Shown: piece by piece, positions 1 to 64,000 of the stretch
Layout: each line of letters begins with the position of its first letter
How positions within the stretch are numbered: the first letter of the stretch is position 1
Source of the DNA: Candidatus Omnitrophota bacterium
GTDB taxonomy: Bacteria; Omnitrophota; Omnitrophia; Omnitrophales; Aquincolibacteriaceae
Length of the DNA stretch: 64,000 nt
Reading direction: 5' to 3'
NCBI GenBank assembly: GCA_041674705.1
Contig: JBAYVF010000001.1
Coordinates: forward strand, 129,238 to 193,237
Notes under the pieces: model-generated
The model's database searches: none
Seen by the model: only the letters and a program-made list of their open reading frames with translations
What the model was told of the DNA's origin: nothing
Program-made: the position numbers and the translations under genes

Positions 1-570
1 CGTGACGGGTTCAGCGCTTGTTTTGAGCTCGGCATGATAGGCATGGGCCTGGCCGGTTTTACGAACGGGCTTCTCAATATTCCCGCCAAGCTCAAGCCGG
101 TTTATGAACGCATCCCGTTGCTTGAGACCTATTACAAAGGGAAGATCTCGCCTGAGGCCATCGAAAAGGCGCGCACGGAAGCCAACGCGACGAATACTTA
201 CATGCATGACGCCCTGATGGACGCTGCCGGGTGGCCAAAGGTCCAGTTTGACGGCAAGCTTCTCATCTCTCACCAGGACGCGCTACTTTTAGGCGGCAAA
301 GTCCAGGCCGCGGAAGGTTACGCGGATCATGTGATCTTTCTGGATGCCGGAAAATGCCAAAAGTGCCGCACCAAGGTTTGTATCGAGATGTGCTCCGGTC
401 AGGCCATCACAGCCAACTCCGACGGCGGCGTTCCGCTCTTTGACCGTGAAAAATGCATTCACTGCGCGGCGTGTCTCTGGAATTGTGCTTTTGCCCGTGA
501 GCAGGGAAGCGACCTCACCAATGTCGATTTTCGCGCCGGTTCCGGTGGTCTGCACTCCAATATCAACTGA
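1..570 (+). CDS. ETF-quinone oxidoreductase / FixCX-like protein, C-terminal fragment (runs off left edge)
   Basis: Frame 1 is open from nt 1. The C-terminus carries ferredoxin-type Cys motifs (CQKCRTKVCIEMC, CIHCAACLWNC). Its layout matches the C-terminus of the complete ETF-QO at 6072-7736. Confidence 0.6.
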   Translation, partial: RDGFSACFELGMIGMGLAGFTNGLLNIPAKLKPVYERIPLLETYYKGKISPEAIEKARTEANATNTYMHDALMDAAGWPKVQFDGKLLISHQDALLLGGKVQAAEGYADHVIFLDAGKCQKCRTKVCIEMCSGQAITANSDGGVPLFDREKCIHCAACLWNCAFAREQGSDLTNVDFRAGSGGLHSNIN

Positions 571-579
571 TCTTAAGGT

Positions 580-1347
580 ATGAAAAAAAGCCTCCCGTTT
601 TTGTTCCTTCTGTTTTGGGTGGGTTGTGCCCACGCCCCGTGTCAAAAAGACGTGGTTTTTCAAAACGCCCCCATCCAGGCTCTTCTCGCGGGATGTTACA
701 CCGGGACGATGAGCATTCATGACCTCAAAACGCGCGGTGACTTTGGTTTTGGGACTCTGGACGCGCTTGACGGCGAAATGATCGTTCTGGATCATGCCTT
801 CTATCAAGTAACGCCGGACGGGAAAGCGCATCTCTTGAGAGATGAGGACACGAGTCCGTTCGCGACCGTGACCTTCTTTCATCCGGAGCAGGAATTATCC
901 CTGGGCCGAGTGATGGGATATAAGGAGCTGACGGGGTTTCTTGACACGAAGCTTCCTTCGGAAAATCTGATCTATGCGATCAAGATCGAGGGAAAGTTCC
1001 CTTTGCTCAAGGTTCGTAGCGCAACCCGTCAGCATAAACCTTTTCCGGTCCTTACCGAAGCGATCAAGGACCAGAAGGTCTTTGAATGGAAGGAGCAGGA
1101 AGGAACGCTAGTCGGATTCCGTTTTCCGTCCTTTGCGGAGGGGGTCAACGTCCCGGGGTACCATTTTCATTTCTTGAATAAGAATAAGACCTTGGGCGGG
1201 CATGTGCTCGAGCTTCAAGTGAAAGAGGCCCGCATTCAGATCGACAAGAGCCGTGCATTCTCGATGGAGCTTCCGGAGAGTGAGGAATTCCTGAAATTCC
1301 GTTTTGAGGCGGATGCCAAGGAAGCGATCCAAAAGATCGAGAAATAA
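580..1347 (+). CDS. alsD: alpha-acetolactate decarboxylase family protein with N-terminal signal/lipoprotein-like peptide
   Basis: Carries the family signature region ALLAGCYTGTMSIHDLKTRGDFGFGTLDALDGEMIVLDHAFYQV. The N-terminus MKKSLPFLFLLFWVGC looks like a signal peptide with a lipobox Cys. Confidence 0.8.
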   Translation: MKKSLPFLFLLFWVGCAHAPCQKDVVFQNAPIQALLAGCYTGTMSIHDLKTRGDFGFGTLDALDGEMIVLDHAFYQVTPDGKAHLLRDEDTSPFATVTFFHPEQELSLGRVMGYKELTGFLDTKLPSENLIYAIKIEGKFPLLKVRSATRQHKPFPVLTEAIKDQKVFEWKEQEGTLVGFRFPSFAEGVNVPGYHFHFLNKNKTLGGHVLELQVKEARIQIDKSRAFSMELPESEEFLKFRFEADAKEAIQKIEK

Positions 1348-1421
1348 ACTGGTCGAAATTGAACACCCTCATTATAATATCCGCTCTTTAAGAGAACTCT
1401 TTTTCCAAAACAGGAGGTCAT

Positions 1422-2231
1422 ATGACCACAGCCTTTAATATCGTAGTTTGCGGGAGTTTGGTGCCGGACCCGCTCCAGACGCTGGAGCCGATCCAGGGAC
1501 CGACGGGGCCTGCTTTAAAAAATGAAATGATGCTTCCTTCCGTGCTTGATCCGTGGGCCGGGCACTCTCTTTTTGAGGCCGCGAATCTCGCGAAGCAACA
1601 TCCGGGAAGCAAAGTGACCTTGATCAGCCTCGGGCCCAAAGCGAAGCTTCAACAGCTTATGATGATCATCGCGCAAAAGGTTCCGTTCGAACTTGTGTGT
1701 CTGGATGGTTCCGCAAGCGGTTTCATGGATTCCCGGGAAGTCGCGGCGGCACTGGCCGGGGCGATCGAGAAGATCCCGGGACTGGATAAGACGAAGCTTC
1801 TTGTATTCGGCGGCTGCGCCTCCGCTTCGCGCGATGCCGGGACCACGATGCAAATGATCGCCGAGCAGCTTGGGATCAGCGATGTGTTCCTTGCGGCGGA
1901 TGAACTCAAGGTCCAGCCGGATGGCTCGTTCAGGATCCTCGAACGTATTGAGGGCGGGCAGTATCAGGTTTCAACCTGTGCCGGCGCTCCGGCCGTGATC
2001 GGATGGGCAACCGGGAATCCCCCGGAACCGCCCAATAATCCTCAGGTGGGCATGACGAACATGCGCACCATTATGCCGGCGCTCCAAAAGGCGACCCCGG
2101 CGGGACTTAAAGGCGATGCGATCAAATTCGCTTCGGTCGAACTGCCGAAACAACAGCGCCAGACCCGTATCGTCAAGGATACGCCGGTCGAAGAGATCGC
2201 CAAAGAAATCGTCACCTGGATAAAGGGCTAA
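1422..2231 (+). CDS. etfB: electron transfer flavoprotein beta-subunit-like protein (divergent)
   Basis: Typical EtfB length and layout (N-terminal IVVC..., G-rich nucleotide-binding segments). AGGAGG RBS lies 6 nt upstream. Immediately followed by an EtfA-like gene. Confidence 0.75.
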   Translation: MTTAFNIVVCGSLVPDPLQTLEPIQGPTGPALKNEMMLPSVLDPWAGHSLFEAANLAKQHPGSKVTLISLGPKAKLQQLMMIIAQKVPFELVCLDGSASGFMDSREVAAALAGAIEKIPGLDKTKLLVFGGCASASRDAGTTMQMIAEQLGISDVFLAADELKVQPDGSFRILERIEGGQYQVSTCAGAPAVIGWATGNPPEPPNNPQVGMTNMRTIMPALQKATPAGLKGDAIKFASVELPKQQRQTRIVKDTPVEEIAKEIVTWIKG

Positions 2232-2234
2232 CCC

Positions 2235-3269
2235 ATGGAAAAAATACTCTTTTTAGCTCATACAGATTCGAACGGTCATCTTCCGAAGATCGCGCTCGAA
2301 ACCTTGAGCGCGGCCCTTGAGATCCAGAAAGGTCTCGCAGGCTCTACGCTGACAGTCGGTCTTGTCGGAGAGAATGTCCAGGCTGCTGCGGATCAGATCG
2401 CTGCGTGCGGCGCCGCGAAAATTCTCGGAGTGAGCGGGGCTGATTTTGGAATGTCCCGCTACGCGACGGATGTGAAAGCTGCGGAAGCGATCGGAACCGC
2501 TTCCGGCGCGACGATCATGATCGCTCCGGCGACTTCGCGTTTCTCTCGGGCGCTTCCCGGCGCGGCGTTCCGTTTGAAGGCCACGATCGATACGCACGTG
2601 AGCGGTATCCAGATCACAGACGGTGTTCTGCAGATCCAGCGCTGGTATTACCGTCAGCGCATGATGGCAACTTTGACGCGCGCGGCGCGACCCTGGATCC
2701 TTGCGATCGATTCCGGTGTGTTCGAGCCTTGGCAAGGGGCCAAAGGCGCGGCAAAAGTGGAAGCGATCGCGGTTGCTGTGACGGATAAGGAAAAGCGCAC
2801 GAAAATGACAGGCGTTGAAGCGCCTTCCGCGGACGCACAGACCATTCGGCCCGAGGCTGCGATCTTGCTTGTGGCCGGCGCCGGATGGACCAAGAAACAA
2901 ACGGACGGCCAGATCCATGCCAAGGAAGCCGAGAAACACATTCTTGATTTCTTGAAGCATGCCAAGGCGTCGCTTGGGAGCAGCAAATCCCTCGTGGACC
3001 AGGGCTCGGAAGGGGAAGCGGTCCTTTCCTGCATGAGCCATCTGAACCAGGTTGGACAGACCGGCTCCACGCCGCGTCACCCGAAGGGTCTTTCCACCTG
3101 CTGTCATGGCGAAGAACCGCACGTGGTTGGCTGGCGCTTCATTAATGAACGTCGCGCGATCAATACCGACGCTAATTGCGGCTGGGCCCAGGGCAAGGCG
3201 GATGTGCTTTATGTGGCGGATGCTTTTGCCGTCATGGCCAAGGTCAACGAGCTTCTCGCTAAGGGCTGA
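2235..3269 (+). CDS. etfA: electron transfer flavoprotein alpha-subunit-like protein with non-canonical FAD-binding motif
   Basis: Colinear with EtfA. It has VGQTG followed 30 aa later by AINTD (canonical AINKD). The canonical YIAVGISGAIQHLAGM segment reads GLSTCCHGEEPHVVGW here. Confidence 0.7.
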   Translation: MEKILFLAHTDSNGHLPKIALETLSAALEIQKGLAGSTLTVGLVGENVQAAADQIAACGAAKILGVSGADFGMSRYATDVKAAEAIGTASGATIMIAPATSRFSRALPGAAFRLKATIDTHVSGIQITDGVLQIQRWYYRQRMMATLTRAARPWILAIDSGVFEPWQGAKGAAKVEAIAVAVTDKEKRTKMTGVEAPSADAQTIRPEAAILLVAGAGWTKKQTDGQIHAKEAEKHILDFLKHAKASLGSSKSLVDQGSEGEAVLSCMSHLNQVGQTGSTPRHPKGLSTCCHGEEPHVVGWRFINERRAINTDANCGWAQGKADVLYVADAFAVMAKVNELLAKG

Positions 3270-3291
3270 TTTTCAATTTTCAGATTTTAAA

Positions 3292-3332
3292 GGGGCAATT
3301 TCTCCAGGGTCAGGAGAGATTGCCCCTTTTTT
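3292..3332 (+). terminator. intrinsic terminator after the etfB/etfA-like pair
   Basis: GGGGCAATTTCTCC / GGAGAGATTGCCCC stem followed by TTTTTT. Confidence 0.8.
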
Positions 3333-3542
3333 ACATTTTCCCCTCTACAAATAACGCAAGCCGCCCCTTATTTCAGGCTGTTTTTTTTAAAAAAGCGCTA
3401 AAAACACCTGCCATTTTTTAATAGACAAAAGAAACGTTTCAGGTAAACTGTGCCCGGCTTAACAGGCCTTGATAGATCGCACAGTTATCAACCACCCAAA
3501 GATCACCAAACGAAATTGTCGAGACTAAAGGAGGGGTGTGCC

Positions 3543-4175
3543 ATGGTGTTTAAATTCCTGCTTCCCAAAGAAACCAGCTTCTTCAATCTTTTTGATAAAC
3601 AGTCGGATTATGCCGTCCAGGCTGCCACCCATTTTGTGAAAATGGTTGCTGATTATAAAGTGGATGAGACCGAGGTCGGGATCATGAAGGAAATCGAACA
3701 CCTTGGGGATGAAGTAACGCATCAGGTGCTGGATCAGCTCAATGACACCTTCATCACGCCGTTTGACCGCGAAGATATTCACGATCTGGCGAAGAAAATG
3801 GATGATATTGTGGACATGCTTTACACCCTGACCAAGCGTCTTCGTGTTTATAAGATCCTGAGCATGGAGCGAAACCTTACGGAATTTGCCCGCGTGATCG
3901 AAATGTCCGTCAAAGGCGTTTCGCAGGCCGTTAAAGGCCTCCGGGACATGAAAAACAGCAAGGAGATCCTCAAGGCCTGCATTGAAGTGAATAATCTCGA
4001 GAATCTTGGCGATAAGATGCGCGATGATATGTTAGGCGAACTTTTTGAAAAATATGCCAAAGACCCCGTCGCGGTGATCAAGTGGAAAGACATCTATCAG
4101 GACGCGGAAACGGTTCTGGATGTTTGCGAGGACGTCGTGCACGTGGTCGAATCCATTCTCGTCAAACACGCTTAG
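3543..4175 (+). CDS. DUF47 / PhoU-like phosphate-transport accessory protein
   Basis: Begins MVFKFLLPKETSFFNLFDKQ, with an all-helical PhoU-like repeat composition. AAGGAGG RBS upstream of the internal ATG. Immediately precedes a PiT transporter, the classic pairing. Confidence 0.8.
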   Translation: MVFKFLLPKETSFFNLFDKQSDYAVQAATHFVKMVADYKVDETEVGIMKEIEHLGDEVTHQVLDQLNDTFITPFDREDIHDLAKKMDDIVDMLYTLTKRLRVYKILSMERNLTEFARVIEMSVKGVSQAVKGLRDMKNSKEILKACIEVNNLENLGDKMRDDMLGELFEKYAKDPVAVIKWKDIYQDAETVLDVCEDVVHVVESILVKHA

Positions 4176-4188
4176 CGGGGGAGCGATC

Positions 4189-5181
4189 ATGACCACCTGG
4201 ATCCTTTTTCTTATCCTGCTCGCCCTCACGTTCGATTTTCTGAACGGGTTCCACGATTCCGCGAATTCCATTGCGACGGTCGTTTCCACCCGCGTTCTTT
4301 CTCCACAACATGCGGTGATCTGGGCCGCATTTTTCAACTTTATCGCGTTTCTCTTCTTCGGGCTCCATGTCGCCAATACGATCGGCAAGGGGATCATTGA
4401 TATCAACATTGTGGACAGCCAGATCATCTTTGGCGCCCTGATGGGGGCTTGCGCCTGGAATATCATCACCTGGTATTTCGGCCTTCCGACCAGTTCTTCT
4501 CACGCGTTGATCGGCGGGTTGGTGGGCTCCGCGCTTGTGAAAGCCGGGACAGGATCTTTGGTCTGGAGCGGCATCATCAAGACGGTCGCTTTTATTTTGA
4601 TCTCACCAGTGGTCGGGCTCTTCCTAGGCGTGGTTTATGGCGTGATCGTTCACTGGCTTGCCCGGAAGAGTTCGCCGGCTGGGGTCGATCACTGGTTCCG
4701 GAAAGGGCAGTTGGTTTCCGCCGCGCTTTATAGCCTGGGACATGGCGGTAATGACGCGCAGAAGACCATGGGTATTATCGCGAGCCTTCTTTTCAGCGCG
4801 GGGCTTCTCGGAAAAGAATTCCATATTCCTTTCTGGGTCGTGATCTCGTGTCAGGCCGCCATTGCCATCGGGACGATGTTCGGCGGCTGGAGGATCGTGA
4901 AGACCATGGGGCAAAAAGTGGCAAAACTTCGTCCGGTAGACGGTTTTTGCGCAGAAGCAGGAGCTGCTACGAGCTTGTTCATAGCCTCGGCTTTCGGCAT
5001 TCCGGTCAGTACGACGCATACGATCACCGGCGCGATCATGGGGGTGGGTTCTTTGAAGCGTATGAGCGCGGTCCGATGGGGCGTCGCGGGAAGCATTGTC
5101 TGGGCGTGGATCATTACGATCCCGTGCGCGGCGGCGATCTCGGCTATTTCTTACGCTGCGGCCCGATGGGTTGCCCATTAA
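4189..5181 (+). CDS. pitA: inorganic phosphate transporter, PiT family
   Basis: Both PiT signature halves are present: FDFLNGFHDSANSIAT and GHGGNDAQKTMG. Polytopic membrane protein. Confidence 0.9.
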   Translation: MTTWILFLILLALTFDFLNGFHDSANSIATVVSTRVLSPQHAVIWAAFFNFIAFLFFGLHVANTIGKGIIDINIVDSQIIFGALMGACAWNIITWYFGLPTSSSHALIGGLVGSALVKAGTGSLVWSGIIKTVAFILISPVVGLFLGVVYGVIVHWLARKSSPAGVDHWFRKGQLVSAALYSLGHGGNDAQKTMGIIASLLFSAGLLGKEFHIPFWVVISCQAAIAIGTMFGGWRIVKTMGQKVAKLRPVDGFCAEAGAATSLFIASAFGIPVSTTHTITGAIMGVGSLKRMSAVRWGVAGSIVWAWIITIPCAAAISAISYAAARWVAH

Positions 5182-5261
5182 AGATTCGAGATTGAGTTAA
5201 CAGATTATTGTTTGGGATTTATCCTTCCGTAGTGAGATGGCAGTCAAAATCAGAGGTCTTT

Positions 5262-5975
5262 GTGATTCCAAATTCCGGAAAGCTTCGAAATGTTTTTTCC
5301 ACGACGCTCCTTTGCGGGATCATCCTGCTTCTGATCCAGGGAATTTGCACTCCCGTGGCAATCGCTTCTCCGGCTAAAGACGAAGATTTCGGGATCTGGA
5401 ATGTCTATGATGTTGAGAAAAAACTGAACAAACAATGGAAAATGTGGGCGGGTGAAGAGCTGCGTTTTCGGGAACATAACGGGATTTATTACACCGAAAC
5501 CCATGTAGGGACGAACTATCAGCCATCCAAATATCTGGCCCTGGGTGCCTTGTACCTCGAGAACCGTGCATCCCGGACCCAAAAGAAGGACGAAATCTGG
5601 TATTGGGAATCCGAACCGCGCATTTATATGACGCCGCAGCTTCCGGTCTATGGGTTCCTTCTGGAAAACCGTAACATGCTGGGATTCCGTTGGCGGCAGG
5701 AATCGAAATTTGCGATGGTGTACCGGAACATGACGACCCTCACGTCCCCCTGGAAATGGACGCAGTTCGAATTTCAGCCTTACACCGCCAATGAAATTTT
5801 TCTGGAAACGAACAGGAACGGAATGATTGAAGATCGGTTCTATTCGGGATTCAAAGCCCATTGGTGGGGGCCATTTTATGGATCGATCTTCTATTTACGC
5901 CAATCCAAAAAGAACTCCATCGGAAAATGGACTGCGCTTAATATCCTTGGCACCAGCCTCAAGATCGTTTTTTAG
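5262..5975 (+). CDS. putative outer-membrane beta-barrel protein (DUF2490-like)
   Basis: Signal peptide (KLRNVFSTTLLCGIILLLIQGICTPVAIA-SP). Alternating aromatic/polar beta-strand pattern, ending in ...SLKIVF. Start is uncertain (TTG 5208 or GTG 5262). Confidence 0.45.
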   Translation: MIPNSGKLRNVFSTTLLCGIILLLIQGICTPVAIASPAKDEDFGIWNVYDVEKKLNKQWKMWAGEELRFREHNGIYYTETHVGTNYQPSKYLALGALYLENRASRTQKKDEIWYWESEPRIYMTPQLPVYGFLLENRNMLGFRWRQESKFAMVYRNMTTLTSPWKWTQFEFQPYTANEIFLETNRNGMIEDRFYSGFKAHWWGPFYGSIFYLRQSKKNSIGKWTALNILGTSLKIVF

Positions 5976-6017
5976 CTGTTTTTCACAAGTGATTTTCGAG
6001 TTTCTTCAGAGAAATTG

Positions 6018-6026
6018 TGGTAAAAT
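6018..6026 (+). promoter_or_regulatory. possible extended -10 element (TGGTAAAAT) upstream of ETF-QO
   Basis: TGnTAAAAT motif about 45 nt upstream of the ATG at 6072. No clear -35. Confidence 0.3.
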
Positions 6027-6071
6027 GCCGCCTCGATTTCAGAATTTCCTCATAAGAGAACTTATTTTAAT

Positions 6072-7736
6072 ATGCCAAAATCCGAAATCATTGAAACCGA
6101 CATTCTGATCGTGGGCGGTGGCGTCGCGGGCCTCGCGACGGCTATCCATCTTGCGGACCTTGCGGCCGGTTCGGACAAGAAACCCGGTATTCTTGTCCTC
6201 GAAAAGGGGAGCTCTATCGGAAGCCACACGCTTTCGGGCGCTGTGATCGATTCCTCCACGCTGAAGGAACTTCTCCCCGGTGTTGATCCCAAGGATTTCC
6301 CTTTCGAATCTCCCGTCAAAAAAGAAGGTGTTTATTTTTTTACTCCCAAGCTTGCCCTCAAAGCGCCTTTCACGCCGCCTTTTATGGGGAACCACGGGAA
6401 TTATGTGGTTTCGCTCGGGAAGATGACGCGCTGGCTTGCCGAGATCGCGGAAAAAAAAGGCGTGCAGGTCTACCCGGGATTCAGTGTTTCGGAAATGCTT
6501 TATCAAAATGATCGCGTGATCGGGGCGAAGACGATCGATACCGGCGTGGATAAGCACGGTAAGCCGATGGAAAATTTTCAGGCCGGAAATGAGATCCATG
6601 CCAAGATCACGATCCTGGCGGAAGGGCCCCGCGGCAGTCTGATGAAGGCGCTTTGCGGCAAATTGAAATTAGACCGCCAGAGCAACCCGCAGGTCTATTC
6701 CACCGGCGTGAAGGAACTCTGGGATCTTCCGGAAGGAACATTCGAGGCCGGACGGATCATGCACACATTGGGCTTTCCTTTTTCCTTCAATCACTTCGGA
6801 GGCGGCTTTGTTTACGGCCTGAACGGGCGCCAAGTCGTGGTCGGGATCGCGGCAGGGCTGGATTACACCGATCCCACATTCGACTCCCATGCGGCGCTTC
6901 AGGTTTATAAAAAACATCCTTTTATCGCGAAGATTCTCGAAAAAGGGAAGCTCCTGCGGTATGGGGCGAAGACCATCCCTGAAGGAGGGCTTTATTCTTT
7001 GCCGAAGCTTTATCATGACGGGGTCATGATCGTCGGGGATTCTGCCGGATTCTTAAGCATGCCGAGCCTGAAAGGCGTTCATCTTGCGATCGAGTCGGGG
7101 ATGTTGGCCGCGAAGTCCGCATTTGAAGCGCTCAAGAAAAATGATTTTTCGGGAACACAACTCAGCCTTTACGAAACGCTGTTCCAGAAAAGCGCCACAC
7201 ATAAAACCCTTTCGCGTACGCGCAATTTTCGCGCGGGGTTTGGGCACGGGATGATCCTTGGGGCTTTTTATTTCGCGACGCAGATCCTCACCGGAGGGCG
7301 CGGCATCACGCCGTCGGGAAAGATGAAGACGCATGAAGATGCGGCCTGTTACAAGAAGCTCGCAGACGTTAAAAAAACATTTTGCGAGAAGTTCGCAAAA
7401 GAGCTCGTGTTTGATAAACAGCTGACGTTCGACAAGGTAACGGACGTTTATTTTTCAGGCTCTAAACACGACGAAGAGCAGCCCTGCCATCTCCGCGTGC
7501 TGGATTTCAACCTTTGCCGGGAGACCTGCATTCCAAAATACGGCGGGCCGTGCCAGCATTTCTGTCCGGCGGAGGTTTACGAGATCGTGACGGATCTGAA
7601 GACCGGGAAAAAAGACCTGCATCTTCATCCGGCCAATTGCGTGCATTGTAAGACCTGCGATATCAAAGATCCGTTTGGAAACATTGAATGGGCGGTGCCG
7701 TACGGCGGCGACGGGCCCGAATACGAGAATCTCTAA
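6072..7736 (+). CDS. electron-transfer flavoprotein:quinone oxidoreductase (ETF-QO, FixC+FixX-type fusion)
   Basis: N-terminal FAD fold DILIVGGGVAGLATA. The C-terminal 4Fe-4S region CVHCKTCDIKDPFGNIEWAVPYGGDGPEY closely matches the ETF-QO signature. Confidence 0.9.
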   Translation: MPKSEIIETDILIVGGGVAGLATAIHLADLAAGSDKKPGILVLEKGSSIGSHTLSGAVIDSSTLKELLPGVDPKDFPFESPVKKEGVYFFTPKLALKAPFTPPFMGNHGNYVVSLGKMTRWLAEIAEKKGVQVYPGFSVSEMLYQNDRVIGAKTIDTGVDKHGKPMENFQAGNEIHAKITILAEGPRGSLMKALCGKLKLDRQSNPQVYSTGVKELWDLPEGTFEAGRIMHTLGFPFSFNHFGGGFVYGLNGRQVVVGIAAGLDYTDPTFDSHAALQVYKKHPFIAKILEKGKLLRYGAKTIPEGGLYSLPKLYHDGVMIVGDSAGFLSMPSLKGVHLAIESGMLAAKSAFEALKKNDFSGTQLSLYETLFQKSATHKTLSRTRNFRAGFGHGMILGAFYFATQILTGGRGITPSGKMKTHEDAACYKKLADVKKTFCEKFAKELVFDKQLTFDKVTDVYFSGSKHDEEQPCHLRVLDFNLCRETCIPKYGGPCQHFCPAEVYEIVTDLKTGKKDLHLHPANCVHCKTCDIKDPFGNIEWAVPYGGDGPEYENL

Positions 7737-7737
7737 T

Positions 7738-9705
7738 ATGGGACTCAAAATAATTTGTTTGATGAAACAAGTGCCGCTCCCGACCGAGATGCGTATGGGC
7801 GCGGACGGGTTGATGGACCGTACCAAGGCGAAATCCTCGATCAATGCGGATTGCACGTTCGGTCTGGAACAGGGGCTTGAGATCAAAAAGCAGGTGCCGG
7901 ACGCGGAGCTGATCGTGGTTTCCATGGGGCCGACGAGTTTTGAACAGTCCCTTAAAAAAGCCCTGGCTATGGGCTATGACCGCGCGGTTCTTCTCTCGGA
8001 CCGGAAACTGGGAGGATCGGACACCTTTGCCACGGGCTATGCCATTGCCTCGCTTCTCAAAAAACTTGGGTTCTCCAAGGAGAGCAAAGACCCCTTCATC
8101 ATTTTCTCTGGACGCCAAACGACGGACGGGGATACGGCGCATGTGCCTTCCCAGACGGCCGAGAATCTCGGCATCCCTCAGGCGACTTTCGTCGAAAAAG
8201 TAGAGTTCAAGGGAGATCATTTGAAGGTCCGCCGCATCATCGAAGGCGGTTTCCAAGTCCTTAAAGTGCCGGTCCCATGTCTTATTTCAATCGCTCCCAC
8301 CGCGACTCCGGCACGCCGGCCGTCCCTGAAAGGCGCCATTCGCGCGAAAAACACCAAGACCGAGATCTGGACGCTGGATCAGACCGGGGCGGATGCCAGC
8401 GTGGTAGGCCTGAGCGGTTCTCCGACGCTTGTCTCAAAAGTGGTGGATATCCAAAAAGACAGGCCGCCGGTCAATATGATCTCCGGGCATGAACCTAAAG
8501 ATCTTGCAGCCAGCCTTGTCTCCGAGATCGAAAAGGTCAAAGACGCGATCGGCGGAGGCCACGGGCAGCATGCCGGAGCCGGCGATGAAAAAAGTGCGGC
8601 GGGGGAAAAAGCAAAAACGGATGTGGATTTCCCAAGAGTGGATTTTCGTAATGGCGCGCGGGGCGTTCTGACCTGGATCGAAATGCTTGGGCAAACACCT
8701 TCGCGGTCTTCGCTCGAGATCCTGAACCCTGCCAGGAAACTGGCCGATCAGCTCCAGACCCAGGTGACCGCGATCGTGACCGGGCATAACCTCAAGGATG
8801 TGGCTTCTGAGATCATCGCCTATGGTGCCGACGAGGTCGTGGTGGTGGATGATCCGCGTCTTAAAGAATACAGGATCCTGCCGGTCGCAGCCGTGATCGC
8901 GCAGTGGATCGAACACAAGCGTCCCGAGATCGCGCTTTTTGGAGCTACGACCTCGGGCCGTGAACTTGCGCCGAGACTTGCGAGCCGTGTGAGGGCCGGC
9001 GTGACCGCCGACTGCACCAGCCTCAAGGTCGGGGAATACGCGCACCGTATGAAGAAAACTGTTTTTTATCCTGTGCTTGAGTCCATCCGTCCGACTTACG
9101 GTGAAAGCAAGCTTGCGACGATCATCGGGTTTTGGTGCCCGCAGATGGCGACCGCGCGTGCCGGGACTTTTAAAATTTTACCCAAAGATCCAAGCCGGAA
9201 GGGAACTGTGCGCGAATTCACGCCTACTTTTAGAGAGAGCGATTTTGCGGTGGAAGTGCTGGAGGTCAAACGCGAGGCGGGAGGCGGCGATAATCTTTTT
9301 GTCGCGGATATTATTATTTCCGGAGGCCGTCCGGCGGGTGATCATGATGATTTCAAATTGATCAAGGAACTCGCCCAGGCCCTGCAAGATCAGGGGATCA
9401 ATGCTGATTGGGGCGCGAGCCGTCACGCGGTGGATAACGGTTATGCGCCGTACGCGCGCCAGGTCGGGCAGACGGGAAAGACCGTCCGGCCGAAGCTCTA
9501 TATCGCTGTCGCGATCTCAGGGGCCATCCAGCATCTCGCAGGGATGAAAGAATCCGGCAAGATCATTGCGATCAACCAGGACCCGCAGGCCGCGATCTTT
9601 CGCCATGCGGATTTCGGGATCGTCCGTGATTATCAGGAAGTGCTTCCCGAGCTGATCGCCAGGGTCAAGGCCGGCTTTACCTTCGGGCTGGCAACGAGCA
9701 AATAG
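7738..9705 (+). CDS. fused electron transfer flavoprotein beta-alpha polypeptide
   Basis: N-terminal EtfB domain (MGLKIICLMKQVP...) and a Gly/charged linker. The C-terminal EtfA domain has the canonical VGQTGKTVRPKLYIAVAISGAIQHLAGMK. The ATG lies 1 nt after the ETF-QO stop. Confidence 0.85.
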   Translation: MGLKIICLMKQVPLPTEMRMGADGLMDRTKAKSSINADCTFGLEQGLEIKKQVPDAELIVVSMGPTSFEQSLKKALAMGYDRAVLLSDRKLGGSDTFATGYAIASLLKKLGFSKESKDPFIIFSGRQTTDGDTAHVPSQTAENLGIPQATFVEKVEFKGDHLKVRRIIEGGFQVLKVPVPCLISIAPTATPARRPSLKGAIRAKNTKTEIWTLDQTGADASVVGLSGSPTLVSKVVDIQKDRPPVNMISGHEPKDLAASLVSEIEKVKDAIGGGHGQHAGAGDEKSAAGEKAKTDVDFPRVDFRNGARGVLTWIEMLGQTPSRSSLEILNPARKLADQLQTQVTAIVTGHNLKDVASEIIAYGADEVVVVDDPRLKEYRILPVAAVIAQWIEHKRPEIALFGATTSGRELAPRLASRVRAGVTADCTSLKVGEYAHRMKKTVFYPVLESIRPTYGESKLATIIGFWCPQMATARAGTFKILPKDPSRKGTVREFTPTFRESDFAVEVLEVKREAGGGDNLFVADIIISGGRPAGDHDDFKLIKELAQALQDQGINADWGASRHAVDNGYAPYARQVGQTGKTVRPKLYIAVAISGAIQHLAGMKESGKIIAINQDPQAAIFRHADFGIVRDYQEVLPELIARVKAGFTFGLATSK

Positions 9706-9769
9706 AAGAGTGTTTCTTGACGGGGGGCGTACTTACAATTAAAATTTTCAAGGAATGGTCGATAATCTA

Positions 9770-9850
9770 CCCTGGCTTTGAATTTCTTTTTCTTGAAGGT
9801 AGCCAGGGTTGCCCAATTTCAACTTCGTTGAAATGGATAGGTATTGGGAC
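9770..9850. repeat. REP/BIME-like palindromic unit pair (CCCTGGCT...AGCCAGGG + GCCCAAT...ATTGGGAC)
   Basis: Two adjacent hairpin units. The second is a member of the 41-nt family also seen at 16798, 19143, 22144, 54157 and 54199. Confidence 0.8.
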
Positions 9851-9885
9851 TAGGGCGTCATAAAAGCTAACAAAAGGGAGGGATT

Positions 9886-10263
9886 ATGTTTAAGAAGATT
9901 ATCAGTATGACCGTGGTATTGGCCATGTTCATGGCCATCAGCGGCGTGGCTTATGCCGAAGAAAAGAATGCGGACAAAAGTCTGACCCGTGGCGCGGCAT
10001 CCTTGCTATTGCCGGGGTGGGGACAATATCTCAATAACGAAATGGACACCAAGAGCGGCAAGTTCAAGACCGGCGCCATGATCGTCCTCGAGATCGGCGG
10101 CATTGTGACGACGATCCTCCTCGGAACACTCGTGGGTTATCCCGTGATCTGGGTCGGTATCGGGATCCTGATGTTCAACCATATCTGGAGCGCTTCGGAT
10201 GCTTATCTGAAGGTCCCGGTGGGTCCTGAGGTCGGGATGAAGGGCGAGACGCTCGAGCGTTAA
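9886..10263 (+). CDS. small membrane protein with signal peptide and PGWGQY motif
   Basis: GGGAGGG RBS and an N-terminal signal peptide ending AYA. LLPGWGQYLN motif followed by two hydrophobic helices. Confidence 0.65.
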   Translation: MFKKIISMTVVLAMFMAISGVAYAEEKNADKSLTRGAASLLLPGWGQYLNNEMDTKSGKFKTGAMIVLEIGGIVTTILLGTLVGYPVIWVGIGILMFNHIWSASDAYLKVPVGPEVGMKGETLER

Positions 10264-10267
10264 TGCT

Positions 10268-11299
10268 TTGAAGTCCGTTCTTTCTTTTAAAAAAAGCAGG
10301 CCGTGGAAACTCTGCGGCCTGCTTTTTTTATGCTTTCTTTCTTCCGGATTTTCCCTGTCTTCCTCGAAATCCGAAGGGCGGTCGTTCCCGCTTCCGGGGA
10401 ATTTTGAGGAAGTTTGGAATGCCACGCTCGCGACGCTCGAGGCCGAAAAGATCCCGCTCGCCACAACCGACAAAGCCCGGGGCTATATCCGATCCGTGAC
10501 ATTTCCTTTGTACAAAAAAGAATACAAAGAATGGGCCAAGGCTCCCAGTATTTCTTCGAGTGGATTTTGCGCGCTTGAGATCGGTATCGTGGAAAAGGAT
10601 CCGACCATGACAGTCGTCGGGATCCGGGCTTATTTTAAAAGAAAGACCGGCCTTTCGTCGAAGGGGTTCCGGAAAACCGATGGGTCGCGTGGAAGGTTCG
10701 AAGGGCTCTTGGGGAAAAATATCAATGAACGGCTTGTCGAGGCGAAGTTCCCGGCCCTGAAAAGCGTGATCCTGGGTTGTGATCTTCACTATGATGACAA
10801 GACGGCGCGTTATTTTATTGCCGGTGCCGACGAGTCATCGCTTGCCTATGAGCAAGGGCTTCGCAACGGAGATGTGCTTTTAAAGATCGCGGGGCAGGAC
10901 GTGACGCCCGGGAATCTTTTCGGTTTCTTTTTGAATATTCAGGGAGAAGCTCTTAAGAAATTCACGATCCTTCGGAAAGAGGGAGAACTGGAGCTGCCGA
11001 TCAGTATTTTTTTTCTGAATCCCGACGCGCCACATCTCGGATTCCGGGTGGAGCGTAACCCAAAAAATCTGCGTTTTGTTATCACGGAAGTGCGCGCCGG
11101 CTCTCCGGCGGAGCGGGAAGGGTTTTTGCCGAGGGACATTTTGCTCAAACAGAACAACATCCTGCTCGATAACTGGGAAAACTATTACCGAGCGATCCTG
11201 GCCCAAAAAGATGGAGAACCTCAGATCTTCCAGATCGAAAGGCGCGGCAAGCTTCTTGAAAAGAAGATCATTCCCCCCGGGAATCAAGTCCCTGCATGA
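10268..11299 (+). CDS. secreted/lipoprotein-like protein with two C-terminal PDZ domains
   Basis: Basic N-terminus plus hydrophobic core. Two PDZ-like segments (GLRNGDVLLKIAGQDV, GSPAEREGFLPRDILLKQNN). The TTG start is the only plausible in-frame start. Confidence 0.65.
   Translation: MKSVLSFKKSRPWKLCGLLFLCFLSSGFSLSSSKSEGRSFPLPGNFEEVWNATLATLEAEKIPLATTDKARGYIRSVTFPLYKKEYKEWAKAPSISSSGFCALEIGIVEKDPTMTVVGIRAYFKRKTGLSSKGFRKTDGSRGRFEGLLGKNINERLVEAKFPALKSVILGCDLHYDDKTARYFIAGADESSLAYEQGLRNGDVLLKIAGQDVTPGNLFGFFLNIQGEALKKFTILRKEGELELPISIFFLNPDAPHLGFRVERNPKNLRFVITEVRAGSPAEREGFLPRDILLKQNNILLDNWENYYRAILAQKDGEPQIFQIERRGKLLEKKIIPPGNQVPA
10295..10329 (+). terminator. intrinsic-terminator-like hairpin overlapping the 5' end of the next ORF
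   Basis: AGCAGGCCG / CGGCCTGCT stem flanked by an A-run and TTTTTTT. Confidence 0.65.
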
Positions 11300-11745
11300 A
11301 AGATGCTCGTCTCGCTTTAATTTATTCCATCGTGGCCCCAGGTTTGGGACAGCTCTATCTTGGAGAGCGCGCCAAGGGGTGGACGCTTTTATGTATGAGC
11401 GCTGGAGTGGTCGTGAGCCTGATCATCAGTCATACGGCGATCGCCTTGTTTTTAATGGGAGGCATCTATTTGGCCGTGATGATCCCCGCAGCGCGGGACG
11501 CTTTTCAGACCGCTTCCGGCCAGTCCCGGACTTTTGTGGCGAATACTGTTCCTTACGTGATCATGATGCTTCTCATGATCGGGCCGTTTGCGATCCCCCT
11601 TTTATGGCAAAGCGCAAAGTTTTCAAAGACGGCGAAGATCCTCTGGACCGTCGCCGTGATCCTGATCGCGCTTTTAGGGATCGCGACTCTGACGTTCATG
11701 GCTTCGTCCCTGGACAAGTTCATGAAACAGGCCGGGGCCGTTTAG
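11296..11745 (+). CDS. polytopic membrane protein with PGLGQLY motif
   Basis: ATGA start/stop overlap with the upstream gene. IVAPGLGQLYLGERAKGW motif followed by about 4 TM helices. Confidence 0.6.
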   Translation: MKDARLALIYSIVAPGLGQLYLGERAKGWTLLCMSAGVVVSLIISHTAIALFLMGGIYLAVMIPAARDAFQTASGQSRTFVANTVPYVIMMLLMIGPFAIPLLWQSAKFSKTAKILWTVAVILIALLGIATLTFMASSLDKFMKQAGAV

Positions 11746-11835
11746 CTCGCTTGTTTTGTATCCGGAGCTTTTCAAAAGAATGATATCGCTTGGGAGGCTC
11801 CGTGTTAGAATGCAGAAAATGTTTCAGGAGGATTT

Positions 11836-12324
11836 GTGAATTCTAAGAGAATCGTTTCGCTTTTTTTGCTCTCTTTTTTGATGATGGGGCCGGGGTGCTA
11901 CGCGGAAGATCCCCAGGCTCCCCAAGCGGCTTCTGTTTCAACTCCGGTCACGTCTCCGGCGCCGGGTCTGTGGTCCGATGGCTGGTATCAAGGCGCTTCC
12001 GGGTACGATCAGGCGGTCGCGGAGTATAAGCGGACCAACAAACCAATGGTCGTTTATATGAGCGTCGGGTGGTGCCCTTACTGCCGTAAATTTGAAAAAG
12101 AGGTGCTGTCAGCACCCCGGGTGCAGAACATGCTGAAGGACATGATCCGGGTCAATATCAATCCGGAAGCCGGAAGCCGCGAGAACGCGCTCGCGTTCCA
12201 ATACGGGATCCGGGGATTTCCGTCTTTTTTTCTTCATCCTCCTCAGCCCGGAGGTGCCGTACAACTTGCAACGGGAGTGACCCCCGAGCAGTTCGTCGAT
12301 TTTTTCAAACAAGTCCTCGGTTAG
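11836..12324 (+). CDS. secreted thioredoxin-fold protein
   Basis: Signal peptide, WCPYC redox motif, GTG start. Confidence 0.7.
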   Translation: MNSKRIVSLFLLSFLMMGPGCYAEDPQAPQAASVSTPVTSPAPGLWSDGWYQGASGYDQAVAEYKRTNKPMVVYMSVGWCPYCRKFEKEVLSAPRVQNMLKDMIRVNINPEAGSRENALAFQYGIRGFPSFFLHPPQPGGAVQLATGVTPEQFVDFFKQVLG

Positions 12325-12325
12325 A

Positions 12326-13108
12326 ATGTCGACCGTGATCTCCAGAGCGCTTTCCATCGCCGGTTCTGATCCTTCGGGCGGAGCGGGCATCCAGGCCGAT
12401 CTCAAGACCTTTCATCAGCACAAGGTTTACGGGATGGCGGTGATCACGCTTCTCACAGCCCAGAATACACGTGATGTCCAGGCCGTCTACGTGATGAAAC
12501 CCGCCCAGGTGATCCGTCAACTTGAGGCGGTGCTTTCGGATATCCCGCCTCATGCAGCCAAGACGGGGGCCTTGGGGGATGAAAAGGTTCTTCGCGCGGT
12601 CGCAAGGGCGGCTCGCGGATTCAGGTTTCCCCTCGTGGTCGATCCGGTCATGGTGAGCAAGCATGGCGCCCTACTTCTTAAAAAAAATGCTGTTCGCATT
12701 TTCATCAAGGAGCTGCTTCCTTATGCCACTTTAGTCACACCGAACCTTTGTGAAGCGGAGGTTCTGAGCGGGATCAAGGTTTGTGACCCGGAGTCCATGG
12801 AAAAAGCCGCACGGATCATTGCCGGGTTCGGCCCACGCGCCGTACTCGTCAAAGGCGGCCATCTTAAAGGGGACGCCCTGGATCTTTTTTATCAAGACGG
12901 AAGGGTTCGTTTCTTCAAAGCTCCAAGGATCCGGACGCGGCATACTCATGGGACCGGCTGTACGTATTCAGCCGCTATTACCGCTGAACTCGCGAAAGGG
13001 AAGAGCCTTTTCGCTGCCATCGCAAGCGCTAAAAAGTTCATCACGCGAGCGATTCGTACGGCTCCGGGCCTTGGGCGCGGCAGGGGTCCCGTTAATCATT
13101 TCGCTTAG
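12326..13108 (+). CDS. thiD: hydroxymethylpyrimidine/phosphomethylpyrimidine kinase
   Basis: ALSIAGSDPSGGAGIQADLKTF signature, typical ThiD length. Confidence 0.9.
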   Translation: MSTVISRALSIAGSDPSGGAGIQADLKTFHQHKVYGMAVITLLTAQNTRDVQAVYVMKPAQVIRQLEAVLSDIPPHAAKTGALGDEKVLRAVARAARGFRFPLVVDPVMVSKHGALLLKKNAVRIFIKELLPYATLVTPNLCEAEVLSGIKVCDPESMEKAARIIAGFGPRAVLVKGGHLKGDALDLFYQDGRVRFFKAPRIRTRHTHGTGCTYSAAITAELAKGKSLFAAIASAKKFITRAIRTAPGLGRGRGPVNHFA

Positions 13109-13190
13109 CGTTTCTCGCGTAAAAAGATTCTTTTTTAAAATCATTCACGTTCGGATATAATTCCTCGGCAACTGATCCAAGGAGAAAAGC

Positions 13191-13787
13191 ATGATTTGCT
13201 GTTTAGATCTGGAAGGTGTGTTGATCCCCGAGATCTGGATCAACGTGGCGAAGAAGACCGGCGTCAAAGCTCTCGAGATCACCACGCGCGACGAGCCTGA
13301 TTACGATAAGCTCATGCGTTACCGGCTCGCGATCCTGAAAAAAGAAGGGATACGACTCGGCGACATTCAGGCTGTGATCCGCGCGATGCGTCCGCTTCCG
13401 GGCGCCAGGGAATTCTTGGAGAAACTCCAGGAAAAATACCAGGTCATTATTCTTTCGGACACCTATTACGAGTTCGCCGGGCCGATGATGAAAAAGCTCG
13501 GGAACCCGACCCTCTTTTGTAATTGGCTGTCGAAGGATAAAAAAGGTTTTATTGCGAATTATCATCTGCGGCAGAAGAACGGCAAGAAAGAGGCTGTCAA
13601 AGGGCTCAAGAGCCTGGGATTCAGGGTTGTCGCTGCGGGGGATTCCTACAATGATATCGCTATGTTGAAAGCCGCTGACCGCGGGATCCTCTTCCGTCCG
13701 CCTGCCAAGATCGTCCGCCAGTTCCCAAAATTTCCGGTGACGAACACCTACCGCGAACTCCTTTCGGCTTTCCTTAAAACCGCCTAA
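13191..13787 (+). CDS. thrH: phosphoserine phosphatase / homoserine phosphotransferase ThrH-type HAD enzyme
   Basis: Near-colinear with Pseudomonas ThrH from recall (CLDLEGVL.PEIWI...TTRD.PDYD.LM..RL; AAGDSYND). Confidence 0.8.
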   Translation: MICCLDLEGVLIPEIWINVAKKTGVKALEITTRDEPDYDKLMRYRLAILKKEGIRLGDIQAVIRAMRPLPGAREFLEKLQEKYQVIILSDTYYEFAGPMMKKLGNPTLFCNWLSKDKKGFIANYHLRQKNGKKEAVKGLKSLGFRVVAAGDSYNDIAMLKAADRGILFRPPAKIVRQFPKFPVTNTYRELLSAFLKTA

Positions 13788-13789
13788 CC

Positions 13790-14182
13790 TTATTTCAGAT
13801 TCGCACGGATCCTGGCCGCGATCGCGGCGAGTTCTTCCTGGGGCGTAGCTTTTGCGCGGGCGAAGCTCAAGTCTCCGACACTGTTGATCGGGATCAAATG
13901 GACATGGGCGTGAGGGACTTCAATGCCGGCGACCATGATGCCGACCTTCTTGCAGGGAACGGTTTTTTTGATGGCCTTGGCGACCTTCTTGGCGAATACC
14001 ATCAGGCCTTTTAGCAGGTCATCCTCCATATCAAAAATATAATCCACCTCCTGCTTCGGAATGACCAGTGTGTGCCCGGGACTTACAGGACGGATATCAA
14101 GAAAGGCAAAGTAGCGGTCGTCTTCAAGGATCTTGTGAGCGGGGATCTCGCCCGCGAGTATTTTGGTGAAAATAGTAGGCAT
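13790..14182 (-). CDS. HIT family (histidine triad) nucleotide hydrolase
   Basis: HAHVHLIP histidine-triad motif; IFTKILAGEIP N-terminus. Confidence 0.9.
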   Translation of the reverse strand: MPTIFTKILAGEIPAHKILEDDRYFAFLDIRPVSPGHTLVIPKQEVDYIFDMEDDLLKGLMVFAKKVAKAIKKTVPCKKVGIMVAGIEVPHAHVHLIPINSVGDLSFARAKATPQEELAAIAARIRANLK

Positions 14183-14365
14183 GACGGCCTCCTTATTGTG
14201 AAAAAAATCAATTTTGGACTATGGACCAAGGCCTGCAGCTTGCGTGGCGCGCGGGCCGTGAAGCGATGTCATTTTAATCCCGTCCCAGAAAGAACGGTAT
14301 CGTTTTTTGCGTGGAATGCGGTAGAATGTTCCGTCAAAGATTTCTTTTAAAAAAGGGGGTTCAAG

Positions 14366-14710
14366 ATGGCCGATGAAAATAAGAATACAGTGCTGGGCGT
14401 GACGGAAAATCTCGAAGGGCTTTTTTGTTACGTGCTCGGCTGGGTGACGGGGCTTGTTTTTCTGCTCCTTGAACAAAAGAACGCGTTCGTACGTTTCCAC
14501 GCGCTCCAGTCGCTTGTAACATTCCTCGCGCTTTTTATCCTCTCCGCGGTGATCGGGTTCATCCCGGTTCTGGGGATCCTGGTGGGGCTGGTTATCTGGC
14601 CTCTGGGAGTGGTCCTTTGGATCGTTCTCATGGTGAAGGCTTATAAAGGGGAACGCTACAAACTGCCCGTGATCGGTGATTTTGTCGAGAAGCAGCTTAT
14701 TTCCAAGTAG
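14366..14710 (+). CDS. DUF4870-type small membrane protein
   Basis: FHALQSL motif and three TM segments; GGGGG RBS. Confidence 0.65.
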   Translation: MADENKNTVLGVTENLEGLFCYVLGWVTGLVFLLLEQKNAFVRFHALQSLVTFLALFILSAVIGFIPVLGILVGLVIWPLGVVLWIVLMVKAYKGERYKLPVIGDFVEKQLISK

Positions 14711-14785
14711 AGTTTTGATGACAGGAGGGCGGATGGCGAAAAGCGTTAAGCTTCTTCCATCCGCTTTCTTTTTTCCGCTTCCCTT

Positions 14786-15133
14786 ATGAATACCTTCCAC
14801 TGCCAGCGTTGCGGCGCGTGTTGCAAACAGCCTGGTTTTGTCTATCTCGCGACAGGGGATGCCGAGCGCCTTGCCGCGCATCTCAAGATAGACGTTTATC
14901 AATTCACCGGAACGCATTGCCTTCTGATGGATCGCCAGCACCTCGCCCTAAAGAAACAGCCGGATGAGACGTGCCTTTTTCTGGGAGCCCAAGGTTGTTC
15001 CGTCTATGAGGCGAGGCCCGCCCAATGCCGTGATTTTCCCTTAAACTGGAAAACAGAGAAAAGTTTGAACTATTGCGAGGGGCTGAAAAAAATCCAGGGG
15101 CGAGGGAATAAGGCCGCAGGAAAAGCCAAGTAA
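14786..15133 (+). CDS. YkgJ-family Cys-cluster (CxxCxxCC) protein
   Basis: N-terminal CQRCGACC and C-terminal CSVY...C motif typical of UPF0153/YkgJ. Confidence 0.7.
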   Translation: MNTFHCQRCGACCKQPGFVYLATGDAERLAAHLKIDVYQFTGTHCLLMDRQHLALKKQPDETCLFLGAQGCSVYEARPAQCRDFPLNWKTEKSLNYCEGLKKIQGRGNKAAGKAK

Positions 15134-15167
15134 CCGGATCTCTGAGAAGAGAGTTTCTTCCGGTAAT

Positions 15168-16547
15168 TTAGAGGGCGGGCTTCAAGCTTTCCGCCAACTT
15201 AGCTTCTTCAGATTTGGGGGCCGGAGGGACCGGAGGAAGCGTGAAAATGAACCGGGATCCTTTGCCGGGCTCGCTTTCGACCCAGATCTTCCCGCCATGC
15301 ATCTCCACGAACTGTTTGCTGATGGCGAGTCCCAATCCCGTTCCCTTGACGCTCTTTTCAGTGGAACGTCCCGCCTGCTCATAAGGCTGAAAGATCGCGG
15401 CTTGGTCCTTCACAGCGATTCCGGGTCCCGAATCTTCCACGGTGATCCTGGCTCTGCCATCATGGTCTTTCACCAAGGCAATATGGATAAAGCCTTTCTG
15501 GGTGAACTTGATGGAGTTTGAGAGAAGATTGTAGAGCACCTGCCGGATCTTGAGCTCGTCGGCTGTAATCCGGAGGTTGGCCGGCCTTTCCGTAAATTCC
15601 AGGCGCAGATGTTTGCCGAGGGCATCTTCGTGAAAAAGATCCAGCGCATTGTTAAGAATCTTTACAAGATCGATCTCATGAAGTACCAGCTGCATCTTTT
15701 TGGACTCGATCTTGGAAAGGTCGAGCACGTCGTTGATAAGATCGCGAAGATGTTTTCCGCTGCGCTCGACACGGGAAAGAAAATCCTTTTGTTTTTCCGT
15801 AGGCGGTTCCGTTGGGCTTTCGAGTAAAAGCTGGGAAAAACCCAGGATCGAATTCAGCGGGGCGCGAATCTCATGGCTCATCCGGGCAAAATAATCGGTC
15901 TGCATGTGATAGGCATACTTGACCTTATCGCTTGTTTCCCGGAGTTCCCAAAGCAACTCCTCAAGGCGATCGTCCTTTTTTACGAGGGCCGAAGCCAGAA
16001 ATCTCATGAAGATCGCGATTAAATAGAAGAAAGCAATGTGCCGGAAGATAATGGCGGTTTCCTGGACAGGGTTCAGGTTGGGCCCGAACGAGACGGTTTG
16101 AGGGATAATGTTAAAATGCCCCAGCACGATCAATCCCGCATAGAGGGCCGAGGCAAGCGTGGCCATCTGGAGGGTCATAATGGTCGGCAGGTTGAGCGCG
16201 CAGTAGCAGATCGAAATAAAAAAGCAGGAAGAAAAGATGAAAAGGTCCACATTCCCCAGGAGATGGAGGGCCGTTGTTTCGGCCAAAAAGTCGATTACGA
16301 CCGAAGCGATCAAGGCTTCCGTCCCGGTTTTGGAATCGTGGAAAAAAGCCTTGTAGGGGCGGTTTACAAAAACTTCGATCACGATCACAAGGTAAAGCGG
16401 CCAAAGGTTTGCGACCGTGAAATTTCCCCATTTGCAGGTCAGGACATAAAGAGGGATAAGAAAGAAGACAGTGAGGATGCGGAGCAGGTAGAGATGATAA
16501 GCCTTTTGGTAGATCTCTTCGACCGGAGTTCTTCCCGTGATTCTCAT
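15168..16547 (-). CDS. membrane sensor histidine kinase
   Basis: Multi-TM N-terminus. HisKA H-box ([15 protein letters not shown]) and HATPase N/G boxes ([24 protein letters not shown]). Confidence 0.88.
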
Positions 16548-16753
16548 GATATTATCCTCGGAAGTTTATATGTCCTCTCATGCAGGAATGTCCGTATAAT
16601 AACCAAACGCGCTCTGAAAAGGAAATCTATTTTTCCTCAAAAGGGCAAGAGGCCTGTTGCGACACACTTGTCCGGCGGCTATCCTTGTCTTTCATTTCTT
16701 TTCATTAAGGATGACATACTGATTTTTATTCACAATGAATGGTAATCAGTATA

Positions 16754-16838
16754 GTCCCAACCACCTTTAAATTTTTTATAGGGTTGGGACAAGGATGGCC
16801 CCAATTTCAACTGCGTTGAAATGGATAGGTATTGGGAC
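16754..16838. repeat. REP/BIME-like palindromic unit pair (GTCCCAACC...GGTTGGGAC + GCCCCAAT...ATTGGGAC)
   Basis: Second unit differs from the 9811 copy only in the hairpin loop (TGC vs TTC) and one C. Confidence 0.8.
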
Positions 16839-16891
16839 TAAAATGAGACGTGTTTTTTAAAATTTATATCGCATGAAAGGAGCTCCGCGCC

Positions 16892-17992
16892 ATGAATGCT
16901 TATTTGACACTGTGCCTTGAAAAGGTTATTGCCGAGAGGGGACAGGATGTTTTTTTAAAGGCCGGCACGTCTCCTCATATGCGTTTGGGAGGACAGGTGG
17001 TGGCCCTGCCCTTGAAGGCGCTTTCCGGAGAGGAGCTTCTTGGGCTTGCGGGTGAGTTGCTGGATCCCCGGCAGATGGAAATGCTTCAAAAAAACAAGAG
17101 CGTGGATTTCGGTTTCTCCTTCCATGAGAAAGACTGTCGTTTCCGGGCCAATGCCTTTTTCCAGCAAGGGGAGATCTCCCTGGTATTCCGGTTGCTCTGG
17201 AAAGGGATCCCCAGCTTTGAAGAGCTCCGGTTGCCGTCCATCCTGAAAAAAGTCGCGCGCGAAAAATCCGGCATCATTCTGATCGGGGGTACGGTCTCAT
17301 CGGGGAAGACTACCACCGTGGCGGCCATGCTCCGGACCATGAACGAAAGCGTCCAAAAGCACATCCTTACGATCGAGGATCCGGTGGAATATCTGCATGA
17401 AGACAAACAGTGTCTTATCCAGCAGCGGGAGATCGGCCAGGATGCTGAAAGTTTTAGTTCGGCCCTCAAATACGTGGTGCGTCAGTCCCCCGACGTGATC
17501 GTGATCGGCGAGATGCGCGATGCGGAGTCTTTCAATTTCGCGCTTTCGGCGGCCGAAGTGGGAAGGCTTGTTATTTCAACCGTTCATGCCCAATCCGCGG
17601 GACAGGTCTTTGATCGTGTGCTGGGTTTCTTCCCGCCGTCCGAGCGAGAAACCACCCTGCGTTATTTTGCGGCCAATATGTCCTGCATCATGGTCCAGAA
17701 ACTTTTAGTGGCCAAGGACGGAAAGATGCTTGTGCCTGCCGCCGAAGTGCTTTTGGGTAATTACACGATCAAACAACTGATCCTCGACAAAAAGATCGAC
17801 AAGATTTCTCAGGCAATCCGTAATGCTCATGAAGAAGGGATGCAAACGATGGACCAATCCCTTCTGGAACTCTGGAAATCCGGAGTGATCAGCCAGGAGA
17901 CGGCCATTGCCGCAAGCCCTGCGCCGGAGGATCTCCAGGCTTTGATGAAGGGGATCCGGATCGGGCAGGATACTAAGATTCTTGGAAGCTGA
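16892..17992 (+). CDS. pilT: PilT-family type IV pilus retraction ATPase
   Basis: Walker A GTVSSGKTTT, Asp box, Walker B VIVIGEMRD and His box. About 366 aa, typical of PilT. Confidence 0.85.
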   Translation: MNAYLTLCLEKVIAERGQDVFLKAGTSPHMRLGGQVVALPLKALSGEELLGLAGELLDPRQMEMLQKNKSVDFGFSFHEKDCRFRANAFFQQGEISLVFRLLWKGIPSFEELRLPSILKKVAREKSGIILIGGTVSSGKTTTVAAMLRTMNESVQKHILTIEDPVEYLHEDKQCLIQQREIGQDAESFSSALKYVVRQSPDVIVIGEMRDAESFNFALSAAEVGRLVISTVHAQSAGQVFDRVLGFFPPSERETTLRYFAANMSCIMVQKLLVAKDGKMLVPAAEVLLGNYTIKQLILDKKIDKISQAIRNAHEEGMQTMDQSLLELWKSGVISQETAIAASPAPEDLQALMKGIRIGQDTKILGS

Positions 17993-18000
17993 AGAAAGTC

Positions 18001-18080
18001 ATCAAGTCACCAGGTCGCAAAGACACCAAGTGATAAAGGAACTGCTTGGTGACATGGTGACGGGAGGGCTTGGCGTCTTT
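18001..18080. repeat. imperfect inverted repeat built from GTCACCA/CTTGGTG-type short repeats between convergent genes
   Basis: CACCAAG / CTTGGTG and AAAGACACCAAG / CTTGGCGTCTTT complementary segments; lies between the pilT stop and the AI-2E stop. Confidence 0.5.
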
Positions 18081-19135
18081 TAGGAGACGTATTTTTCGCG
18101 GTAGATCTTGATCAAAGCGAAAAAGATCGAGAGCACTACTGGCGCGAGAAAAATCCCCATCAGGCCGTAGAATTTCATCCCGCCCATGATCCCGAAGAAA
18201 AGAAGGAAATAGGGGAGCCTGGTCTTCTCGCCAATGATCGCCGGCTTCATGATGTTATCCAGAAGACTGATTCCGAAAAAACCTACCACAAAAAGAATGA
18301 TCGCCTTGGTATAGAGGTGTGTCAGGGCGAGATAGACAACGATCGGGAGCCAAACACTTGCCGCGCCAAGGACCGGAATAAGCGAGGTCAGGAAGATCAG
18401 GAACGTGAAAAAAAGCGGGATGGGAACCCCTAAGGCCGTGAATACCATCCCCGCCACAGCTGCCTGTGTGACGCTTGTGAGGAGTTGTCCCCGGATGACC
18501 GCGACGAAGGTTTCATGGATCTGCTTGAAAAGGGCCTTCTTGGTTTCTTTCTCGAATGGCGCGATCTCGTAAATAAAGTTGTAAATCTTTTCTCCGTGCT
18601 TGAAGAAAACGAAGGTGAGGAAGGACATGAAGAAAACGTTCAGAAGAACAAAAAAGATGTTCTTGGTAAAAGTCGCCGCTTGAGTTGCGGCGAGGTTTCC
18701 AAGTGTTTTTGTAGTTCCGAGGAACCAGGAGGACAGACTGTCTTTGACCGTTTGGGATGCGAAGATATGGGCCTGCATATTCTGGAACCAGGGAAGCTTT
18801 CGGATCTGCTCGACCAGTTGCTCCAGTTTTCCATCACGAATGTAAGCGTAAGCCCACTGGGAAAATTCGATGATCTGGGTAGTCATATTGATAATGATGA
18901 AGATGAGGGGAGGAACGACGATCAAGAATACCCCGATGGTCATGAGAAGAGCGATCGAATTGTTCCGTCTGGGGAATAATTTTCGCAGTTTCTCATAAAG
19001 GGGGTAGAAAGCGAAGGCCAGGATGGCTGCCCAGAAAATAGCCGTAAAGAACGGCGCAAAGATGTTGAAGACCTCGTAGATGATGAAGGCCAGGATGCCG
19101 ATGAAGAAAAACGAGATGAATTGTTCGCGTTTCAT
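18080..19135 (-). CDS. AI-2E family transporter (PerM/UPF0118)
   Basis: About 8 TM helices and characteristic length. Start taken at the internal ATG (MKREQF...), because the upstream in-frame extension is the repeat element. Confidence 0.82.
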   Translation of the reverse strand: MKREQFISFFFIGILAFIIYEVFNIFAPFFTAIFWAAILAFAFYPLYEKLRKLFPRRNNSIALLMTIGVFLIVVPPLIFIIINMTTQIIEFSQWAYAYIRDGKLEQLVEQIRKLPWFQNMQAHIFASQTVKDSLSSWFLGTTKTLGNLAATQAATFTKNIFFVLLNVFFMSFLTFVFFKHGEKIYNFIYEIAPFEKETKKALFKQIHETFVAVIRGQLLTSVTQAAVAGMVFTALGVPIPLFFTFLIFLTSLIPVLGAASVWLPIVVYLALTHLYTKAIILFVVGFFGISLLDNIMKPAIIGEKTRLPYFLLFFGIMGGMKFYGLMGIFLAPVVLSIFFALIKIYREKYVS

Positions 19136-19142
19136 GGTATCA

Positions 19143-19226
19143 GTCCCAATTTTTATCAATTTCAGAGAATCTGAAATTGGGGCAGTCCTTGCCACCGTTT
19201 AATAAAAAAATCTCAGGCAAGGACAG
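19143..19226. repeat. REP/BIME-like unit pair (GTCCCAAT...ATTGGGGC + GTCCTTGCC...GGCAAGGAC)
   Basis: Read on the minus strand it has the same order and orientation as the other loci. It ends 7 nt before the AI-2E ATG. Confidence 0.8.
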
Positions 19227-19263
19227 TCTAGCGGATTCCTTTGTTTTGGCAAGAGGAACGCTT

Positions 19264-20181
19264 TTACTTCTTGAGAAGATGATTTTTTACGTAATCGAGG
19301 ATGCCTTCACGGGTCGTATAGCGGCAGCGGAACCCGGTCATTCGTTCGTGATGGCTCATATCCGCTTGCGTGAAGTTCTGAAAAAAGCTGTAGGGATTGT
19401 CGAAGTAATTGGGTTTATGGTTCGTGCCGAGGGCTTCATTCAGCGCATCTACGATCTCGTTAAACGAAGTTGCCTGTCCGGTGCCGAGATTCATGATCGT
19501 GGAGGTCTTGGCCTTGTGTGCCATGAGCGTGGCGGTGACGACATCCTTGACATAAATATGATCGCGTTTCTGCTCGCCCCATTTGAAAATCCGGGGGCGA
19601 TGGCCGTCCATCATTTTGAGTGCCAGCTGGTAGATCATACTGGAGGCGTGCCCTTTATAGCATTCCCGCGGGCCGAAGACGTTGAAGAACCTTAAGCCCA
19701 CCACCTTGATCTTGTCATAATAGGTAGGAGCGAGCTGGTCCATGATCCACTTGGAGTAGCCGTAGATATTATTAGGATTTCCGGCATCGGATTCCTTGAT
19801 AGGCCGGTCGATCGAGCCATAAGTCGCGGCCGAGGAGGCGTAGACCACGGCAGCTTTCTTCTGGGCGGCGAGGTCGAGGACATTGCGGAAGCCTTCCACA
19901 TTATCAAACATCATCTTTTGCTCATCAAGGATCGTTGTGTCCGTGATGGCGGCCATGTGGTAAATTATGTCGAGCTTTTTGCCTTTGGCCCAGCTCATCC
20001 AGCTCTTGTCGGAGCAGTCGTAGGCCAGGAGATCGCCCTTAAAGCCGAGGAGGTTCTTAAAACAGGAACTGCGGAAGTCCTCCAGGACCGTGATGCGGGC
20101 CTCAGGAAAGCGGGATTGGAGTTCGAGCGCTAGGTTTGAACCGATAAAGCCGGAACCGCCTGTCACAAGGATATTCTTCAT
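19264..20181 (-). CDS. hldD: ADP-L-glycero-D-manno-heptose 6-epimerase-like NAD-dependent epimerase
   Basis: GGSGFIGSN Rossmann motif and YGYSK catalytic YxxxK. FFNVFGPRE...H segment resembles HldD. Confidence 0.72.
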   Translation of the reverse strand: MKNILVTGGSGFIGSNLALELQSRFPEARITVLEDFRSSCFKNLLGFKGDLLAYDCSDKSWMSWAKGKKLDIIYHMAAITDTTILDEQKMMFDNVEGFRNVLDLAAQKKAAVVYASSAATYGSIDRPIKESDAGNPNNIYGYSKWIMDQLAPTYYDKIKVVGLRFFNVFGPRECYKGHASSMIYQLALKMMDGHRPRIFKWGEQKRDHIYVKDVVTATLMAHKAKTSTIMNLGTGQATSFNEIVDALNEALGTNHKPNYFDNPYSFFQNFTQADMSHHERMTGFRCRYTTREGILDYVKNHLLKK

Positions 20182-20254
20182 AGGGTCGATATCATAGCCA
20201 AAATTGCCAAAAGTTCAAAGCTTTAATGCCGACAATAGAAGGGGGTAAACGATC

Positions 20255-20563
20255 ATGAAAAAATCAAAAACCTTCTTAGTCTTTTTCCTTGTTCTCGGTG
20301 TGCTTCTCACGCCTTCTCTTGGCTATGCGGAGATGGGGGAAGACATCTCCTACGCTACTCGCGGTGCCGGCAAGATTGTGGGAGGCATGTTCGCCATTCC
20401 GAAAGCCATGCTTCAGGACTCAGGGCGGGTGTTATTTCCCTTCGGGCTTGTGACTGGAGCGGTTCGCGGGACCGTTCAAACGGTGACGGGGGTGGTTGGC
20501 GGGGTGGTGGATGTCGCCCGCGGCGGCGCTCCGTACGCCAAGTACGCAGTTCTCGCGCTCTAG
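20255..20563 (+). CDS. small secreted Gly/Val-rich protein, unknown function
   Basis: GGGGG RBS; signal peptide ending GYA. Confidence 0.5.
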   Translation: MKKSKTFLVFFLVLGVLLTPSLGYAEMGEDISYATRGAGKIVGGMFAIPKAMLQDSGRVLFPFGLVTGAVRGTVQTVTGVVGGVVDVARGGAPYAKYAVLAL

Positions 20564-20580
20564 CATTTTTTCTCATAAAA

Positions 20581-20619
20581 GGGGACAGGCTACTTTACCC
20601 TATAAAGTAGCCTGTCCCC
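20581..20619. terminator. bidirectional intrinsic terminator between convergent genes
   Basis: 17-bp perfect stem GGGGACAGGCTACTTTA / TAAAGTAGCCTGTCCCC flanked by AAAA and TTTATTTT. Confidence 0.85.
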
Positions 20620-20620
20620 T

Positions 20621-20971
20621 TTATTTTCGGAAGATTTCCACGCCAACGTTTTTTGCATTCCGAATGGCGTCCGGCTTTGAAATGCGCAGAAGAATATCCC
20701 TCAGTTTGAATTCCCGGAGCAATATCTTGGCAAGGCGTTCCGCCAGAGTTTCTATCAGATAGAAACGGCTTTTTTGGGTAAATTCCGTGGCGCGGTCGGC
20801 GATCTTTTTGTAATTCAAAGCGTCTCGCAGGTCATCCCGCCTTGCGGCCCTTTTGACAGGAGCCGAGAACTCGAGATCGATCAGGACCTTTTGTTTTTTC
20901 TTGCGTTCCTGCGGAAGCGTTCCGATGATACAGGACACCTCAAGACCTTGTATGAAGATTTTTCCATCCAT
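20621..20971 (-). CDS. folB: dihydroneopterin aldolase
   Basis: IFIQGLEVSCIIGTLPQER... and ALNYKKIADR motifs; about 116 aa. Confidence 0.85.
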   Translation of the reverse strand: MDGKIFIQGLEVSCIIGTLPQERKKKQKVLIDLEFSAPVKRAARRDDLRDALNYKKIADRATEFTQKSRFYLIETLAERLAKILLREFKLRDILLRISKPDAIRNAKNVGVEIFRK

Positions 20972-20995
20972 GCCTGCTAGTCTATCACTTGAAAT

Positions 20996-21078
20996 TAGAG
21001 TTTCAAAGTGTCAGAGTGTCAAAGTTTCAAAGTGTTACAGTGCTGGCTTTGAACCTCGACACTCTGATACACTGACGC
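20996..21078. repeat. imperfect hairpin with CAAAGTGT-type short direct repeats
   Basis: TCAGAGTGTCAAAGTTTCAAAG (21011-21032) is complementary to CTTTGAACCTCGACACTCTGA (21047-21067) apart from an internal loop. Confidence 0.55.
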
Positions 21079-21103
21079 TCCAATTCAGTTTAAATTCAAT
21101 CCT

Positions 21104-22144
21104 ATGGAAACTATTGTGGAAACAAAACCATTGTGTTCGCTCTTCGGCTCCTGCGGAGGATGCCAGTATCAAGACATGCCTTACGAGGAGGAGCTTTCCC
21201 GCAAAGAGGGGATCCTCAAAGAACTTCTTATAAAGGAGCTCAGCCTTTCCGGCGATGTTTTTGAGCCGATCGCTTCTTCGCCGGAGATTTATCACTACAG
21301 AAACCGGCTGGATCTCACCTTGCGCAAAAGGAATAACGGAGAGCGGCAAATGGGTTTTATGTTACCCGGGACGCAGAGGCTTCAGGAAGTCACGGTTTGC
21401 GCCATAGCCCGTAAAGAGATCAATGATTTCCTGCCCACATTAAAAGAAGAAGCGATTCGCAAATTTCCGGAGGATTATAAGGTCGCGAATCTGGTGGTCC
21501 GCGTGGGAGATGAAGGCAAGGTGTTTTGGGGCGGCATTGGCCGCCGGTCGCTTCGGATGAAAGCGGAAGATTATTTTTGGACAACCGTGCATGGACGGAA
21601 GATCTTTTACGCTCTCGACACATTTTTTCAGGCGAATCTTTCGATCCTCGAAAAGGTTGTTTCACGCATCGAAAGTCTTATTAAGTGGCAGAAGGACACA
21701 GTTTTTCTGGATCTTTATTCGGGCGTCGGCCTTTTCGGGATCGCCCTGGCGGATCGCGCTAAGGAAGTGGTCATGATCGAAGAATGCCGCGATTCTGTGA
21801 CCCTCGCTGAGTTCAATGTCGCTTATCACCGGCTGACACACGTCAAAATGCTTGTAGGAAAAGTTGAGACACACCTCTCGGAGGTCTTGACGGAGCATGC
21901 TGGGAAGCCTTGCGTCGCTTTGATCGACCCCCCGCGCGGTGGCCTTGCAAGTTCTGCGATCGAAACCTTAGGTGCGGCGAAAAGCCTCGAGTCCTTGTTT
22001 TATCTGTCCTGTTCGCCCGAATCGCTTGCGCGGGATCTGAAACATTTGGCGAAGGTCGGCTGGAAGGTCCGGAAGATCATGCCGTTCGATTTTTTCCCGC
22101 GGACGCGACATTTGGAGACATTGGCATGGCTCGCACGTTCCTAG
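21104..22144 (+). CDS. RNA (uracil-5)-methyltransferase, RumA/TrmA family (no TRAM domain)
   Basis: N-terminal Fe-S Cys cluster CSLFGSCGGCQYQ. SAM-binding LDLYSGVGLFG and catalytic DPPRGG...YLSCSP motifs. Confidence 0.82.
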   Translation: METIVETKPLCSLFGSCGGCQYQDMPYEEELSRKEGILKELLIKELSLSGDVFEPIASSPEIYHYRNRLDLTLRKRNNGERQMGFMLPGTQRLQEVTVCAIARKEINDFLPTLKEEAIRKFPEDYKVANLVVRVGDEGKVFWGGIGRRSLRMKAEDYFWTTVHGRKIFYALDTFFQANLSILEKVVSRIESLIKWQKDTVFLDLYSGVGLFGIALADRAKEVVMIEECRDSVTLAEFNVAYHRLTHVKMLVGKVETHLSEVLTEHAGKPCVALIDPPRGGLASSAIETLGAAKSLESLFYLSCSPESLARDLKHLAKVGWKVRKIMPFDFFPRTRHLETLAWLARS

Positions 22145-22800
22145 TCCCAAACCCTATCAATTTCAGAGAATCTGAAATTGGGGCAACCCTTGTCAACCCT
22201 ATAGAAAAAAAACCGAAGACAAGGGTAGCCGAGAAGCACGAACCTCTCGTGTTCAAGGATCTCTTCGGGAATTCCAATCCCGTCGAAATGGAGATCGGAT
22301 GCGGGAAGGGAAAATTTCTCGTGGCTCGCTCGATTGAAAACCCGGGAACCAATTTTCTGGGGGTCGATCGCGTCAGTAAGTTCATGAATATCGGGAAGAC
22401 GCGCGTCCAAAAACGGGCGCTTCCGAACATCCGGTTTCTGCGAGCTGAGGCGCGGGCTTTTTTAACCGAGGCGATCGCGCCCGGAAGCGTGAGTATCTTT
22501 CATATCTATTTCCCGGATCCCTGGCCGAAACGCCGGCATCAGGCCCGCCGTGTTTTCACAGAGGAACTTCTCAGACTGCTTCATTCGCGGCTTGTGGCGG
22601 GAGGGCTGATCGAGATCGCGACCGACGATAAGGACTATTTTACCGCCATGAAGAAAACCATAGCGGTGACCCAGGAACTCTGGGAGAATGTGCGCGAAAC
22701 GGTGAATGAGCGGATCCTGGACGGGTTGAATAAGACCAGTTACGAACTCAAATGGGCGGCTGAAGGCCGGCCTCTTTACTATACGGAGCTTAAGAAGTAA
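22126..22800 (+). CDS. trmB: tRNA (guanine-N7)-methyltransferase
   Basis: VEMEIGCGKGKFL SAM motif and FPDPWPKRRH signature. Start is uncertain: ATG 22126 makes the repeat coding, while GTG about 22248 does not. Confidence 0.8.
   Translation: MARTFLVPNPINFRESEIGATLVNPIEKKPKTRVAEKHEPLVFKDLFGNSNPVEMEIGCGKGKFLVARSIENPGTNFLGVDRVSKFMNIGKTRVQKRALPNIRFLRAEARAFLTEAIAPGSVSIFHIYFPDPWPKRRHQARRVFTEELLRLLHSRLVAGGLIEIATDDKDYFTAMKKTIAVTQELWENVRETVNERILDGLNKTSYELKWAAEGRPLYYTELKK
22144..22226. repeat. REP/BIME-like unit pair in reverse orientation relative to flanking genes
   Basis: GTCCCAAACCCTATCAATTTCAGAGAATCTGAAATTGGGGC followed by ACCCTTGTC...GACAAGGGT. Confidence 0.8.
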
Positions 22801-23534
22801 TGAGAATTGCACATGCCCTGGCCAGCGCGGGGCTTGGATCCCGAAGAAAATGCGAGGTTTTTGTCACCAACGGCGCCATTTCCGTGAACGGCGAGGTTGT
22901 GCTCGATCTTGGCCGGCAGGTGGATTTCCAGAAAGATACGATCATGTACCGGCAGAAGGTCCTCCAGCTGGCGCCTCATGTCTATTTTCTTGTGAACAAA
23001 CCCGAAGGTTATGTGGTGACGGCCGAAGACCGGCATGCCAAAAAAACGGTTTTCGATCTTCTGCCGCGTCATCTTGTAAATGCCACGCGCCAATCTTCGA
23101 CGAACCGTGTTCGCGTGTTCCCGGTCGGTCGGCTCGATAAAGATTCCTCGGGCCTTCTTCTTATGACTAATGACGGTGAACTCGCGAACCGTTTGATCCA
23201 TCCGCGCTTTCACGTGGAAAAATGGTATCAGGTAAAACTCAATCGCGCCTGGGACGAGCGAGACCGTAACAGGGTCTTGGAGGGTTTTCATTCTTACGAT
23301 GGTTTTCTCAAACTGGAAGAGATCCGGCCGATCTCGCCAAGGATCTTGATGGTGGAACTCCGCGAAGGAAAGAAGCGACAGATCCGGCGGGTACTCCAAC
23401 GCTTCGAATATGATGTAGTGATGCTCAACCGTTTTTCCTTCGGGCCCCTCAAGCTTGGTCATCTTGCGCCGGGCCAGGGCCGCTTTTTAACTTCCTACGA
23501 GGCTCGCGAACTCCGCAAGGCGGTCGACTTATAG
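22800..23534 (+). CDS. rluB: pseudouridine synthase, RsuA/RluB family
   Basis: N-terminal S4 domain (LASAGLGSRRKCE) and catalytic GRLDKDSSGLLLMTNDG motif. Confidence 0.85.
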   Translation: MRIAHALASAGLGSRRKCEVFVTNGAISVNGEVVLDLGRQVDFQKDTIMYRQKVLQLAPHVYFLVNKPEGYVVTAEDRHAKKTVFDLLPRHLVNATRQSSTNRVRVFPVGRLDKDSSGLLLMTNDGELANRLIHPRFHVEKWYQVKLNRAWDERDRNRVLEGFHSYDGFLKLEEIRPISPRILMVELREGKKRQIRRVLQRFEYDVVMLNRFSFGPLKLGHLAPGQGRFLTSYEARELRKAVDL

Positions 23535-23590
23535 TGCCACGCACCACGATCCACGGGCCACGTGGGACGTGGATCTTGGCCCGTGGCCCT
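23535..23590. repeat. hairpin with CCACG / CGTGG motifs spaced at 7-nt intervals
   Basis: GCCACGC ACCACGA TCCACGG GCCACGT followed by GACGTGG ATCTTGG CCCGTGG. Confidence 0.55.
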
Positions 23591-23596
23591 AGCAGT

Positions 23597-23842
23597 TCAC
23601 TCCTCGATCGTTTTTTTCTGCGGGTGATAAAAGAGGCGCTTCTTCGAGCGCGCATCTTCCATAATGACCACCAGGTGATCGTCCACTGAAAAAGCCGGAT
23701 GCATTTGGATGGCTTCAGCCTTAACGCCCTTGCCCTTCAAAAAATCCAGAAGGAATTCCTGTTCCGGTTCTTTCAGGGTGCATTTGATCTCCAGGAAATC
23801 CCGCACCAGGTATTCCCATGTTTGTTTTGTGATAACGCTCAT
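23597..23842 (-). CDS. hypothetical 81-aa protein
   Basis: Strong AAGGAGG RBS 7 nt upstream on the minus strand; no recognisable motif. Confidence 0.6.
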   Translation of the reverse strand: MSVITKQTWEYLVRDFLEIKCTLKEPEQEFLLDFLKGKGVKAEAIQMHPAFSVDDHLVVIMEDARSKKRLFYHPQKKTIEE

Positions 23843-24026
23843 CGCGATACCTCCTTTGATCCTTTTCTCGTTTTTAACCTTAGCGTCTGTTCACAAGCTT
23901 TGAAAGGGAGGCGGGGCGGAACTTCGGGAAGGGGTCTATTATTGATAGATTGTAGAGGTATTACGGGGTATCTCTCTAGAGACGCTGCCTGTTTAGGGTT
24001 CCGTGAAAAAAATCTTTAAAATATAT

Positions 24027-24055
24027 TTGACAGAAACGGAGCGGTGGGTTATATT
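24027..24055 (+). promoter_or_regulatory. sigma-70-type promoter upstream of the Rrf2 regulator
   Basis: TTGACA, 17-nt spacer, TATATT; about 30 nt upstream of the ATG at 24086. Confidence 0.55.
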
Positions 24056-24085
24056 GCGTCTATTAATCTATGGGGTTACTAGACT

Positions 24086-24538
24086 ATGATATCTAACAAG
24101 ACGAAATATGCTCTCAAAGCCGTTCTCATGCTGACGGGGAAATATGCCTCGAAGGAGCCTGTTTTGATCGCCGAAATTGCGGCAAAAGAGGCGATCCCGA
24201 AGAAATTCCTTGAGTCGATCCTTCTGGAGCTTAAGAATAAAGGCCTTTTACAGAGCAAGAAGGGAAAGGGTGGCGGATATCTTTTAGCCCGCTCGCCGAA
24301 CCAGATCAGTTTCGGGGAAGTCATCGGGATCTTTGAGAACCCTTTTGGTGCGCTGCCTTGCCTGGATCCGAAGGCGAATCGCCGGTGTGATGAGTGCAAG
24401 AAAGGTAGTGTTTGCGGGGTTCATATGGTGATGCGGGAAGTTTATCAGACGACTTCGAGCATTCTTAACATTACAACTTTTCAAGAAATCCATGATCGAA
24501 TGCGAAACACGAATCAGGAAAGCATGTACTTTATTTGA
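24086..24538 (+). CDS. Rrf2-family transcriptional regulator (IscR/CymR-like) with three C-terminal Cys
   Basis: wHTH KYALKAVLML...IPKKFLESILLELKNKGLLQSKKGKGGGY; Cys triad CLDPKANRRCDECKKGSVC. Confidence 0.88.
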   Translation: MISNKTKYALKAVLMLTGKYASKEPVLIAEIAAKEAIPKKFLESILLELKNKGLLQSKKGKGGGYLLARSPNQISFGEVIGIFENPFGALPCLDPKANRRCDECKKGSVCGVHMVMREVYQTTSSILNITTFQEIHDRMRNTNQESMYFI

Positions 24539-24569
24539 AAACAACGCTGTCATTCCCGCATGTATCTAG

Positions 24570-25940
<1,371 letters not shown>

Positions 25941-25964
25941 CCCCTTTCTACGGGTGAAAACATT

Positions 25965-26168
25965 ATGGCGGATGCGGAGATTGCTCCCAAAAGGAGAGGG
26001 AATCTGAGTAACGACGTAATCCTTAAAGAGATCGCCGGAGGACTTGCGGCTTTAAAATACGGCGAGATCCTTATCAAGGTGCACGATTCGCGGATCATTC
26101 AGGTTGAGAAGACCGAGAAGGTTCGTTACGACCCTTATTACGGGATGGTACAAGGAGGTGGCATTTAA
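25965..26168 (+). CDS. YezD/DUF2292-family small protein
   Basis: GEILIKVHDSRIIQVEKTEKVR matches the YezD core motif; this family is typically found in sulfur-metabolism operons. Confidence 0.7.
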   Translation: MADAEIAPKRRGNLSNDVILKEIAGGLAALKYGEILIKVHDSRIIQVEKTEKVRYDPYYGMVQGGGI

Positions 26169-26306
26169 CAGGGACCACGGGAATTTGAAATCTCAAATTT
26201 GAGATTTAAGGTCTGCCGGACGACCGGATGACGGGATAAAACATTTTCGCCTTTCTGACCAGATTGCTGGAGGATGGGGCAATCAGAATCAGACAAGGAG
26301 AAGAAA

Positions 26307-27194
26307 ATGAAGAAGCTTATTATTGCGGGGCTTATTGCTTCGTTCGTCAACGGGTTGTTCGCCGGCACCTCTTATGCCGGAGTGCCGCTCAATAATCTGG
26401 AAGGGGTTGGAGGGATTGCTTTTAATCCATTGGCGTATCTGGCCAATGCGGGAAGTAAATGGAAAAAAGAAACACCGGACTCAGAAAAAGCAGGGAAAGA
26501 AAAGAAGGGTTTTGACGGTTTCGGGTTGCTGGAACATGTCAGTAAGCCCCAAGCCGGCGCCTGGTATGTAAGGTTGCCCCAGTCGCATGTGGATTGGACA
26601 GCGCTTGGCACGGCTTTTTCGCTTTTCGACCGGGCGGAAGTTTCGTACGGATGGGAAGCGGTGGCGCAGCACGGCGCACGGACGATCTACAAGAACAATT
26701 TCGGCGCGAAGTTCTTGCTGGTCCCGGAGAACGCGGGAGATCATAAATTCATTCCAGCGATCTCGATCGGCGGTATTTTAAAAAATACCGACATTGTACC
26801 GTCGAACAAAACGAAGCATACGGGCGGTGACGCGTACCTGGTCGCGACGAAATTGATCAAAGAAACGCCGCTGCCGGTGCTTTTATCCGGTGGGTTGCTC
26901 GCGACGAACAGTCGCACGACCGGTGTTTTTGGGTACGATCCCAATTACCGGTTCACGTGGTTCGCTAACGCGGATCTGATCGTCATGAAGAATTTGGCGG
27001 TGGGTTATGAGTACAAGCAAGGCGCCAAATTTCACGGCTGGCATGATGCGGATTATCAGGACGTTCATGCAGCCTGGTTCATTAATGATAAATGGACGCT
27101 CGTCGGCGCCTGGGTTTACGCCGGGAAGGCGAAGAGCACTCAGGAAGTCGGGTTGGGCGACGGGTTTACGGCCAGTCTGCACTATGCATTCTGA
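26307..27194 (+). CDS. putative outer-membrane beta-barrel/porin-like protein
   Basis: AAGGAGAAG RBS; signal peptide ending SYA; alternating beta-strand pattern; C-terminal ...SLHYAF. Confidence 0.55.
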   Translation: MKKLIIAGLIASFVNGLFAGTSYAGVPLNNLEGVGGIAFNPLAYLANAGSKWKKETPDSEKAGKEKKGFDGFGLLEHVSKPQAGAWYVRLPQSHVDWTALGTAFSLFDRAEVSYGWEAVAQHGARTIYKNNFGAKFLLVPENAGDHKFIPAISIGGILKNTDIVPSNKTKHTGGDAYLVATKLIKETPLPVLLSGGLLATNSRTTGVFGYDPNYRFTWFANADLIVMKNLAVGYEYKQGAKFHGWHDADYQDVHAAWFINDKWTLVGAWVYAGKAKSTQEVGLGDGFTASLHYAF

Positions 27195-27211
27195 TCTTAA
27201 AGGAGGGCTTG

Positions 27212-27333
27212 CCCCGTTAGAGATTGTCGCATCAGTATTTTATCGAAACGATTCGCAACAGAAGTGAGGAGATCATGGACACCATATTAAAAACAGACGG
27301 AAGCGCTGAAGGCGCTTCCTATCTCTAACGGGG
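27212..27333. repeat. MITE-like element with CCCCGTTAGAGAT / ATCTCTAACGGGG inverted termini (copy A)
   Basis: 13-nt perfect terminal inverted repeat. Subterminal hairpin GGAAGCG...CGCTTCC is shared with copy C. Ends 6 nt before the cysK ATG. Confidence 0.7.
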
Positions 27334-27339
27334 TGAACT

Positions 27340-28263
27340 ATGAATATTTATTCAGACATTACAAAGACGGTGGGGGAAACGCCGCTTGTGCGTTTGAACC
27401 ATCTGGTGAAGGGGCTCGAGGCCACGGTTTTAGTGAAACTCGAGTCCAAGAATCCTCTCGGAAGCGTCAAGGACAGGATCGGCGTTGCCATGATCGAAAC
27501 GGCCGAGAAAAAAGGTCTGCTTAAAAAAGGCGCGATCGTGGTGGAGCCGACGAGTGGAAATACCGGGATCGCCCTCGCGTTTGTTTGCGCGGCGAAAGGA
27601 TACCGGCTGATCCTGACCATGCCGGATACCATGAGTGTGGAACGTCGCCAGCTTCTGAAGATCCTTGGCGCGGAACTTGTGCTGACCGAAGGGGCGAAGG
27701 GAATGCGGGGCGCGGTGGAAAAAGCCGAAGAGATCGTCAAGGCGACACCCGGCGCTTATATGCCGCAGCAATTCAACAATCCCGCGAATCCCGAGATCCA
27801 CCGGGCGACCACGGCCGAAGAGATCTGGAAAGATACGAACGGAACGGTCGATGTCTTTGTGGCAGGGGTCGGGACTGGAGGGACGCTGACCGGCGTCGGA
27901 GAAGTGCTGAAAGAAAGGAAACCTTCTGTTAGAATCGTAGCGGTCGAGCCCAAGGATTCGCCGGTGCTTTCGGGCGGTAAGCCGGGGCTTCACAAGATCC
28001 AGGGGATCGGTGCGGGATTTGTGCCGGGAGTTCTGGATACCAAGGTTTACGACGAGATCCTGCAGGTCCGGCATGAGGACGCGGGCGAGACCGCCCGGCA
28101 GCTTGCCAAGCAGGAGGGGATCCTCGCCGGGATCTCGGCCGGCGCGAATGTTTGGGCTGCGCTCGAGATCGCAAAGCGAAAAGAATCTAAAGGGAAAACC
28201 ATTGTGACCGTCATTTGTGATACAGGGGAAAGGTATCTTTCCACATGGCTTTTTCAGGAATAA
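27340..28263 (+). CDS. cysK: cysteine synthase A (O-acetylserine sulfhydrylase)
   Basis: TPLVRLN...[17 protein letters not shown]-Lys motif; GTGGT loop. Confidence 0.93.
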
Positions 28264-28282
28264 AACGCGGAGCACTGGAAGT

Positions 28283-29401
28283 ATGAAAAAAAGCATCGAA
28301 CCGGTTGAGACAAAATATTTTACGTTCGCGGAAGCGGAAGAATTCAAACTGGAATCCGGGCGTACGCTCGGCCCCATCACGCTTGCCTATGAGACTTACG
28401 GTTCACTGAACGCGGACAAGTCGAACGCGATCCTGGTGATGCACGCTTTTTCCGGAAATGCGCATGTCGCCGGCCCCGTGACCGGGGACCAGGATCCAGC
28501 CTGGTGGGATTTTATGGTTGGATCGGGCAAGGCGTTGGATACGGATAAATATTTTGTGATCTGCATCAATGTGATCGGAGGCTGTAAAGGCAGCACCGGT
28601 CCGTCTTCGATCAGCCCCAAGACGGGGAAACCTTACGGGATCGATTTTCCGCTTATCACGATCGGCGATATAGTTCGTTCGCAGAAAGTCCTGATCGACC
28701 ATCTTGGCATTAAAAAACTTCTCGGCGTGATTGGCGGATCCATGGGCGGGATGTTGGCGCTCCAGTGGGTCGCGTCTTTTCCGGAGGCTGTGGAATGTGT
28801 GATCCCGATCGCCGCCACACTCAAGCATTCGCCGCAGCAGATCGCCTTTAACGAAGTCGGCCGGCAGGCCATCATGGCAGATCCCGCCTGGAATGGCGGC
28901 AATTATTACGGCGGCACTTCGCCTGAAAAGGGACTTGCGGTCGCCCGCATGGTCGGGCATATCACCTACATGAGCAATAATTCCATGGAGGAGAAGTTTT
29001 CCAGGCGCCTTAAGGACGACAACACGGGATTCAAATTTTCCGCGGATTTTGAGGTGGAGGGCTATCTTCAGTATCGCGGGATGAGTTTTGTGAAGCGTTT
29101 TGACGCGAACACCTATCTCTATATCACCAAGGCCATGGATTACTTCGATCTTTCGGATGCGAAATGGATCCCCGAAGGCGGGCTTCCGGGGGTCCGGTTC
29201 CTTGTGATCGCGTTCAAGTCCGATTGGCTTTATCCGTCCTCGCAATCGCAGGATATGGTGCGTCAGCTTCAGATGCGCCAGATCGACGCGACCTATTGCG
29301 AGATCGATGCGGGCTACGGTCATGATTCGTTCCTGATCGAGAGCGAAGCTGAGAAACAGTCGCATCTCATCAAGCATTTCCTCGCGAAGCGAAAGGGATA
29401 A
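28283..29401 (+). CDS. metX: homoserine O-acetyltransferase
   Basis: GGSMGGM nucleophile elbow, alpha/beta hydrolase layout, GHDSFL C-terminal His motif. Confidence 0.9.
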   Translation: MKKSIEPVETKYFTFAEAEEFKLESGRTLGPITLAYETYGSLNADKSNAILVMHAFSGNAHVAGPVTGDQDPAWWDFMVGSGKALDTDKYFVICINVIGGCKGSTGPSSISPKTGKPYGIDFPLITIGDIVRSQKVLIDHLGIKKLLGVIGGSMGGMLALQWVASFPEAVECVIPIAATLKHSPQQIAFNEVGRQAIMADPAWNGGNYYGGTSPEKGLAVARMVGHITYMSNNSMEEKFSRRLKDDNTGFKFSADFEVEGYLQYRGMSFVKRFDANTYLYITKAMDYFDLSDAKWIPEGGLPGVRFLVIAFKSDWLYPSSQSQDMVRQLQMRQIDATYCEIDAGYGHDSFLIESEAEKQSHLIKHFLAKRKG

Positions 29402-29500
29402 CCTTTTTAAAACTCGGCTTTGAATTTAAAACGGGTTTTCATTAGGGTCCCTTGTTCTTTCCCTTGAAAAAAATCCAACAGAGGAATACTATCTCAACCT

Positions 29501-30094
29501 ATGAAATCAACAATTAAACGGCTCGACCATCAGGTGATCTGCGGGATCGTGGAGGAAGGCTCCAAAGTGCTGGACCTGGGCTGCGGGAACGGCGATCTTT
29601 TGCAACTTCTTGCCGAACGGCGAGGCGCGAAGGCTCAAGGCGTTGAGGTGAATAATGATGCCATCCACGCTTGTGTCGAAAAGGGGCTGAGCGTTTTCCA
29701 TAGCGATATCGATAGCGGTCTTCCGTATTATCCCGACCAATCCTTTGATTATGTGATCCTGAACCAGAGTTTGCAGGAAGCCAAGAAGGTCGAAGCCGTA
29801 ATCTCCGAGGCTCTCCGGGTGGGGAAGAAGGCTATCATTGGCTTTCCTAATTTCGCGCATCTGGAGGCCCGTATCCTTATGTTTTTTGGCGGCCGGGCGC
29901 CCATCGTTTCGTCGCTCCCCTACGAGTGGTACAGTACGCCGAACCTGCGTTTTCTCTCCATCAAGGATTTCAAGGCCTTTTGCGCGGTCAAGGGTTACAA
30001 GATCCTGGCGTCGCATTTTCTTGACTCTCAGGGTCAGGTCCGCGTGCTTCCCAACCTTTTTGCCCAGAACGCCATTTTTGTTATCACGAAATAG
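29501..30094 (+). CDS. metW: methionine biosynthesis protein MetW
   Basis: VLDLGCGNGDLL SAM-like motif, about 197 aa, directly downstream of metX. Confidence 0.88.
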   Translation: MKSTIKRLDHQVICGIVEEGSKVLDLGCGNGDLLQLLAERRGAKAQGVEVNNDAIHACVEKGLSVFHSDIDSGLPYYPDQSFDYVILNQSLQEAKKVEAVISEALRVGKKAIIGFPNFAHLEARILMFFGGRAPIVSSLPYEWYSTPNLRFLSIKDFKAFCAVKGYKILASHFLDSQGQVRVLPNLFAQNAIFVITK

Positions 30095-30118
30095 CCTCTT
30101 TTTTGATAAAGGAGAATC

Positions 30119-30481
30119 ATGACCTCACTGCCTTCAAAGAAACTCGAAATCTTCAAGAACCCGAATCCTAAACGGGATTATGATATTGAGATGGATTGTC
30201 CGGAATTCACGTGCCTTTGTCCCAAGACCGGCCAGCCGGATTTCGCAACGATCCGTATTTGTTACGTGCCCGACGAATTCTGCGTGGAACTAAAAAGCCT
30301 GAAGCTCTATCTCTGGAGCTACCGGAATGAAGGCGCGTTCCATGAGGCGGTGACCAACAAGATCCTGGATGATCTCGTGAAGGCGGTGAAACCCCGTCAC
30401 ATGTCGATCGAAGCGGATTTTTTTGTGCGCGGCGGCATCCACACGGTCATTACGGCGGTTTATTCAAAAAAGAAGAAATAG
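30119..30481 (+). CDS. queF: NADPH-dependent 7-cyano-7-deazaguanine reductase
   Basis: [15 protein letters not shown] catalytic Cys motif and the E(S/L)KSLKLY QueF motif. Confidence 0.93.
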
Positions 30482-30488
30482 TTAGGAT

Positions 30489-30620
30489 AAGCACCAAGAA
30501 TCAATTTCCAAATTCCAAGCAAGCACCAAACGCCAATCTTCAAAGTGTGTTTGGAATTTTTATTTTTGAGAAATGGAATTTGTTTGGTTCTTGGTTCTTG
30601 GTTCTTGGTTTTTGGAATTT
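30489..30620. repeat. long imperfect inverted repeat with CCAA / TTGG heptad-periodic arms
   Basis: Right arm contains TTGGTTC x3 in tandem, then TTGGTTT TTGGAAT. Left arm carries complementary ...CCAA motifs (AAATTCCAA, ACCAAAC). Confidence 0.6.
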
Positions 30621-30639
30621 TAAATGGCAGGAGCGAGAT

Positions 30640-31161
30640 ATGAGCATCGTAGAACGTAAAGGTGTTGTCACATTCAAAGGTGGGCCCCTCACATTGATCG
30701 GGCCGGAGCTTAAGGCGGGGGACAAAGCCCCGGATTTTAAGTTGAGCGATGCGGGTTTAAAATCTGTGACCCTGGCGGATTCCAAGGGGAAGACGCGGCT
30801 TATCAGCGTGGTGCCTTCGATCGATACCCCGGTTTGCGATCTTCAGACGAAACGATTCAATCAGGAGGCTTCCAAGCTTCCGGCTCATGTGGCCGTTATC
30901 ACGGTCAGCATGGATCTTCCGTTCGCTCAAGCGCGCTGGTGCGGCCTTGCGAGCGCCGATAAAATTCAGATGCTTTCGGATTACAAGGAACACGCCTTCG
31001 GGCAGGCTTACGGCGTTCTCATCAAGGAGTTACAACTTCTCTCTCGCTCTGTTTTTGTGATCGGGCCGGACGACAAGGTGCAATATGCCGAATACGTCAA
31101 GGAGATCACCCAACAGCCCGATTATGAAAAAGTCCTCGGATTTATCAAGGCCCGTGCCTAA
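30640..31161 (+). CDS. tpx: thiol peroxidase
   Basis: SVVPSIDTPVCDLQTKRFN peroxidatic Cys motif. The upstream in-frame extension is the repeat region. Confidence 0.9.
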   Translation: MSIVERKGVVTFKGGPLTLIGPELKAGDKAPDFKLSDAGLKSVTLADSKGKTRLISVVPSIDTPVCDLQTKRFNQEASKLPAHVAVITVSMDLPFAQARWCGLASADKIQMLSDYKEHAFGQAYGVLIKELQLLSRSVFVIGPDDKVQYAEYVKEITQQPDYEKVLGFIKARA

Positions 31162-31510
31162 ACGCTTCCTCCTTTTTATTCTCGTCTTCTTAGCAGCCTC
31201 CGCCTGTCTTTGCGCTGCGGAGCCGGTGATGAGAACGCTTTCCGCTCATGTGGTGAAGATCGCCGAAGACGGTTCAAGTCTTGACGTGGATTTCCGCCAT
31301 CCCGCGACAGGAGAGGTCCACCGCATGACTTTTTATTTGGATCATGGGGCGGGCTTAAAGGAGACCGAGCAGCTCCGCGAGCTTCGCGCCGGGCAGGTCG
31401 TGAATATCGATTATATGGAAGGGGAAAAACATCGTCTTTTGATCCGTCGTATCGCGCGCGTCAAACTTTCCGGCCCGCCTGCGGGCCTTGAGAACTTCCG
31501 TGGTCTATAA
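31124..31510 (+). CDS. small secreted protein, unknown function
   Basis: Signal peptide (KRFLLFILVFLAASACLCA). Start is ambiguous (ATG 31124 or GTG 31153); either overlaps the tpx 3' end. Confidence 0.4.
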   Translation: MKKSSDLSRPVPKRFLLFILVFLAASACLCAAEPVMRTLSAHVVKIAEDGSSLDVDFRHPATGEVHRMTFYLDHGAGLKETEQLRELRAGQVVNIDYMEGEKHRLLIRRIARVKLSGPPAGLENFRGL

Positions 31511-32327
31511 ACGCGTTTTGCTGTCGTTCCTTGTTTTTCCGGCCTTTCTTTTCACCTTATCTTTTGCCTACGCCTATGAAAATGGAGAACCCGAAGATCC
31601 TACAGCGGTGCGGGATGTGATCGGCGAAGATCTTTCAGGGAAAACCGATGTGGAGCTTATCGGGATGGAACGGGAACTCAAGTCGAAACTGGGCATGGAG
31701 CCCGGGAACGCGGATCTTTTTTATCAGCTTTCGACGGTCTATGCCACACTTTTTGACCGGACGCGCAAACAAAAAGGAAATCAATCCCTGGAGTGGCTCG
31801 TGAAAAGCCGGGATGCGCTTGAAAAAGTTTTAATGATCCGTCCGGAGGACAAGGTCGCGCATTATAATCTCGGGGTCGTCTATAAACGGCTCGGGCAGAT
31901 GGAACGCGCGCGCGAAGAGCTCAAGAAAGCGATCCGGCTTTGTGATCCGGCGACGGATGTTTACCTTCTGTGCTCGTCCTGGCTCCAGATCGGCTCGGTC
32001 TATGAGGAGCAGGGATTTTTTGAGGAGGCGAAGGAGGCTTATCTCAAGGCCCGGGAATTTGATTACGGAAATCCGGATATCCAGGAAGCCATTCGCGATG
32101 TGGATATCAAGCGGAAGACTCCGGAAAAGGGAGGCGGTTCCTCGTTCGGGATGCCTTCGATGGGAAGCGCCCTTTCCACGGACCCGCAGACCGCAGCGGC
32201 GATGGGGAAGGATCCGAACGCGCAGGATCAGGGGGGGATCGCCCAGGCGCTCCCGGCTCTGGGTCAGGCACTCATGCAGAAATTCGGTGGCGGGGGCGGT
32301 GGAGAGGACACGAGTGGACAAAATTAG
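31488..32327 (+). CDS. TPR-repeat protein with signal peptide and Gly-rich tail
   Basis: TPR-like helices (ADLFYQLSTVYA, AHYNLGVVYKRLGQ, SWLQIGSVYEEQGFFEEA); TTG/GTG start. Confidence 0.62.
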   Translation: MRTSVVYKRVLLSFLVFPAFLFTLSFAYAYENGEPEDPTAVRDVIGEDLSGKTDVELIGMERELKSKLGMEPGNADLFYQLSTVYATLFDRTRKQKGNQSLEWLVKSRDALEKVLMIRPEDKVAHYNLGVVYKRLGQMERAREELKKAIRLCDPATDVYLLCSSWLQIGSVYEEQGFFEEAKEAYLKAREFDYGNPDIQEAIRDVDIKRKTPEKGGGSSFGMPSMGSALSTDPQTAAAMGKDPNAQDQGGIAQALPALGQALMQKFGGGGGGEDTSGQN

Positions 32328-33036
32328 TAAGATCCCTTCGGGTACAAAAGCGATCCTGCTGGATGCGGGAGGAACGCTCTTCCATCCGTTTCCGTCTGTG
32401 GGGTATCATTACAGCGAAGTAGCCGCGAAACATGGTTGTCAGGTGAGCGCCCAAGAAGTCGAGGTCGCGTTTCGCCGGGTCTGGAGCAAGCACGACGCGA
32501 TCGGGGATCTCCGGAGCCAATCGGATGAAAAGATCGAGAAAGAATTCTGGCGTAAGATCGTGGCGGCGGTTTTCAAGGATTTCAAGGGGCTTAAAGCGTT
32601 CGATCCTTTTTTTGATGAGCTGCATACTCTTTTTGCTGAACCCGGCGTTTGGAGGTTGTATCCTGAGGTGGAAGAAGTACTCCGCTCGTTTAAGGAGAAA
32701 AAGTTTATTATTGGGATGGTCTCGAACTGGGACAGCCGCCTTTTGAAATTATGCAAAGGCCTTGGGATCGACCGGTATTTTGATTTCAAAGTCATCTCGG
32801 CGGTGTTTGGCGCGGCCAAACCCAACCCGAAAATTTTTCAGGAAGCCGTCAGGCAAGCGAATGTGCGGGTCGATGAAGCTCTCCATATCGGGGATAGCCT
32901 GGAAGACGATATCCGCGGCGCGCACCTGGCCGGGATCAAATCGATCTGGCTCGATCGCTCGGACCGTCACGCGACTTTAACAAAAGATCATCAGGATTTC
33001 GTGACCGTGATCCGCGATCTTCGAGAGTTACTTTAG
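32314..33036 (+). CDS. HAD-IA family hydrolase
   Basis: Motif I LLDAGGTL, motif III/IV K...HIGDSLEDDI. GTG start; the long upstream in-frame extension overlaps the TPR gene. Confidence 0.72.
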   Translation: MDKISKIPSGTKAILLDAGGTLFHPFPSVGYHYSEVAAKHGCQVSAQEVEVAFRRVWSKHDAIGDLRSQSDEKIEKEFWRKIVAAVFKDFKGLKAFDPFFDELHTLFAEPGVWRLYPEVEEVLRSFKEKKFIIGMVSNWDSRLLKLCKGLGIDRYFDFKVISAVFGAAKPNPKIFQEAVRQANVRVDEALHIGDSLEDDIRGAHLAGIKSIWLDRSDRHATLTKDHQDFVTVIRDLRELL

Positions 33037-33041
33037 GAGCG

Positions 33042-33665
33042 ATGATGACAGAAAAAAAGAATATCCTTGTCTTAGACGTTGAAACGCAGAAATCGTTCAA
33101 GGAGATCGGAAAATCGAAGGCGATGAGCCTCTCGAAGCTCAAGGTCTCGGTGGTTTGCACTTACGATTATCTGACGGACACGTATGCGTCTTACGAAGAA
33201 AAGGATATGGTGAAATTCGAACAAAGGCTTCAGACCGCGGATCTCCTGATCGGGTTTAATATCCGGCGCTTCGATATGGCGGTGCTTCAGCCGTATCTTT
33301 TTAAGTCGGTCGACCAGTTCCCGGTGCTGGACCTTTTGGATGATCCTGAAAAGGCCCGCGGGCACCGGGTCAGCTTGGATAGCGTGGCGCGCGCGACACT
33401 CAAGGAAGGGAAGTCCGGTGACGGGGCGGAAGCCTTGGTGCTTTTCAAGGAAGGCCGGATGGAGGAACTCAAGAAATATTGTCTGGACGACGTGCGCCTG
33501 ACGAAGAATATTTATGAATATGGCTGCCGGGAAGGTAAAGTCTATTTTACTTCGACCTGGGATTTTAAAACGTACGAGATCCCGGTGAACTGGAAGCAGG
33601 CGACCGAAGAGTTTCTGAATAAAAAAGGCGCGCCCAAAACGGATTTTCCAACAAGTCTGTTTTAA
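33042..33665 (+). CDS. RNase H-fold DEDD-type 3'-5' exonuclease-like protein
   Basis: ExoI LDVET, ExoII GFNIRRFD and ExoIII YCLDDV motifs. Confidence 0.62.
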   Translation: MMTEKKNILVLDVETQKSFKEIGKSKAMSLSKLKVSVVCTYDYLTDTYASYEEKDMVKFEQRLQTADLLIGFNIRRFDMAVLQPYLFKSVDQFPVLDLLDDPEKARGHRVSLDSVARATLKEGKSGDGAEALVLFKEGRMEELKKYCLDDVRLTKNIYEYGCREGKVYFTSTWDFKTYEIPVNWKQATEEFLNKKGAPKTDFPTSLF

Positions 33666-33673
33666 TGTGCGTG

Positions 33674-33719
33674 CCCTTTCAAGACCCGGTCTTCCGCGGA
33701 AGACCGGGTCTTTGAAGGG
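33674..33719 (+). terminator. long GC-rich hairpin after the exonuclease-like gene
   Basis: AAGACCCGGTCTTCC / GGAAGACCGGGTCTT stem with only a short U-tract. Confidence 0.5.
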
Positions 33720-33747
33720 TTAGCGAAAGTCGGAGGATCTCTTGATA

Positions 33748-34959
33748 ATGACTGAAATCTCAAATTCGCCATTCATCTTCATCAGCGTATTTTTTCTGGG
33801 CCTCGGGCTCAATCTGACGCCGTGCGTCTATCCCATGCTCTCTATCACGATCTCGCTTTTCAAGGGTTCGGAGCATGAACCGCATGGCCGCGCGTTCGTG
33901 AAGGCCTTGGCGTATGTGCTCGGCATGGTGACCATGTATAGTGTCCTCGGGCTCATGGCGGCGATGACGGGAAGTTTTTTTGGCGAGTGGCTCCGGAATT
34001 TTTGGGTGCAACTGGCGACAGGGATCCTGGTGATCGGCCTCGCATTCAGCATGCTCGGGCTTTATCAGTTCCGGCTTCCCGCATGGCTTGTGCCGTCCCA
34101 TCGAGGAACGGCCGCAGGGGCTCTTCTCAGCTTTTTTGTTTCAGGACTTTTGGTCGGGATCGTTGCGGCGCCGTGTATGGGACCCGCTGTGTTGGGGCTT
34201 CTCGCCTTTGTGAGCGTGCAACAGAATATAATTTTCGGTTTTTCTCTGTTCTTTGTTATGGCGCTCGGTCTCGGGCTTCCGTATCTTGTGCTTGGAACTT
34301 ATTCCGGGTTACTCGCGAAACTTCCAAAATCCGGGGCGTGGCTGGTTTGGTTCGAGCGGCTGATGGGCGTGGTGCTTTTGACATTCGGGGTCTTTTATGT
34401 CGCGATCGCTTTCAAGTGGCCGTTCGTACAATGGATCGTTCCGGGCGCGTTCGTAGCAGGCGGCCTTTATCTGGGGTGGATCGAACGCTCCGCACGGCTT
34501 GCAAAAAAGTTTTTTGCTTTTCAATGGATCCTGGGGACCCTTGCCGTTGCTCTTGGCCTTTTCTTTTTTTTCGCGCCGAAAGGCGGCATGGTGTGGGAAA
34601 AATATCACGCCGGTATTCTTGAGGAGGCCCGCGCCTCGGGGCAGCCGGTGATCCTTGATTTTTATGCGGACTGGTGTATTCCGTGCCACGAGCTCGATCA
34701 GTTCACGTATTCGGACCCTCGCGTAATCGCGATGCTGACGGATTTCCGCAAGATCAAGGTGGATGCCACCTCCGAAGAGGAGGAAGAGACCCGTGACGCG
34801 ATACGCCAGTTCGATGTCTTCGGTGTCCCGACGATCATTTTTCTAAATGAGAAAGGCCGGGAGATCCCCAGCCTTCGCATGAATGGTTTTGTTCCGCCTG
34901 AAGCATTGGTAAGCGCTGTTCGTGCTTCCGAATTGGGGAATACGTCGGGGAGCGAATAA
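33748..34959 (+). CDS. dsbD: DsbD/CcdA-type thiol:disulfide transporter fused to a C-terminal thioredoxin domain
   Basis: CcdA membrane core with conserved Cys (LTPCVYPM, AAPCMGP); C-terminal WCIPC thioredoxin motif. Confidence 0.85.
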   Translation: MTEISNSPFIFISVFFLGLGLNLTPCVYPMLSITISLFKGSEHEPHGRAFVKALAYVLGMVTMYSVLGLMAAMTGSFFGEWLRNFWVQLATGILVIGLAFSMLGLYQFRLPAWLVPSHRGTAAGALLSFFVSGLLVGIVAAPCMGPAVLGLLAFVSVQQNIIFGFSLFFVMALGLGLPYLVLGTYSGLLAKLPKSGAWLVWFERLMGVVLLTFGVFYVAIAFKWPFVQWIVPGAFVAGGLYLGWIERSARLAKKFFAFQWILGTLAVALGLFFFFAPKGGMVWEKYHAGILEEARASGQPVILDFYADWCIPCHELDQFTYSDPRVIAMLTDFRKIKVDATSEEEEETRDAIRQFDVFGVPTIIFLNEKGREIPSLRMNGFVPPEALVSAVRASELGNTSGSE

Positions 34960-35038
34960 CATGGGCGTTTGCCGTTTCCCGGTTCTTTGATACAATGCGT
35001 CAACTCATACATGCCAAACCTCTGAGAAACCGTTTAAA

Positions 35039-36139
35039 ATGAAAATTCTCCAGCGTTACGTTCTTAAAGAGCTGCTTTTGCCGTGCCTTCTTTGTTTCAC
35101 GGTCCTGTGTTTTATCTTTATGGCCGCGAATTTGGTCAAGATGGCCGACATGATCATCGGGCGCGGCGTGCCGTTCACTCAGACCCTTTATATCCTCGTG
35201 CTCGTATTCCCGACCGCCGTGAGCTGGGCTGCGCCGATGAGCCTTCTGACGGGCGTTTTGATCGTATTCGGAAGTTTTTCCCAGCACAATGAATTCCGCG
35301 CCATGAAAGCCTCCGGGGTTCATCCCTTGAGATTCATGATGCCCCCGCTGCTTCTGGGCCTCGCGCTTAGCATGCTGATGTTCGTTTTTAATGATCAGGT
35401 GGGGCCCGCGGCGAGATTTGAATTCCGCAAAGCGACCAAGAAAATGATCATGAAGCATCCCATGGCGCTGATCGAGCCGGGCCGTTTTGTGAAGATCAGC
35501 TCCAATATTCTTTTTCTCGCGAAACGGGTCGAAGGCGGCGAAATGAAGGATATCGTAGCGCACGAGGGCGTGGATTCTGAAAATCCCGTGAGAACGATCG
35601 TGGCGGAGAGAGGCAAGATCGTGATGGACTCGAATACCGGACAGCTCGAGGTCCAGCTTTTCAACGGGAGCGTCTCGGAGTCCCAGGACAAGGGAATCCA
35701 GTCCGTTCAGTTTACGACCTACAAGTTTCCGACGATGGACGAAGACGATATCCGCAAGATGGGTAAAAAGAAAAAGGATATGAATCTGGCCGAACTCTTA
35801 GTAGAAATCACGGAGATCCTTTCGGGCCTTCCGGGGAATGTCGACAAAAAGGATCTTCGCAGTCTTTGGGTTACTTTTCATCAAAGGATCGCTTTCTCAT
35901 TCGCGTCCCTTGTGTTCATGTTCATTGGAATTCCGATCGCGGTGATCGTCAAGCGGGGAGAAGTGGTGATCAGTTTCGGGATCTCGATGGCGGCTATGGG
36001 GCTTTATTACATTCTCTTCGCGATCGCCCAAACCCTGGCGTCACGCGGGGGTTTGCCGCCCATGATCTGCCTCTGGCTTCCGAACATCGTTCTGATCGGA
36101 ACCGGAATGTTTTTTCTTCGCAAAGCCATTCTTTCCTAG
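35039..36139 (+). CDS. LptF/LptG-family LPS export permease
   Basis: MKILQRYVLKELL N-terminus typical of YjgP/YjgQ; 6 TM plus a periplasmic insert. Confidence 0.85.
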   Translation: MKILQRYVLKELLLPCLLCFTVLCFIFMAANLVKMADMIIGRGVPFTQTLYILVLVFPTAVSWAAPMSLLTGVLIVFGSFSQHNEFRAMKASGVHPLRFMMPPLLLGLALSMLMFVFNDQVGPAARFEFRKATKKMIMKHPMALIEPGRFVKISSNILFLAKRVEGGEMKDIVAHEGVDSENPVRTIVAERGKIVMDSNTGQLEVQLFNGSVSESQDKGIQSVQFTTYKFPTMDEDDIRKMGKKKKDMNLAELLVEITEILSGLPGNVDKKDLRSLWVTFHQRIAFSFASLVFMFIGIPIAVIVKRGEVVISFGISMAAMGLYYILFAIAQTLASRGGLPPMICLWLPNIVLIGTGMFFLRKAILS

Positions 36140-36174
36140 CACCGTCTTCTGTTTAATTTTACAGGGTAACAGCG

Positions 36175-36987
36175 CTAGCATTTTATCTTCAGATAATTCT
36201 TCACCCGGGTCTTCCAACCCCCAAGGCGCTTAGAACAATCTTTTTCGGGCGGGGCATTTTTAACCCTGTTCTCAAGGACCTTTTTTGCTGCCCGGACGAA
36301 TTCCTCTAGCGCATTCTCTTTTTTTTCAGGGGTCCGCATTTCTTCCAGGACCTGGAGAAGCCCCCAGCCTTGTCCTTGGGATCTTTCGGTTTCAAGGATG
36401 CCCTCGCCTTTAAAATTCACATAATCAATAAGAGCGAACATTCCCTTGGGAGCATCGGCGATCCATTGGAATTTCAGTTCGATCCCCGGGCGTTTTTCCT
36501 CCGGGATTGCCGCCAACATCCGGGGAAGGATCCCTTTGACTCTTTGAATAATGAATTGGGTTTGAAGCCCTTGGGTCTGGTTCAGGAAATTCTTGAGGGT
36601 CGTCATACGTTCACTTGAAAGATCGTTCAGGAACTCTTCGCGGTTTTTCCACGGGGCCTCCCGGGTTGGCAAGGCTTTGATCCACGCGGGGATTGTTGTT
36701 TTTTGAGCTTCCAGAAAGGAAAGAAAATCCGGGAACAGCTCCTGATAAGGGCCTTTTTTCCCTTGGGGGTACCAGATAAAGTGCCCGAGTCCGAACGAAG
36801 GAAAAGCCTCATCGGCGTTCCAGGTGACCATCCGTTCCACACGGCTCGAACATTCGTTGAAGAAGATCATCTTTTGGAGGCAGCCCAGTTCATCGGCGGT
36901 CATCGGAGCGTCTGGGGATTGAGCCCGGAGGGGGAGCGACGCAGAAAAGAAACACAGGAAAAAGAATACCGCTACGAATGATTTCAT
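36175..36987 (-). CDS. secreted protein of unknown function
   Basis: GGGGAGG RBS, signal peptide ending RAQ, conserved-looking core WNADEAFPSFGLGHFIWYP. Confidence 0.6.
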   Translation of the reverse strand: MKSFVAVFFFLCFFSASLPLRAQSPDAPMTADELGCLQKMIFFNECSSRVERMVTWNADEAFPSFGLGHFIWYPQGKKGPYQELFPDFLSFLEAQKTTIPAWIKALPTREAPWKNREEFLNDLSSERMTTLKNFLNQTQGLQTQFIIQRVKGILPRMLAAIPEEKRPGIELKFQWIADAPKGMFALIDYVNFKGEGILETERSQGQGWGLLQVLEEMRTPEKKENALEEFVRAAKKVLENRVKNAPPEKDCSKRLGGWKTRVKNYLKIKC

Positions 36988-37087
36988 AGCCTCCCCAGCG
37001 TCGAGCGTTTTAAAAATATTTTATGAGCGCTTGAGGGATTTTAGTCCTGGGGTCTTCGAAATGCAATCGGAGAGTCAAAAAAAGAGG

Positions 37088-38080
37088 CTAAATCTTTAGG
37101 AGCCGGCAAAGATCCGCCGGAGTTCTAATGAAAAAATCGGGTTTGACGGTCTCGAGCTCTTTGGCGGCCTGGAAAGGATTGGCGGCGAGCATCGGGAAGG
37201 CGACGGAACGGATCGAGAGGGAGGCTTTCGCGCGGTTGGCGGCGAGGACATCATCGGGGAGATCGCCCACATAAAGAAATTTCTTTTTGGCGCCGAGGGC
37301 CTGCGCGGTTTTGAGAATGGAAAAAGGATGGGGCTTGCGCAAGGATTCTTTTTTCTCCCGCTCTTCTTTTTTGACGTCGTCCATCGTGGTCATTGCGTCA
37401 AAGAGGTCCGCGATGCCGAAATGCTTGAGCGCGTGGGAAGCTTCATAGAATGGCCGGCCGGTCGCGATGCCGAGTTTCAGGCCATGATTTTTGAGCTTTT
37501 CCAGGATCGGCCGTTTGAAAACAAGTTTTTCGCGATGAATAAGTCCGCGTTTTTTCCAATAACGCATCCGGTTCATGGTCACACGCGGGAAAATGTCTTT
37601 GCCGAGATAGACTTCCTGAAAGATGCGGGCTACTTTCTCGATGGTGACCGTTGTGGGACGGCCGAAAAGGGCGGTAATGCCAGAGACCCTCAGAGGTCTT
37701 TGTTTGATGCTTTTGGCGAATTTTTCGATCGCGACCGACTTCTTGAGCGCTTCAAGAGTTCTATTCTTGGACGGAAGCGATAGAAGATAGACGAGCAGGC
37801 CGTAGCAGCAGTCCCAATCGTCATTGAAACCTCCCAGAAGCTTGAATTGGTCTACGTCCCCGGGGGTGAGCAAGCTCGGGAACTTTCCTCCCGCCGACCG
37901 GCTGAAAAAGGGAATGGGACCATGCGTCAGATAGAGTTCTACGGTGTTACGGATGGCCTCAAGATACGATAAGCGGGTATCTACGAGGACATTGTCGATG
38001 TCAAAAATAATGGCGTCCGCCTGAACCTTTTCAACCGGGGGGTGTTGGACGGGCAATTTCGAAGGAACCTTCTGTTTCAT
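37088..38080 (-). CDS. HAD-superfamily phosphatase with large cap domain
   Basis: Motif I FDIDNVLVD, motif IV YVGDLPDDV. Confidence 0.7.
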   Translation of the reverse strand: MKQKVPSKLPVQHPPVEKVQADAIIFDIDNVLVDTRLSYLEAIRNTVELYLTHGPIPFFSRSAGGKFPSLLTPGDVDQFKLLGGFNDDWDCCYGLLVYLLSLPSKNRTLEALKKSVAIEKFAKSIKQRPLRVSGITALFGRPTTVTIEKVARIFQEVYLGKDIFPRVTMNRMRYWKKRGLIHREKLVFKRPILEKLKNHGLKLGIATGRPFYEASHALKHFGIADLFDAMTTMDDVKKEEREKKESLRKPHPFSILKTAQALGAKKKFLYVGDLPDDVLAANRAKASLSIRSVAFPMLAANPFQAAKELETVKPDFFIRTPADLCRLLKI

Positions 38081-38242
38081 GGAGCCAGTTTACGCCTCGA
38101 AGTGCGTCCTGTAAAGACTGATTTGGATTTCTGTTTGCCGTTGCAAGCGTACTTGTGCGTTCGCGCGGAGCTGTGCTAATATACCCGCCCTGAACCCAGC
38201 GCAGTTCAGTCGTTTTTATTTTCCCTTCTTAAAAATTATCAT

Positions 38243-38316
38243 GTCGGGGTAGCTCAGTTGGCTAGAGCGAGGGACTCATAAGCCCTAGGTCGCCAGTTCA
38301 ATCCTGGCCCCCGACA
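38243..38316 (+). tRNA. tRNA with CAT anticodon (elongator Met or lysidine-modified Ile2; not initiator)
   Basis: Manual cloverleaf: acceptor GTCGGGG/CCCCGAC, D arm GCTC-AGTTGGCTA-GAGC, anticodon loop CTCATAA, T arm GCCAG-TTCAATC-CTGGC. G1-C72 is paired. No encoded CCA. Confidence 0.85.
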
Positions 38317-38367
38317 CTATTTTCGTTCTGGCGTACGCCGCGCACCTTATTTTTCCTCGGACGTGTT

Positions 38368-39384
38368 ATGAAGAAAAAGCAGTTTTCAGCTACAGCGTTG
38401 CTTTCACGCCTTGAAGCGCATCTCCGGGACAAACGATTCTTTAAGGCGCGTCAAAAAATCCTCGTTGCTTGTTCGGGCGGGCCGGATTCGGTCGCGCTTT
38501 TTCATCTCCTGCGATCCCTTGCGCCAAGACAGGGCTGGAAATTAGGATTGATCCACTTCAATCATCAGCTCCGGCCCGGTGCCGCAAAAAAAGACGAACA
38601 ATCTGTTAAAAATCTTGCCCGGAAATTCAAGATCCCTTTTTTCCGAGGGACGGGGAACGTGGAACGGGAAACAAAAAAGACAAAAACGTCGATCGAGGAA
38701 GCCGCGCGTCAAATGCGCTACGATTTTTTTCTCCGGACTGCGCGGGCAGAAAAATTCCAGGCGATCGTATTGGCCCACACGCAAGATGATCAAGCTGAAA
38801 CCGTGCTGATGCGGGTTCTTCAAGGGACAGGCCTGCGGGGTCTTCAGGGGATCCGCGAAAAGTTCAAAGCGGGCGGCACGACCCTGGTGCGACCGCTCCT
38901 CTCTTTCACCAAAAAAGAACTGCTGGGTTATCTGGCAAAAGAACGCATCCCATTCCGTTCGGACAAGTCGAACGACTCTTCGCGATTCGTCCGTAACCGC
39001 ATTCGCCTGGAACTCATCCCGGGCCTTCAGCGTGATTTCAATCCACGGGTGGTCGAGGCTCTTTCGCGCATTCCCTCGATCGTGGCCGCAGAGAGCGCAT
39101 TGATCGCAGAACTCGAAGAGAAGGCTTGGGAGAAAACGTTTAAAAAGATTCGCGGTGCCAAGGTAGAACTCCGCCGCTCGGTTTTTCTTAAATTCCCTGC
39201 AGCGCTTCAATTCCGCATCGTAGAAAAAGCTCTTAAGAGGCTCGATAAGCAAAGCGGCCTCTCATTTGAGGCTTGGGAGCGGATCCGCCAAGGGCTTACA
39301 AGGTCCCGCTACCGCTCGTCCCTTCCCAGGGATATCGACTTTGAGCTAACCCCAAAAAATGTAACGATTTACAGGAAGCGGTAG
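38368..39384 (+). CDS. tilS: tRNA(Ile)-lysidine synthetase
   Basis: PP-loop VACSGGPDSVAL; typical N-type ATP pyrophosphatase domain. Confidence 0.9.
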   Translation: MKKKQFSATALLSRLEAHLRDKRFFKARQKILVACSGGPDSVALFHLLRSLAPRQGWKLGLIHFNHQLRPGAAKKDEQSVKNLARKFKIPFFRGTGNVERETKKTKTSIEEAARQMRYDFFLRTARAEKFQAIVLAHTQDDQAETVLMRVLQGTGLRGLQGIREKFKAGGTTLVRPLLSFTKKELLGYLAKERIPFRSDKSNDSSRFVRNRIRLELIPGLQRDFNPRVVEALSRIPSIVAAESALIAELEEKAWEKTFKKIRGAKVELRRSVFLKFPAALQFRIVEKALKRLDKQSGLSFEAWERIRQGLTRSRYRSSLPRDIDFELTPKNVTIYRKR

Positions 39385-39473
39385 AGAGCATAATCAGGTT
39401 TGATATCTTCAATTTCCCATGCTAGACTACGGCTCCTTTTTTCTGAAAAAAACAACAGAGATCCACGAATTCC

Positions 39474-41420
39474 ATGGCGAATCCTGTCAATAGCAGGCCA
39501 AAAAAGAACGGCTCACGGCCCAAAAATGGCCGGAAATTACCTCCCAAGCCCGGCGAACCGGACCGCCGGCGGCTGATCGCTCTTTTCCTTATACCGCTTG
39601 GCATCTTTCTGATCCTTCAGGTTTTTGTATTTCCCAATTTCGAGCTCAAAGAACTCAGCTATTCCGAATTCTACCGGATGCTGGGGCGCAACACCGAAAC
39701 CGGCGAGATCCTTTCCTGCGAACTTGTGGACAATGTGGTGCAGGGCAAGATGATCACAGGGTCCTACTTTCAAGTCCACATTCCCTACAATGACCCCGAG
39801 ATCCTTCCGATGATCCGCAAGAACGTCGCGAATTTCACGGTCAGCCCGCCGCAAACTTTCTGGCGTAATTTCTTCGCGGGAATTTTTCCGACCCTTCTTC
39901 TGATCGGATTTTTCTGGTTTTTTGTCTATCGCGGCGTCCAGCAGGGCGGCGGCAAGGTCTTCTCATTCGGGAAATCACGCGCCAAGCTTGCAGATAAAGA
40001 AAAAAGCCTGATCACTTTCAAAGACGTTGCCGGTGTTGAAGAAGCCAAGGAAGAACTCCAGGAGATCATCGAGTTTTTGAAGGAACCCCTGCGGTTCACG
40101 AAGTTGGGCGGGCGCATTCCCAAGGGCGTCCTTTTGATGGGGCCCCCGGGAACGGGGAAAACGCTTCTCGCGAAGGCGGTGGCCGGCGAGGCCGAAGTGC
40201 CTTTTTATTCCATCAGCGGTTCGGATTTTGTGGAAATGTTCGTCGGTGTTGGCGCCGCGCGTGTGCGCGATCTTTTTGAACAAGCCAAGCGCTCGGCCAA
40301 AGCGGGCGGCAAAGGCGCGATCATTTTTATCGATGAGATCGACGCCGTCGGCCGCCAGCGTTTCGCCGGGATCGGCGGCGGGCATGATGAGCGCGAACAG
40401 ACCTTGAACGCGCTTTTGGTCGAAATGGACGGGTTTGACACGCATATCGGCGTGATCCTGATCGCTTCGACGAACCGTCCCGATGTGTTGGATCCCGCGC
40501 TGCTTCGTCCGGGCCGTTTTGACCGTCAAGTGGTTGTGCCGCTTCCGGATCTCGTGGGTCGTGAAGCGATCCTGAAGGTCCATGCCCTCAAGGTAAAATT
40601 GGATCCTATCGTTGATTTTAAAACAATCGCGAAACAAACCACTTATTTTTCCGGCGCGGACCTTGCGAACCTTGTCAACGAGGCGGCCCTTCTGGCGGCG
40701 CGTCTCAATAAAGAAACGGTCGGGATGACCGAGCTTCAGGAATCCATCGAACGCGTCATGGCCGGGCCGCAGCGCAAGAGTAAAAAAGTTTCGGACAGGG
40801 AAAGGAAGATCGTGGCGCATCATGAATCCGGGCATGCGCTTGTGGCGCTCCTGACGCCCGGAGCCGATCCTGTCCACAAAGTGACGATCATTCCAAGAGG
40901 GATGGCCGGCGGCTATACGGTGAGTTTGCCGGAGGAAGACCGCACGCTTCATAGCAGGACTTTCTTTTTAGCGGAGATCCCCGTTTTGATGGGCGGAAGG
41001 GTGGCCGAGGAAATTATTTTTGGAGATATCACGACCGGAGCTCACAACGATCTTCAAAAAGCGACCCAGATCGCTCGTGAAATGGTATGCCGGTTCGGGA
41101 TGAGCGAGAAGATCGGCCCGATCGTTTTTGGCAAAGAAGGCGGGATGGTCTTTTTGGGCCGCGATCTCATGGATGAAAAGAATTATTCGGAGGACACCGC
41201 CCGGTTGATCGATGGGGAGGTGAAGCGGATCCTCGAGGAAGGTTACGAGCATGCGAAGAAGATCCTTACGGAGAACCGCGGCAAGCTCGAGGCTCTGGCG
41301 AAGTTGCTTCTCGAAAAAGAAACGTTAGATGCCGATGAGATCAAAAATGTTACGGGCCTTGGGATCACACTTCCGCCGGTGGGCGGCGGGCCTTTGCCAG
41401 TTGGGACGCCCATCGCGTGA
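39474..41420 (+). CDS. ftsH: ATP-dependent zinc metalloprotease FtsH
   Basis: AAA Walker [17 protein letters not shown] zinc site, two N-terminal TM helices. Confidence 0.96.
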
Positions 41421-42265
41421 TCTGGAAGATCCGGCAAAACACCGTTTCTTTCGGCCGGACCCTTCTGATGGGGATCTTGAATATTACCCCGGATTCTTTT
41501 TTTGATGGCGGACGCTACCTCGATCCGGATGCCGCGAGCACGCAGGCTTTAAGGCTCGTCGGGGAAGGCGCGGATATGCTCGATCTTGGCGCCGAGTCCA
41601 CGCGGCCGGGAGCCGTGCCGGTCACCGAGCGGGAAGAGCTCGAGCGATTACTGCCGGTCCTGAAGCGGGTTCGCAAAGAAGTTTCAGTTCCCATTTCGAT
41701 CGATACGGTCAGTCCGAAAGTTGCGAAAGAATGCCTCGACGCGGGCGCCGACATCATTAATGACGTCAGCGGATTGAAGCGGTCGGGCCATGACATGGCG
41801 AAGGTCGTGAAGAAATTCGACGCGGGGCTTGTTTTAATGCACAGCCGCGGGACGCCGGAGACGATGCAGGCGCTCGCCAGTTACGGCGATGTTGTCACGG
41901 ATGTGATGACGGAACTTCGCGAAAGCGTCAAACTTGCGGTGGATGCCGGGATCGAGCGTGAACAGCTCGTGGTCGATCCGGGGCTTGGTTTTGCCAAGAC
42001 GACGGAACAGAACCTCGAGATCATGAAAAACCTCGGGGTGTTTCACAAGCTCGAGCTTCCCGTCATGCTCGGGCCGTCCCAGAAATCTTTTATCGGAAAA
42101 GTGACCGGGCGAGAAGTGAACGAACGGGAATTCGGGACCGCCGCATGCATCGCGGCAGCGGTAATGAACGGGATCCAGATCGTCAGGGTCCATGACGTCA
42201 AGGCGATGCGCGATGTCGTGCGTGTCACAGAATCCATTAAAAGGTTATCAAAAACGCCATCTTAA
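41417..42265 (+). CDS. folP: dihydropteroate synthase
   Basis: GILNITPDSFFDGG and DIGAESTRPG motifs. Confidence 0.93.
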   Translation: MIWKIRQNTVSFGRTLLMGILNITPDSFFDGGRYLDPDAASTQALRLVGEGADMLDLGAESTRPGAVPVTEREELERLLPVLKRVRKEVSVPISIDTVSPKVAKECLDAGADIINDVSGLKRSGHDMAKVVKKFDAGLVLMHSRGTPETMQALASYGDVVTDVMTELRESVKLAVDAGIEREQLVVDPGLGFAKTTEQNLEIMKNLGVFHKLELPVMLGPSQKSFIGKVTGREVNEREFGTAACIAAAVMNGIQIVRVHDVKAMRDVVRVTESIKRLSKTPS

Positions 42266-42282
42266 AACAGTAACAGGGCTCG

Positions 42283-42385
42283 CCCCGTTAGAGTCTCAAA
42301 TGACTTTGGCGGAGGAAAGAGCGATCGTTTTCAAGGTTTTTGGGGCAGAAAATTTTTTCAACATTTGGTTAAGACTCTAACGGGG
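42283..42385. repeat. MITE-like element with CCCCGTTAGAGTC / GACTCTAACGGGG inverted termini (copy B)
   Basis: 13-nt perfect terminal inverted repeat; ends 5 nt before the yebC ATG. Confidence 0.65.
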
Positions 42386-42390
42386 GAACC

Positions 42391-43137
42391 ATGTCGGGAC
42401 ATTCAAAATGGGCGAGTATCAAGCATAAAAAGGCGATCGTGGACGCCAAACGCGGCCAGGTCTTTACGAAGTTCATCCGCGAGATCACGGTCGCGGCCAA
42501 AACAGGCGGCGGGGATTTGAACACCAACCCACGGCTTCGCACCGCTATTCAATCCGCCAAGGATTCCAACATGCCGGCCGACAACATCGATCGCGCGATC
42601 AAAAAAGGGACGGGCGAACTGGAAGGCGTGACCTATGAGGAAATTTCCTACGAAGGTTTTGGCCCCGAAGGCGCGGCAGTCCTGGTGGCTTGCCTGACGG
42701 ACAATAAGAACCGCTCGGCTTCCGAGATCCGGAGTCTCTTCAACAAAAATGGCGGCAACATGGGAAGCGCCGGAACGGTGGCGTGGATGTTCGAGAAGAA
42801 AGGTTTTATCGTGATCGCAAAGACCGCGACCACCGAAGACCAACTCATGGAAATCGCGCTTGGCGCCGGGGCCGAAGATATGACCTCGACCGAGACGATG
42901 TTTGAAGTGACGACGGCACCTCAGGATCTTTGGGCGGTCCGTGAGGCCATTGAAAAAGCGAAGATCAAGATCGAGAGCGCGAACCTCACCATGATCCCCA
43001 AAAATCTCGTGAGCGTATCGGCGGACACGGGGCGCAAGGTGATCCATCTGATTGAGGCCTTGGAAGAGCATGACGACGTCCAGAATGTTTATTCGAACGC
43101 GGATATCCCCGAAGAAGTGATGAAAGAACTTGCATGA
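42391..43137 (+). CDS. yebC: YebC/PmpR-family transcriptional regulator
   Basis: MSGHSKWASIKHKKA N-terminus diagnostic of the family. Confidence 0.93.
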   Translation: MSGHSKWASIKHKKAIVDAKRGQVFTKFIREITVAAKTGGGDLNTNPRLRTAIQSAKDSNMPADNIDRAIKKGTGELEGVTYEEISYEGFGPEGAAVLVACLTDNKNRSASEIRSLFNKNGGNMGSAGTVAWMFEKKGFIVIAKTATTEDQLMEIALGAGAEDMTSTETMFEVTTAPQDLWAVREAIEKAKIKIESANLTMIPKNLVSVSADTGRKVIHLIEALEEHDDVQNVYSNADIPEEVMKELA

Positions 43138-43219
43138 CAGACTTCAGACTTCAGACTGGAGACTACAGACTTAAAAACAAGTTTTTTCCTGTAGTCTGTA
43201 GTCTGTGGTCTGTGGTCTC
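43138..43219. repeat. 31-bp imperfect hairpin whose arms are tandem heptamers (CAGACTN / CTGTNGT)
   Basis: Manual pairing gives 24 of 31 Watson-Crick pairs plus 3 G-U. Mismatches recur at the same positions of each 7-nt unit. Starts 1 nt after the yebC stop. Confidence 0.75.
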
Positions 43220-43240
43220 CGCGCGCAGGAGATTTGTTCC

Positions 43241-43732
43241 ATGCGCGTAATGGGTATTGACCCCGGCACGCACCGGACCGGCTTTGGGATCCTCGAATCT
43301 ACCGGACGGAGTTACAAGCTTGTGATCTGCGGCACCATCCGTGCCGCCTCTAAAGATCCGATTGCCAAACGCCTCCTTCATATTTTTGAATCCCTCCAGA
43401 AAAATATCCAGAGTTACAAACCCGATGTCGTGGCGCTTGAGACTCTTTTTTTCGCCAAGGATGTTCGTGCGGTTGAACGGATCGGGGCGGCACGCGCTTG
43501 CGCTATGCTCGCGGCTTCTAAGCAGGGCATCGAAGTGATAGAATACGCCCCGACGGCCGTAAAAAAGTCCGTGACCGGTAACGGCCGCGCGGCCAAAGAA
43601 CAGGTGCAATTTATGGTGAAACGCCTTTTGAATCTGAAAGAAGCTCCGGCGCTTGACGCCTCCGATGCGCTTGCCGTCGCGATGTGCCATTTGCATTCTT
43701 CTAAACGAAAGGTTTTATGTACCACTACCTGA
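43241..43732 (+). CDS. ruvC: crossover junction endodeoxyribonuclease RuvC
   Basis: MRVMGIDPGT... catalytic Asp motif. Confidence 0.92.
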   Translation: MRVMGIDPGTHRTGFGILESTGRSYKLVICGTIRAASKDPIAKRLLHIFESLQKNIQSYKPDVVALETLFFAKDVRAVERIGAARACAMLAASKQGIEVIEYAPTAVKKSVTGNGRAAKEQVQFMVKRLLNLKEAPALDASDALAVAMCHLHSSKRKVLCTTT

Positions 43733-44319
43733 ATGGAAAAATCGCGGAGAAGACGCCGACAGCGGCGATCCTGGATGTGAACGGGATCGGCTACGAGGTG
43801 CGTGTGTCGCTTTCCACGTTCTCAGGTCTTCCGAATCTTGGAGAAACTGTTAAGCTTTTTACGCATTTTGTCGTGCGTGAAGACGCCCAGTTGCTTTATG
43901 GCTTTGCCGCGGAAGAAGAGCGCGAAGCGTTCCGGCTTTTGATCTCCATTTCCGGAATCGGGCCGAAACTTGCAATCACATTACTTTCCGGCGTGACGCT
44001 TCCGGAGCTCAAGCGTGCCATTCAAGAAAAGAACATTCCGGTGCTGACGGCCATTTCCGGGATTGGACAGAAAACGGCGGAGCGCGTGATCATTGAATTG
44101 AAGGATAAGATCGGCAAAGCCGAAGTGTCGGCCGGCAAAGAGCTCATTCATGACGCGAGTGTTTCCGACCAGATGGTTGAGGATTCGGTCTCGGCGCTCG
44201 TTTCACTCGGTTATACCAAGCAGAAGGCGAAGGATGCAGTTCAGAAAACGCTGAAGGCCTTGCTTGGTAAAAAACCGACGGTGGAAGAGATCATTCGCAG
44301 CGCATTGAAGCACGTATGA
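43717..44319 (+). CDS. ruvA: Holliday junction helicase subunit RuvA
   Basis: MYHYLNGKI...VNGIGYEV OB-fold start; HhH motifs ISGIGPK and ISGIGQKTA. Confidence 0.92.
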   Translation: MYHYLNGKIAEKTPTAAILDVNGIGYEVRVSLSTFSGLPNLGETVKLFTHFVVREDAQLLYGFAAEEEREAFRLLISISGIGPKLAITLLSGVTLPELKRAIQEKNIPVLTAISGIGQKTAERVIIELKDKIGKAEVSAGKELIHDASVSDQMVEDSVSALVSLGYTKQKAKDAVQKTLKALLGKKPTVEEIIRSALKHV

Positions 44320-44333
44320 AAGTTTAGGACCTT

Positions 44334-45353
44334 ATGGTAGACGACAGAATGCTGGATCAGGAATTCAAGCCCGAAGAGATCGAGATCGAGGTTACCCTCC
44401 GTCCGGCCACGCTCGAGGAATTCATCGGGCAGACCGAGGTGAAGGACAATCTCAAGGTCGCCATCGAAGCCGCCACGCAACGCAAAGAATCGCTCGATCA
44501 TATTCTCCTTTTCGGGCCTCCGGGCCTCGGGAAAACCACACTTGCCAATATCATCGCCAACCGCATGAGCGCCAAGATCCACCAGATATCGGGGCCGGTG
44601 CTGGAACGGGCGGGCGACCTGGCGGGCATTCTCACCAACCTTGAAAAAGGTGACGTGCTTTTCATCGATGAGATCCACCGCATTCCTCATGTGGTGGAAG
44701 AATATCTTTATTCGGCCATGGAAGATTATTCGATCGAGATCATGATCGATAAAGGACCTCATGCGCGATCCGTCAAGATGCAGCTGCCGCGCTTTACGCT
44801 GATCGGCGCCACGACCCGGAGCGGTCTTCTCACGGCGCCCCTGCGTTCGCGATTCGGGATCATTGAACGGCTGAACTATTATGAGAACGAAGATCTGGCC
44901 ACGATCGTGAAACGTTCCGCAAAGATCCTGGAGATCGGGATCGATGACAAGGGGGCTCACGAGATCGCCGGCCGTGCGCGCGGCACGCCGCGTATCGCGA
45001 ACCGTCTTCTTCGCCGCGTGCGGGATTATGCGCAGGTCAAGGCCGACGGGAAGATCACGGCGGAGGTTGCGGACAAGGGGCTCAAGATGCTCGGGGTCGA
45101 TCAGGAGGGCCTGGATCCCATGGACAAGCGCATTCTCAAGTACATTCTCAAAGAATGCAACGGCGGTCCGGTGGGCGTCAACAGCCTTGCCGTCGGCGTG
45201 GGAGAAGATGCCGAGACCCTCGAAGAAATTTACGAGCCCTACCTCATTCAGCGCGGTTTTATGAAGCGCACTTCGGCCGGCCGTGTGGTGACCGAGCTCA
45301 CCTACCAACATTTCGGGCACAAGCCGCCCGCGTCTTCCAAGCAACTTTTTTAA
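44334..45353 (+). CDS. ruvB: Holliday junction helicase RuvB
   Basis: LRP.TL.EFIGQ, Walker [10 protein letters not shown], Walker B LFIDEIH. Confidence 0.96.
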
Positions 45354-45370
45354 GGTGCTTCATAGATTTC

Positions 45371-45400
45371 TTGGAAGGTGCATCCGTGCCGTGTTATATT
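45371..45400 (+). promoter_or_regulatory. possible sigma-70 promoter for the DUF2905-cdaA-cdaR unit
   Basis: TTGGAA, 18-nt spacer, TATATT. Confidence 0.35.
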
Positions 45401-45424
45401 ACGGCAAATCTCGAGAGGAGCCCT

Positions 45425-45640
45425 ATGAGCGACCTTGCAAAAACTCTGATCTTCTTCGGCCTGATCCTGGTAGGTATGGGGATCTTCGCGGCTATTTTTT
45501 CAAAGATTCCAATGCTTGGAAAACTCCCGGGCGACATCTTCCTCCGCAAGGGGAGCTTCGCTTTTTATTTACCCATCACTACTTGCATCCTGCTCAGCCT
45601 GATCCTCACGCTCGCTTTCACGCTTTTCGGAAAAAAATAA
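45425..45640 (+). CDS. DUF2905-family small membrane protein
   Basis: LPGDIFLRKGSFAFYLPITTCILLS motif; GAGGAG RBS. Confidence 0.7.
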   Translation: MSDLAKTLIFFGLILVGMGIFAAIFSKIPMLGKLPGDIFLRKGSFAFYLPITTCILLSLILTLAFTLFGKK

Positions 45641-45641
45641 C

Positions 45642-46463
45642 ATGTTCGAACTTTTGACCTCGTTCTGGCGGCCGGTGATCGAGATCCTCTTTATCTGGGT
45701 GTTGATCTATTCCGTGATCCGGTTCTTTCAGGGCACGCGCGCCATGCAGGTGCTTCTCGGTCTTGTCATCCTTGTGGTCATTTTCCTCGCGGCAAAATTC
45801 TTTGAATTGAACAGCATCATCTGGGTCCTTTCCAAGGTCTTCGCCGTGGGTATTGTGGCCTTCCTCATTATTTTTCAGCCTGAAATGCGGCGCGTGTTGG
45901 CGCGGATCGGGACCACGATGTCGAGCGGATTTTTAAGCGAAGGGGGCGTGATCGAAGAAGTGGTCCGCGCCTGCGACCATATGGCGCGGCACCGGACCGG
46001 GGCTTTGATCGCGCTTGAGCGGGACGTGGGTCTCAAGAACTATATTGAAAGCGGCATGATGATCGATGCGAAAGTAAGCGCGGAACTTCTGCTCAGCCTT
46101 TTTGATCCGCACACTCCGACCCATGACGGCGCCGTGATCATCTCGGGCGACCGGATCGCATCCTGCGGGTCTCTTTTTCCGCTTACGCAGATGACAGACC
46201 TTCCGACTTCCGTAGGGACGCGCCATAGGGCTGCGATCGGCCTTACGGAAGAAAATGACGCCGTCTGCATCGTGGTTTCCGAAGAGACCGGAAATATTTC
46301 AGTTTCGGTCTTCGGGAAACTCACCAAGGCGCTTGATCTTGAGGACATGAAGCGGATCCTCGAGGGGCTTTTTAAACCGGCAGAGAACAAGAACGTTTTT
46401 AAAGATTTCATCGATATGAACAAAAAGCTTTTCCAGTTCCATGGGAAGGAAGCCGGACAATGA
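45642..46463 (+). CDS. cdaA: diadenylate cyclase CdaA
   Basis: Three N-terminal TM helices and a DAC domain with HDGAVII and GTRHRAA motifs. Confidence 0.9.
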   Translation: MFELLTSFWRPVIEILFIWVLIYSVIRFFQGTRAMQVLLGLVILVVIFLAAKFFELNSIIWVLSKVFAVGIVAFLIIFQPEMRRVLARIGTTMSSGFLSEGGVIEEVVRACDHMARHRTGALIALERDVGLKNYIESGMMIDAKVSAELLLSLFDPHTPTHDGAVIISGDRIASCGSLFPLTQMTDLPTSVGTRHRAAIGLTEENDAVCIVVSEETGNISVSVFGKLTKALDLEDMKRILEGLFKPAENKNVFKDFIDMNKKLFQFHGKEAGQ

Positions 46464-47398
46464 GAAATTGGCTCGTCCATAATTGGGGACTGAAGATCAT
46501 CTCTTTGGTGCTTGCGGTCGGGACATGGTATTACGCCGTGGGTGAAGAAAATATCGAGGTCATGCGCGTGATCCCGCTCAAGATCCAGATGAGCAGTACG
46601 GAAATGACGGTTTCCGAGATCTCCACGAAGGTCGTTCAGGTCACTTTGTCCGCGCCGCGCGCGCTGATCGTAAACCTTGCGAGTCAGGATATTCAGGCGG
46701 TGCACAAGATCGGCCCGGAGATCAAGACTGCGGGAGAATATTCTTTCCGTCTGGAGCCGGCCGAGATCAATGTCCCGAGCTTTCAGATCCGCGTCATCAA
46801 GATCGTGCCCGAGATCATGACGGTGAAGCTGGATGAGGTGATCGTCCAGAAGCTCGAGATCGAGCCGGATTTTGTCGGAGAGCCCGCGGTCGGCTACAAA
46901 CTTCTCGGGGAGGATTTACGCATGGATCCGAACGCTATTCTTACGAAGGGCCCCAAAGGGGTGCTGGAAAAAATGAAATCCGCGAAGACCGCACCGATTG
47001 ATCTGGTGGGGCGTATCCGTTCTTTTTATCGCACGGTTGAGGTGAAGCTGCCGCCCGGCGTCAAGCCCATGAGCGAATCTCTCGTGAATGTTTATATTCC
47101 TATCCGCGAAGAATTCGGCGAAAAGGAACTTAAGGACGTTCCGGTGCGCATTTTGAGATCTCCCGCGGCGAGCGGTGTCGCGGACCTTAATCCGGACAAG
47201 GTGACCCTGGTGCTCAAGGGGTCCAAACTTTCTCTCGAAAAACTTACTCCCGAGACCCTCCTGGCTTACGTGGATCTCGCGGACCTGAAAAAAGGGGATT
47301 ATGACCTGGAACTTCAAGTCGTTTTACCCGAGGCCGTGAGCTTGAAAGACAAAGAGCCGATCAAGATCAAAACCGCGATCCGGTCTCTGACCCAGTAA
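46460..47398 (+). CDS. cdaR: CdaR (YbbR-domain) regulator of CdaA
   Basis: N-terminal TM helix, repeated YbbR-like beta domains, start overlaps the cdaA stop. Confidence 0.78.
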   Translation: MRNWLVHNWGLKIISLVLAVGTWYYAVGEENIEVMRVIPLKIQMSSTEMTVSEISTKVVQVTLSAPRALIVNLASQDIQAVHKIGPEIKTAGEYSFRLEPAEINVPSFQIRVIKIVPEIMTVKLDEVIVQKLEIEPDFVGEPAVGYKLLGEDLRMDPNAILTKGPKGVLEKMKSAKTAPIDLVGRIRSFYRTVEVKLPPGVKPMSESLVNVYIPIREEFGEKELKDVPVRILRSPAASGVADLNPDKVTLVLKGSKLSLEKLTPETLLAYVDLADLKKGDYDLELQVVLPEAVSLKDKEPIKIKTAIRSLTQ

Positions 47399-47405
47399 TC
47401 CTCCC

Positions 47406-48140
47406 ATGACGACCCGAATCCTTTTAAAAAAACTCGGCGTTAATATCGATCATGTTGCGACATTGCGCCAGGCGCGTCTTGGGGAAGAGCCTTCCGTCCT
47501 GGAGGCCGCGCTCGAAGCGGAGCAAGGCGGGGCCGACAGTATTACGGTTCATTTGCGCGAAGATCGTCGTCACATCCAGGATGCGGACGTTTTTGAGCTC
47601 ATGGAAAAGATCTATGTTCCTCTCAATCTCGAGATGTCCGTCTCGTCCGAGATCCTGAAACTCGCCCTTAAAGTGAGACCCGCAAAGGCATGTCTCGTTC
47701 CCGAAAAGCGGAAAGAACTGACGACCGAGGGGGGCCTCGACCTTTTTTCAAAAAAGAACCCCTTGATCCGGACGGTCGACGCGCTTTTGGCGAAAAAAGT
47801 CGAGGTCAGCCTTTTTATTGATCCGGTGGAAACCCAAGTGCAAGAAGCCTCCCGGCTTGGCGCGTACGCGATCGAGATCCATACGGGATCGTATGCGAAT
47901 GCCGAGGGAAAGAAAAAAGAAAAGGAGCTTCTGCGCGTTTGTGAGGCCGCGCGGTTGGGCCACAAACTCGGGCTTCGAATCCATGCCGGGCATGGGCTTA
48001 ATTACGAGAATATTTTTCCGCTGCTTGCGATCCCGGAGATCATCGAATTCAATATCGGGCATTCCATCATCAGCCGCGCCATGTTCGTTGGATTAGCCAA
48101 AGCTGTCCAGGAAATGAAGAAAATAATTAGTACGAAGTAA
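47406..48140 (+). CDS. pdxJ: pyridoxine 5'-phosphate synthase
   Basis: LGVNIDHVATLRQAR and HLREDRRHI motifs. Confidence 0.93.
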   Translation: MTTRILLKKLGVNIDHVATLRQARLGEEPSVLEAALEAEQGGADSITVHLREDRRHIQDADVFELMEKIYVPLNLEMSVSSEILKLALKVRPAKACLVPEKRKELTTEGGLDLFSKKNPLIRTVDALLAKKVEVSLFIDPVETQVQEASRLGAYAIEIHTGSYANAEGKKKEKELLRVCEAARLGHKLGLRIHAGHGLNYENIFPLLAIPEIIEFNIGHSIISRAMFVGLAKAVQEMKKIISTK

Positions 48141-48207
48141 GGAGTACGGAGTACGGCGTAAAAACAAAGCCAAAGACTCCGTACCCCGTACGCCGTACGC
48201 CTTACTC
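48129..48207. repeat. imperfect hairpin with AGTACGG / CCGTACG tandem-heptamer arms
   Basis: 48136-48160 pairs with 48182-48206 at 22 of 25 positions, with a mismatch recurring every 7 nt. Overlaps the pdxJ stop codon. Confidence 0.7.
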
Positions 48208-48210
48208 AAA

Positions 48211-49074
48211 ATGAATATCCACACAATCGCTAAAAAATTAAAACGTCCTGCGACGGCGCACAAAGGCACATTCGGCCGCGTCTTCATCCTCGCGGGATCC
48301 CGCGGTATGACGGGCGCGGCGAACCTTACCGGGATGGCGGCGCTTCGTTCCGGCGCCGGGCTTGTGACGGTCGGTGTCCCCGATGCGGTCTATCTCATTG
48401 TTGCCAAGCGGGATTCCGAACTGATGATCCGGCCCTTGCCCTCGACTCCCCAAGGAACGCTTTCCCTGAAAGGCTTTTCGGAGATCAAACGGTTCTGTGC
48501 CACACAAAATGTTCTTGCGATCGGCCCCGGACTTTCCCAGCAGAACACCACCCAGCAACTTCTTCGCAAGGTCCTCGCAGCGGCAGAACTTCCGCTTGTG
48601 ATTGACGCCGACGGACTTAATGCTTTGAAAGGGCATCTCAAGGTGTTGGCGGTTTGTTGCGGCCGTGCGGTGCTTACGCCGCATCCCGGAGAATTTGTGC
48701 GCGTCTTCGGCGGAAAACTGGATGATTCGGATGCACTCCGGAAAAAACGGGCTTTGGAAACGGCGAAAAAGCACGACGTGGTAATCGTTCTCAAAGGACA
48801 TCGCACAGTGATTGCTACGCCCGAGGGAGATTGTCATATCAACGCGACCGGCAACCCCGGTATGGCGACCGCGGGCTCAGGCGATGTGCTGACCGGAATG
48901 ATTGCAGCGCTTATAGGCCAGGGGCTTTCTACTTTTGAAGCGGCATGCCTCGGCGTTCATGTCCATGGCTTGGCCGGGGATATGGCCGCGAAAAAAATCG
49001 GTCCAACGAGCATGATTGCGGGCGATTTATTACGTTTTCTTCCGAACGCTTTCAAGACACTCATCCCTTTCTGA
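48211..49074 (+). CDS. nnrD: ADP-dependent NAD(P)H-hydrate dehydratase
   Basis: HKGTFGRVFILAGSRGMTGAA and GSGDVLTG motifs (YjeF C-terminal domain). Confidence 0.88.
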   Translation: MNIHTIAKKLKRPATAHKGTFGRVFILAGSRGMTGAANLTGMAALRSGAGLVTVGVPDAVYLIVAKRDSELMIRPLPSTPQGTLSLKGFSEIKRFCATQNVLAIGPGLSQQNTTQQLLRKVLAAAELPLVIDADGLNALKGHLKVLAVCCGRAVLTPHPGEFVRVFGGKLDDSDALRKKRALETAKKHDVVIVLKGHRTVIATPEGDCHINATGNPGMATAGSGDVLTGMIAALIGQGLSTFEAACLGVHVHGLAGDMAAKKIGPTSMIAGDLLRFLPNAFKTLIPF

Positions 49075-49083
49075 CCCCCGGGT

Positions 49084-50034
49084 ATGAATCCTTTTGACGC
49101 TTATAAAAATTGCACGCTTTGTCCTCGCGATTGTAAAGTTGATCGGACGCAAGGAAAACGAGGTTTCTGCGGAGAAAGCGCGACTTGCGCGGTCGCATTT
49201 CTTGGCCCTCATTTCGGCGAAGAGCCTTCTTTTGCAGGCTCCCGGGGTTCCGGTACGATCTTCTTCAGCGGCTGTTCCAGCCAGTGTTTTTTCTGTCAAA
49301 ATCACCAGATCTCGATCCAGCATGACGGCCGGGCGGTGACTCCGGCGGAACTTTTCTTCGAAGTTAAAGAACTTGTCCGGAAAAAAGTCCACAATCTCAA
49401 TTTTGTAACACCGGACCATTTCTGGCCGCATATCCAGGTGCTTTGCCAGGCGCTCCGGGAAGAAGGAATTAAGATCCCCAGGCTTTTTAACTGCTCCGGG
49501 TATCAGAAAGCGGAAAAGGTGAAAGAATACGCTCAGGAGATGGATATTTTTCTTCCCGATTTTAAATTCGCGGAGCCAGAACTTGCGAAGATGTGCATGG
49601 GGGATGCGCGCTATCCCGAAATCGCTCTGAAAGCGCTCCGGGAGATGATTCAATTCAAGGGTTTTCTCGAACCCTGGGATACGACGGGGCTCCAGACGGC
49701 CAGCCGGGGAGTCCTTGTTCGGCATCTGGTGCTGCCAGGGTATGCGGAGAACAGCCTGAAGGTCTTAAAACTTTTGCATAAGGAATTCGGGTCCGGGATC
49801 CCGCTTTCTGTGATGAGCCAGTTCCGGCCAGTGGCAGAATGTTGCAAGCGGCATGAGCTTGAGCGGACCGTCAGGATCAAGGAGTATGAACAGGTCCTGG
49901 AGCTTGTGATCAAGCTCGGCTTCGAAAGGGTTTACACGCAGGAACTCAAGGAAGAGACGGCTTTTTTACCCGATTTTAAAAACCCCAAGAATCCGTTTCC
50001 CGGCAATAAGAAACGGAGGGAGGATGGTGGATGA
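49084..50034 (+). CDS. radical SAM protein, PflX-like activase family
   Basis: N-terminal CPRDC...C cluster and radical SAM CSSQCFFC motif. Confidence 0.78.
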   Translation: MNPFDAYKNCTLCPRDCKVDRTQGKRGFCGESATCAVAFLGPHFGEEPSFAGSRGSGTIFFSGCSSQCFFCQNHQISIQHDGRAVTPAELFFEVKELVRKKVHNLNFVTPDHFWPHIQVLCQALREEGIKIPRLFNCSGYQKAEKVKEYAQEMDIFLPDFKFAEPELAKMCMGDARYPEIALKALREMIQFKGFLEPWDTTGLQTASRGVLVRHLVLPGYAENSLKVLKLLHKEFGSGIPLSVMSQFRPVAECCKRHELERTVRIKEYEQVLELVIKLGFERVYTQELKEETAFLPDFKNPKNPFPGNKKRREDGG

Positions 50035-50087
50035 CGGATGGCGACAGGCTTGTTTTTTCTCCATCCACCCTCCGATCTCCTCCATCC
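50015..50087. repeat. imperfect hairpin with GGATGG / CCATCC heptad-periodic arms
   Basis: Left arm GATGGTG GATGACG GATGGCG and right arm CTCCATC CACCCTC CGATCTC CTCCATC. About 19 of 27 positions are complementary. Overlaps the stop codon. Confidence 0.55.
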
Positions 50088-50155
50088 AATTGTAAAACAC
50101 TGGCTATTGGTTAGACCGCGGATATATAATTGAGCATTAAAATCCAGAGAAAATT

Positions 50156-50827
50156 ATGAAAAAATCGGTCACATTATCCCCCTCAGCGCTGAGTCTTTTT
50201 AAGAATTGTCCGCGATGTTTTTGGCTTGAGAAGGTCAAAAATATCAAGCGGCCGCGCGGTATTTTCCCCTCACTTCCCGGCGGCATGGATCGTGTGATCA
50301 AGACCTATTTTGACGCTTTTCGCGCCCAAGGGACGCTTCCTCCGGAACTTCGCATCGATGCATTCAAAGGCATTCATCTTTATGACAACCAGGCCCAGCT
50401 TGAGAATTGGCGCGCCTGGCGCACCGGGCTTCAATATCATGAGAATGGCGAGGTTCTCTCAGGGATGCTCGATGATCTTCTCGTTAAAGACGGGGCTTAT
50501 ATCCCGTTCGACTATAAGACCAAAGGCTCGCCTACGAATGAAGAGGATGCGACCAAGTATTATCAGACTCAGCTGGATTGTTACGCGCTGATGCTCGAGG
50601 GGAACGGGCTCAAAACCGCCGGGTATGGTTTTCTGCTTTATTACTCGCCCAAAGAAGTCGGAGAAAATGGCCAGGTGAGTTTTGAGATCCAGCCGATCCG
50701 GATCGGAACGGATACGGCGCGCGCGAAGGATCTATTCCATCAGGCGCTAGCGATCTTAACCGGCCCCGCGCCCAAAGCGGCGCCGAAGTGCGAATATTGT
50801 AGCTGGTTAGATAAGTTCAGAAAGTAA
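50156..50827 (+). CDS. PD-(D/E)XK nuclease, Cas4/RecB-like with four Cys
   Basis: D...FDYKTK catalytic motif, QLDCY motif, N-terminal CPRC and C-terminal CEYC. Confidence 0.68.
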   Translation: MKKSVTLSPSALSLFKNCPRCFWLEKVKNIKRPRGIFPSLPGGMDRVIKTYFDAFRAQGTLPPELRIDAFKGIHLYDNQAQLENWRAWRTGLQYHENGEVLSGMLDDLLVKDGAYIPFDYKTKGSPTNEEDATKYYQTQLDCYALMLEGNGLKTAGYGFLLYYSPKEVGENGQVSFEIQPIRIGTDTARAKDLFHQALAILTGPAPKAAPKCEYCSWLDKFRK

Positions 50828-50836
50828 GATGGCTTG

Positions 50837-50957
50837 CCCCGTTAGAGATTTTCAGGAACGAGGGTATAATAGCGTTCCACCTTTAAATGGGATTAATGTG
50901 AAAGAGAAGCGCAATTTTACGGAAGCGATTTAAAATCGCTTCCTATCTCTAACGGGG
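50837..50957. repeat. MITE-like element with CCCCGTTAGAGAT / ATCTCTAACGGGG inverted termini (copy C)
   Basis: Termini are identical to copy A. It shares GGCTTG 5' flank identity and the subterminal GGAAGCG-loop-CGCTTCC hairpin. Confidence 0.7.
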
Positions 50958-51044
50958 CTTGAGAAATTCAGGAAGTGACCCGAAAATCAAAACCCGGTTT
51001 TGGAAAGCACGCAAAACCAGGTTTTTAAAAGAACGGGGTGAATT

Positions 51045-51329
51045 ATGACGCAGGAGACAACTTTAAAAGTTCTTGTCGAAAAACCAACGGCCCAGAAATT
51101 ACAGGCTTTGAATGTTTTTTCGTGGCCCATTTGGACGAAAGAGGTTTCGAGCTTTGACTGGTTTTACGATGAGCAAGAGATCTGTTATTTTCTGGAAGGC
51201 GAAGTGACTGTGAAGACTCCGCAGGGCGAGGTCTCGTTTGGGAAAGGGGATCTCGTCACATTTCCCCAAGGACTCAAGTGCGTGTGGAATATCAAGCGAG
51301 CCGTCAAAAAACATTACAAGTTCGGATGA
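51045..51329 (+). CDS. small cupin-fold protein (DUF861-like)
   Basis: WPIW...E.CY.LEG...V...G beta-barrel pattern; 94 aa. Confidence 0.65.
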   Translation: MTQETTLKVLVEKPTAQKLQALNVFSWPIWTKEVSSFDWFYDEQEICYFLEGEVTVKTPQGEVSFGKGDLVTFPQGLKCVWNIKRAVKKHYKFG

Positions 51330-51407
51330 GGGGATGGGGACTTTCCCCCAGCCACTCACCCTGAGCGAAGCCAAGGGTTTCCTTTAAAATATTAACGAAA
51401 GGTATTT

Positions 51408-51833
51408 ATGACAACGCCTACTCCTAAAACGAACGCCATGCTTATCTGCGATTATGTGATCACCGAGCGTGGCACGAACAAGAAAAGCCTGATCGGTGTT
51501 TTCGAAAATATCGGGGCGGCGACTTTCCCGTGCACGCACTTCGCTCTTTCGGTCTATATCAAATTGACCGATGCGCAGGGAGGCTACCATTTCCGGCTCG
51601 AGCTCGTGGATCTGCAAAGCGATGCCATGATCGGCAAAAGCGAAATGCCCGAGGAAGTGCGTGTGCCGAGCCCGCTCGACGCCCATGAATTGGTGTTCAA
51701 TCTCCGGGGAGTTCGTTTCATGCACGCGGGGAATTACGAATTCCGGATCTTCGCCAATGACAGGATCTTCGGGCAGAAGAAACTTGTGGTAGAGCAGATC
51801 GATCCGAATGCGCAAAATCCAGGGCCCCAATAA
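51408..51833 (+). CDS. hypothetical beta-rich protein
   Basis: GAAAGG RBS and tight packing with downstream genes; no motif I can name confidently. Confidence 0.5.
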   Translation: MTTPTPKTNAMLICDYVITERGTNKKSLIGVFENIGAATFPCTHFALSVYIKLTDAQGGYHFRLELVDLQSDAMIGKSEMPEEVRVPSPLDAHELVFNLRGVRFMHAGNYEFRIFANDRIFGQKKLVVEQIDPNAQNPGPQ

Positions 51834-51834
51834 T

Positions 51835-52389
51835 ATGCCAAAAACAGCGCTTGTGATCCTGGCGGAAGGGTTTGAAGAAGTCGAGGCGATCGCGCCGGTC
51901 GATTTTCTGAGACGCGCGGGAGTTCGGGTGACCCTGGCGGGCCTCAATTCCCTCATCGTCAAAGGATCGAGGCACATCGGAATCCAGACGGACGTACTTC
52001 TAAAAGAGGTCCAGGATCTTCCCGATGTTGTGATCCTTCCCGGAGGGCTTCCGGGAGCCACAAATCTTGCGAAATCCGGAGAAGTTACCGCCCTTATTCA
52101 AAAGATGAACGTGGCAGGGAAGCTTATTGCCGCGATCTGTGCCGCTCCCGCGGTCGTGTTAGCGCCGCTCGGGATCCTTGAGGGCAAGAAAGCGACTTGT
52201 TATCCCGGTTGTGAATCCGATTTTTCAAAAAAAACAGCTCACTCCAAGGAACGGGTTGTTGTGGATGGGAATATTATTACAAGCCAAGGTCCCGGCACAG
52301 CCCTGGAATTTGCGCTCGAAATAGCCGTCCGGCTTGCGGGAAAAGAGATGGCTGAAAATGTCCGCGGCAAAATGTTGATCAAGGACTAG
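51835..52389 (+). CDS. DJ-1/PfpI family protein
   Basis: ALVILAEGFEEVEA, nucleophile elbow AAICAAP. Confidence 0.88.
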   Translation: MPKTALVILAEGFEEVEAIAPVDFLRRAGVRVTLAGLNSLIVKGSRHIGIQTDVLLKEVQDLPDVVILPGGLPGATNLAKSGEVTALIQKMNVAGKLIAAICAAPAVVLAPLGILEGKKATCYPGCESDFSKKTAHSKERVVVDGNIITSQGPGTALEFALEIAVRLAGKEMAENVRGKMLIKD

Positions 52390-52394
52390 CCTCC

Positions 52395-52901
52395 ATGAAA
52401 TTTTTTGAGATCGAACAGAAATACAAAATGACGGATCCGAAACGAGTTCGAGCGGCTCTCAAAAAAATGGGCGCCCGGAAGATCGCCGGGGGGACCGAAA
52501 CAAACGAATTTTTCGATCTCGGGAAGCAGCTCAGGGAAAGACGGCTTGCCATGAGGCTGCGAACCTACGGGAAGAAGGCTGTGCTGACGCTCAAAGGTCC
52601 ACGGCTCAAATCCAGGTTCACGAAGCGTATGGAGATCGAAGCGCCCGTGGATTACGGGCCCTTAAAAACGATCCTTGGTCTTGCGGGGTTCAAGGTTGTT
52701 AAAGGCTACAAAAAAGAGCGAGAGCTCTACCGGCTTGGGCAAAGTCTCATCGCCCTGGATTGGCTTCCGCGGTTTGGACGGTTTCTCGAGATCGAAGGTC
52801 CGCTTCAGTCGATCCCGCGAATCGAGAAAAAACTGGGACTTCGGGACAGCGATCGTGAAGAACGGTCTTATTTGCAGATGTTATTCAACTGGAAACAGTA
52901 A
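52395..52901 (+). CDS. CYTH-domain protein (class IV adenylate cyclase / triphosphatase-like)
   Basis: N-terminal EIEQKY (ExExK) signature. Confidence 0.8.
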   Translation: MKFFEIEQKYKMTDPKRVRAALKKMGARKIAGGTETNEFFDLGKQLRERRLAMRLRTYGKKAVLTLKGPRLKSRFTKRMEIEAPVDYGPLKTILGLAGFKVVKGYKKERELYRLGQSLIALDWLPRFGRFLEIEGPLQSIPRIEKKLGLRDSDREERSYLQMLFNWKQ

Positions 52902-52915
52902 AGGGAGAAGAATTT

Positions 52916-53482
52916 ATGGTTATTGCATCAGATATTCGGGTAGGAAACGTGATTCGCGTGGATGGAAAACTTTGCAAAGTGCTGACGCAGGAGATCCGGG
53001 GAACGGGGAAATTCGGCAAGAGCGCGATGCTCAAGCTCCGGAGCCTTGATGAAGGGAATGTGATCGAGAAGAAAATGTCCGCTGACGCGAATGCGGAGGA
53101 AGTGGACGTTCATATCGTGAAGATGCAGTATCTTTACCGTGAAGGCGACCATTTCATGTTCATGAATATGGAGAACTACGAGCAGTTTCCCTTGTCGGCA
53201 AAAGCGGTCGGCAAGCACGAGGTGTTCCTGCGGGAGAACGAAGTGATCGAGGTTCTTTTCGGGGAAGGGAAGGTCCTGAGCATTGCGTTCCCGAAGATCG
53301 TTGAACTCAAGGTGGTGAGCACGCCGAAAGGGATCGGGTCCGATGCGAATTTCAAGGAAGCGGAACTTGAGAACGGGCTTACGGTCCTTGTGCCTCAATT
53401 TGTGAGCGAGGGTGAAACCATTCGCCTTAATACCGATGACCTGAGCTATCTGGACCGGATTTCGGTCCGAAGTATGTCTTAA
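52916..53482 (+). CDS. efp: elongation factor P family protein
   Basis: Three-domain EF-P layout; beta3-beta4 loop GTGKFGK; C-terminal VLVPQFV...G..I...T motif. Confidence 0.82.
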   Translation: MVIASDIRVGNVIRVDGKLCKVLTQEIRGTGKFGKSAMLKLRSLDEGNVIEKKMSADANAEEVDVHIVKMQYLYREGDHFMFMNMENYEQFPLSAKAVGKHEVFLRENEVIEVLFGEGKVLSIAFPKIVELKVVSTPKGIGSDANFKEAELENGLTVLVPQFVSEGETIRLNTDDLSYLDRISVRSMS

Positions 53483-53518
53483 GAGTCCGGGGATACCCCA
53501 AGAATGCGGGAGGTTATC

Positions 53519-53923
53519 ATGACTACGGAGCACGCGGCGCATCATCGCAAGAAAAGAATTCTGGCGGTGGATGATGACGGGCTGGTAAGGCGATCGCTGG
53601 AGATCCTGCTCCGGGAGGCCGGTTATGATCCGACGGTGGCGAGCGGCGGACAGGAAGCGCTCGGATTTCTCGTCCAGCGCCATTTTGATCTTTTGATCAC
53701 CGATATGCGTATGCCGGGTATGGACGGACTTCAGGTCATTCAAGCTGTTCGGGATTACTGCCGTGAGACGAAAAGGCCCCCAATCCCCGAAATCGTCCTG
53801 ACCGCCTATAACGATGATCAGGTCAAGCAATCCGCGATCCGGTTAGGCGTTCGGGAATTTCTTCTCAAGCCCTTCAAGATCGATGAATTTTTGACGGTCC
53901 TGAAGCATAACTTGAGTCGTTAA
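53519..53923 (+). CDS. single-domain response regulator (CheY-like receiver)
   Basis: ILAVDDD, phospho-acceptor LLITDMRMPGMDG, conserved T and K positions; GGGAGG RBS. Confidence 0.85.
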   Translation: MTTEHAAHHRKKRILAVDDDGLVRRSLEILLREAGYDPTVASGGQEALGFLVQRHFDLLITDMRMPGMDGLQVIQAVRDYCRETKRPPIPEIVLTAYNDDQVKQSAIRLGVREFLLKPFKIDEFLTVLKHNLSR

Positions 53924-54105
53924 CTGCCATCAGGAAGATGAAAATTAGAGTTGAGACCGGTTGCATTTTTCTTAAGTGCTGCGTTATGGTCAACTTTACG
54001 GGTTCGCAGTACTTGCACCGTTAACCCGTAAAAATAAATGGAAAACAGGGCGAGATAAGGTATCATGCATCTATCCCAGCTTTAGATTTTTTTATGTAAG
54101 GGGTA

Positions 54106-54239
54106 GTTGGGACAGCCCTGATTTTTATTTTCTTTTCCTGGATGGTAATCAGGGCAGCCCCAATCTCAGCTTTGCTTCGATTGATTGGAATTGGGACTGC
54201 CCCAATTTCAACTTCGTTAAAATTGATAGGTATTGGGAC
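54106..54239. repeat. tandem array of about 3.5 REP/BIME-like palindromic units ending at the downstream ATG
   Basis: TTGGGAC-AG-CCCTGATT...AATCAGGGC-AG-CCCCAAT...ATTGGGAC-TG-CCCCAAT...ATTGGGAC, then C and the ATG at 54241. Confidence 0.85.
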
Positions 54240-54240
54240 C

Positions 54241-54612
54241 ATGAAATCGAACGATCTGGATTTTGAGATCTCATTCCTCGAAGGCGTTCTAAAACACCGC
54301 CCCAATTACATTGACGCCTTGGCCCCGCTCGCGGAGGCCTATACACGCCAAGGTCTCTTCGAAAAAGGTCTCGAGATCGATAAGCGGCTCGCTTTTCTCT
54401 GTCAGGATGATCCGGTGGTTCATTACAATCTTGCCTGCAGTTATGTCCTTTCCGGCTATACCGCAAAGGCCCTGACGGCGCTTCGGCAGGCAGTTCGCCT
54501 GGGATTCACGGACCTGGCGCATCTGGGAAAAGACCCGGACTTGAAGCCTCTGCGCGAGTATCCTCCGTTCCAGAAATGGCTTTTGACCCTTTCTCAAAAA
54601 ACAAAATCCTGA
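54241..54612 (+). CDS. small TPR-like protein
   Basis: TPR-type helices (ALAPLAEAYTRQGLFEKGLEI, VHYNLACSYVLSGYTAKAL). Confidence 0.62.
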   Translation: MKSNDLDFEISFLEGVLKHRPNYIDALAPLAEAYTRQGLFEKGLEIDKRLAFLCQDDPVVHYNLACSYVLSGYTAKALTALRQAVRLGFTDLAHLGKDPDLKPLREYPPFQKWLLTLSQKTKS

Positions 54613-54633
54613 AAAGATCCCTTCAAAACCTCT

Positions 54634-55758
54634 ATGGCCCTTTCTCCCAAGTTGAAAAATAAGAAGCAGGCGCATATTGCGGCCCATCATGGCCGGAAAT
54701 TACTCCGGTTCCTGGAAAAGAAGAAAGAGGCTCTTTCACCCCTTCTGATCGTGACGCATGACTACCCCGATCCGGACGCGATTGCGACGGCCATGGCGCT
54801 TCAATATCTTGCGGAACGCCTCTATGGGATCAAGTCCCGGATCGTGTATAAGGGGATCATCGGGCGCGTGGAGAACCGGGCGATGGTGGATCTCCTCAAA
54901 GTTCCGATCCACAAGTTTCGCCCTTCGGACATCAGAAGTTATGAGCATGCTGCGCTGATCGATACCCAGCCCGAATTCGAGAACAATCCTTATCCGCGGA
55001 ACAAAAAAGTGACCCTCGTGATCGACCAGCATCCTTATGTGAAGCGGCCCTTCGCGGAACTTGCCATTATCGATCCGGAATGCGGCGCTACGAGTGTGAT
55101 TCTGACCCAGGCGCTACTCCTGAGCGGCCTCGAGATCCCGAAACGGGTTGCGACCGCGCTGGCTTACGGGATCCTTTCGGACACGCTTAATCTTTACCGG
55201 GCCCACCGGACAGACATCATTCAAACCTATCTGGATATCCTGCCGCTTTGTGACATGCGGGCCCTGATCCGTATCCAGAATCCGCCGAAATCCAAGAAAT
55301 TCTTCAGCACGCTGAACCGGGGGCTTCAGGGCGCGCGCGCCTTCCGGGGCGTGATCGTGTCGCATCTCGGGGAAGTGGAACATCCGGATCTTGTTTCTGA
55401 GATCGCGGATTTTCTTCTGGCCTATAAAGGCATGGAACGATCGCTTTGCACGGGGCGCTACAAAGATAAACTGCATGTTTCTTTGCGCAGTAACCGGCCG
55501 ACGGATGAAACGCCGGAGATTCTCCGCGACATTTTTGATGATCGCAAAGAAGCCGGCGGCCACGACATGGTCGCGGGCGGCAGCTTTCATGTGCGCGGCA
55601 AGGATAAAGACGATACCCGCTGGCGGGAGGCTGAGGCCTTGCTTGTTTCGCGGCTTCTCAAACGTTTGAGGCTTCCGGTTCAGCCTGATTTCTATAAGCC
55701 TTTTCAGCACGAAAAACCCGAATTGGTTTCCAACAAAAGAACTTTAGGAAATGAATAA
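54634..55758 (+). CDS. DHH/DHHA1 family phosphoesterase (NrnA-like)
   Basis: THDYPDPDAIATA (DHH) and GGHDMVAGG (DHHA1) motifs. Confidence 0.8.
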   Translation: MALSPKLKNKKQAHIAAHHGRKLLRFLEKKKEALSPLLIVTHDYPDPDAIATAMALQYLAERLYGIKSRIVYKGIIGRVENRAMVDLLKVPIHKFRPSDIRSYEHAALIDTQPEFENNPYPRNKKVTLVIDQHPYVKRPFAELAIIDPECGATSVILTQALLLSGLEIPKRVATALAYGILSDTLNLYRAHRTDIIQTYLDILPLCDMRALIRIQNPPKSKKFFSTLNRGLQGARAFRGVIVSHLGEVEHPDLVSEIADFLLAYKGMERSLCTGRYKDKLHVSLRSNRPTDETPEILRDIFDDRKEAGGHDMVAGGSFHVRGKDKDDTRWREAEALLVSRLLKRLRLPVQPDFYKPFQHEKPELVSNKRTLGNE

Positions 55759-57490
55759 AAAAGCCGTTTCTTCTCTTATGATTCGACTCAAAGTGAAAGC
55801 CCTATCCTTAAGTGTCCTTTTTCTCTTCCTGGCGTCCCTTGCTCAGAGCGGGGCTCTCTTCGCGGCGAATGAAGATAGGACGGGTTCGGGAGCGTCCGCG
55901 GCCGTCCAATTGGCCAAGATTGACGATCAGGCCAAAAACCAATTATTGAAGCCCCGAGCTGCCAAACCCTTAGCGTTCGAGGAAGAGCAAGCCCCGGAAG
56001 CTCCGTCGACTGGTCCCTCCTTTTTCATCAAAAAGATCATCCTTGAAGGGGATATGATGCTCGATCCGAAAGAATACGAGCCGCTCCTCCAAAAATACGA
56101 GAATCGGGAAGTTCGTTTCGACGAGTTGCAGAGGCTTATCAATGCCCTTGAGCAGCTGTACCGCGCAAAAGGATTCATCGCGGTTGTATTGCTCCCGCCC
56201 CAGAAAATGGAAAATCGGGAGGTCCATCTTAAGGCTGTGACCTCGCGCATGGGCAAGCTTTCGATCGAGAACAACCGCTATTATGCTAAGTGGCGGACGC
56301 GATCCTATTGGAAAACGCGTCAGGGGAGTGTCCTCCGGTATGACAATATCCGCCGCGATGTAATGGATATGAATGAAAATCCTGACAGGACCGTGAAGCC
56401 CATCCTGAAGGCGGGCGCCGAAAAAGGGACGACCGATGTAGTATTGGATGTCGAGGACCATTTGCCGCTTCACGGGGGTTATTCCTTCGACAACCAGGGC
56501 GTCAAGCTCACGGGAAAGGACCGCCAAGGGTTTACGCTTCGCAACAACAACATGCTTGGGCTGGATGATACGTTCCTGATTGGTACGACTTTCGGGAAAG
56601 TTTTTGGCGCGATTTATCTTTATCATGTGATCCCGATCTCAAATTTCGGGACGAAATTCATCTGGTCTATCAGCCACGCGCAGGTCAATCCCAAAAAAGA
56701 GTTTTCAATCTATGGGATTAACGGAACTTCCGAGACTTACAGCCTGGCCCTGCAACAGCGTGTGATCCGGACCGACAAATATTCCGGCAACGTCACGCTC
56801 GGATTTGATTTCAAAGAAAAACACACCTCCCAGCTGAGCGAGACTGTGGCCTGGGATAAAGAACGCGTCATTTCGCTCAAAGGAGACCTCCAGGCGCGCG
56901 ACCGGTGGGGTGGTTGGGGAACGAGCCAGGGCGTTTTTTTTGGGCTTCCAACCTTTAGCGATGATTGGGCGCTGGCGAGCGGCGGCGGGGTACAATCTTT
57001 TTTCAAATACACGGGTTCCTTGACCCGTTTGACGCTCTTACCCTGGCGGACCAAGGCGATCTGGGATGTTCAGTCGCAACTTTCGCCGGATCAACTCCTG
57101 CCTCAGGAACAAATGTTCCTGGGTGGCGCCAATTCCGTCCGTGGTTATCCGGAAAGTGATTATGGCGCCGACAGCGCCATTCAATCCCGGCTGGATTATA
57201 TGCTGCCGCCGTATGGGATGCCGGACTCCTGGAAGCTTCCGTTTGACAACACTCCGCTGAAGGATCAGTTGAACGCGCTCGCTTTCTTCGATACAGGCTA
57301 TGGGCGGGCGCATGATCCCGGGGATGAGGAAAAACGGTCTGATTTTCTGATGGGCGTCGGCGGCGGGTTCGAGCTTCGCTTTCGGAAGTATATTACCGCG
57401 CGCATGATGTGGGGTGTCCCGTTGGGGGATGATCCGATCACTGAGAGCGGGAAGTCCCAGCTCCATTTCACGTTCAGCTTCAATTACTAA
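55751..57490 (+). CDS. ShlB/FhaC/HecB-family two-partner-secretion transporter (TpsB)
   Basis: Signal peptide, POTRA region (FFIKKIILEGDMML...), C-terminal beta-barrel ending ...FTFSFNY. Confidence 0.78.
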   Translation: MNKKAVSSLMIRLKVKALSLSVLFLFLASLAQSGALFAANEDRTGSGASAAVQLAKIDDQAKNQLLKPRAAKPLAFEEEQAPEAPSTGPSFFIKKIILEGDMMLDPKEYEPLLQKYENREVRFDELQRLINALEQLYRAKGFIAVVLLPPQKMENREVHLKAVTSRMGKLSIENNRYYAKWRTRSYWKTRQGSVLRYDNIRRDVMDMNENPDRTVKPILKAGAEKGTTDVVLDVEDHLPLHGGYSFDNQGVKLTGKDRQGFTLRNNNMLGLDDTFLIGTTFGKVFGAIYLYHVIPISNFGTKFIWSISHAQVNPKKEFSIYGINGTSETYSLALQQRVIRTDKYSGNVTLGFDFKEKHTSQLSETVAWDKERVISLKGDLQARDRWGGWGTSQGVFFGLPTFSDDWALASGGGVQSFFKYTGSLTRLTLLPWRTKAIWDVQSQLSPDQLLPQEQMFLGGANSVRGYPESDYGADSAIQSRLDYMLPPYGMPDSWKLPFDNTPLKDQLNALAFFDTGYGRAHDPGDEEKRSDFLMGVGGGFELRFRKYITARMMWGVPLGDDPITESGKSQLHFTFSFNY

Positions 57491-57525
57491 ACCCTTTCCG
57501 GTCCTGTTTCTTTTCCTTTAATTGA

Positions 57526-57555
57526 TTGCCAAGAATTTCTGTCAAAGGCTATAAT
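57526..57555 (+). promoter_or_regulatory. possible sigma-70 promoter for lemA
   Basis: TTGCCA, 18-nt spacer, TATAAT. Confidence 0.4.
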
Positions 57556-57599
57556 ACGACCGTTGTTTTTCCCACCGTAGCATCAAGGAGGATTGCTTT

Positions 57600-58196
57600 A
57601 TGAAAAAGGCATTGCTTATCACGCTCGGAGTTATTGCTCTTATCGCGCTTTTCGTGGCGCTTGTATTTGGCGGCGTTTATAATAACCTTGTGACCAAAGA
57701 AGAAGGCGTCACAAGTGCCTGGGCTCAGGTGGAAAATGTGTATCAGCGGCGGTTGGATCTTGTGCCGAATCTGGTTGCAGCGGTGAAGGGTTACGCGGCG
57801 CATGAAAAAGAGACCTTCCAGAATGTGGTGAATGCCCGCGCCAAAGTTGGGCAAATCAATGTTTCTCCCTCCGTCATCAATGATCCCGGACAACTCGCCA
57901 AGTTCCAGGAAGCGCAGACGCAAATGACATCCGCGCTCAGTCGCCTCCTTGTGGTTGCGGAACAATATCCCGACCTCAAAGCTAGTCAGAATTTTCTCGC
58001 GCTTCAGACTCAATTGGAAGGCACCGAAAACCGTATCACAGTCGAACGTAAACGTTTCAATGAAGCGGCCCAGGATTTCAACGCTTTTCGCCGCCGTTTT
58101 CCGAATGTGATCGTCGCCAGCGTCTTGGGCTTTAAGAACAAAGCCTATTTTCAGGCTGATCAGGACGCCAAGACCGCTCCGCAGGTAAAATTTTAA
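57600..58196 (+). CDS. lemA: LemA family protein
   Basis: N-terminal TM helix and the YNNLV...WAQVENVYQRR signature. Confidence 0.9.
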   Translation: MKKALLITLGVIALIALFVALVFGGVYNNLVTKEEGVTSAWAQVENVYQRRLDLVPNLVAAVKGYAAHEKETFQNVVNARAKVGQINVSPSVINDPGQLAKFQEAQTQMTSALSRLLVVAEQYPDLKASQNFLALQTQLEGTENRITVERKRFNEAAQDFNAFRRRFPNVIVASVLGFKNKAYFQADQDAKTAPQVKF

Positions 58197-58248
58197 TACC
58201 GGATTAAGACCCGGTGTTCTTTGTAACACCGGGTCTTAATAAGGATGC

Positions 58249-58977
58249 ATGCGCAAAAACCTCAGATCTGTTTTTCCAACGCTTTTTTTTCTGTTTCTCG
58301 CCGTTCCTTGCCTGTTCGCCCTTGAAGTCCCGAAAAGCGCGGACGGTTACGTGACCGATCGCGCAGGGCTTTTGTCTCCGCCTACCAAGGCAGTTCTCGA
58401 AAGGGAACTTCGCGCCTTCGAAGAAAAAACTTCCAATCAGATCGTGATCGCCACATTCCCGTCCCTTGAAGGCGATTCACTCGAAGATTTTTCAATACGC
58501 CTTGCCGAGGCCTGGAAAGTGGGCCAGAAAGGCCGTGATAACGGCGTTATCTTTCTCATCTTTAAGAATGACCGAAAGATCCGTATCGAAGTCGGCTATG
58601 GCCTGGAGGGTGTTCTGACGGACGCTTTGTCGGGCCAGATCATCAGCCAGGTGGTTGCGCCGCATTTCCGCCAAGGAGATTATGCAGGCGGGATCTTGGC
58701 AGGGACGGATGCGATCATGAAGGCCACGCAGGGAGAATTTAAGGGTGTGCCGCGGAAAGAAAAACCGGCGGCTGGAGTGCGATTGATCTTTCTTTTAGGC
58801 GTCTTCTTTCTTTTCCATTTTTTCGCTCAAGCAAACTCTCATAACATCGGACGCCGGGGAAGGGGCGGCTTTTTTCTTCCCATGGGCGGTGGCTTCCGGA
58901 GCGGAGGTGGAGGATTCGGCGGGTTTAGTGGCGGGGGGGGCGGGTTCGGTGGCGGTGGAGCGTCAGGAGGGTGGTGA
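58249..58977 (+). CDS. TPM-domain protein with TM segment and Gly-rich tail (YgcG-like)
   Basis: YVTDRAGLLS...QIVIATFPSLEG TPM motif; classic LemA neighbour. Confidence 0.85.
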   Translation: MRKNLRSVFPTLFFLFLAVPCLFALEVPKSADGYVTDRAGLLSPPTKAVLERELRAFEEKTSNQIVIATFPSLEGDSLEDFSIRLAEAWKVGQKGRDNGVIFLIFKNDRKIRIEVGYGLEGVLTDALSGQIISQVVAPHFRQGDYAGGILAGTDAIMKATQGEFKGVPRKEKPAAGVRLIFLLGVFFLFHFFAQANSHNIGRRGRGGFFLPMGGGFRSGGGGFGGFSGGGGGFGGGGASGGW

Positions 58978-58981
58978 TTTT

Positions 58982-59422
58982 ATGCGCATAACTTATCCGA
59001 TGTTTTTCTTTTCAAGAAAAGAGAAAAAACAGATTCTGGCCGCGGTCCAGGCGGCGGAAAAAAACACCTCCGGGGAGATCCGCGTGCATCTGGAATACCG
59101 CGCCCTCGGTCCTGTTTATGGCCATGCCCAGAAGGTCTTTCAGCGGATCGGGATGACCAAGACCTCCGAGCGCAATGGGGTTCTGATCTTTCTTGCGACC
59201 CATGACAAGAAGTTCGCGGTGCTCGGGGATGTCGGGATCAATGAAAAGGTTCCCGAAGGGTTCTGGAACGACGTGGTGCTGATCATGCAGGAACACTTTA
59301 AACAAAACAAGTTCGCCGAAGGTATCTCGGAGGCCGTCCTGCGTATCGGAGAAAAGCTCAAGGCCTATTTCCCTTATCAAAAAAATGATAAGAACGAGCT
59401 TTCGGATGGAATATCTTACTGA
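58982..59422 (+). CDS. TPM-domain protein (DUF477-like)
   Basis: AEKNTSGEIRVHLE motif; third member of the LemA-TPM-TPM triad. Confidence 0.78.
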   Translation: MRITYPMFFFSRKEKKQILAAVQAAEKNTSGEIRVHLEYRALGPVYGHAQKVFQRIGMTKTSERNGVLIFLATHDKKFAVLGDVGINEKVPEGFWNDVVLIMQEHFKQNKFAEGISEAVLRIGEKLKAYFPYQKNDKNELSDGISY

Positions 59423-59424
59423 AC

Positions 59425-59515
59425 AAAAAGCGTAAGTAGTATGTGGCGGGTAGATCCAGCGAGCTGGCTTTAGCTAACTACTACCTACTACTTACCACCT
59501 ACTACATACTGGTTT
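59425..59515. repeat. imperfect hairpin with GTA / TAC heptad-periodic arms
   Basis: 59432-59453 vs 59488-59509 are complementary at 17 of 22 positions. Right arm reads TAACTAC TACCTAC TACTTAC CACCTAC TACATAC. Confidence 0.55.
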
Positions 59516-59519
59516 CAAA

Positions 59520-60047
59520 ATGGACATCCACGATTCCTGGGAAAAAGCGCTGAAAGGCACTGAGATCATCCGGCCGCGCGTCCAACCTCTCCAGACGTTT
59601 GAGGCGACACAAATTCCGTATGTTTTTCTGGCTGAGTCGGTGGTGAATCATGGCGATACGGTGGTGCGCAAGGGCGAAGTGACCGTCGATAAACCTTCGA
59701 TCATCCTGCCGCCGAATTTGCCGCAATTTGAAGGGTTCGAGTTCGATAAAGAGTTCAGGGGAGTTGAGGATTATCTGACGACCTTTCTTTTGGTCCGCGG
59801 GATCCGCTTTCCTTCCATGAAATATGAGAATAAAATAGCGTCGCTGGATATTCGCGAAGAAAAGCTTTCGAAGGCGGTGGAATTTTTCTCGCACGCGCTT
59901 CAACGGCAGGAGAATATTTCGACAGGGCTTGTGATCGGCCCGGAGGATTGTTGGCAGTTCTCGATCCTGATCTTTATCTGCAGCCAGATCACGCGTTCGG
60001 CCGAAGGGGACATCCGCAAGCTCTTCGACCGGTTTCGTGACGCATGA
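59520..60047 (+). CDS. hypothetical 175-aa protein
   Basis: Long ORF with coding-like composition; no RBS and no motif recognised. Confidence 0.5.
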   Translation: MDIHDSWEKALKGTEIIRPRVQPLQTFEATQIPYVFLAESVVNHGDTVVRKGEVTVDKPSIILPPNLPQFEGFEFDKEFRGVEDYLTTFLLVRGIRFPSMKYENKIASLDIREEKLSKAVEFFSHALQRQENISTGLVIGPEDCWQFSILIFICSQITRSAEGDIRKLFDRFRDA

Positions 60048-60063
60048 TTGCTGAAAGGATAAA

Positions 60064-61929
60064 GTGCTTGTTGAAAACCCGGATCTTATGAAAAAAATAG
60101 ATTACTCGTCATTTTTAAGTTCCAAGTGCGGAAAGATATGGAAGAAGGTCGGCGCCCGGCGGCGCGCCGGCGTTACCGCCCCTCTTTTTTCACTTTATTC
60201 CAAGAAAAGTATCGGGATCGGTGAGGCGCCGGATCTGAAACTCCTGATCGACTGGTGCAAGAAGACCGGCCTTTCCATTATCCAGCTTCTCCCCTTAAAT
60301 GACGTCGGCTTCGATTTCCGTCCTTATGACGCCCAAAGCAGTATGGCCCTTGATCCGATGTATCTTTCCCTCGAAAGCCTCACGGGTTGTGACCTTAAGG
60401 CTTTTTCCAGGGATCTCCGGGCGCTACGCAAACAGTTTCCCGCCGGAAAAGCCCGGGTGGATTATGGGGTTAAAAAAGCCAAGGTCGAACTTTTAACCAG
60501 GATCTTTCAAAGCCCCGCGTCTTCCAAAAGAGAAAAAAAATTCCTGAACTTTCTCAGGGCGAATAAAAGCTGGCTCGAAGATTACGCTATTTTCAAGACC
60601 TTGAAAGAAGAATCCCAGATGAGCGGGTGGATGGATTGGCCCGAGGGCCTTAGGGCCAAACAGCCTAAAGCCGTCGCCGCAATCATCAAAAAAAATAAAG
60701 CCAAAGTCCTTTTCCATAAATGGCTCCAGTGGCAGCTTTTTGAACAGTTTAAGGATGTGAAGCAATATGCCGCAAAACGCGGAGTCCTTCTCATGGGCGA
60801 TATGCCATTCCTGGTCTCACGGGACAGCGCGGATGTCTGGGCCCATCAGGAATATTTCCGGCTCGATCTTTCTTCCGGCGCGCCGCCCGATCTTTATTTT
60901 GCCCAAGGTCAGCGCTGGGGCATGCCGCCCTACAATTGGGGCAGGATCGCTGAAGATGATTTCCGGTATGTGCGCCAAAAAATGAAATGCGCGGAGAATC
61001 TTTTCGATCTTTACCGGATCGATCACTTTGTCGGGATGTTCCGTCTCTGGACGATCTCGCTTTCGGAACCGCCGGAGCATGCGGGGATGCATGGGTGTTT
61101 CGATCCGCAGGATGATCGCCTCTGGAAAGAACACGGCCAAAAGATCCTGGAGGTCATGCTTAAGAGCGCAAAGACGTTGCCCTGCGCCGAAGACCTTGGC
61201 GTGGTCCCGAAATGTTCTTATGAGGTTCTGGAGGAATACAAGATCCCCGGCTCGGATGTCCAGCGCTGGGTTCGGAACTGGGGAAAGGATTACCAGTTCA
61301 AGAGTGGCGATATTTACCGCGAGAATTCCATGGCGATGCTTTCAACGCATGACACGAGCGCTTTTTGCGCCTGGTGGGAATATGAGGCCGGGACGGTGGA
61401 TGAATGGTTCTTCCGTAAAAAATGCGAAGAGCGCGGCATTCCGTTCGACTCATTAAAGGAAAAACTATTTGATCTTCAGCATTCGCGGTACGGGCGCCTG
61501 CGCTGGCGTCAGGAGATCGAAAGCGTCGGGATGCTTTTGGCTATCCTGGGAAGGAATCATGATGAGGCGTGGCATATCGTGGACGCTTATCGGAGTTCTT
61601 ATGAAGAGAGAAAATTCTATTGGCACCACGTGGGCATGTCGGGTCCGGTCGAACATAAGGCCTCGCGGGAATTTGTCCGCAAAGCGCTGGAGAGCGTGAA
61701 TCACACGCGTTCGATCTTCAGTCTCCAGATCCTTCAGGATTGGCTTTCGCTCGGAGAATTCGCCGAACGGGATGCCTGGGAATACCGCATCAATGTCCCC
61801 GGAAGTATGGGGTCCGGGAACTGGTCGGTCGTAGCGCCTTTTTCCCTGGAGGCCTTGCAGAAGCTTCCGGTCAACAAGACCCTCCGTAAGATCGTGGTTG
61901 ATTCCGGACGGCTTGTTCCCATAAAATGA
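60064..61929 (+). CDS. malQ: 4-alpha-glucanotransferase (amylomaltase, GH77)
   Basis: GV.APLFSL.S....GIG...DL..L.DW and LLPLND motifs, catalytic RIDH. Start is either GTG 60064 or ATG 60088. Confidence 0.88.
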   Translation: MLVENPDLMKKIDYSSFLSSKCGKIWKKVGARRRAGVTAPLFSLYSKKSIGIGEAPDLKLLIDWCKKTGLSIIQLLPLNDVGFDFRPYDAQSSMALDPMYLSLESLTGCDLKAFSRDLRALRKQFPAGKARVDYGVKKAKVELLTRIFQSPASSKREKKFLNFLRANKSWLEDYAIFKTLKEESQMSGWMDWPEGLRAKQPKAVAAIIKKNKAKVLFHKWLQWQLFEQFKDVKQYAAKRGVLLMGDMPFLVSRDSADVWAHQEYFRLDLSSGAPPDLYFAQGQRWGMPPYNWGRIAEDDFRYVRQKMKCAENLFDLYRIDHFVGMFRLWTISLSEPPEHAGMHGCFDPQDDRLWKEHGQKILEVMLKSAKTLPCAEDLGVVPKCSYEVLEEYKIPGSDVQRWVRNWGKDYQFKSGDIYRENSMAMLSTHDTSAFCAWWEYEAGTVDEWFFRKKCEERGIPFDSLKEKLFDLQHSRYGRLRWRQEIESVGMLLAILGRNHDEAWHIVDAYRSSYEERKFYWHHVGMSGPVEHKASREFVRKALESVNHTRSIFSLQILQDWLSLGEFAERDAWEYRINVPGSMGSGNWSVVAPFSLEALQKLPVNKTLRKIVVDSGRLVPIK

Positions 61930-61982
61930 GCCCGACGCATTTTTTAAAAACCGCGTGCAGTTAAAAGGATAATCTCGCAATT

Positions 61983-62699
61983 ATGAAAATAAATCTTCGA
62001 TCGATCCTGACCGGTGTTTTACTCGTTCTGTTTTTGGACGGGGCCATTTTTTTTATCAAAAGAAATAAACCAGCGCCTTCCTCACCGTTGCCGTCCGTAG
62101 CCGGTCTTCCGACGGCTTTAAAAGTCCGAGGGCCCGCAAACGCTCCCGTAAAGCTTGTCGAATTCAGCGATTTCGAGTGTCCCTCTTGTCGTGCGGTGCA
62201 GACAGATCTCCAAGATTTTTTTAAGAGCTATCCCGGCAAGATCCAGCTGACGTTCAAGCATTATCCACTGACCTCGCACAAATGGTCCATTTATGCCCAT
62301 CAAGCCGCGGAATGTATGAACGCGCAGGGAAAGTTCTGGCCGTATCAGGACAAGGTTTATGAAAAGCAGCTGGAGTGGGCGCCTTCGACTGTTCCGCCGG
62401 TAGAGATCCTGGCGCGCTATGCCCGGGAAGTTGGCGCGGATATGGATCGTTTCGGGAAATGCATGGCGGATGTTGCGGTGACACGCGAGATTTACGCCGA
62501 AAAAGAAGAGGGGAATAAGAGGCAAGTGAACGCCACACCGACGTTCTTTCTTGGAGAAGAACGGTTCGTGGGTCCCAAAGAGATGCAGGAGCGTGGCGAA
62601 AACGCCATTCGTAAAGTTCTCGGGTTACCGCCGAAACCGCCTGCTCCCAAGAAACCGGAGCCTCTTGTTCCTGCTCCGCTGAAAGGGGCTTTGAAGTGA
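61983..62699 (+). CDS. DsbA-like thioredoxin-fold oxidoreductase with N-terminal TM anchor
   Basis: VEFSDFECPSCR CxxC motif. Confidence 0.8.
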   Translation: MKINLRSILTGVLLVLFLDGAIFFIKRNKPAPSSPLPSVAGLPTALKVRGPANAPVKLVEFSDFECPSCRAVQTDLQDFFKSYPGKIQLTFKHYPLTSHKWSIYAHQAAECMNAQGKFWPYQDKVYEKQLEWAPSTVPPVEILARYAREVGADMDRFGKCMADVAVTREIYAEKEEGNKRQVNATPTFFLGEERFVGPKEMQERGENAIRKVLGLPPKPPAPKKPEPLVPAPLKGALK

Positions 62700-63172
62700 T
62701 GATCTTTGGACAGGAGAAGACCTATCGGATACTTTTCCTTGGCCGTATGTTCCTGGGGCTGGTCTTTTTGTATTCAGGGTTCATTAAGCTTATGGAACCT
62801 GTCGAAAATTTTCAGGGGGGGATGGCCGCTTATGAGATCATTCCTTACGTGCTCATTCCGCTCCTTGCGCGAGTGATCCCCTGGATCGAATTCATCTTTG
62901 GCGCTTTTTTGATCCTGGGCTATTTGCCGCGAATGAGCGCGCTTGTCCTGGCCGGCATGTCCTGGAGCTTTGTCCTCCTGATCGCCACAACCCGCATTGT
63001 GACCGGAGCTCTTCCCGCCAATTGCGGTTGCTTCGGAGAGGGAAGCCTGCTTCATTTGAAGCCGTACCAAGTCCTTATCATGGATGTTGGCAATACCCTC
63101 ATCGGTATTCGTCTTGCCCTTCTCAAAATCCATCCGTTTAGCCTCGCCGCTTTCCTCAAAACAAAGTCCTGA
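62696..63172 (+). CDS. MauE/DoxX-family membrane protein
   Basis: LVFLYSGFIKL and CGCFG motifs; start overlaps the DsbA-like stop. Confidence 0.7.
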   Translation: MMIFGQEKTYRILFLGRMFLGLVFLYSGFIKLMEPVENFQGGMAAYEIIPYVLIPLLARVIPWIEFIFGAFLILGYLPRMSALVLAGMSWSFVLLIATTRIVTGALPANCGCFGEGSLLHLKPYQVLIMDVGNTLIGIRLALLKIHPFSLAAFLKTKS

Positions 63173-63195
63173 GCGAGGTGCTGGAAAAAAAGACA

Positions 63196-63378
63196 GTCCC
63201 AATTCGTGTCATCCCGCCGCTACAAAGGCGGGATGGGGCAGTCCTCGTCAACCATTTAAGAAGTAAAATTTATGACGAGGACAGAACTTCTGAAATTTGG
63301 TATACTTCCGTCTCTTATTTGACCCCAGATTCGTTCGGGGCGCCCTGATTTCTATAAAAATTTCAAGGAAATCAGGAC
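63196..63378. repeat. mixed-orientation array of REP/BIME-like palindromic units
   Basis: Four units: GTCCCAAT...(ATCCCGCC/GGCGGGAT)...GGGGC; GTCCTCGTC/GACGAGGAC; CCCCAGA..TTCGGGG; CCTGATTTC/GAAATCAGG followed by ACTGCC. Confidence 0.7.
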
Positions 63379-63498
63379 TGCCTCCGAAGTCTGTTGAGAT
63401 TTTTAATTAAGGTTCATCGGGGCGTAGCGGTCGCCACTAATGCTTGGGCGGCCAGCCCCCCAGTGTTTCAGTGGCGGGCGCAGCAGAATAGATTAAAA

Positions 63499-63744
63499 AT
63501 GAATTATTGTGTTTATATTCTGGAAAGTCAGAAAAACGGTTCGCGGTACATAGGCTTCACCCAGGATCTGGCAAAGCGCCTTCAGGAACATAATTCCGGG
63601 AGAAATGTTTCTACCCGAAGCAAAGGGCCATGGAAGCTCTTATATTCTGAAGAGCAGCCAACAAAATTATTGGCTGGGAAGCGTGAAAAGTTCTTTAAGA
63701 GTGGCCACGGACGAATTGTTATAAAAAATCTCATCGGGGCGTAG
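63499..63744 (+). CDS. small GIY-YIG nuclease-family protein
   Basis: YCVYILES...RYIGFT (GIY-YIG), RLQEHN, KREKFFK motifs. The stop codon lies inside tRNA-Pro. Confidence 0.85.
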   Translation: MNYCVYILESQKNGSRYIGFTQDLAKRLQEHNSGRNVSTRSKGPWKLLYSEEQPTKLLAGKREKFFKSGHGRIVIKNLIGA

Positions 63745-63808
63745 CGCAGCCTGGTAGCGCACACGCTTGGGGTGCGTGCGGTCGAAGGTTCAAATCCTTT
63801 CGCCCCGA
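63735..63808 (+). tRNA. tRNA-Pro (TGG)
   Basis: Manual cloverleaf: acceptor CGGGGCG/CGCCCCG, D arm GCGC-AGCCTGGTA-GCGC, anticodon stem CACGC/GCGTG with loop TTGGGGT, T arm GAAGG-TTCAAAT-CCTTT. Confidence 0.9.
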
Positions 63809-63817
63809 AATTCAGAA

Positions 63818-63847
63818 AGCCTGGGAGTTTATCTCCCGGGCTTTTTG
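63818..63847 (+). terminator. intrinsic terminator after tRNA-Pro
   Basis: AGCCTGGGAG / CTCCCGGGCT stem followed by TTTTT. Confidence 0.75.
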
Positions 63848-63941
63848 TGTTTATGGAGGCGGACGAGAGATTTTTCGCCAAAGGACGAATCCGTCCGACG
63901 CAGTGTGGCGGAGAAGGAAGCGTTTGCAAGGGCGGGTGGCC

Positions 63942-64000
63942 GTCCCAATTGACAATTAGTGCTTTAAAGAAAATTGGGACTGCATTGATTTCCAATTATT
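63942..64000. repeat. REP/BIME-like unit (GTCCCAAT...ATTGGGAC), array continues off the right edge
   Basis: GTCCCAATTGACAATTAGTGCTTTAAAGAAAATTGGGAC followed by the TG junction. Confidence 0.65.

Follow-up and report, generated by a model that had tools for sequence, protein, structure and literature searches.

To our knowledge, electron transfer flavoproteins (ETFs) carry electrons by flavin only, and few signatures of redox proteins are as conserved as their FAD site. What kind of protein, then, is an ETF alpha subunit in which part of this site has been rewritten with Cys and His residues? The question is raised by an open reading frame on the forward strand (positions 2235-3269) of the 64,000-nucleotide stretch of Omnitrophota DNA analyzed here, hereafter the window. 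It encodes an EtfA-like large subunit of 344 aa in an intact frame, as seen from Pfam matches, the AF2 model and the homologs. The initial annotation had proposed a neofunctionalized ETF in which either the cofactor is altered or a metal/thiol site is present. The best reading is that 2235-3269 encodes the alpha subunit (EtfA') of an ETF-like heterodimer that is distinct and strongly conserved and whose beta subunit (EtfB') is encoded at 1422-2231.

The EtfB-like gene (forward strand) encodes a divergent small subunit of 269 aa and is preceded by a Shine-Dalgarno sequence, AGGAGG, at 1412-1417 (forward strand, read from the sequence). Its stop codon (2229-2231) is located 3 nt upstream of the start of the EtfA-like gene, which makes translational coupling of the pair probable. 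A Shine-Dalgarno-like AAGGG (2223-2227, forward strand, again read from the sequence) is present 7 nt before the ATG of the latter. The module is ended by an intrinsic terminator with a 17-bp stem followed by a T-run (3289-3329, forward strand), 20 nt past the EtfA' stop. The intact frame, ribosome binding site and terminator described at first were thus all found in place. At the other end, positions 1-570 (forward strand) contain the 3' end (the last 189 codons) of a 617-aa ETF-QO/FixC-like gene with Pfam Fer4 matches. An ETF-QO/FixCX-like gene upstream of the pair had been recognized correctly, but an AlsD-family gene lying between it and the EtfB-like gene (580-1347) had been missed. A canonical ETF/ETF-QO pair is located 3 kb downstream in the same window, and EtfA' is a paralog coexisting with it. 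In the databases, the EtfA-like family is tagged generically as 'electron transfer flavoprotein subunit alpha'.

The N-terminal domain of EtfA' (residues 5-184) scored 76.3 bits with Pfam ETF (PF01012; cut-off 26.7), whereas the FAD-domain model ETF_alpha (PF00766) reached 16.8 bits, below its cut-off of 27. The same model matched 12 of 21 family members at E ≤ 0.01 (best 5.5e-8), and by these profile matches the homology to ETF_alpha is clear, though the 2235-3269 protein itself missed the cut-off. Comparison with ETF subfamily profiles, as had been suggested, placed every NCBIfam model below its curated cut-off: no ETF equivalog (EtfA/FixB, mycofactocin EtfA, AcrA and others) was reached, and the best scores were 15.7 bits for EtfA' (PRK03363, cut-off 549) and 33.6 bits for EtfB' (cut-off 445). 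The latter value, together with a Pfam ETF score of 35 bits, bears out the divergence first seen in the partner. The AF2 model of EtfA' from a 150-sequence alignment had a pLDDT of 88, and the protein as modelled has the two-domain ETF-alpha fold; Foldseek gave E 9e-20 to 5ol2_A and TM-scores of 0.78 to 4kpu_A and 0.72 to human 2a1u_A. The literature on divergent, non-canonical or Fe-S ETFs yielded nothing relevant, and neither a curated family model nor a paper describing a Cys/His-loop ETF variant was found.

To what extent is the FAD site really replaced? Alignments to 5ol2_A, 6fah_A and the canonical EtfA of the window confirm that EtfA' is colinear with canonical EtfA. The retained GQTG block (residues 274-277; 3054-3065) and AINTD (residues 308-312) are separated by exactly 30 residues, a spacing that the window's canonical fused EtfBA also has (GQTG + 30 + AINQD), as had been noted. 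Between them, CCHGEEPH (residues 289-296; 3099-3122) stands in place of canonical GISGAIQH. Over the longer segment, GLSTCCHGEEPHVVGW is aligned opposite canonical YIAVAISGAIQHLAGM, and only G292, H296 and G299 are in common; the replacement by a Cys/His segment in which a Gly, a His and a Gly survive was therefore correctly seen, and so was the CGW that follows. The latter, Cys315-Gly316-Trp317 (3177-3185), lies within a 7-residue insertion after AINTD, and a further insertion of 8 residues precedes QVGQTG. The canonical hydrophobic strand LYIAVGI has become a polar strand, KGLSTCC. Measured against the PROSITE-type ETF-alpha signature LYIAxG(I/V)SGA(I/V)QHxxG...AIN, the stretch GLSTCCHGEEPHVVGW...AIN keeps only G, H, G and AIN. 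The description 'FAD-binding signature replaced' holds for GISGAIQH, the only canonical FAD-site block that is replaced; it does not hold for the SR-VD block (with Arg changed to Lys), QVGQTG, AINxD and ADxxxVxD, nor for the flavin-ring contact positions, all of which are retained. The features given by coordinates in this paragraph and the next are all on the forward strand.

In canonical ETFs, the GISGAIQ turn, rebuilt here as CCHGEEP, presumably holds the FAD pyrophosphate, and N310, D323 and D329 would correspond to adenosine contacts. The flavin ring of human ETF is contacted by alpha Arg249 (flavin-stacking), Thr266 (flavin N5) and His286 (PMC5827430). In the alignments Lys251 (2985-2987) is at the Arg249 position, Thr276 at that of Thr266 and His296 at that of His286. 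An Arg-to-Lys variant of the Rhodopseudomonas palustris ETF (RpaETF) retains FAD and the semiquinone (PMC8958531). Because most FAD-site blocks are retained and the flavin-ring contact positions are retained and invariant, the rewritten loop does not imply loss of the flavin. In the AF2 model CCHGEEPH closes a beta-strand and runs on into the loop that leads to a short helix, in a region of low pLDDT: the remodelled loop (residues 291-300) was at about 54 despite the 150 sequences, and in a model from 21 sequences pLDDT was below 50 at 275-295 and 317-326.

Conservation of the motif in homologs had been proposed as the check on random drift. CCHGEEPH was identical in 272 of about 290 homologs, which refutes drift. 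Relatives of EtfA' are spread over at least 593 GTDB species genomes and at least eight phyla; the best 80 loci include Omnitrophota, Desulfuromonadales/Geobacteraceae, Verrucomicrobiota, Gemmatimonadota, Acidobacteriota, Planctomycetia, NC10 and Bdellovibrionales, the named hosts being all metagenome-assembled genomes. In 150 diverse sequences, K251, T276, H282, C290, H291, G292, E293, P295, H296, G299, W300, R301, F302, C315, G316, W317 and D329 were invariant. The AINxD and ADxxxVxD blocks are likewise invariant in the family. Mean column identity was 93% in segment 269-331 against 63% in domain I. Across 64 loci, 3 Cys and 4 His were 100% conserved, and every motif codon varied synonymously, both or all synonymous codons being used while the amino acid stayed fixed. 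A motif that is invariant while its codons change synonymously excludes drift. These alignments show strong purifying selection, in many phyla, on the family, on its partner EtfB and on the motif itself. A rare sister clade (P0144/P0399) carries GCHGEAPH, without the first Cys and the second Glu; a search for intermediate forms of the motif that started from P0144, itself divergent, brought up a single close relative, P0399.

EtfB' homologs are 66-98% identical, and in virtually every locus their gene directly precedes the EtfA-like one. The nearest solved relatives of EtfB' are CarD (6fah_B, E 2e-7) and 5ol2_B. The GADTxAT nucleotide-site motif of the canonical and bifurcating EtfBs aligned is absent; in its place is GFMDSREVA, which is not conserved within the family. 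The ADP-binding loop GRQxxDGDT is absent as well, the aligned segment being GGCASASRDAGTT.

In most loci long enough to show all four genes, the pair is part of a module in the order ACAD-like, ETF-QO/FixC-like, EtfB', EtfA', which is preserved down to a low-GC relative of 39% identity. The dehydrogenase is a long acyl-CoA-dehydrogenase-like protein (about 700 aa) in which the YEG catalytic Glu is kept. The full 617-aa ETF-QO/FixC-like gene is found on a public contig (L001, 6483-8336); its product has the ETFQO_UQ-bd domain and, at the C-terminus, a 2x[4Fe-4S] ferredoxin-like domain (CxxCx4Cx3C + CxxCxxCx3C) whose eight cluster Cys are all 87-98% conserved in 46 homologs, and among solved structures it comes closest to porcine ETF-QO (2gmh, E 1.5e-30). 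All-against-all clustering of ORFs in 80 loci revealed no further gene family recurring in the flanks of the module, and these clusters together with five annotated neighbourhoods gave no pathway clue in the flanking genes. The AlsD gene was rejected as a module member, because it lies inside the operon only in close Omnitrophota relatives. Taken together, a four-gene module of its own and a coexisting canonical ETF/ETF-QO pair fit the neofunctionalized paralog that the initial annotation had in mind.

On balance we favor the view that EtfB'A' is an ETF-like carrier dedicated to its own dehydrogenase and quinone reductase, which has kept its flavin and gained an extra Cys/His/Glu site. Electrons would be passed from an acyl-CoA-type thioester substrate to the FAD of the ACAD-like dehydrogenase, from there to the cofactor site in domain II of EtfA', then to the two [4Fe-4S] clusters and the FAD of the ETF-QO-like protein, and finally to a membrane quinone. 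The flavin would still be bound by EtfA', as the retained pocket residues K251, T276 and H296 suggest, and C(289), C290, H291, E293, H296 and C315 may form the extra site beside it. From 2-3 Cys, 3 His and one Glu, all invariant, it is reasonable to infer a metal/thiol site or an altered cofactor. The extra site probably holds a metal or Fe-S centre; otherwise it may provide a different hold on the dinucleotide tail. As for the substrate, the direction of electron flow and the type of quinone used by the module, these we purely infer.

A more radical proposal dispenses with the flavin: the FAD of domain II would be replaced by an Fe-S cluster or a mononuclear metal on C289, C290, C315 and His, and the mobile domain would hold a one-electron metal carrier where the flavin had been. 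It is consistent with the complete conservation of the 3 Cys and 4 His in the 64 loci, with the change of the hydrophobic LYIAVGI strand to the polar KGLSTCC and with the sub-threshold score of the Pfam FAD-domain model. In addition, E293 and E294, both invariant, stand in the block that presumably binds the pyrophosphate and would repel a pyrophosphate there, and CCxxE, with two consecutive Cys closing a strand and a Glu after them, resembles the cluster-N2 motif of NuoB, a protein of flavodoxin-like fold. However, the candidate Cys number only three, the first Cys and the second Glu are missing from the sister clade, and the matches to the flavin-ring contacts (K251, T276 and H296; PMC5827430) are invariant, as are AINxD and ADxxxVxD. 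Since GCHGEAPH of the sister clade leaves only two Cys that are universally kept, a Cys3-ligated [4Fe-4S] model is weakened. A flavin-free ETF seems to us unlikely. The wider proposal that CCH...H...C builds an Fe-S or other metal centre in the mobile domain, either replacing the FAD or next to a flavin, can be entertained tentatively. At the other extreme, EtfA' would be an ordinary FAD carrier, group-1-like and serving one dehydrogenase, whose Cys/His loop is a lineage-specific hold on the FAD phosphate or ribityl without any extra cofactor. The ETF-alpha fold is intact, the FAD-site blocks are mostly retained, ETF_alpha is still matched by 12 of the 21 members, and His is able to bind phosphate instead of Ser. 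Yet eight consecutive near-invariant residues plus CGW across phyla exceed what phosphate binding usually demands, the N-terminus of the helix carries two acidic residues, and the vicinal Cys have an invariant third partner Cys on an inserted loop. We hold this reading to be rather improbable. Two other ideas about the Cys/His loop were also considered. Covalent flavinylation by Cys or His appears unlikely, the loop presumably lying at the pyrophosphate end, away from C8 and C6 of the ring; a c-type haem site was rejected, as EtfA' is a cytoplasmic protein that lacks CxxCH.

Could the module instead be a bifurcating system of the EtfABCX/FixABCX type, in which NADH is oxidized at a second FAD and the electrons are split between quinone and ferredoxin? 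Bifurcating ETFs (5ol2, 6fah and 7koe) are the nearest solved relatives by sequence, and the FixC-like partner carries a FixX-like 2x[4Fe-4S] domain. Against this, the GADTxAT segment is lacking in EtfB', in a stretch that is not conserved in the family, and R. palustris ETF with the T94,97A change is reported to hold a single FAD (PMC8958531); the GRQxxDGDT loop is replaced, and the module has an ACAD-like donor of its own. The sequence features argue against NADH-dependent bifurcation to ferredoxin and quinone, and we consider it very improbable. That EtfA' is a pseudogene, or a redundant paralog drifting at random, is conceivable insofar as a canonical ETF/ETF-QO pair is nearby, but the frame is intact, a segment conserved at 93% is combined with saturated synonymous change, at least 593 species carry the gene and its operon partners are conserved; the chance of it is negligible. 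The initial annotation had likewise spoken against a decaying pseudogene. Judged by sequence, EtfB'A' is neither of the bifurcating type nor a pseudogene.

What matters here is that a FAD-site signature has been rewritten as an invariant Cys/His/Glu motif in hundreds of species of at least eight phyla. If a metal or Fe-S centre is bound, the swinging-domain scaffold of ETFs can carry a non-flavin or mixed cofactor, and EtfA' would be the first known carrier of ETF fold to go beyond flavin in its redox chemistry. In that case the module would also open a new path by which electrons from the oxidation of acyl thioesters reach quinones in lineages abundant in soil and sediment. With its own ACAD-like enzyme and FixCX-like reductase, such an EtfA' would make up a hitherto unrecognized dehydrogenase-to-quinone chain, found widely in Acidobacteriota, Verrucomicrobiota, Gemmatimonadota, Planctomycetota, Desulfuromonadales and Omnitrophota. 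If only FAD is bound, the module remains an unannotated, highly conserved four-protein system.

How does this module compare with known ETFs? The 'group 5' Etfs were reportedly defined by Garcia Costas et al. in 2017 (J Bacteriol 199:e00440-17). In two later papers (PMC6085437, PMC9888536), they are described as non-bifurcating and least characterized, with no functionally studied member. The members named in the literature covered are from Desulfitobacterium (Firmicutes); no record titled as a Firmicute is present among the 80 best EtfA-like genome loci. The closest solved relatives are group 2 bifurcating ETFs, namely C. difficile Bcd-EtfAB (5ol2), A. woodii CarCDE (6fah) and the A. fermentans ETF (4kpu), by sequence (E 8.5e-7 for alpha and 2e-7 for beta) as well as by fold (TM 0.78 to 4kpu_A), and like them EtfB'A' has an ACAD-family partner. 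Unlike them, with about 20% identity, it has an EtfB' without the bifurcating-flavin and ADP motifs, a remodelled alpha cofactor loop and no N-terminal ferredoxin domain. With group 1 ETFs (human 1efv and 2a1u, Paracoccus 1efp) the protein has in common the two-domain alpha fold (TM 0.70-0.72), the heterodimer with an EtfB-type subunit, the QVGQTG, AINxD and ADxxxVxD blocks, the Thr and His flavin contacts, and the genetic association with a donor of ACAD type and an acceptor of ETF-QO type. It differs from group 1 in having CCHGEEPH for GISGAIQH, Lys for the flavin-stacking Arg, the 8-residue insertion before QVGQTG and the 7-residue insertion with CGW; moreover, the EtfB AMP-loop motif is lost, and the Pfam ETF_alpha and NCBIfam ETF models stay below cut-off. 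As in Thermotoga maritima EtfABCX/FixABCX (7koe), an ETF pair is combined with a FixC-like flavoprotein and a 2x[4Fe-4S] FixX-like unit. In contrast to 7koe, C and X are fused here into one protein of 617 aa, which is nearer to 2gmh (E 1.5e-30) than to 7koe_C (E 1.2e-4), the module includes an ACAD-like gene, and the ETF sites are altered. The EtfA-like family is an uncharacterized, widespread ETF variant, accompanied by a dehydrogenase and a quinone reductase of its own.

The open reading frame encoding EtfA', the EtfA-like large subunit (2235-3269, + strand), is intact and specifies 344 residues. It starts 3 nt past the stop of the gene for the EtfB-like small subunit EtfB' (1422-2231, + strand), with AAGGG on the same strand 7 nt upstream of its ATG, and its stop is followed by a hairpin with a 17-bp stem and a T-run (3289-3329), in agreement with the whole frame, ribosome-binding site and terminator described in the initial annotation. 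By Pfam, the N-terminal half clearly belongs to the ETF domain family (76 bits with PF01012); the FAD domain at the C-terminus scores 16.8 bits with PF00766, below the cut-off of 27, and none of the curated NCBIfam ETF models comes near its own cut-off with EtfA'. By curated sequence definitions the family qualifies neither for the FAD domain nor for any named ETF equivalog, and in the source databases it is labelled merely 'electron transfer flavoprotein subunit alpha' or 'hypothetical protein'.

EtfA' was compared by BLASTP with the fused EtfB-EtfA protein of the window (7762-9705) and by phmmer with 5ol2_A (C. difficile ETF large subunit) and 6fah_A (A. woodii caffeyl-CoA reductase subunit CarE). 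In all three comparisons QVGQTG stands opposite QVGQTG and exactly 30 residues separate it from AIN-D in EtfA' and the canonical protein, which bears out the colinearity and spacing proposed earlier. The canonical segment (L)YIAVAISGAIQHLAGM is aligned opposite GLSTCCHGEEPHVVGW of EtfA' (BLASTP, phmmer), and just G292, H296 and G299 are shared in the three alignments, as had been read from the sequence; the CGW of the following segment was found inside a 7-residue insertion after AINTD. The claim that the FAD signature is replaced is literally true for this one block only, because the other canonical blocks survive and the counterparts of the ring contacts are invariant. QVGQTG and AINxD are intact, ADxxxVxD-x-F reads ADVLYVADAF, and G-x-S-R-x-x-V-D reads GSSKSLVD, Arg being changed to Lys251. 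In human ETF the isoalloxazine ring is contacted by Arg249 (pi-cation), Thr266 (N5) and His286 (N1-C2=O) (PMC5827430); the counterparts in EtfA', K251, T276 and H296, are all invariant in 150 sequences. In R. palustris ETF, Arg-to-Lys at this position retains FAD and the anionic semiquinone (PMC8958531). Judged by these residues, the flavin-ring pocket of EtfA' looks preserved.

An AF2 model of EtfA' from the 150-sequence alignment (pLDDT 88) agrees in fold with known ETF alpha subunits: Foldseek gives E 9e-20, and TM is 0.78 with 4kpu_A and 0.72 with human 2a1u_A. It predicts a strand at 284-288 (KGLST), a loop at 289-297 (CCHGEEPHV; pLDDT ~54 in block 291-300), a short helix at 298-302, a strand at 305-310 (ERRAIN) followed by a loop with C315, and a strand at 324-327 followed by the C-terminal helix. 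The order of elements in the model is the canonical ETF alpha topology, so the motif would occupy the turn made of strand end, loop and helix start, which we take to be the turn that holds the FAD pyrophosphate in canonical ETFs (human Ser281-Gly282).

A search of 5.8 billion proteins found thousands of EtfA' relatives, the best 120 of which, from Omnitrophota and Geobacteraceae, have 66-94% identity. When one genome per GTDB species was scanned, at least 593 species encoded a relative; the best 80 of these loci belong to Omnitrophota, Desulfuromonadales/Geobacteraceae, Verrucomicrobiota, Gemmatimonadota, Acidobacteriota, Planctomycetia, NC10/Methylomirabilota and Bdellovibrionales. In a census, the octapeptide 11 residues past GQTG read CCHGEEPH 272 times, GCHGEAPH twice, and CCYGEEPH, FCHGEEPH and CCPGEEPH once each, besides a handful of obviously frameshifted reads; the motif, whose conservation the initial annotation wished to have checked, is thus identical in 272 sequences. 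In the 150-sequence alignment (38-94% identity), K251, T276 and H296 are joined as invariant residues by H282, C290, H291, G292, E293, P295, G299, W300, R301, F302, C315, G316, W317, D323, Y326 and D329, and C289 and E294 are kept in at least 90%. Mean column identity is 93% in segment 269-331 versus 63% in domain I. Across 64 loci all motif codons use both or all synonymous forms and the amino acid is never altered; therefore purifying selection acts on the CCHGEEPH motif itself. Pseudogene decay, which had already been argued against, or drift is refuted and retains practically no probability, given such selection and at least 593 species that carry a relative. A rare sister clade at 38-40% identity comprises just two sequences found, P0144 (locus L083, 1724-2701) and P0399. 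They have GCHGEAPH, QCGW and a hydrophobic strand (AGIAIG) closer to the canonical one, and in evolution the clade may stand between the canonical form and that with CCHGEEPH.

The upstream ETF-QO/FixCX-like gene (1-570) was confirmed. The window start cuts off two genes of L001, a public contig carrying the same DNA and extending further upstream: a 693-aa ACAD-like gene (L001 4306-6387) and the full 617-aa ETF-QO-like gene. By tblastn against the 80 best loci, the order ACAD - ETFQO - EtfB - EtfA recurs in most sufficiently long loci of all phyla, with identities outside Omnitrophota of 57-69% (ACAD), 56-65% (ETFQO) and 66-77% (EtfB); a 39%-identical low-GC EtfA' relative has the identical four genes in identical order. 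The flanks are unrelated in the annotated neighbourhoods (Geobacter, two other metagenomic contigs and a 5.1-Mb genome), and all-against-all ORF clustering of the 80 best loci gave no other recurrent gene family around the module. Taken together, the results show that the EtfA'/EtfB' heterodimer of ETF fold is widespread and under selection, and that its genes are tied to those of a donor of ACAD type and an acceptor of ETF-QO/FixCX type.

An AlsD-family gene (alpha-acetolactate decarboxylase; 580-1347, + strand; Pfam 258 bits, TIGR01252 244 bits), missed in the initial annotation, lies between the ETF-QO-like and EtfB-like genes. The N-terminus of its product resembles a lipoprotein signal (MKKSLPFLFLLFWVGC); an exported AlsD homolog within a cytoplasmic redox operon is odd. 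On the + strand 3 kb downstream of the EtfA' gene are a canonical ETF-QO with a Fer4_ETF_QO domain (6072-7736) and the single-polypeptide EtfB-EtfA fusion (7762-9705), which has a normal AISGAIQH and acryloyl-CoA reductase ETF subunits (bifurcating-type) as top NCBIfam matches. Among the 80 best loci, the inserted AlsD gene and the adjacent canonical pair are present only in close Omnitrophota relatives, and were therefore rejected as module parts; two ETF systems stand side by side solely in this lineage. Directly 3' of the module terminator, a PhoU_div/DUF47-type gene and a PHO4/Pit-type phosphate transporter (3450-5181, + strand) keep their position among Omnitrophota relatives only. GC skew is positive in each 4-kb bin of the 64-kb window, and cumulative skew climbs monotonically.

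Domain searches recognise nothing but Acyl-CoA_dh_N and the end of Acyl-CoA_dh_1 in the ACAD-like protein. It retains the 'YEG' catalytic glutamate (TYEGPECVQR opposite IYEGTNQIQR), with an LTEP-type FAD motif and a ~180-residue C-terminal extension, and Cys478 (GITEDCPGF), His60 and His248 are 100% conserved. Residues ~529-593, past YEG, give a second, weak alignment with the beginning of the helical C-terminal domain of ACADs, which suggests a partial duplication of that domain, presumably like those of VLCAD and acyl-CoA oxidases. Residues 125-429 of the ETF-QO-like protein match porcine ETF-QO (2gmh, E 1.5e-30), the T. maritima FixC match being much weaker, and Pfam detects the quinone-binding domain. 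Since CxxCx4Cx3C and CxxCxxCx3C (87-98% conserved in 46 homologs) replace the single-cluster ETF-QO domain at its C-terminus, the protein is, by its motifs, a FixC-FixX-like fusion.

EtfB' is very conserved within the family and, as stated before, divergent: its closest solved relatives, CarD and C. difficile EtfB, reach only E ~1e-7. GADTxAT of the aligned canonical/bifurcating EtfB is GFMDSREVA in EtfB', variable within the family, and GRQxxDGDT, which we take to be the AMP/ADP loop, is GGCASASRDAGTT. Because both segments are changed, a bifurcating flavin in EtfB' is unlikely. The T94,97A variant of R. palustris ETF has one FAD only (PMC8958531). At 2020, within the EtfB' gene, the window has C and L001 (ENA ERZ27247358 k141_2139437) has T, the sole difference in 13,269 bases; it turns residue 200 from Leu, which at least 97% of 48 homologs share (GWATGNLPEP), to Pro, so the C of the window may be a damaging substitution or an error in the sequence.

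Electrons would pass from the FAD of the dehydrogenase to the domain-II cofactor of EtfA', and thence by way of the ETF-QO-like protein, with its two [4Fe-4S] clusters and its FAD, to quinone; this module-level picture we consider probable. More tentatively, the reading preferred here is that EtfA' retains its flavin and that C289/C290/H291/E293/H296/C315 form a new Cys/His/Glu site beside it, for which a metal or Fe-S centre is the likeliest identity. The remodelled region holds two to three invariant Cys, three invariant His and one invariant Glu, and small polar residues take the place of a buried hydrophobic strand; the strength of loop conservation, beyond the demands of a phosphate site, also favours a metal. 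The vicinal Cys at a strand end, then Glu, presumably resemble the CCxxE cluster-N2 motif of NuoB, of similar alpha/beta fold. Against a metal, the sister clade, which has GCHGEAPH after the strand AGIAIG, leaves only C290 and C315 as universal Cys. A flavin-free metal ETF would draw on the same ligands and has the preserved ring-contact counterparts to account for; we regard it as unlikely. An ordinary FAD-ETF with a variant loop would suit those counterparts and the modelled topology, but loop conservation far exceeds the need of phosphate binding, and this reading too seems rather improbable.

The EtfA'/EtfB' family would work as an ETF does, and has the ETF fold. No description of the CCHGEEPH motif or the four-gene module was found in the literature searched. 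Later papers state that none of the 'group 5' ETFs defined by Garcia Costas et al. has been characterised (PMC9888536), and the papers covered name members from Desulfitobacterium alone. A bifurcating EtfABCX-type module is highly improbable, the EtfB' motifs speaking against it; bifurcating ETFs are the closest solved relatives of EtfA', at ~20% identity, and the module's acceptor, the ETF-QO-like protein, resembles a fused EtfC-EtfX.

Follow-up and report, generated by a model that had tools for sequence, protein, structure and literature searches.

The 41-nt palindrome dispersed through this 64-kb stretch of Omnitrophota DNA (the window, meaning the whole 64,000 nucleotides analysed) is probably the 3' half of a two-hairpin, non-autonomous mobile DNA element of ~85 nt that is specific to a clade within Candidatus Omnitrophota. 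The element is intergenic, occurs in either orientation, and is inserted precisely at C-N-R sites, often beside earlier copies. Both hairpins are maintained by Watson-Crick compensatory change, and the dinucleotide at the flanks, which is heritable, is tied to a base inside the element.

Structure of the element and its copies in the window

Aligned copies share the layout 5' C-N1-N2, hairpin 1, N2'-Y-G, hairpin 2, and C-N1-N2. The stem of hairpin 1 has 9 bp of the form (A/G)(T/C)CC-YWRNY, starting with (A/G)(T/C)CC on its 5' side and ending with GG(A/G)(T/C) on its 3' side. Five central stem pairs vary among copies, and the T-rich loop of ~22 nt carries a T-run followed by AA(T/G)GG. A linker of 2–3 nt leads from hairpin 1 to the conserved unit (hairpin 2), which reads CCCCAAT...ATTGGGAC and is made up of CCCC-AAT, an inner hairpin, an unpaired TGATAGGTAT-like bulge, and ATT-GGGA. 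The inner part usually has the form CAATTTCAnn-TTC-nnTGAAATTG and is exchangeable as a whole, having been replaced by CAATCTCAGC.../...GCTTCGATTG at 54157 and by the GC-rich arms ATCCCGCC/GGCGGGAT at 63194, with foot and bulge retained in both. Each hairpin is 37–42 nt long, and in size, intergenic position, and high copy number the hairpins agree with REP palindromes (20–50 nt). Hairpin 1 forms the 5' member and unit 2 the 3' member of a pair of subterminal hairpins on one strand, as is characteristic of miniature elements derived from IS200/IS605. The position profile of the copies contains a terminal inverted repeat of only 4–5 bases, (G)TCC/GGAC. Single-stranded DNA folds were more stable than those of shuffled sequences in eight of eight cases (z-scores of -2.9 to -6.3), and two modules folded on both strands gave z-scores of about -4.6 to -4.9 on each strand.

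An earlier, sequence-only reading had treated the 41-nt palindrome as the repeat unit, which was not borne out: what repeats is the ~85-nt two-hairpin module. The five copies listed in that reading lie where it placed them and have the sequences it gave, a diverged unit at 54157–54197 is real, and a second hairpin with a variable stem does stand 5' of every unit. In most copies the inner hairpin has 10 bp (CAATTTCAnn/nnTGAAATTG) and competes with the CCCAAT/ATTGGG outer stem that had been drawn around it. Seven loci had been claimed; we found six full-module loci plus one extra copy of the unit without hairpin 1 and three lone hairpins (Table 1), and the repeats occur about once per 9 kb of the window. 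The loose outer-stem pattern by itself has no significance (7 matches versus 4.2 expected), but complete elements exceed chance, the covariance-model matches at the six loci scoring 60–97 bits with E-values of 1e-13 to 1e-23.

Table 1. Element copies and unoccupied target sites in the 64-kb window. Hairpins are listed with their arm sequences where given
Feature	Position	Covariance-model match	Strand	Score (bits)	Components	Setting and orthologs
Module 1	9768-9852	9761-9852	+	89.6	TA; hairpin 1 (ACCCTGGC...GCCAGGGT, T-rich 25-nt loop) 9769-9809; TG; unit 2 9811-9850; TA	ETF gene ends at 9705, small ORF starts at 9886; orthologous site in L030 empty, single TA
Nested composite	16681-16840	16751-16840	+	62.9	Outer hairpin-1 arms ATCCTTGTC 16681-16689 and GACAAGGAT 16788-16796; two more hairpins in the outer loop, 16716-16752 and 16754-16790; GG; unit 2 16798-16838; TA	Divergent intergenic region, histidine kinase (-) and T2SSE ATPase (+)
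Module 3, TG-flanked	19141-19232		-	97.5	Unit 2 19143-19183; hairpin 1 (GTCCTTGC...GCAAGGAC) 19185-19224	Sense, between minus-strand epimerase and AI-2E transporter genes
Module 4, TA-flanked	22142-22234		-	96.7	Unit 2 22144-22184; hairpin 1 (ACCCTTGT...ACAAGGGT) 22186-22226	Antisense between two plus-strand tRNA/rRNA methyltransferase genes; adjoins stop codon 22142-22144
Mosaic, four hairpins in direct order	54074-54241	54107-54199 (module); 54200-54237 (unit 2A, as unit-only copy)	+	91.6 and 44.4	Lone hairpin 54074-54112; hairpin 1 (GCCCTGAT...ATCAGGGC) 54115-54155; diverged unit 2B 54157-54197; unit 2A 54199-54239	
Module 6, TG-flanked, absent from the sequence-only list	63194-63290		-	60	Hairpin 1 63241-63282; GC-rich inner hairpin ATCCCGCC/GGCGGGAT in unit 2; CCCC...TTGGGAC foot retained	Antisense, after MauE/DoxX gene; ortholog L069 has another module set at the same site
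Lone hairpin-1-type element	63342-63378		-		GTCCTGAT...ATCAGGGC	
Lone perfect hairpin	63942-63980		.		GTCCCAAT(T)...(A)ATTGGGAC, loop 21-23 nt, foot as in unit 2	
Unoccupied target site	37036-37049		-		GGAC TA AAATCC	L109 ortholog filled, full module, TA on both sides
Unoccupied target site	52891-52907		-		Single TA	Filled in L199
Unoccupied target site	11798-11813		+		GTGT TA GAATGC	Filled in L193, TA on both sides

Distribution across genomes

A covariance model (R1) built from 31 copies recovered 45 from genome loci. A metagenome scan added 113 loci, of which the first 100 contained 142 matching copies. Distinct copies total ~180 (177–181 depending on the flank included) in about 1 Mb of loci. 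In a scan of species-representative genomes, the full element was confined to Candidatus Omnitrophota MAGs and MAGs syntenic with the window, representing at least 13 species. Several of the element-bearing MAGs share 60%–93% protein identity with the window across syntenic stretches, which places the window in an Omnitrophota genome. A search for viral carriage gave no pattern matches in IMG/VR. The window contained only two tRNAs when compared with Rfam at gathering thresholds, and E-value searches of two element regions (up to E = 10) returned nothing above 19 bits; a known RNA family was rejected on these searches. No account of an Omnitrophota or Omnitrophica repeat family was found in the searchable literature.

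Filled and empty insertion sites

Synteny comparisons identified nine orthologous sites that are filled on one side and empty on the other, with exact boundaries and a single flank dinucleotide at every empty site. Those involving the window are given in Table 1; in the others, filled L066:6323, L218, L122, L104, and L160 correspond to empty L104, L147, L168, L189, and L127, respectively. The single dinucleotide in the nine pairs is compatible with a preserved target and is indistinguishable from a 2-bp duplication.

New copies are often located directly 3' of an existing hairpin foot (GGAC-NN), and insertion beside existing hairpins gives rise to tandem and nested mosaics. Exact head-to-tail tandems occur in L040 and L131, and nested copies have the same orientation. 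Comparison of L133 with L143 revealed a whole module inserted in the linker of a resident module, in the arrangement seen in the mosaic at 54 kb of the window. L143 has the simple module and L133 the same nested composite as the window, whose mosaic thus consists of one module sitting within the linker of another that was already there. The composite at 16.7 kb recurs at an unrelated locus in L030. Copies also persist at orthologous sites (L045/L095 and L066/L104), and this persistence, with the high cross-species conservation of bulge and foot, could equally be compatible with a host function.

Flanking-dinucleotide rule

The dinucleotide 5' of TCC is the same as the dinucleotide 3' of GGGAC in 122 of 173 distinct copies (70%), compared to ~20% by chance. 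Seven dinucleotides are in use; TA is the most common (55 to 64 of the 173 copies), followed by AG and CG, and then by TG, CA, and GG. The preceding base is C in 161 of 177 copies (91%). Upstream of the stem, the profile of these 177 copies retains only C, N, and R, with GTAG absent on both strands; a weak GGAC signal is present there because insertion adjoins existing hairpin feet. N2 is a purine throughout, and in 161 of 173 copies (93%) it is Watson-Crick paired with N2', the base that directly follows hairpin 1; N1 and Y follow no simple pairing rule (T/T 75, A/A 33, C/G 33, and G/C 8). Since covariation with an internal base is not expected of a random target duplication, the element either brings its site along or selects it. 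The coupling of N2 to N2', together with the single dinucleotide of empty sites, resembles the logic by which guide and cleavage site are matched in IS200/IS605 elements. A 2-bp flanking repeat is also expected from a DDE transposase or a serine recombinase.

Stem covariation and the acting form of the element

Compensatory pairing exceeded that of shuffled sequences in both sets of copies. Among the 45 genome copies, 96.4% of cells are paired versus 81.7% in shuffles and at most 51% with slid partners, and double changes occur in 13 of 21 pairs. The 138 distinct metagenome copies are an independent set, with none used in model building; here 94.0% of cells are paired versus 78.7% when shuffled and at most 49% when slid, with double changes in 15 of 21 pairs. 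The inner-stem switch from AC:GT to GA:TC that the sequence-only reading had described is genuine, and at these two pairs A-T/G-C and C-G/A-T alternation was found across the 45 and 138 further copies. Its general view of a dispersed, intergenic, hairpin-forming family with true compensatory stem changes is likewise supported. Nearly all stem pairs are Watson-Crick, and cells of the G.U type on the written strand number 66 versus 102 of the A.C type.

Orientation was compared for 140 copies with two called neighbours. Between co-directional genes, 50 copies are sense and 40 are antisense (P = 0.34), and a further 26 and 24 copies lie in divergent and convergent intergenic regions, respectively. 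The median distance from the element to the flanking ORFs is ~50 nt. Orientation does not depend on the genes, which removes the idea of a promoter or 5'-UTR element and weakens a reading based on RNA only. Such a promoter or 5'-UTR role had been considered when all five of the copies first listed for the window appeared to point towards an ATG; it was rejected on the 140-copy count and on the copies at 22142 and 63194, which Pfam searches of the flanking ORFs place antisense between plus-strand genes.

We consider it unlikely that the element is a structured RNA acting in transcripts, as an mRNA stabiliser, processing site, or small RNA, with RNA folding giving rise to the covariation and function to the spread or persistence. 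Strong covariation in both helices would fit such a role, as would the conserved unpaired nucleotides (for example, TGATAGGTAT and the T-run followed by AATGG in loop 1), the tight placement at gene boundaries, and the fact that known REPs act in mRNA as well (PMC8266576, introduction). G.U-type cells are rare, however, with no excess over the A.C type, sense and antisense copies are about equally frequent, one copy in three is placed in a divergent or convergent intergenic region, and no Rfam family was matched even at E = 10. The precise insertion/absence polymorphism and the dinucleotide rule, moreover, need a process at the DNA level. The evidence favours DNA rather than RNA as the acting form; the sequence-only reading had allowed for either RNA or single-stranded/cruciform DNA, and it is the wobble, orientation, and presence/absence data that point to DNA. 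Signals for the folding strand are weak and conflicting, with wobble counts favouring the opposite strand and GC-skew placement favouring the written strand (86:55).

A promoter/operator module, in which the 3' arm of the inner hairpin would supply TTGAAA as a -35 box and a regulator would bind the palindromes, is highly improbable. TTGAAA or CTGAAA does lie exactly 17 bp upstream of the flank hexamer, which matches TATAAT at five or more of six positions in 21% of TA-type copies versus 7.6% in the background, and the window copy at 16798–16838 provides TTGAAA-N17-TAAAAT 48 nt upstream of a gene start. TTGAAA is present in just 40 of 178 copies, though, and a good -10 box in about 8%; the orientation count also puts 40 copies in antisense and 24 in convergent intergenic regions. 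Comparison of L109 with the window indicates that the TAAAAT box there is older than the insertion, and regulator sites common to a single genome would be expected to show conservation instead of covariation. The near-consensus sigma-70 promoters (TTGAAA-N17-TAnnnT) in a minority of copies look like occasional co-option or site preference and not like the primary function.

Comparison with known mobile elements

Correia elements of Neisseria and RUP elements of Streptococcus have terminal inverted repeats of at least 20 bp, strictly duplicate TA, and are partnered by a DDE enzyme of the IS630 type. The Omnitrophota element shares with them a length of ~100 nt, intergenic location, foldability, TA as the commonest flank, and promoter boxes at some ends, but differs in having inverted repeats of 4–5 bp and seven dinucleotides that covary with an internal base. 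A classical MITE of this kind (IS630/Tc1-type, Correia, or RUP), moved as double-stranded DNA by a DDE transposase with a 2-bp, preferably TA, target duplication, is therefore an improbable description of the family, even though the flanks are 2-bp direct repeats with TA the most frequent, the empty sites have one copy, and the ends (G)TCC...GGAC are short inverted repeats. Those repeats are below 10 bp, and the 2-bp flank is fixed in length but dependent on the element in sequence (93%), with a purine at N2 and pairing to an internal base, which would not be expected of a true target duplication. In addition, the internal stems covary to keep their pairing, for which a transposase acting on double-stranded DNA has no need, and no transposase-like gene family neighbours the elements.

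Site-specific recombination at a 2-bp core common to element and target, by a serine recombinase (IS607-like) or by a tyrosine recombinase acting on a folded substrate (as at integron attC sites), appears very unlikely. It would account for a heritable dinucleotide that is identical at both junctions and single at empty sites, and some hairpin-1 stems (CCCAAC...GTTGGG) are reminiscent of the R''/R' cores of attC. The attC sites, which are folded single-stranded substrates with conserved feet and variable central loops, also resemble the element in combining variable sequence with conserved structure. Unlike attC, it occurs in both orientations among core and housekeeping genes, without cassette arrays or integrase context, and AAC/GTT core triplets are absent from most stems; the attC-like reading was rejected on genomic context and the missing triplets. 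No recombinase gene recurs beside the elements, and because serine recombinases act on duplex DNA, they would leave the stem covariation unexplained.

REP sequences are palindromes of 20–50 nt with a tetranucleotide, usually GTAG, on the 5' side and a cognate tnpA-REP (RAYT) gene flanked by repeats. BIMEs are pairs of REPs in inverse orientation with defined linkers, often tandemly iterated. The Omnitrophota family resembles REP/BIME in being composed of short, high-copy, intergenic hairpin repeats with compensatory stems, mosaics or tandem arrays, and long persistence, and mobilisation as folded single-stranded DNA is likely, as with REP/BIME and RAYT. It differs in that no GTAG or equivalent tetranucleotide lies 5' of the palindrome (the flank is C-N-R), two dissimilar hairpins stand in direct order instead of a REP with its inverted counterpart, a repeated dinucleotide at the flanks is tied to a base within the element, and the host belongs to an uncultured phylum. 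No RAYT, the Y1 enzyme paired with REP/BIME in the REPtrons of Proteobacteria, was detected in 1.04 Mb of element-centred DNA. Having neither the 5' tetranucleotide nor inverted REP pairs, the element works like REP/BIME but is not a member of that group. The REP/BIME likeness proposed from the sequence alone thus stands for the mosaic, modular architecture and fails for membership; its statement that the window is free of RAYT and IS200-type transposases was correct. The properties of REP/RAYT systems have been described, and how REPs choose their insertion sites is still an open question (PMC8266576).

The ends of IS200/IS605 elements and of their miniature derivatives, the palindrome-associated transposable elements, provide a second comparison, with IS608 as the paradigm. 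In IS608, a guide 5' of the hairpin foot pairs with the cleavage or target site, and excision is precise, with the target kept (PMC3201880). As at IS200/IS605 ends, two subterminal hairpins share one strand, there is essentially no terminal inverted repeat, insertion adjoins a short specific motif, and the empty sites are as precise restoration would leave them; as in IS608, bases just 5' of the second hairpin may act as a guide to the site on its 3' side, since at N2/N2' at least the two are complementary. In contrast to IS200/IS605 ends, the target or cleavage motif is 2–3 nt long, identical at both ends, and polymorphic (TA, AG, CG, TG, CA, and GG), and the left site directly adjoins hairpin 1, with no 19-nt spacing. 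The family further departs from IS200/IS605 in that stem 1 is highly variable among copies of one genome and N1/Y is not Watson-Crick; no tnpA/tnpB partner was found in the 1.04 Mb sampled. Functionally, REP/BIME and miniature IS200/IS605 derivatives are the closest systems.

Proposed mechanism and search for a partner enzyme

With moderate confidence, we infer that a structure-specific nuclease/ligase acting in trans mobilises the element in the form of folded single-stranded DNA. The likeliest candidate would be a Y1 enzyme of the HUH class, akin to IS200/IS605 TnpA or RAYT, with hairpins 1 and 2 taking the place of the left and right subterminal palindromes and the linker dinucleotide serving as the guide that chooses the C-N1-N2 cleavage or target site. 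Excision would restore the target, and insertion would follow 3' of a matching C-N-R. Inserted copies would be long-lived, and some may have been co-opted, such as those in which a TTGAAA -35 box lies 17 bp upstream of a -10 box started by TA.

Candidate enzymes were sought in the window and in 1.04 Mb of element-centred DNA with E. coli RayT (b0228, authentic) and IS200 TnpA (validated as PF01797) as Y1 transposase queries; the best tblastn match had an E-value of 0.47, and phmmer gave no match. A weak match in L093 (E = 0.15) had no supporting ORF and was rejected. ORFs between inverted element pairs were also dismissed as partners, as they encode HPr, MscL, and a lipoprotein, i.e., ordinary genes. 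No neighbouring gene family was enriched among 1109 clustered ORFs, which included no transposase-like or recombinase family, and no split autonomous copy (hairpin 1, gene, and unit 2) was found in the loci.

A more specific version of single-stranded DNA movement is tentatively put forward, although we regard it as doubtful: the element may serve as substrate for an undescribed Omnitrophota hairpin transposition system in which the 2-nt linker programmes the C-N-R dinucleotide that is cleaved and targeted, a minimal guide that varies between copies. The enzyme of such a system could be a divergent HUH protein or something else. Linker guidance would explain the heritable flanks, the self-targeting beside hairpin feet, and the absence of recognisable Y1 genes.

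Significance

The family had no description in Rfam or the searchable literature. It is abundant and widespread within one clade of a phylum that is uncultured and poorly understood, and its insertion signature is unusually informative; its existence is unsurprising in principle. It can be used as a lineage marker, in assessing the contiguity and binning of MAGs, and in strain typing. The dinucleotide coupling and the nine exact filled/empty sites offer a concrete, testable model of how REP-like elements choose their insertion sites. If the partner enzyme is new, the family would add a minimal, naturally reprogrammable system for the insertion of single-stranded DNA.

Strand signals in the element

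Alignments of all copies of the ~85-nt two-hairpin element were used to compare N1, the base before the flanking purine, with Y, the second base of the linker between hairpin 1 and unit 2 (the second hairpin). The two positions carry the same base when it is A or T (T/T, 75; A/A, 33) and complementary bases when it is G or C (C/G, 33; G/C, 8), a pattern that fits no pairing rule and no repeat rule. The foot of unit 2, G-C-C-C-C...G-G-G-A-C, is invariant in all copies. On the written strand, which reads from hairpin 1 to unit 2, it contains a C.A mismatch; on the opposite strand this position becomes a T.G wobble. The same feature occurs in ~22% of hairpin-1 copies. By a count of 86:55, the written strand falls on the G-rich strand. 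The foot mismatch and the placement on the G-rich strand give conflicting hints as to which strand folds.

In one copy, a promoter-like sequence, TTGAAA-N17-TAAAAT, is made up by the inner hairpin's 3' arm and the flank; it lies 48 nt upstream of the start of a T2SSE ATPase gene. Family-wide, a match of at least 5/6 to TATAAT at the flank position is found in 21% of TA-flanked copies versus a background of 7.6%.

Other features of the window

The 17-nt motif GGCT(T/C)GCCCCGTTAGAG lies directly 3' of the stop codon at three plus-strand genes. It looks species-specific because it was found in none of the 231 other loci fetched. Elsewhere, ETF and ETF_alpha FAD-binding domains occur together in one 676-aa ORF, apparently a beta-alpha fusion of electron-transfer flavoprotein.

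Coordinates of features in the window and in related loci
Feature	Locus	Position	Detail
Three genes missing from L030	Window	3450-5975	
Segments compared	Window	3269-6051	
	L030	1294-2260	
676-aa ORF	Window	7675-9705	
Unit-2 foot (example)	Window	9811-9815, 9846-9850	
TTGAAA-N17-TAAAAT	Window	16817-16845	
T2SSE ATPase start	Window	16892	
17-nt motif	Window	27205-27222, 42276-42293, 50830-50847	
Lone family hairpins	Window	63342-63378, 63942-63980	
GIY-YIG-domain small ORF	Window	63394-63744	Pfam E=7.6e-17
tRNA-Pro	Window	63734-63809	
Ortholog of region right of window 63.2 kb	L069	2786-5114	

Gene content beside elements

Near the end of the window, the GIY-YIG ORF abuts or overlaps tRNA-Pro, and the pair is flanked by lone family hairpins. 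In L069, a syntenic locus from a related MAG, the element site in the orthologous region is followed by a tyrosine-integrase-like gene and then by LexA/UmuD-like and DinB-like genes; this order suggests an integrated island that is missing from the window. A second syntenic locus, L030, comes from a close relative (~90% protein identity). It lacks three genes of the window and has the nested hairpin composite in their place, so a rearrangement adjoins an element here.

Follow-up and report, generated by a model that had tools for sequence, protein, structure and literature searches.

Short inverted-repeat elements of an Omnitrophota genome are probably copies of a MITE-like mobile DNA family found in uncultured bacteria of many phyla

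A 64,000-nucleotide stretch of a Candidatus Omnitrophota genome (positions 129,238–193,237 of contig JBAYVF010000001.1; hereafter the window) carries three short repeats that are alike at their ends and different in the middle. The preliminary description of this DNA, made from its letters and its open reading frames (ORFs), considered two readings to fit them equally well: a MITE, and a structured RNA with a long closing helix. Here we ask what these repeats are, how they came to lie where they do, and what they do to the genes beside them. We conclude, with a probability of about 0.8, that all three are copies of a non-coding, non-autonomous, MITE-like mobile DNA element that is moved in trans. 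The two readings do not remain equal, because the evidence supports the MITE and does not support the RNA.

The three copies (A, B and C) are present as first described, and each is bounded by perfect 13-nt inverted repeats. Their features, including the flanking duplication of copy C, are as follows.

27212–27333, no strand: copy A, type (i), 122 bp, with the palindrome-bearing end on the right
27212–27224, plus strand: left 13-bp terminal inverted repeat of copy A (CCCCGTTAGAGAT)
27321–27333, plus strand: right 13-bp terminal inverted repeat of copy A (ATCTCTAACGGGG)
27299–27319, no strand: subterminal palindrome of copy A (GGAAGCGC-TGAAG-GCGCTTCC), from bp 15 off the right terminus
42283–42385, no strand: copy B, 103 bp, with terminal repeats CCCCGTTAGAGTC / GACTCTAACGGGG
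50833–50836, plus strand: left 4-bp target duplication of copy C (CTTG)
50837–50957, no strand: copy C, type (i), 121 bp, with the palindrome-bearing end on the right
50921–50943, no strand: subterminal palindrome of copy C (GGAAGCGATT-TAA-AATCGCTTCC)
50958–50961, plus strand: right 4-bp target duplication of copy C (CTTG)

A search of the window for CCCCGTTAGAG with at most one mismatch returned six matches, which are precisely the six termini (0.76 expected); none of 100 shuffled windows gave six. Copies A and C have the same termini, as had been noted, and the hairpin GGAAGCG…CGCTTCC that was reported just inside the right terminus of both is real. The paired change attributed to copy B is real too, but it involves two paired positions (12 and 13) rather than one (GAGTC/GACTC versus GAGAT/ATCTC), and pairing at these positions is explained equally well by terminal repeats that differ between subfamilies and by a helix. 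The 5′ flank GGCTYG precedes all three copies; it is not a feature of the family, because it is local flank sequence, the CTTG part of which is the target duplication of copy C. The interiors were said to be otherwise unrelated, which is correct among the three window copies and incorrect family-wide, because the interior of A is homologous to that of locus L025 and copy B has an ortholog in L056. Within the 64 kb, then, the copies are not near-identical to one another.

All three copies lie between called genes, in agreement with the preliminary description: A between a DUF3034 gene and cysK, B between folP and yebC, and C between a PD-(D/E)XK nuclease gene and a small cupin gene. The flanking proteins have their closest relatives in Candidatus Omnitrophota metagenome-assembled genomes (MAGs), and the window forms part of a 122-kb metagenome contig. 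At copies A and C, a second, independently made assembly (SRR6484325) has exactly the sequence of the window. The interiors hold short, non-conserved ORFs at most; small ORFs of 17 amino acids in A and 26 in B, both ending on the TAA of the right terminus, were set aside because they are unconserved in L025 and L056. Copy A has no flanking duplication (CTTG on the left, TGAA on the right), and the empty sites are too diverged to show whether these flanks conceal a 2-bp (TG) duplication. Copy B has neither a flanking duplication (CTCG, GAAC) nor the ATAGG palindrome.

Comparison with close relatives reveals how each copy arrived, and in all three cases some relatives have an empty site. Site A is empty in L136 (CysK 95% identical) and L137 (91%), in which the DUF3034 stop codon is 18 nt from the cysK start and the 18-nt spacer holds a normal AAGGAGG. 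The window has retained this ancestral motif, and copy A now lies between it and the cysK ATG at 27340. At site B the element is missing in L126 (YebC 95%), L121 (94%) and L124 (84%), and in one of these relatives the folP stop codon and the yebC start are 1 nt apart. By contrast, L056 (YebC 92%) carries an orthologous copy B that shares its flanks, has identical termini and has diverged in the centre. Site C is empty in L132 (91%) and L134 (90%), with spacers of 12 and 44 nt, and filled in L131 (93%) by a slightly decayed ortholog of copy C, the right terminus of which is decaying. In the element-free relatives the PD-(D/E)XK gene ends …TGG CTT GAA AAA TTC AGG AAG TGA. The window reads TGGCTTG[C]CTTGAGAAATTCAGGAAGTGA, with [C] standing for copy C, and the uninterrupted sequence of L134 is TGGCTTGAAAAATTCAGGAAGTGA; around the duplicated CTTG, every base of the filled site agrees with the empty one. 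Two remnants of the sequence that preceded the insertions can thus be placed in the window.

27200–27206, plus strand: ancestral Shine-Dalgarno site of cysK (AAGGAGG), placed by alignment with relatives that read AAAAGGAGGCACGTATG and AAAGGAGGTTTCCGTG
50958–50978, plus strand: remains of the former 3′ end of the PD-(D/E)XK gene (…L E K F R K *), severed by copy C and 24/25 identical to the functional gene end in L134

Copy C landed within the last codons of the PD-(D/E)XK nuclease gene and duplicated 4 bp, CTTG, as it did so. At cysK, copy A came to lie between the Shine-Dalgarno site and the ATG; copy B landed between folP and yebC. Copies B and C are old and have been inherited vertically.

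Because each of the three sites is empty in some relatives whose flanking proteins are 90–95% identical, we regard the repeats as insertions and not as a conserved RNA. The idea that they are a structured non-coding or cis-regulatory RNA, with the closing helix and the hairpin as its functional parts, does have points in its favour: the long helix with its matched changes at positions 12–13, the covarying hairpin, the strong predicted folds, and the placement of copies in transcribed spacers directly upstream of genes. A conserved RNA would not, however, be expected to be missing from the orthologous spacers of close relatives. Nor was there an Rfam match, either at the gathering threshold for the window and 37 related loci or at E ≤ 10 for copy A. 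The copies are randomly oriented with respect to co-directional neighbouring genes (14 versus 17 and 13 versus 18, from crude ORF calls), and both strands fold equally well. Direct-repeat flanks, in-frame insertions into ORFs and tandem arrays, all described below, are moreover properties of DNA. We consider the RNA reading largely refuted already and give it hardly any credence.

The claim that the repeats form a family is borne out well beyond the window. We scanned one genome per GTDB species for both termini spaced 75–105 nt apart and found them in at least 119 stretches, against a chance expectation that we estimate at about one match (596 Gb × 31 spacings / 4^22). A scan of metagenomes for one terminus followed by the start of the palindrome matched at least 120 stretches. 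The hosts among the matches listed include Omnitrophota, Planctomycetota, Elusimicrobiota, Nitrospirota, Desulfobacterota, Bdellovibrionales, Ratteibacteria, Auribacterota, WOR-3, one Clostridia MAG and many lineages of Patescibacteria (Saccharibacteria, Uhr-, Moran-, Doudna- and Kaiserbacteria, and others). All of these hosts are uncultured, and the termini are common to more than ten phyla among the matches listed. Neither of two scans found a copy in viral contigs. A literature search with both termini as text returned unrelated primers only, and one for MITEs in these phyla returned nothing relevant. The MITE-like family is new, and it is unusual in its breadth, in the polarity of its flanks, in its covarying subterminal palindrome and in its compatibility with coding sequence.

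Family-wide, the terminal inverted repeat is modally 13 bp long and consists of CCCCGTTAGAG followed by two variable bases that are matched between the ends: 102 of 128 copies have identical bases 12–13 at their two ends (33 expected), the variants being AT, AA, AC, GT, GC, TT and TC. Past position 13 the two ends are unrelated. One base inside the repeat, at one end or both, lies a palindrome of 17–23 bp, and the rest of the interior is variable. In type (i) copies, which include A and C, the palindrome always begins at bp 15, with GG..CC at its foot and GT after it. Type (ii) copies carry a nested GAGAAC-N4-GTTCTC end and other hairpins. Across 35 ends, full compensatory changes occur at every inner stem position of the palindrome, and its loops are purine-rich (GAA, GCA, AGA, AAA) when read 5′ to 3′ from each terminus. 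Copies range from 31 to 385 bp and contain no transposase gene. Type (i) copies in metagenomes fall into size classes of 49–50, 62, 65 (the commonest), 68, 71, 74, 83–92, 106–133 and 277–385 nt. The 65-nt class consists of two terminal repeats, each with its own palindrome, and would fold as a T shape; mini-copies of 31–32 nt are the repeats alone. Predicted folds are very stable (z = −4 to −7) and alike on both strands.

Such free covariation of the palindrome arms is difficult to square with a protein domain that reads sequence, and recognition may be of a folded single strand.

Marks of mobility are found throughout the family, and the MITE reading draws on them as well as on the empty sites. 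Identical 4-nt sequences flank 80 of 128 genome copies (1 in 256 by chance) and 60 of 93 in the metagenome set, so the target-site duplication observed directly at copy C is common in the family. Three near-identical copies (L036, L044 and L085) occupy unrelated loci in one deltaproteobacterial MAG, each flanked by TAAA, and near-identical copies occur in other multi-copy genomes (two each at L019 and L060). The 4-nt repeat is of the TNAA type, and CAAG also occurs: position 1 is T in 70 of 81 copies, at position 2 A, G and C occur and T is rare, position 3 is A in 74 of 81, and position 4, which is A or G, is A in 67 of 81. A G precedes the repeat at −1 in 52 of 81 copies, and the target is C-rich at +1 to +3. 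In several places (L102, L090, L033, L104 and L072), tandem copies are spaced by exactly the 4 nt.

These flanks are polar. The 4-nt repeat is non-palindromic, and its orientation is tied to the interior of the element, by 16 to 0 in type (ii) copies and 13 to 2 in type (i) copies. Copies with unlike flanks are just as ordered: in 22 copies the left flank is of the complementary class and the right flank of the TNAA class, and the reverse arrangement was found in none (p = 5e-7). Copy A (CTTG…TGAA) belongs to this 22:0 class. Simple duplication by a symmetric transposase does not predict such polarity; an asymmetric synaptic complex could produce it, as could flank bases that travel with the element or recombination at a core.

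The last of these sources would make the family a product of site-specific recombination, in which a circular form carries a palindromic 11-4-11 (or 12-2-12) junction, CTCTAACGGGG-TNAA-CCCCGTTAGAG, this junction recombines with targets that look like it, and the 4 nt are a carried crossover core rather than a duplication. Serine invertase sites have a 12-2-12 layout. Tandem copies spaced by the 4 nt form exactly this junction, the targets resemble it in their G at −1 and their C-rich positions +1 to +3, and polarity inherited with the element is what a non-palindromic core would be expected to give. But the 22 copies with unlike flanks would be forbidden under a matched core, and the flanking tetranucleotides differ among related copies of one genome (L017; the DAOWBV01 copies). 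A 4-nt spacer also misfits both the typical tyrosine recombinases (6–8 nt) and the serine recombinases (2 nt), and no recombinase gene recurs near the copies. We judge this explanation unlikely.

Polarity also bears on whether the repeats delimit an inverton, that is, a promoter or leader switch flipped between inverted repeats by a genome-wide invertase so that the downstream gene varies in phase. Master invertases that act on many loci with shared repeats exist in Bacteroides. In our family the repeats bracket a promoter-like site (copy C) or the start codon and leader of a pilin (L019, L038), and inversion of Correia elements has been reported (PMC10969869). Frequent flipping would, however, erase the tight coupling between flank polarity and interior, and copies A and C have the same orientation in two independent assemblies. 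Direct repeats and empty sites would be left unexplained, and no invertase gene was found nearby; we regard such a switch as highly improbable.

A third possibility starts from shape. The whole element can be drawn as a stem with one or two side hairpins, and the single strand so folded might be recognised by its form, as are attC sites, the ends of IS200/IS605 and parvoviral hairpins. Palindrome arms that covary almost free of sequence constraint would suit such recognition, as would the purine-rich loops, the orientation-specific insertion and the stability of the folds. Against it, the ends are two-fold symmetric on opposite strands, whereas both IS200/IS605 hairpins act on one strand; the order of the boxes is reversed relative to attC; and no Y1/HUH or integrase genes were found near the copies. 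Perfect 13-bp repeats combined with 4-nt direct repeats are, besides, the classical mark of double-strand transposition, and we think mobility by a folded strand very unlikely.

For the preferred reading, a MITE-like element moved in trans, we propose a DNA transposase that would act on double-stranded ends and make a 4-bp staggered cut at YNAR targets. It would work as an asymmetric complex, and the polarity of the non-palindromic target would in this way become tied to the orientation of the element. We searched for such an enzyme in several ways. In the 239 stretches analysed (119 plus 120, about 1.5 Mb), no terminus pairs with at most one mismatch lay 0.2–6 kb apart except nested, tandem, decayed and mini-copies, and no full-length insertion sequence with the same termini was found. 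All-against-all BLAST of 810 ORFs returned housekeeping families only, with no recurrent transposase or recombinase near the copies; ORFs adjoining unpaired termini were likewise housekeeping only, and Pfam searches of the window ORFs around the low-GC stretch gave no transposase or recombinase. One locus, L151, contains a fragment of an IS1380-family transposase (PF13701, E = 4e-93) 400 nt from a mini-copy; it was rejected as the partner because its downstream end shows no family terminus.

IS1380 nevertheless offers a lead through its relationship with piggyBac, for which the IS1380 transposases have been used as the prokaryotic outgroup (PMC10813416). The left end of piggyBac reads TTAA-CCCTAGAAAGATA-GTC-TGCGTAAAATTGACGCATG, the last part being a palindrome; the 4-nt flank is carried on the excised ends, and an asymmetric dimer is bound to the palindrome of one end only (PMC7351741). 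One member of the IS1380 family, IS1247, is bounded by 16-bp repeats and duplicates 5 bp (PMC3281130). Our family resembles these systems in its TTAA-like flanking repeat of 4 nt (4–5 bp in IS1380), in the asymmetry of its ends, in the palindrome directly inside one end and in the terminus itself, a 13-bp repeat that starts with CCC (CCCC at the ends of our family) and includes TAGA...GATAG. It differs in its target, which is TNAA with N rarely T rather than TTAA, and in its palindrome, the sequence of which is unconserved. The likeness is one of architecture only, and we treat the piggyBac/IS1380-like layout of the ends as a lead and not as a sign of membership.

Among the known systems closest to the family are prokaryotic MITEs such as the Correia/NEMIS elements of Neisseria and ERIC. 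They too are non-coding, 50–150 bp long and bounded by terminal inverted repeats with short flanking duplications; they adjoin gene starts, can carry promoters and form hairpins in mRNA, and Correia elements have no known transposase (PMC10969869). Each of them is, however, restricted to one genus or family, with copies that resemble one another over their whole length and a TA flank, whereas here only the 13 bp and a palindrome at a fixed position are conserved, across more than ten phyla, and the TNAA flank is polar and non-palindromic. Integron attC sites are of similar size (57–141 nt), conserve only their ends and fold, and have a core (GTTRRRY/RYYYAAC) close to our GTTAGAG/CTCTAAC. We rejected them because the boxes are reversed (GTTAGAG...CTCTAAC on both strands versus RYYYAAC...GTTRRRY); the family also differs in having no integrase and no cassette ORFs, its copies being single insertions among housekeeping genes. 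REP/REPIN elements with RAYT were rejected as well, because no recurrent gene is flanked by the termini and the termini are cross-phylum rather than species-specific.

What do such insertions do to the genes they adjoin? In the window, the GGGG of the right terminus of copy A lies 6 nt upstream of the cysK ATG, and a GGGGG at copy B lies 4–5 nt upstream of the yebC ATG at 42391. The native Shine-Dalgarno site of cysK has been separated from its start codon by copy A, and that of yebC has presumably been separated by copy B. The terminal GGGG probably replaces the displaced site of both genes, although in the mRNA it would be paired inside the 13-bp helix. Copy C contains a promoter-like site.

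50843–50870, plus strand: promoter-like site in copy C (TAGAGA-16-TATAAT, 10/12), oriented towards the cupin gene at 51045

The ortholog at L131 has the same hexamers, and its 16-nt spacer differs by a single A>G change. The interiors of the two elements differ by about 6% and the spacers downstream of the element by about 40%; in this comparison of two sequences, the low divergence of the interior relative to the adjoining spacer suggests selection. Copy C may donate a TATAAT promoter to the downstream cupin operon. Both this role and that of the G-run are proposed from sequence and from the comparison of two genomes. Readings of the left terminus in general as a sigma-54 or sigma-70 promoter were rejected, because copy C alone has a good −10 element.

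Elsewhere in the family the contacts with genes are closer still. The stop codon of the upstream gene lies inside the 4-nt repeat or the terminus in 20 of 94 cases, and a gene starts within 10 nt of the copy in 14 of 111. Fourteen ends run straight into a long ORF in a frame formed by the terminal G and a TG of the flank (G+TG). In five of these 14 ORFs the Pfam profile starts at residues 2–6 (the acetate kinase AckA, GAPDH, the GDP-mannose dehydratase Gmd, the glutamine amidotransferase TrpG and a B12-binding domain), from which we infer that the element landed on (A/G)TGAA start codons and that the start was rebuilt as GTG. Where the flank is TTTA, the terminus reads ...S L T G | F T, and at least eight such ends lead into a type IV prepilin or pseudopilin. 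At L151, a 50-nt copy and its repeat add 18 in-frame codons to a prepilin leader, and the GFT site is duplicated.

The termini are open in two of the three reading frames. Among short copies 37 of 44 (p = 5e-12), and among longer ones 63 of 122, have a length of 2 mod 3, so that the element and its 4-nt repeat together usually amount to whole codons. Many short copies encode read-through peptides (PVRD...ISNG or PLE...SLTG), often as N-terminal extensions from the old ATG. Open frames, a length that with the 4-nt repeat is usually a multiple of 3, rebuilt GTG starts and a rebuilt ...SLTG cleavage site together explain how insertions at gene borders, start codons and leader peptides are tolerated. 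A precedent exists in the Rickettsia palindromic elements, which insert in frame in protein genes and are translated within the host protein (PMC10969869). They are likewise palindromic and mobile, and the length-plus-4 rule and read-through peptides seen here recall them; yet they are restricted to Rickettsia, are about 100–150 bp long, and have no reported targeting of start codons or prepilin leaders and no TNAA direct repeats.

A more far-reaching proposal, which we advance tentatively and with the odds against it, is that this is a cross-phylum, ‘gene-compatible’ family. Its termini would have evolved for translation in two frames and for rebuilding start codons, ribosome-binding G-runs and prepilin sites, and its directional insertion would rely on a non-palindromic 4-nt flank that is either carried or read. 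Such a family would be either a seamless, piggyBac-type counterpart or a T-hairpin strand recognised by shape, neither of which has been described for bacterial MITEs.

If our reading is true, a MITE family extends across Omnitrophota, the candidate phyla radiation, Planctomycetota and others, including small, packed genomes in which mobile DNA is thought to be scarce. The parasite would persist there through ends that take the place of the disrupted signals (start codon, Shine-Dalgarno site or leader peptide) and by staying in frame. The polar 4-nt flanks would offer a handle on the transposition or recombination enzyme, and the copies would account for unusual N-terminal extensions, for GTG starts and for duplicated GFT motifs in the gene calls of MAGs, and would provide a marker of strain-level variation. 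That distant phyla have identical termini would, on the same condition, mark recent gene flow between co-resident uncultured bacteria.

Beside copy C, the PD-(D/E)XK nuclease gene has a doubled 3′ end, and the following segments are involved:

50804–50829, first gene end
50830–50978, second gene end, split by copy C

The functional end of the gene (TGG TTA GAT AAG TTC AGA AAG TAA) lies immediately upstream of the split one. In L134, the 90% relative with an empty C site, the functional gene end matches the split relic at 24 of 25 positions, whereas it differs from the functional end in the window at 6 of 24. The extra 26 nt could have come from repair, gene conversion or horizontal transfer. 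The same doubled layout is found in L131, the 93% relative with an orthologous copy C, where the relic is far more decayed. At 76 nt past copy C, the start of the cupin gene (51030–51047, GAACGGGGTGAATTATG) is nearly identical to the right terminus of copy A with its flank (27326–27342, TAACGGGGTGAACTATG); the corresponding cupin start in L131 reads a normal AAAGGAG. Another element, now decayed, may have left this sequence in the window.

Copies A and B each contain a short open reading frame:

27276–27329, copy A, 17 amino acids, with GAGGAG upstream
42299–42379, copy B, 26 amino acids

Both frames use the TAA within the right terminus as their stop codon, 10–12 nt ahead of the start of the downstream gene, and translational coupling to that gene is possible. 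Because neither is conserved in the homologous copy of A (L025) or the orthologous copy of B (L056), these frames probably arose by chance.

Other repeats also occur in the window. A separate family of 55–69 nt, presumably the first repeat family of the preliminary description, has a GTCCCAAT...ATTGGGAC framework around an inner palindrome (CAATTTCA..TGAAATTG), and includes three 42-nt units arranged head-to-tail at 54105–54239. Copies of this family, in both orientations, and the remaining repeats are as follows:

9796–9850, 55–69 nt family
16772–16840, 55–69 nt family
19142–19210, 55–69 nt family
22142–22210, 55–69 nt family
54143–54239, 55–69 nt family
63972–63997, 55–69 nt family
43146–43218, 26-nt inverted repeat between yebC and ruvC, with short AGACT/AGTCT-type units (AGACTTCAGACTGGAGACTACAGACT / AGTCTGTAGTCTGTGGTCTGTGGTCT)
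20578–20622, perfect 20-bp palindrome with a 5-nt loop (AAAGGGGACAGGCTACTTTA...)
20999–21042, 8-nt tandem repeat (AGTTTCAAAGTGTCAGAGTG...) near this palindrome

The 20-bp palindrome and the tandem repeat both lie within a region of lower GC content at 16–22 kb.

Further copies of the inverted-repeat element lie outside the window. L001, another stretch carrying the element, contains a 388-bp composite (3773–4160) in which one element has its subterminal palindrome (GGAAACGCTTCAGTC...GACTGAAGCGTTTCC) interrupted by about 270 bp that include a second, degenerate element. This arrangement indicates that the hairpin loop of one element received an insertion of another. In L151, a prepilin-like gene (1262–1722) carries a 50-nt element copy in frame within its leader (...KKGFT-PFRDTRKCEHSLSLTG-FTLIELLVV), and 330 nt upstream of this gene there is a fragment of an IS1380-family transposase (1–930; PF13701, E = 4e-93).

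In three further stretches, sister copies of the element stand one before each of several neighbouring genes for pilins or pseudopilins:

L019, 6334–7021
L060, 6072–7220
L038, 60–760

The copies in these arrays hold the start codon and the entire leader peptide (for example, TTG-KRKHSLTG followed by FTLIEL). This pattern suggests that the element spread along with pilin gene arrays, or repeatedly into them.
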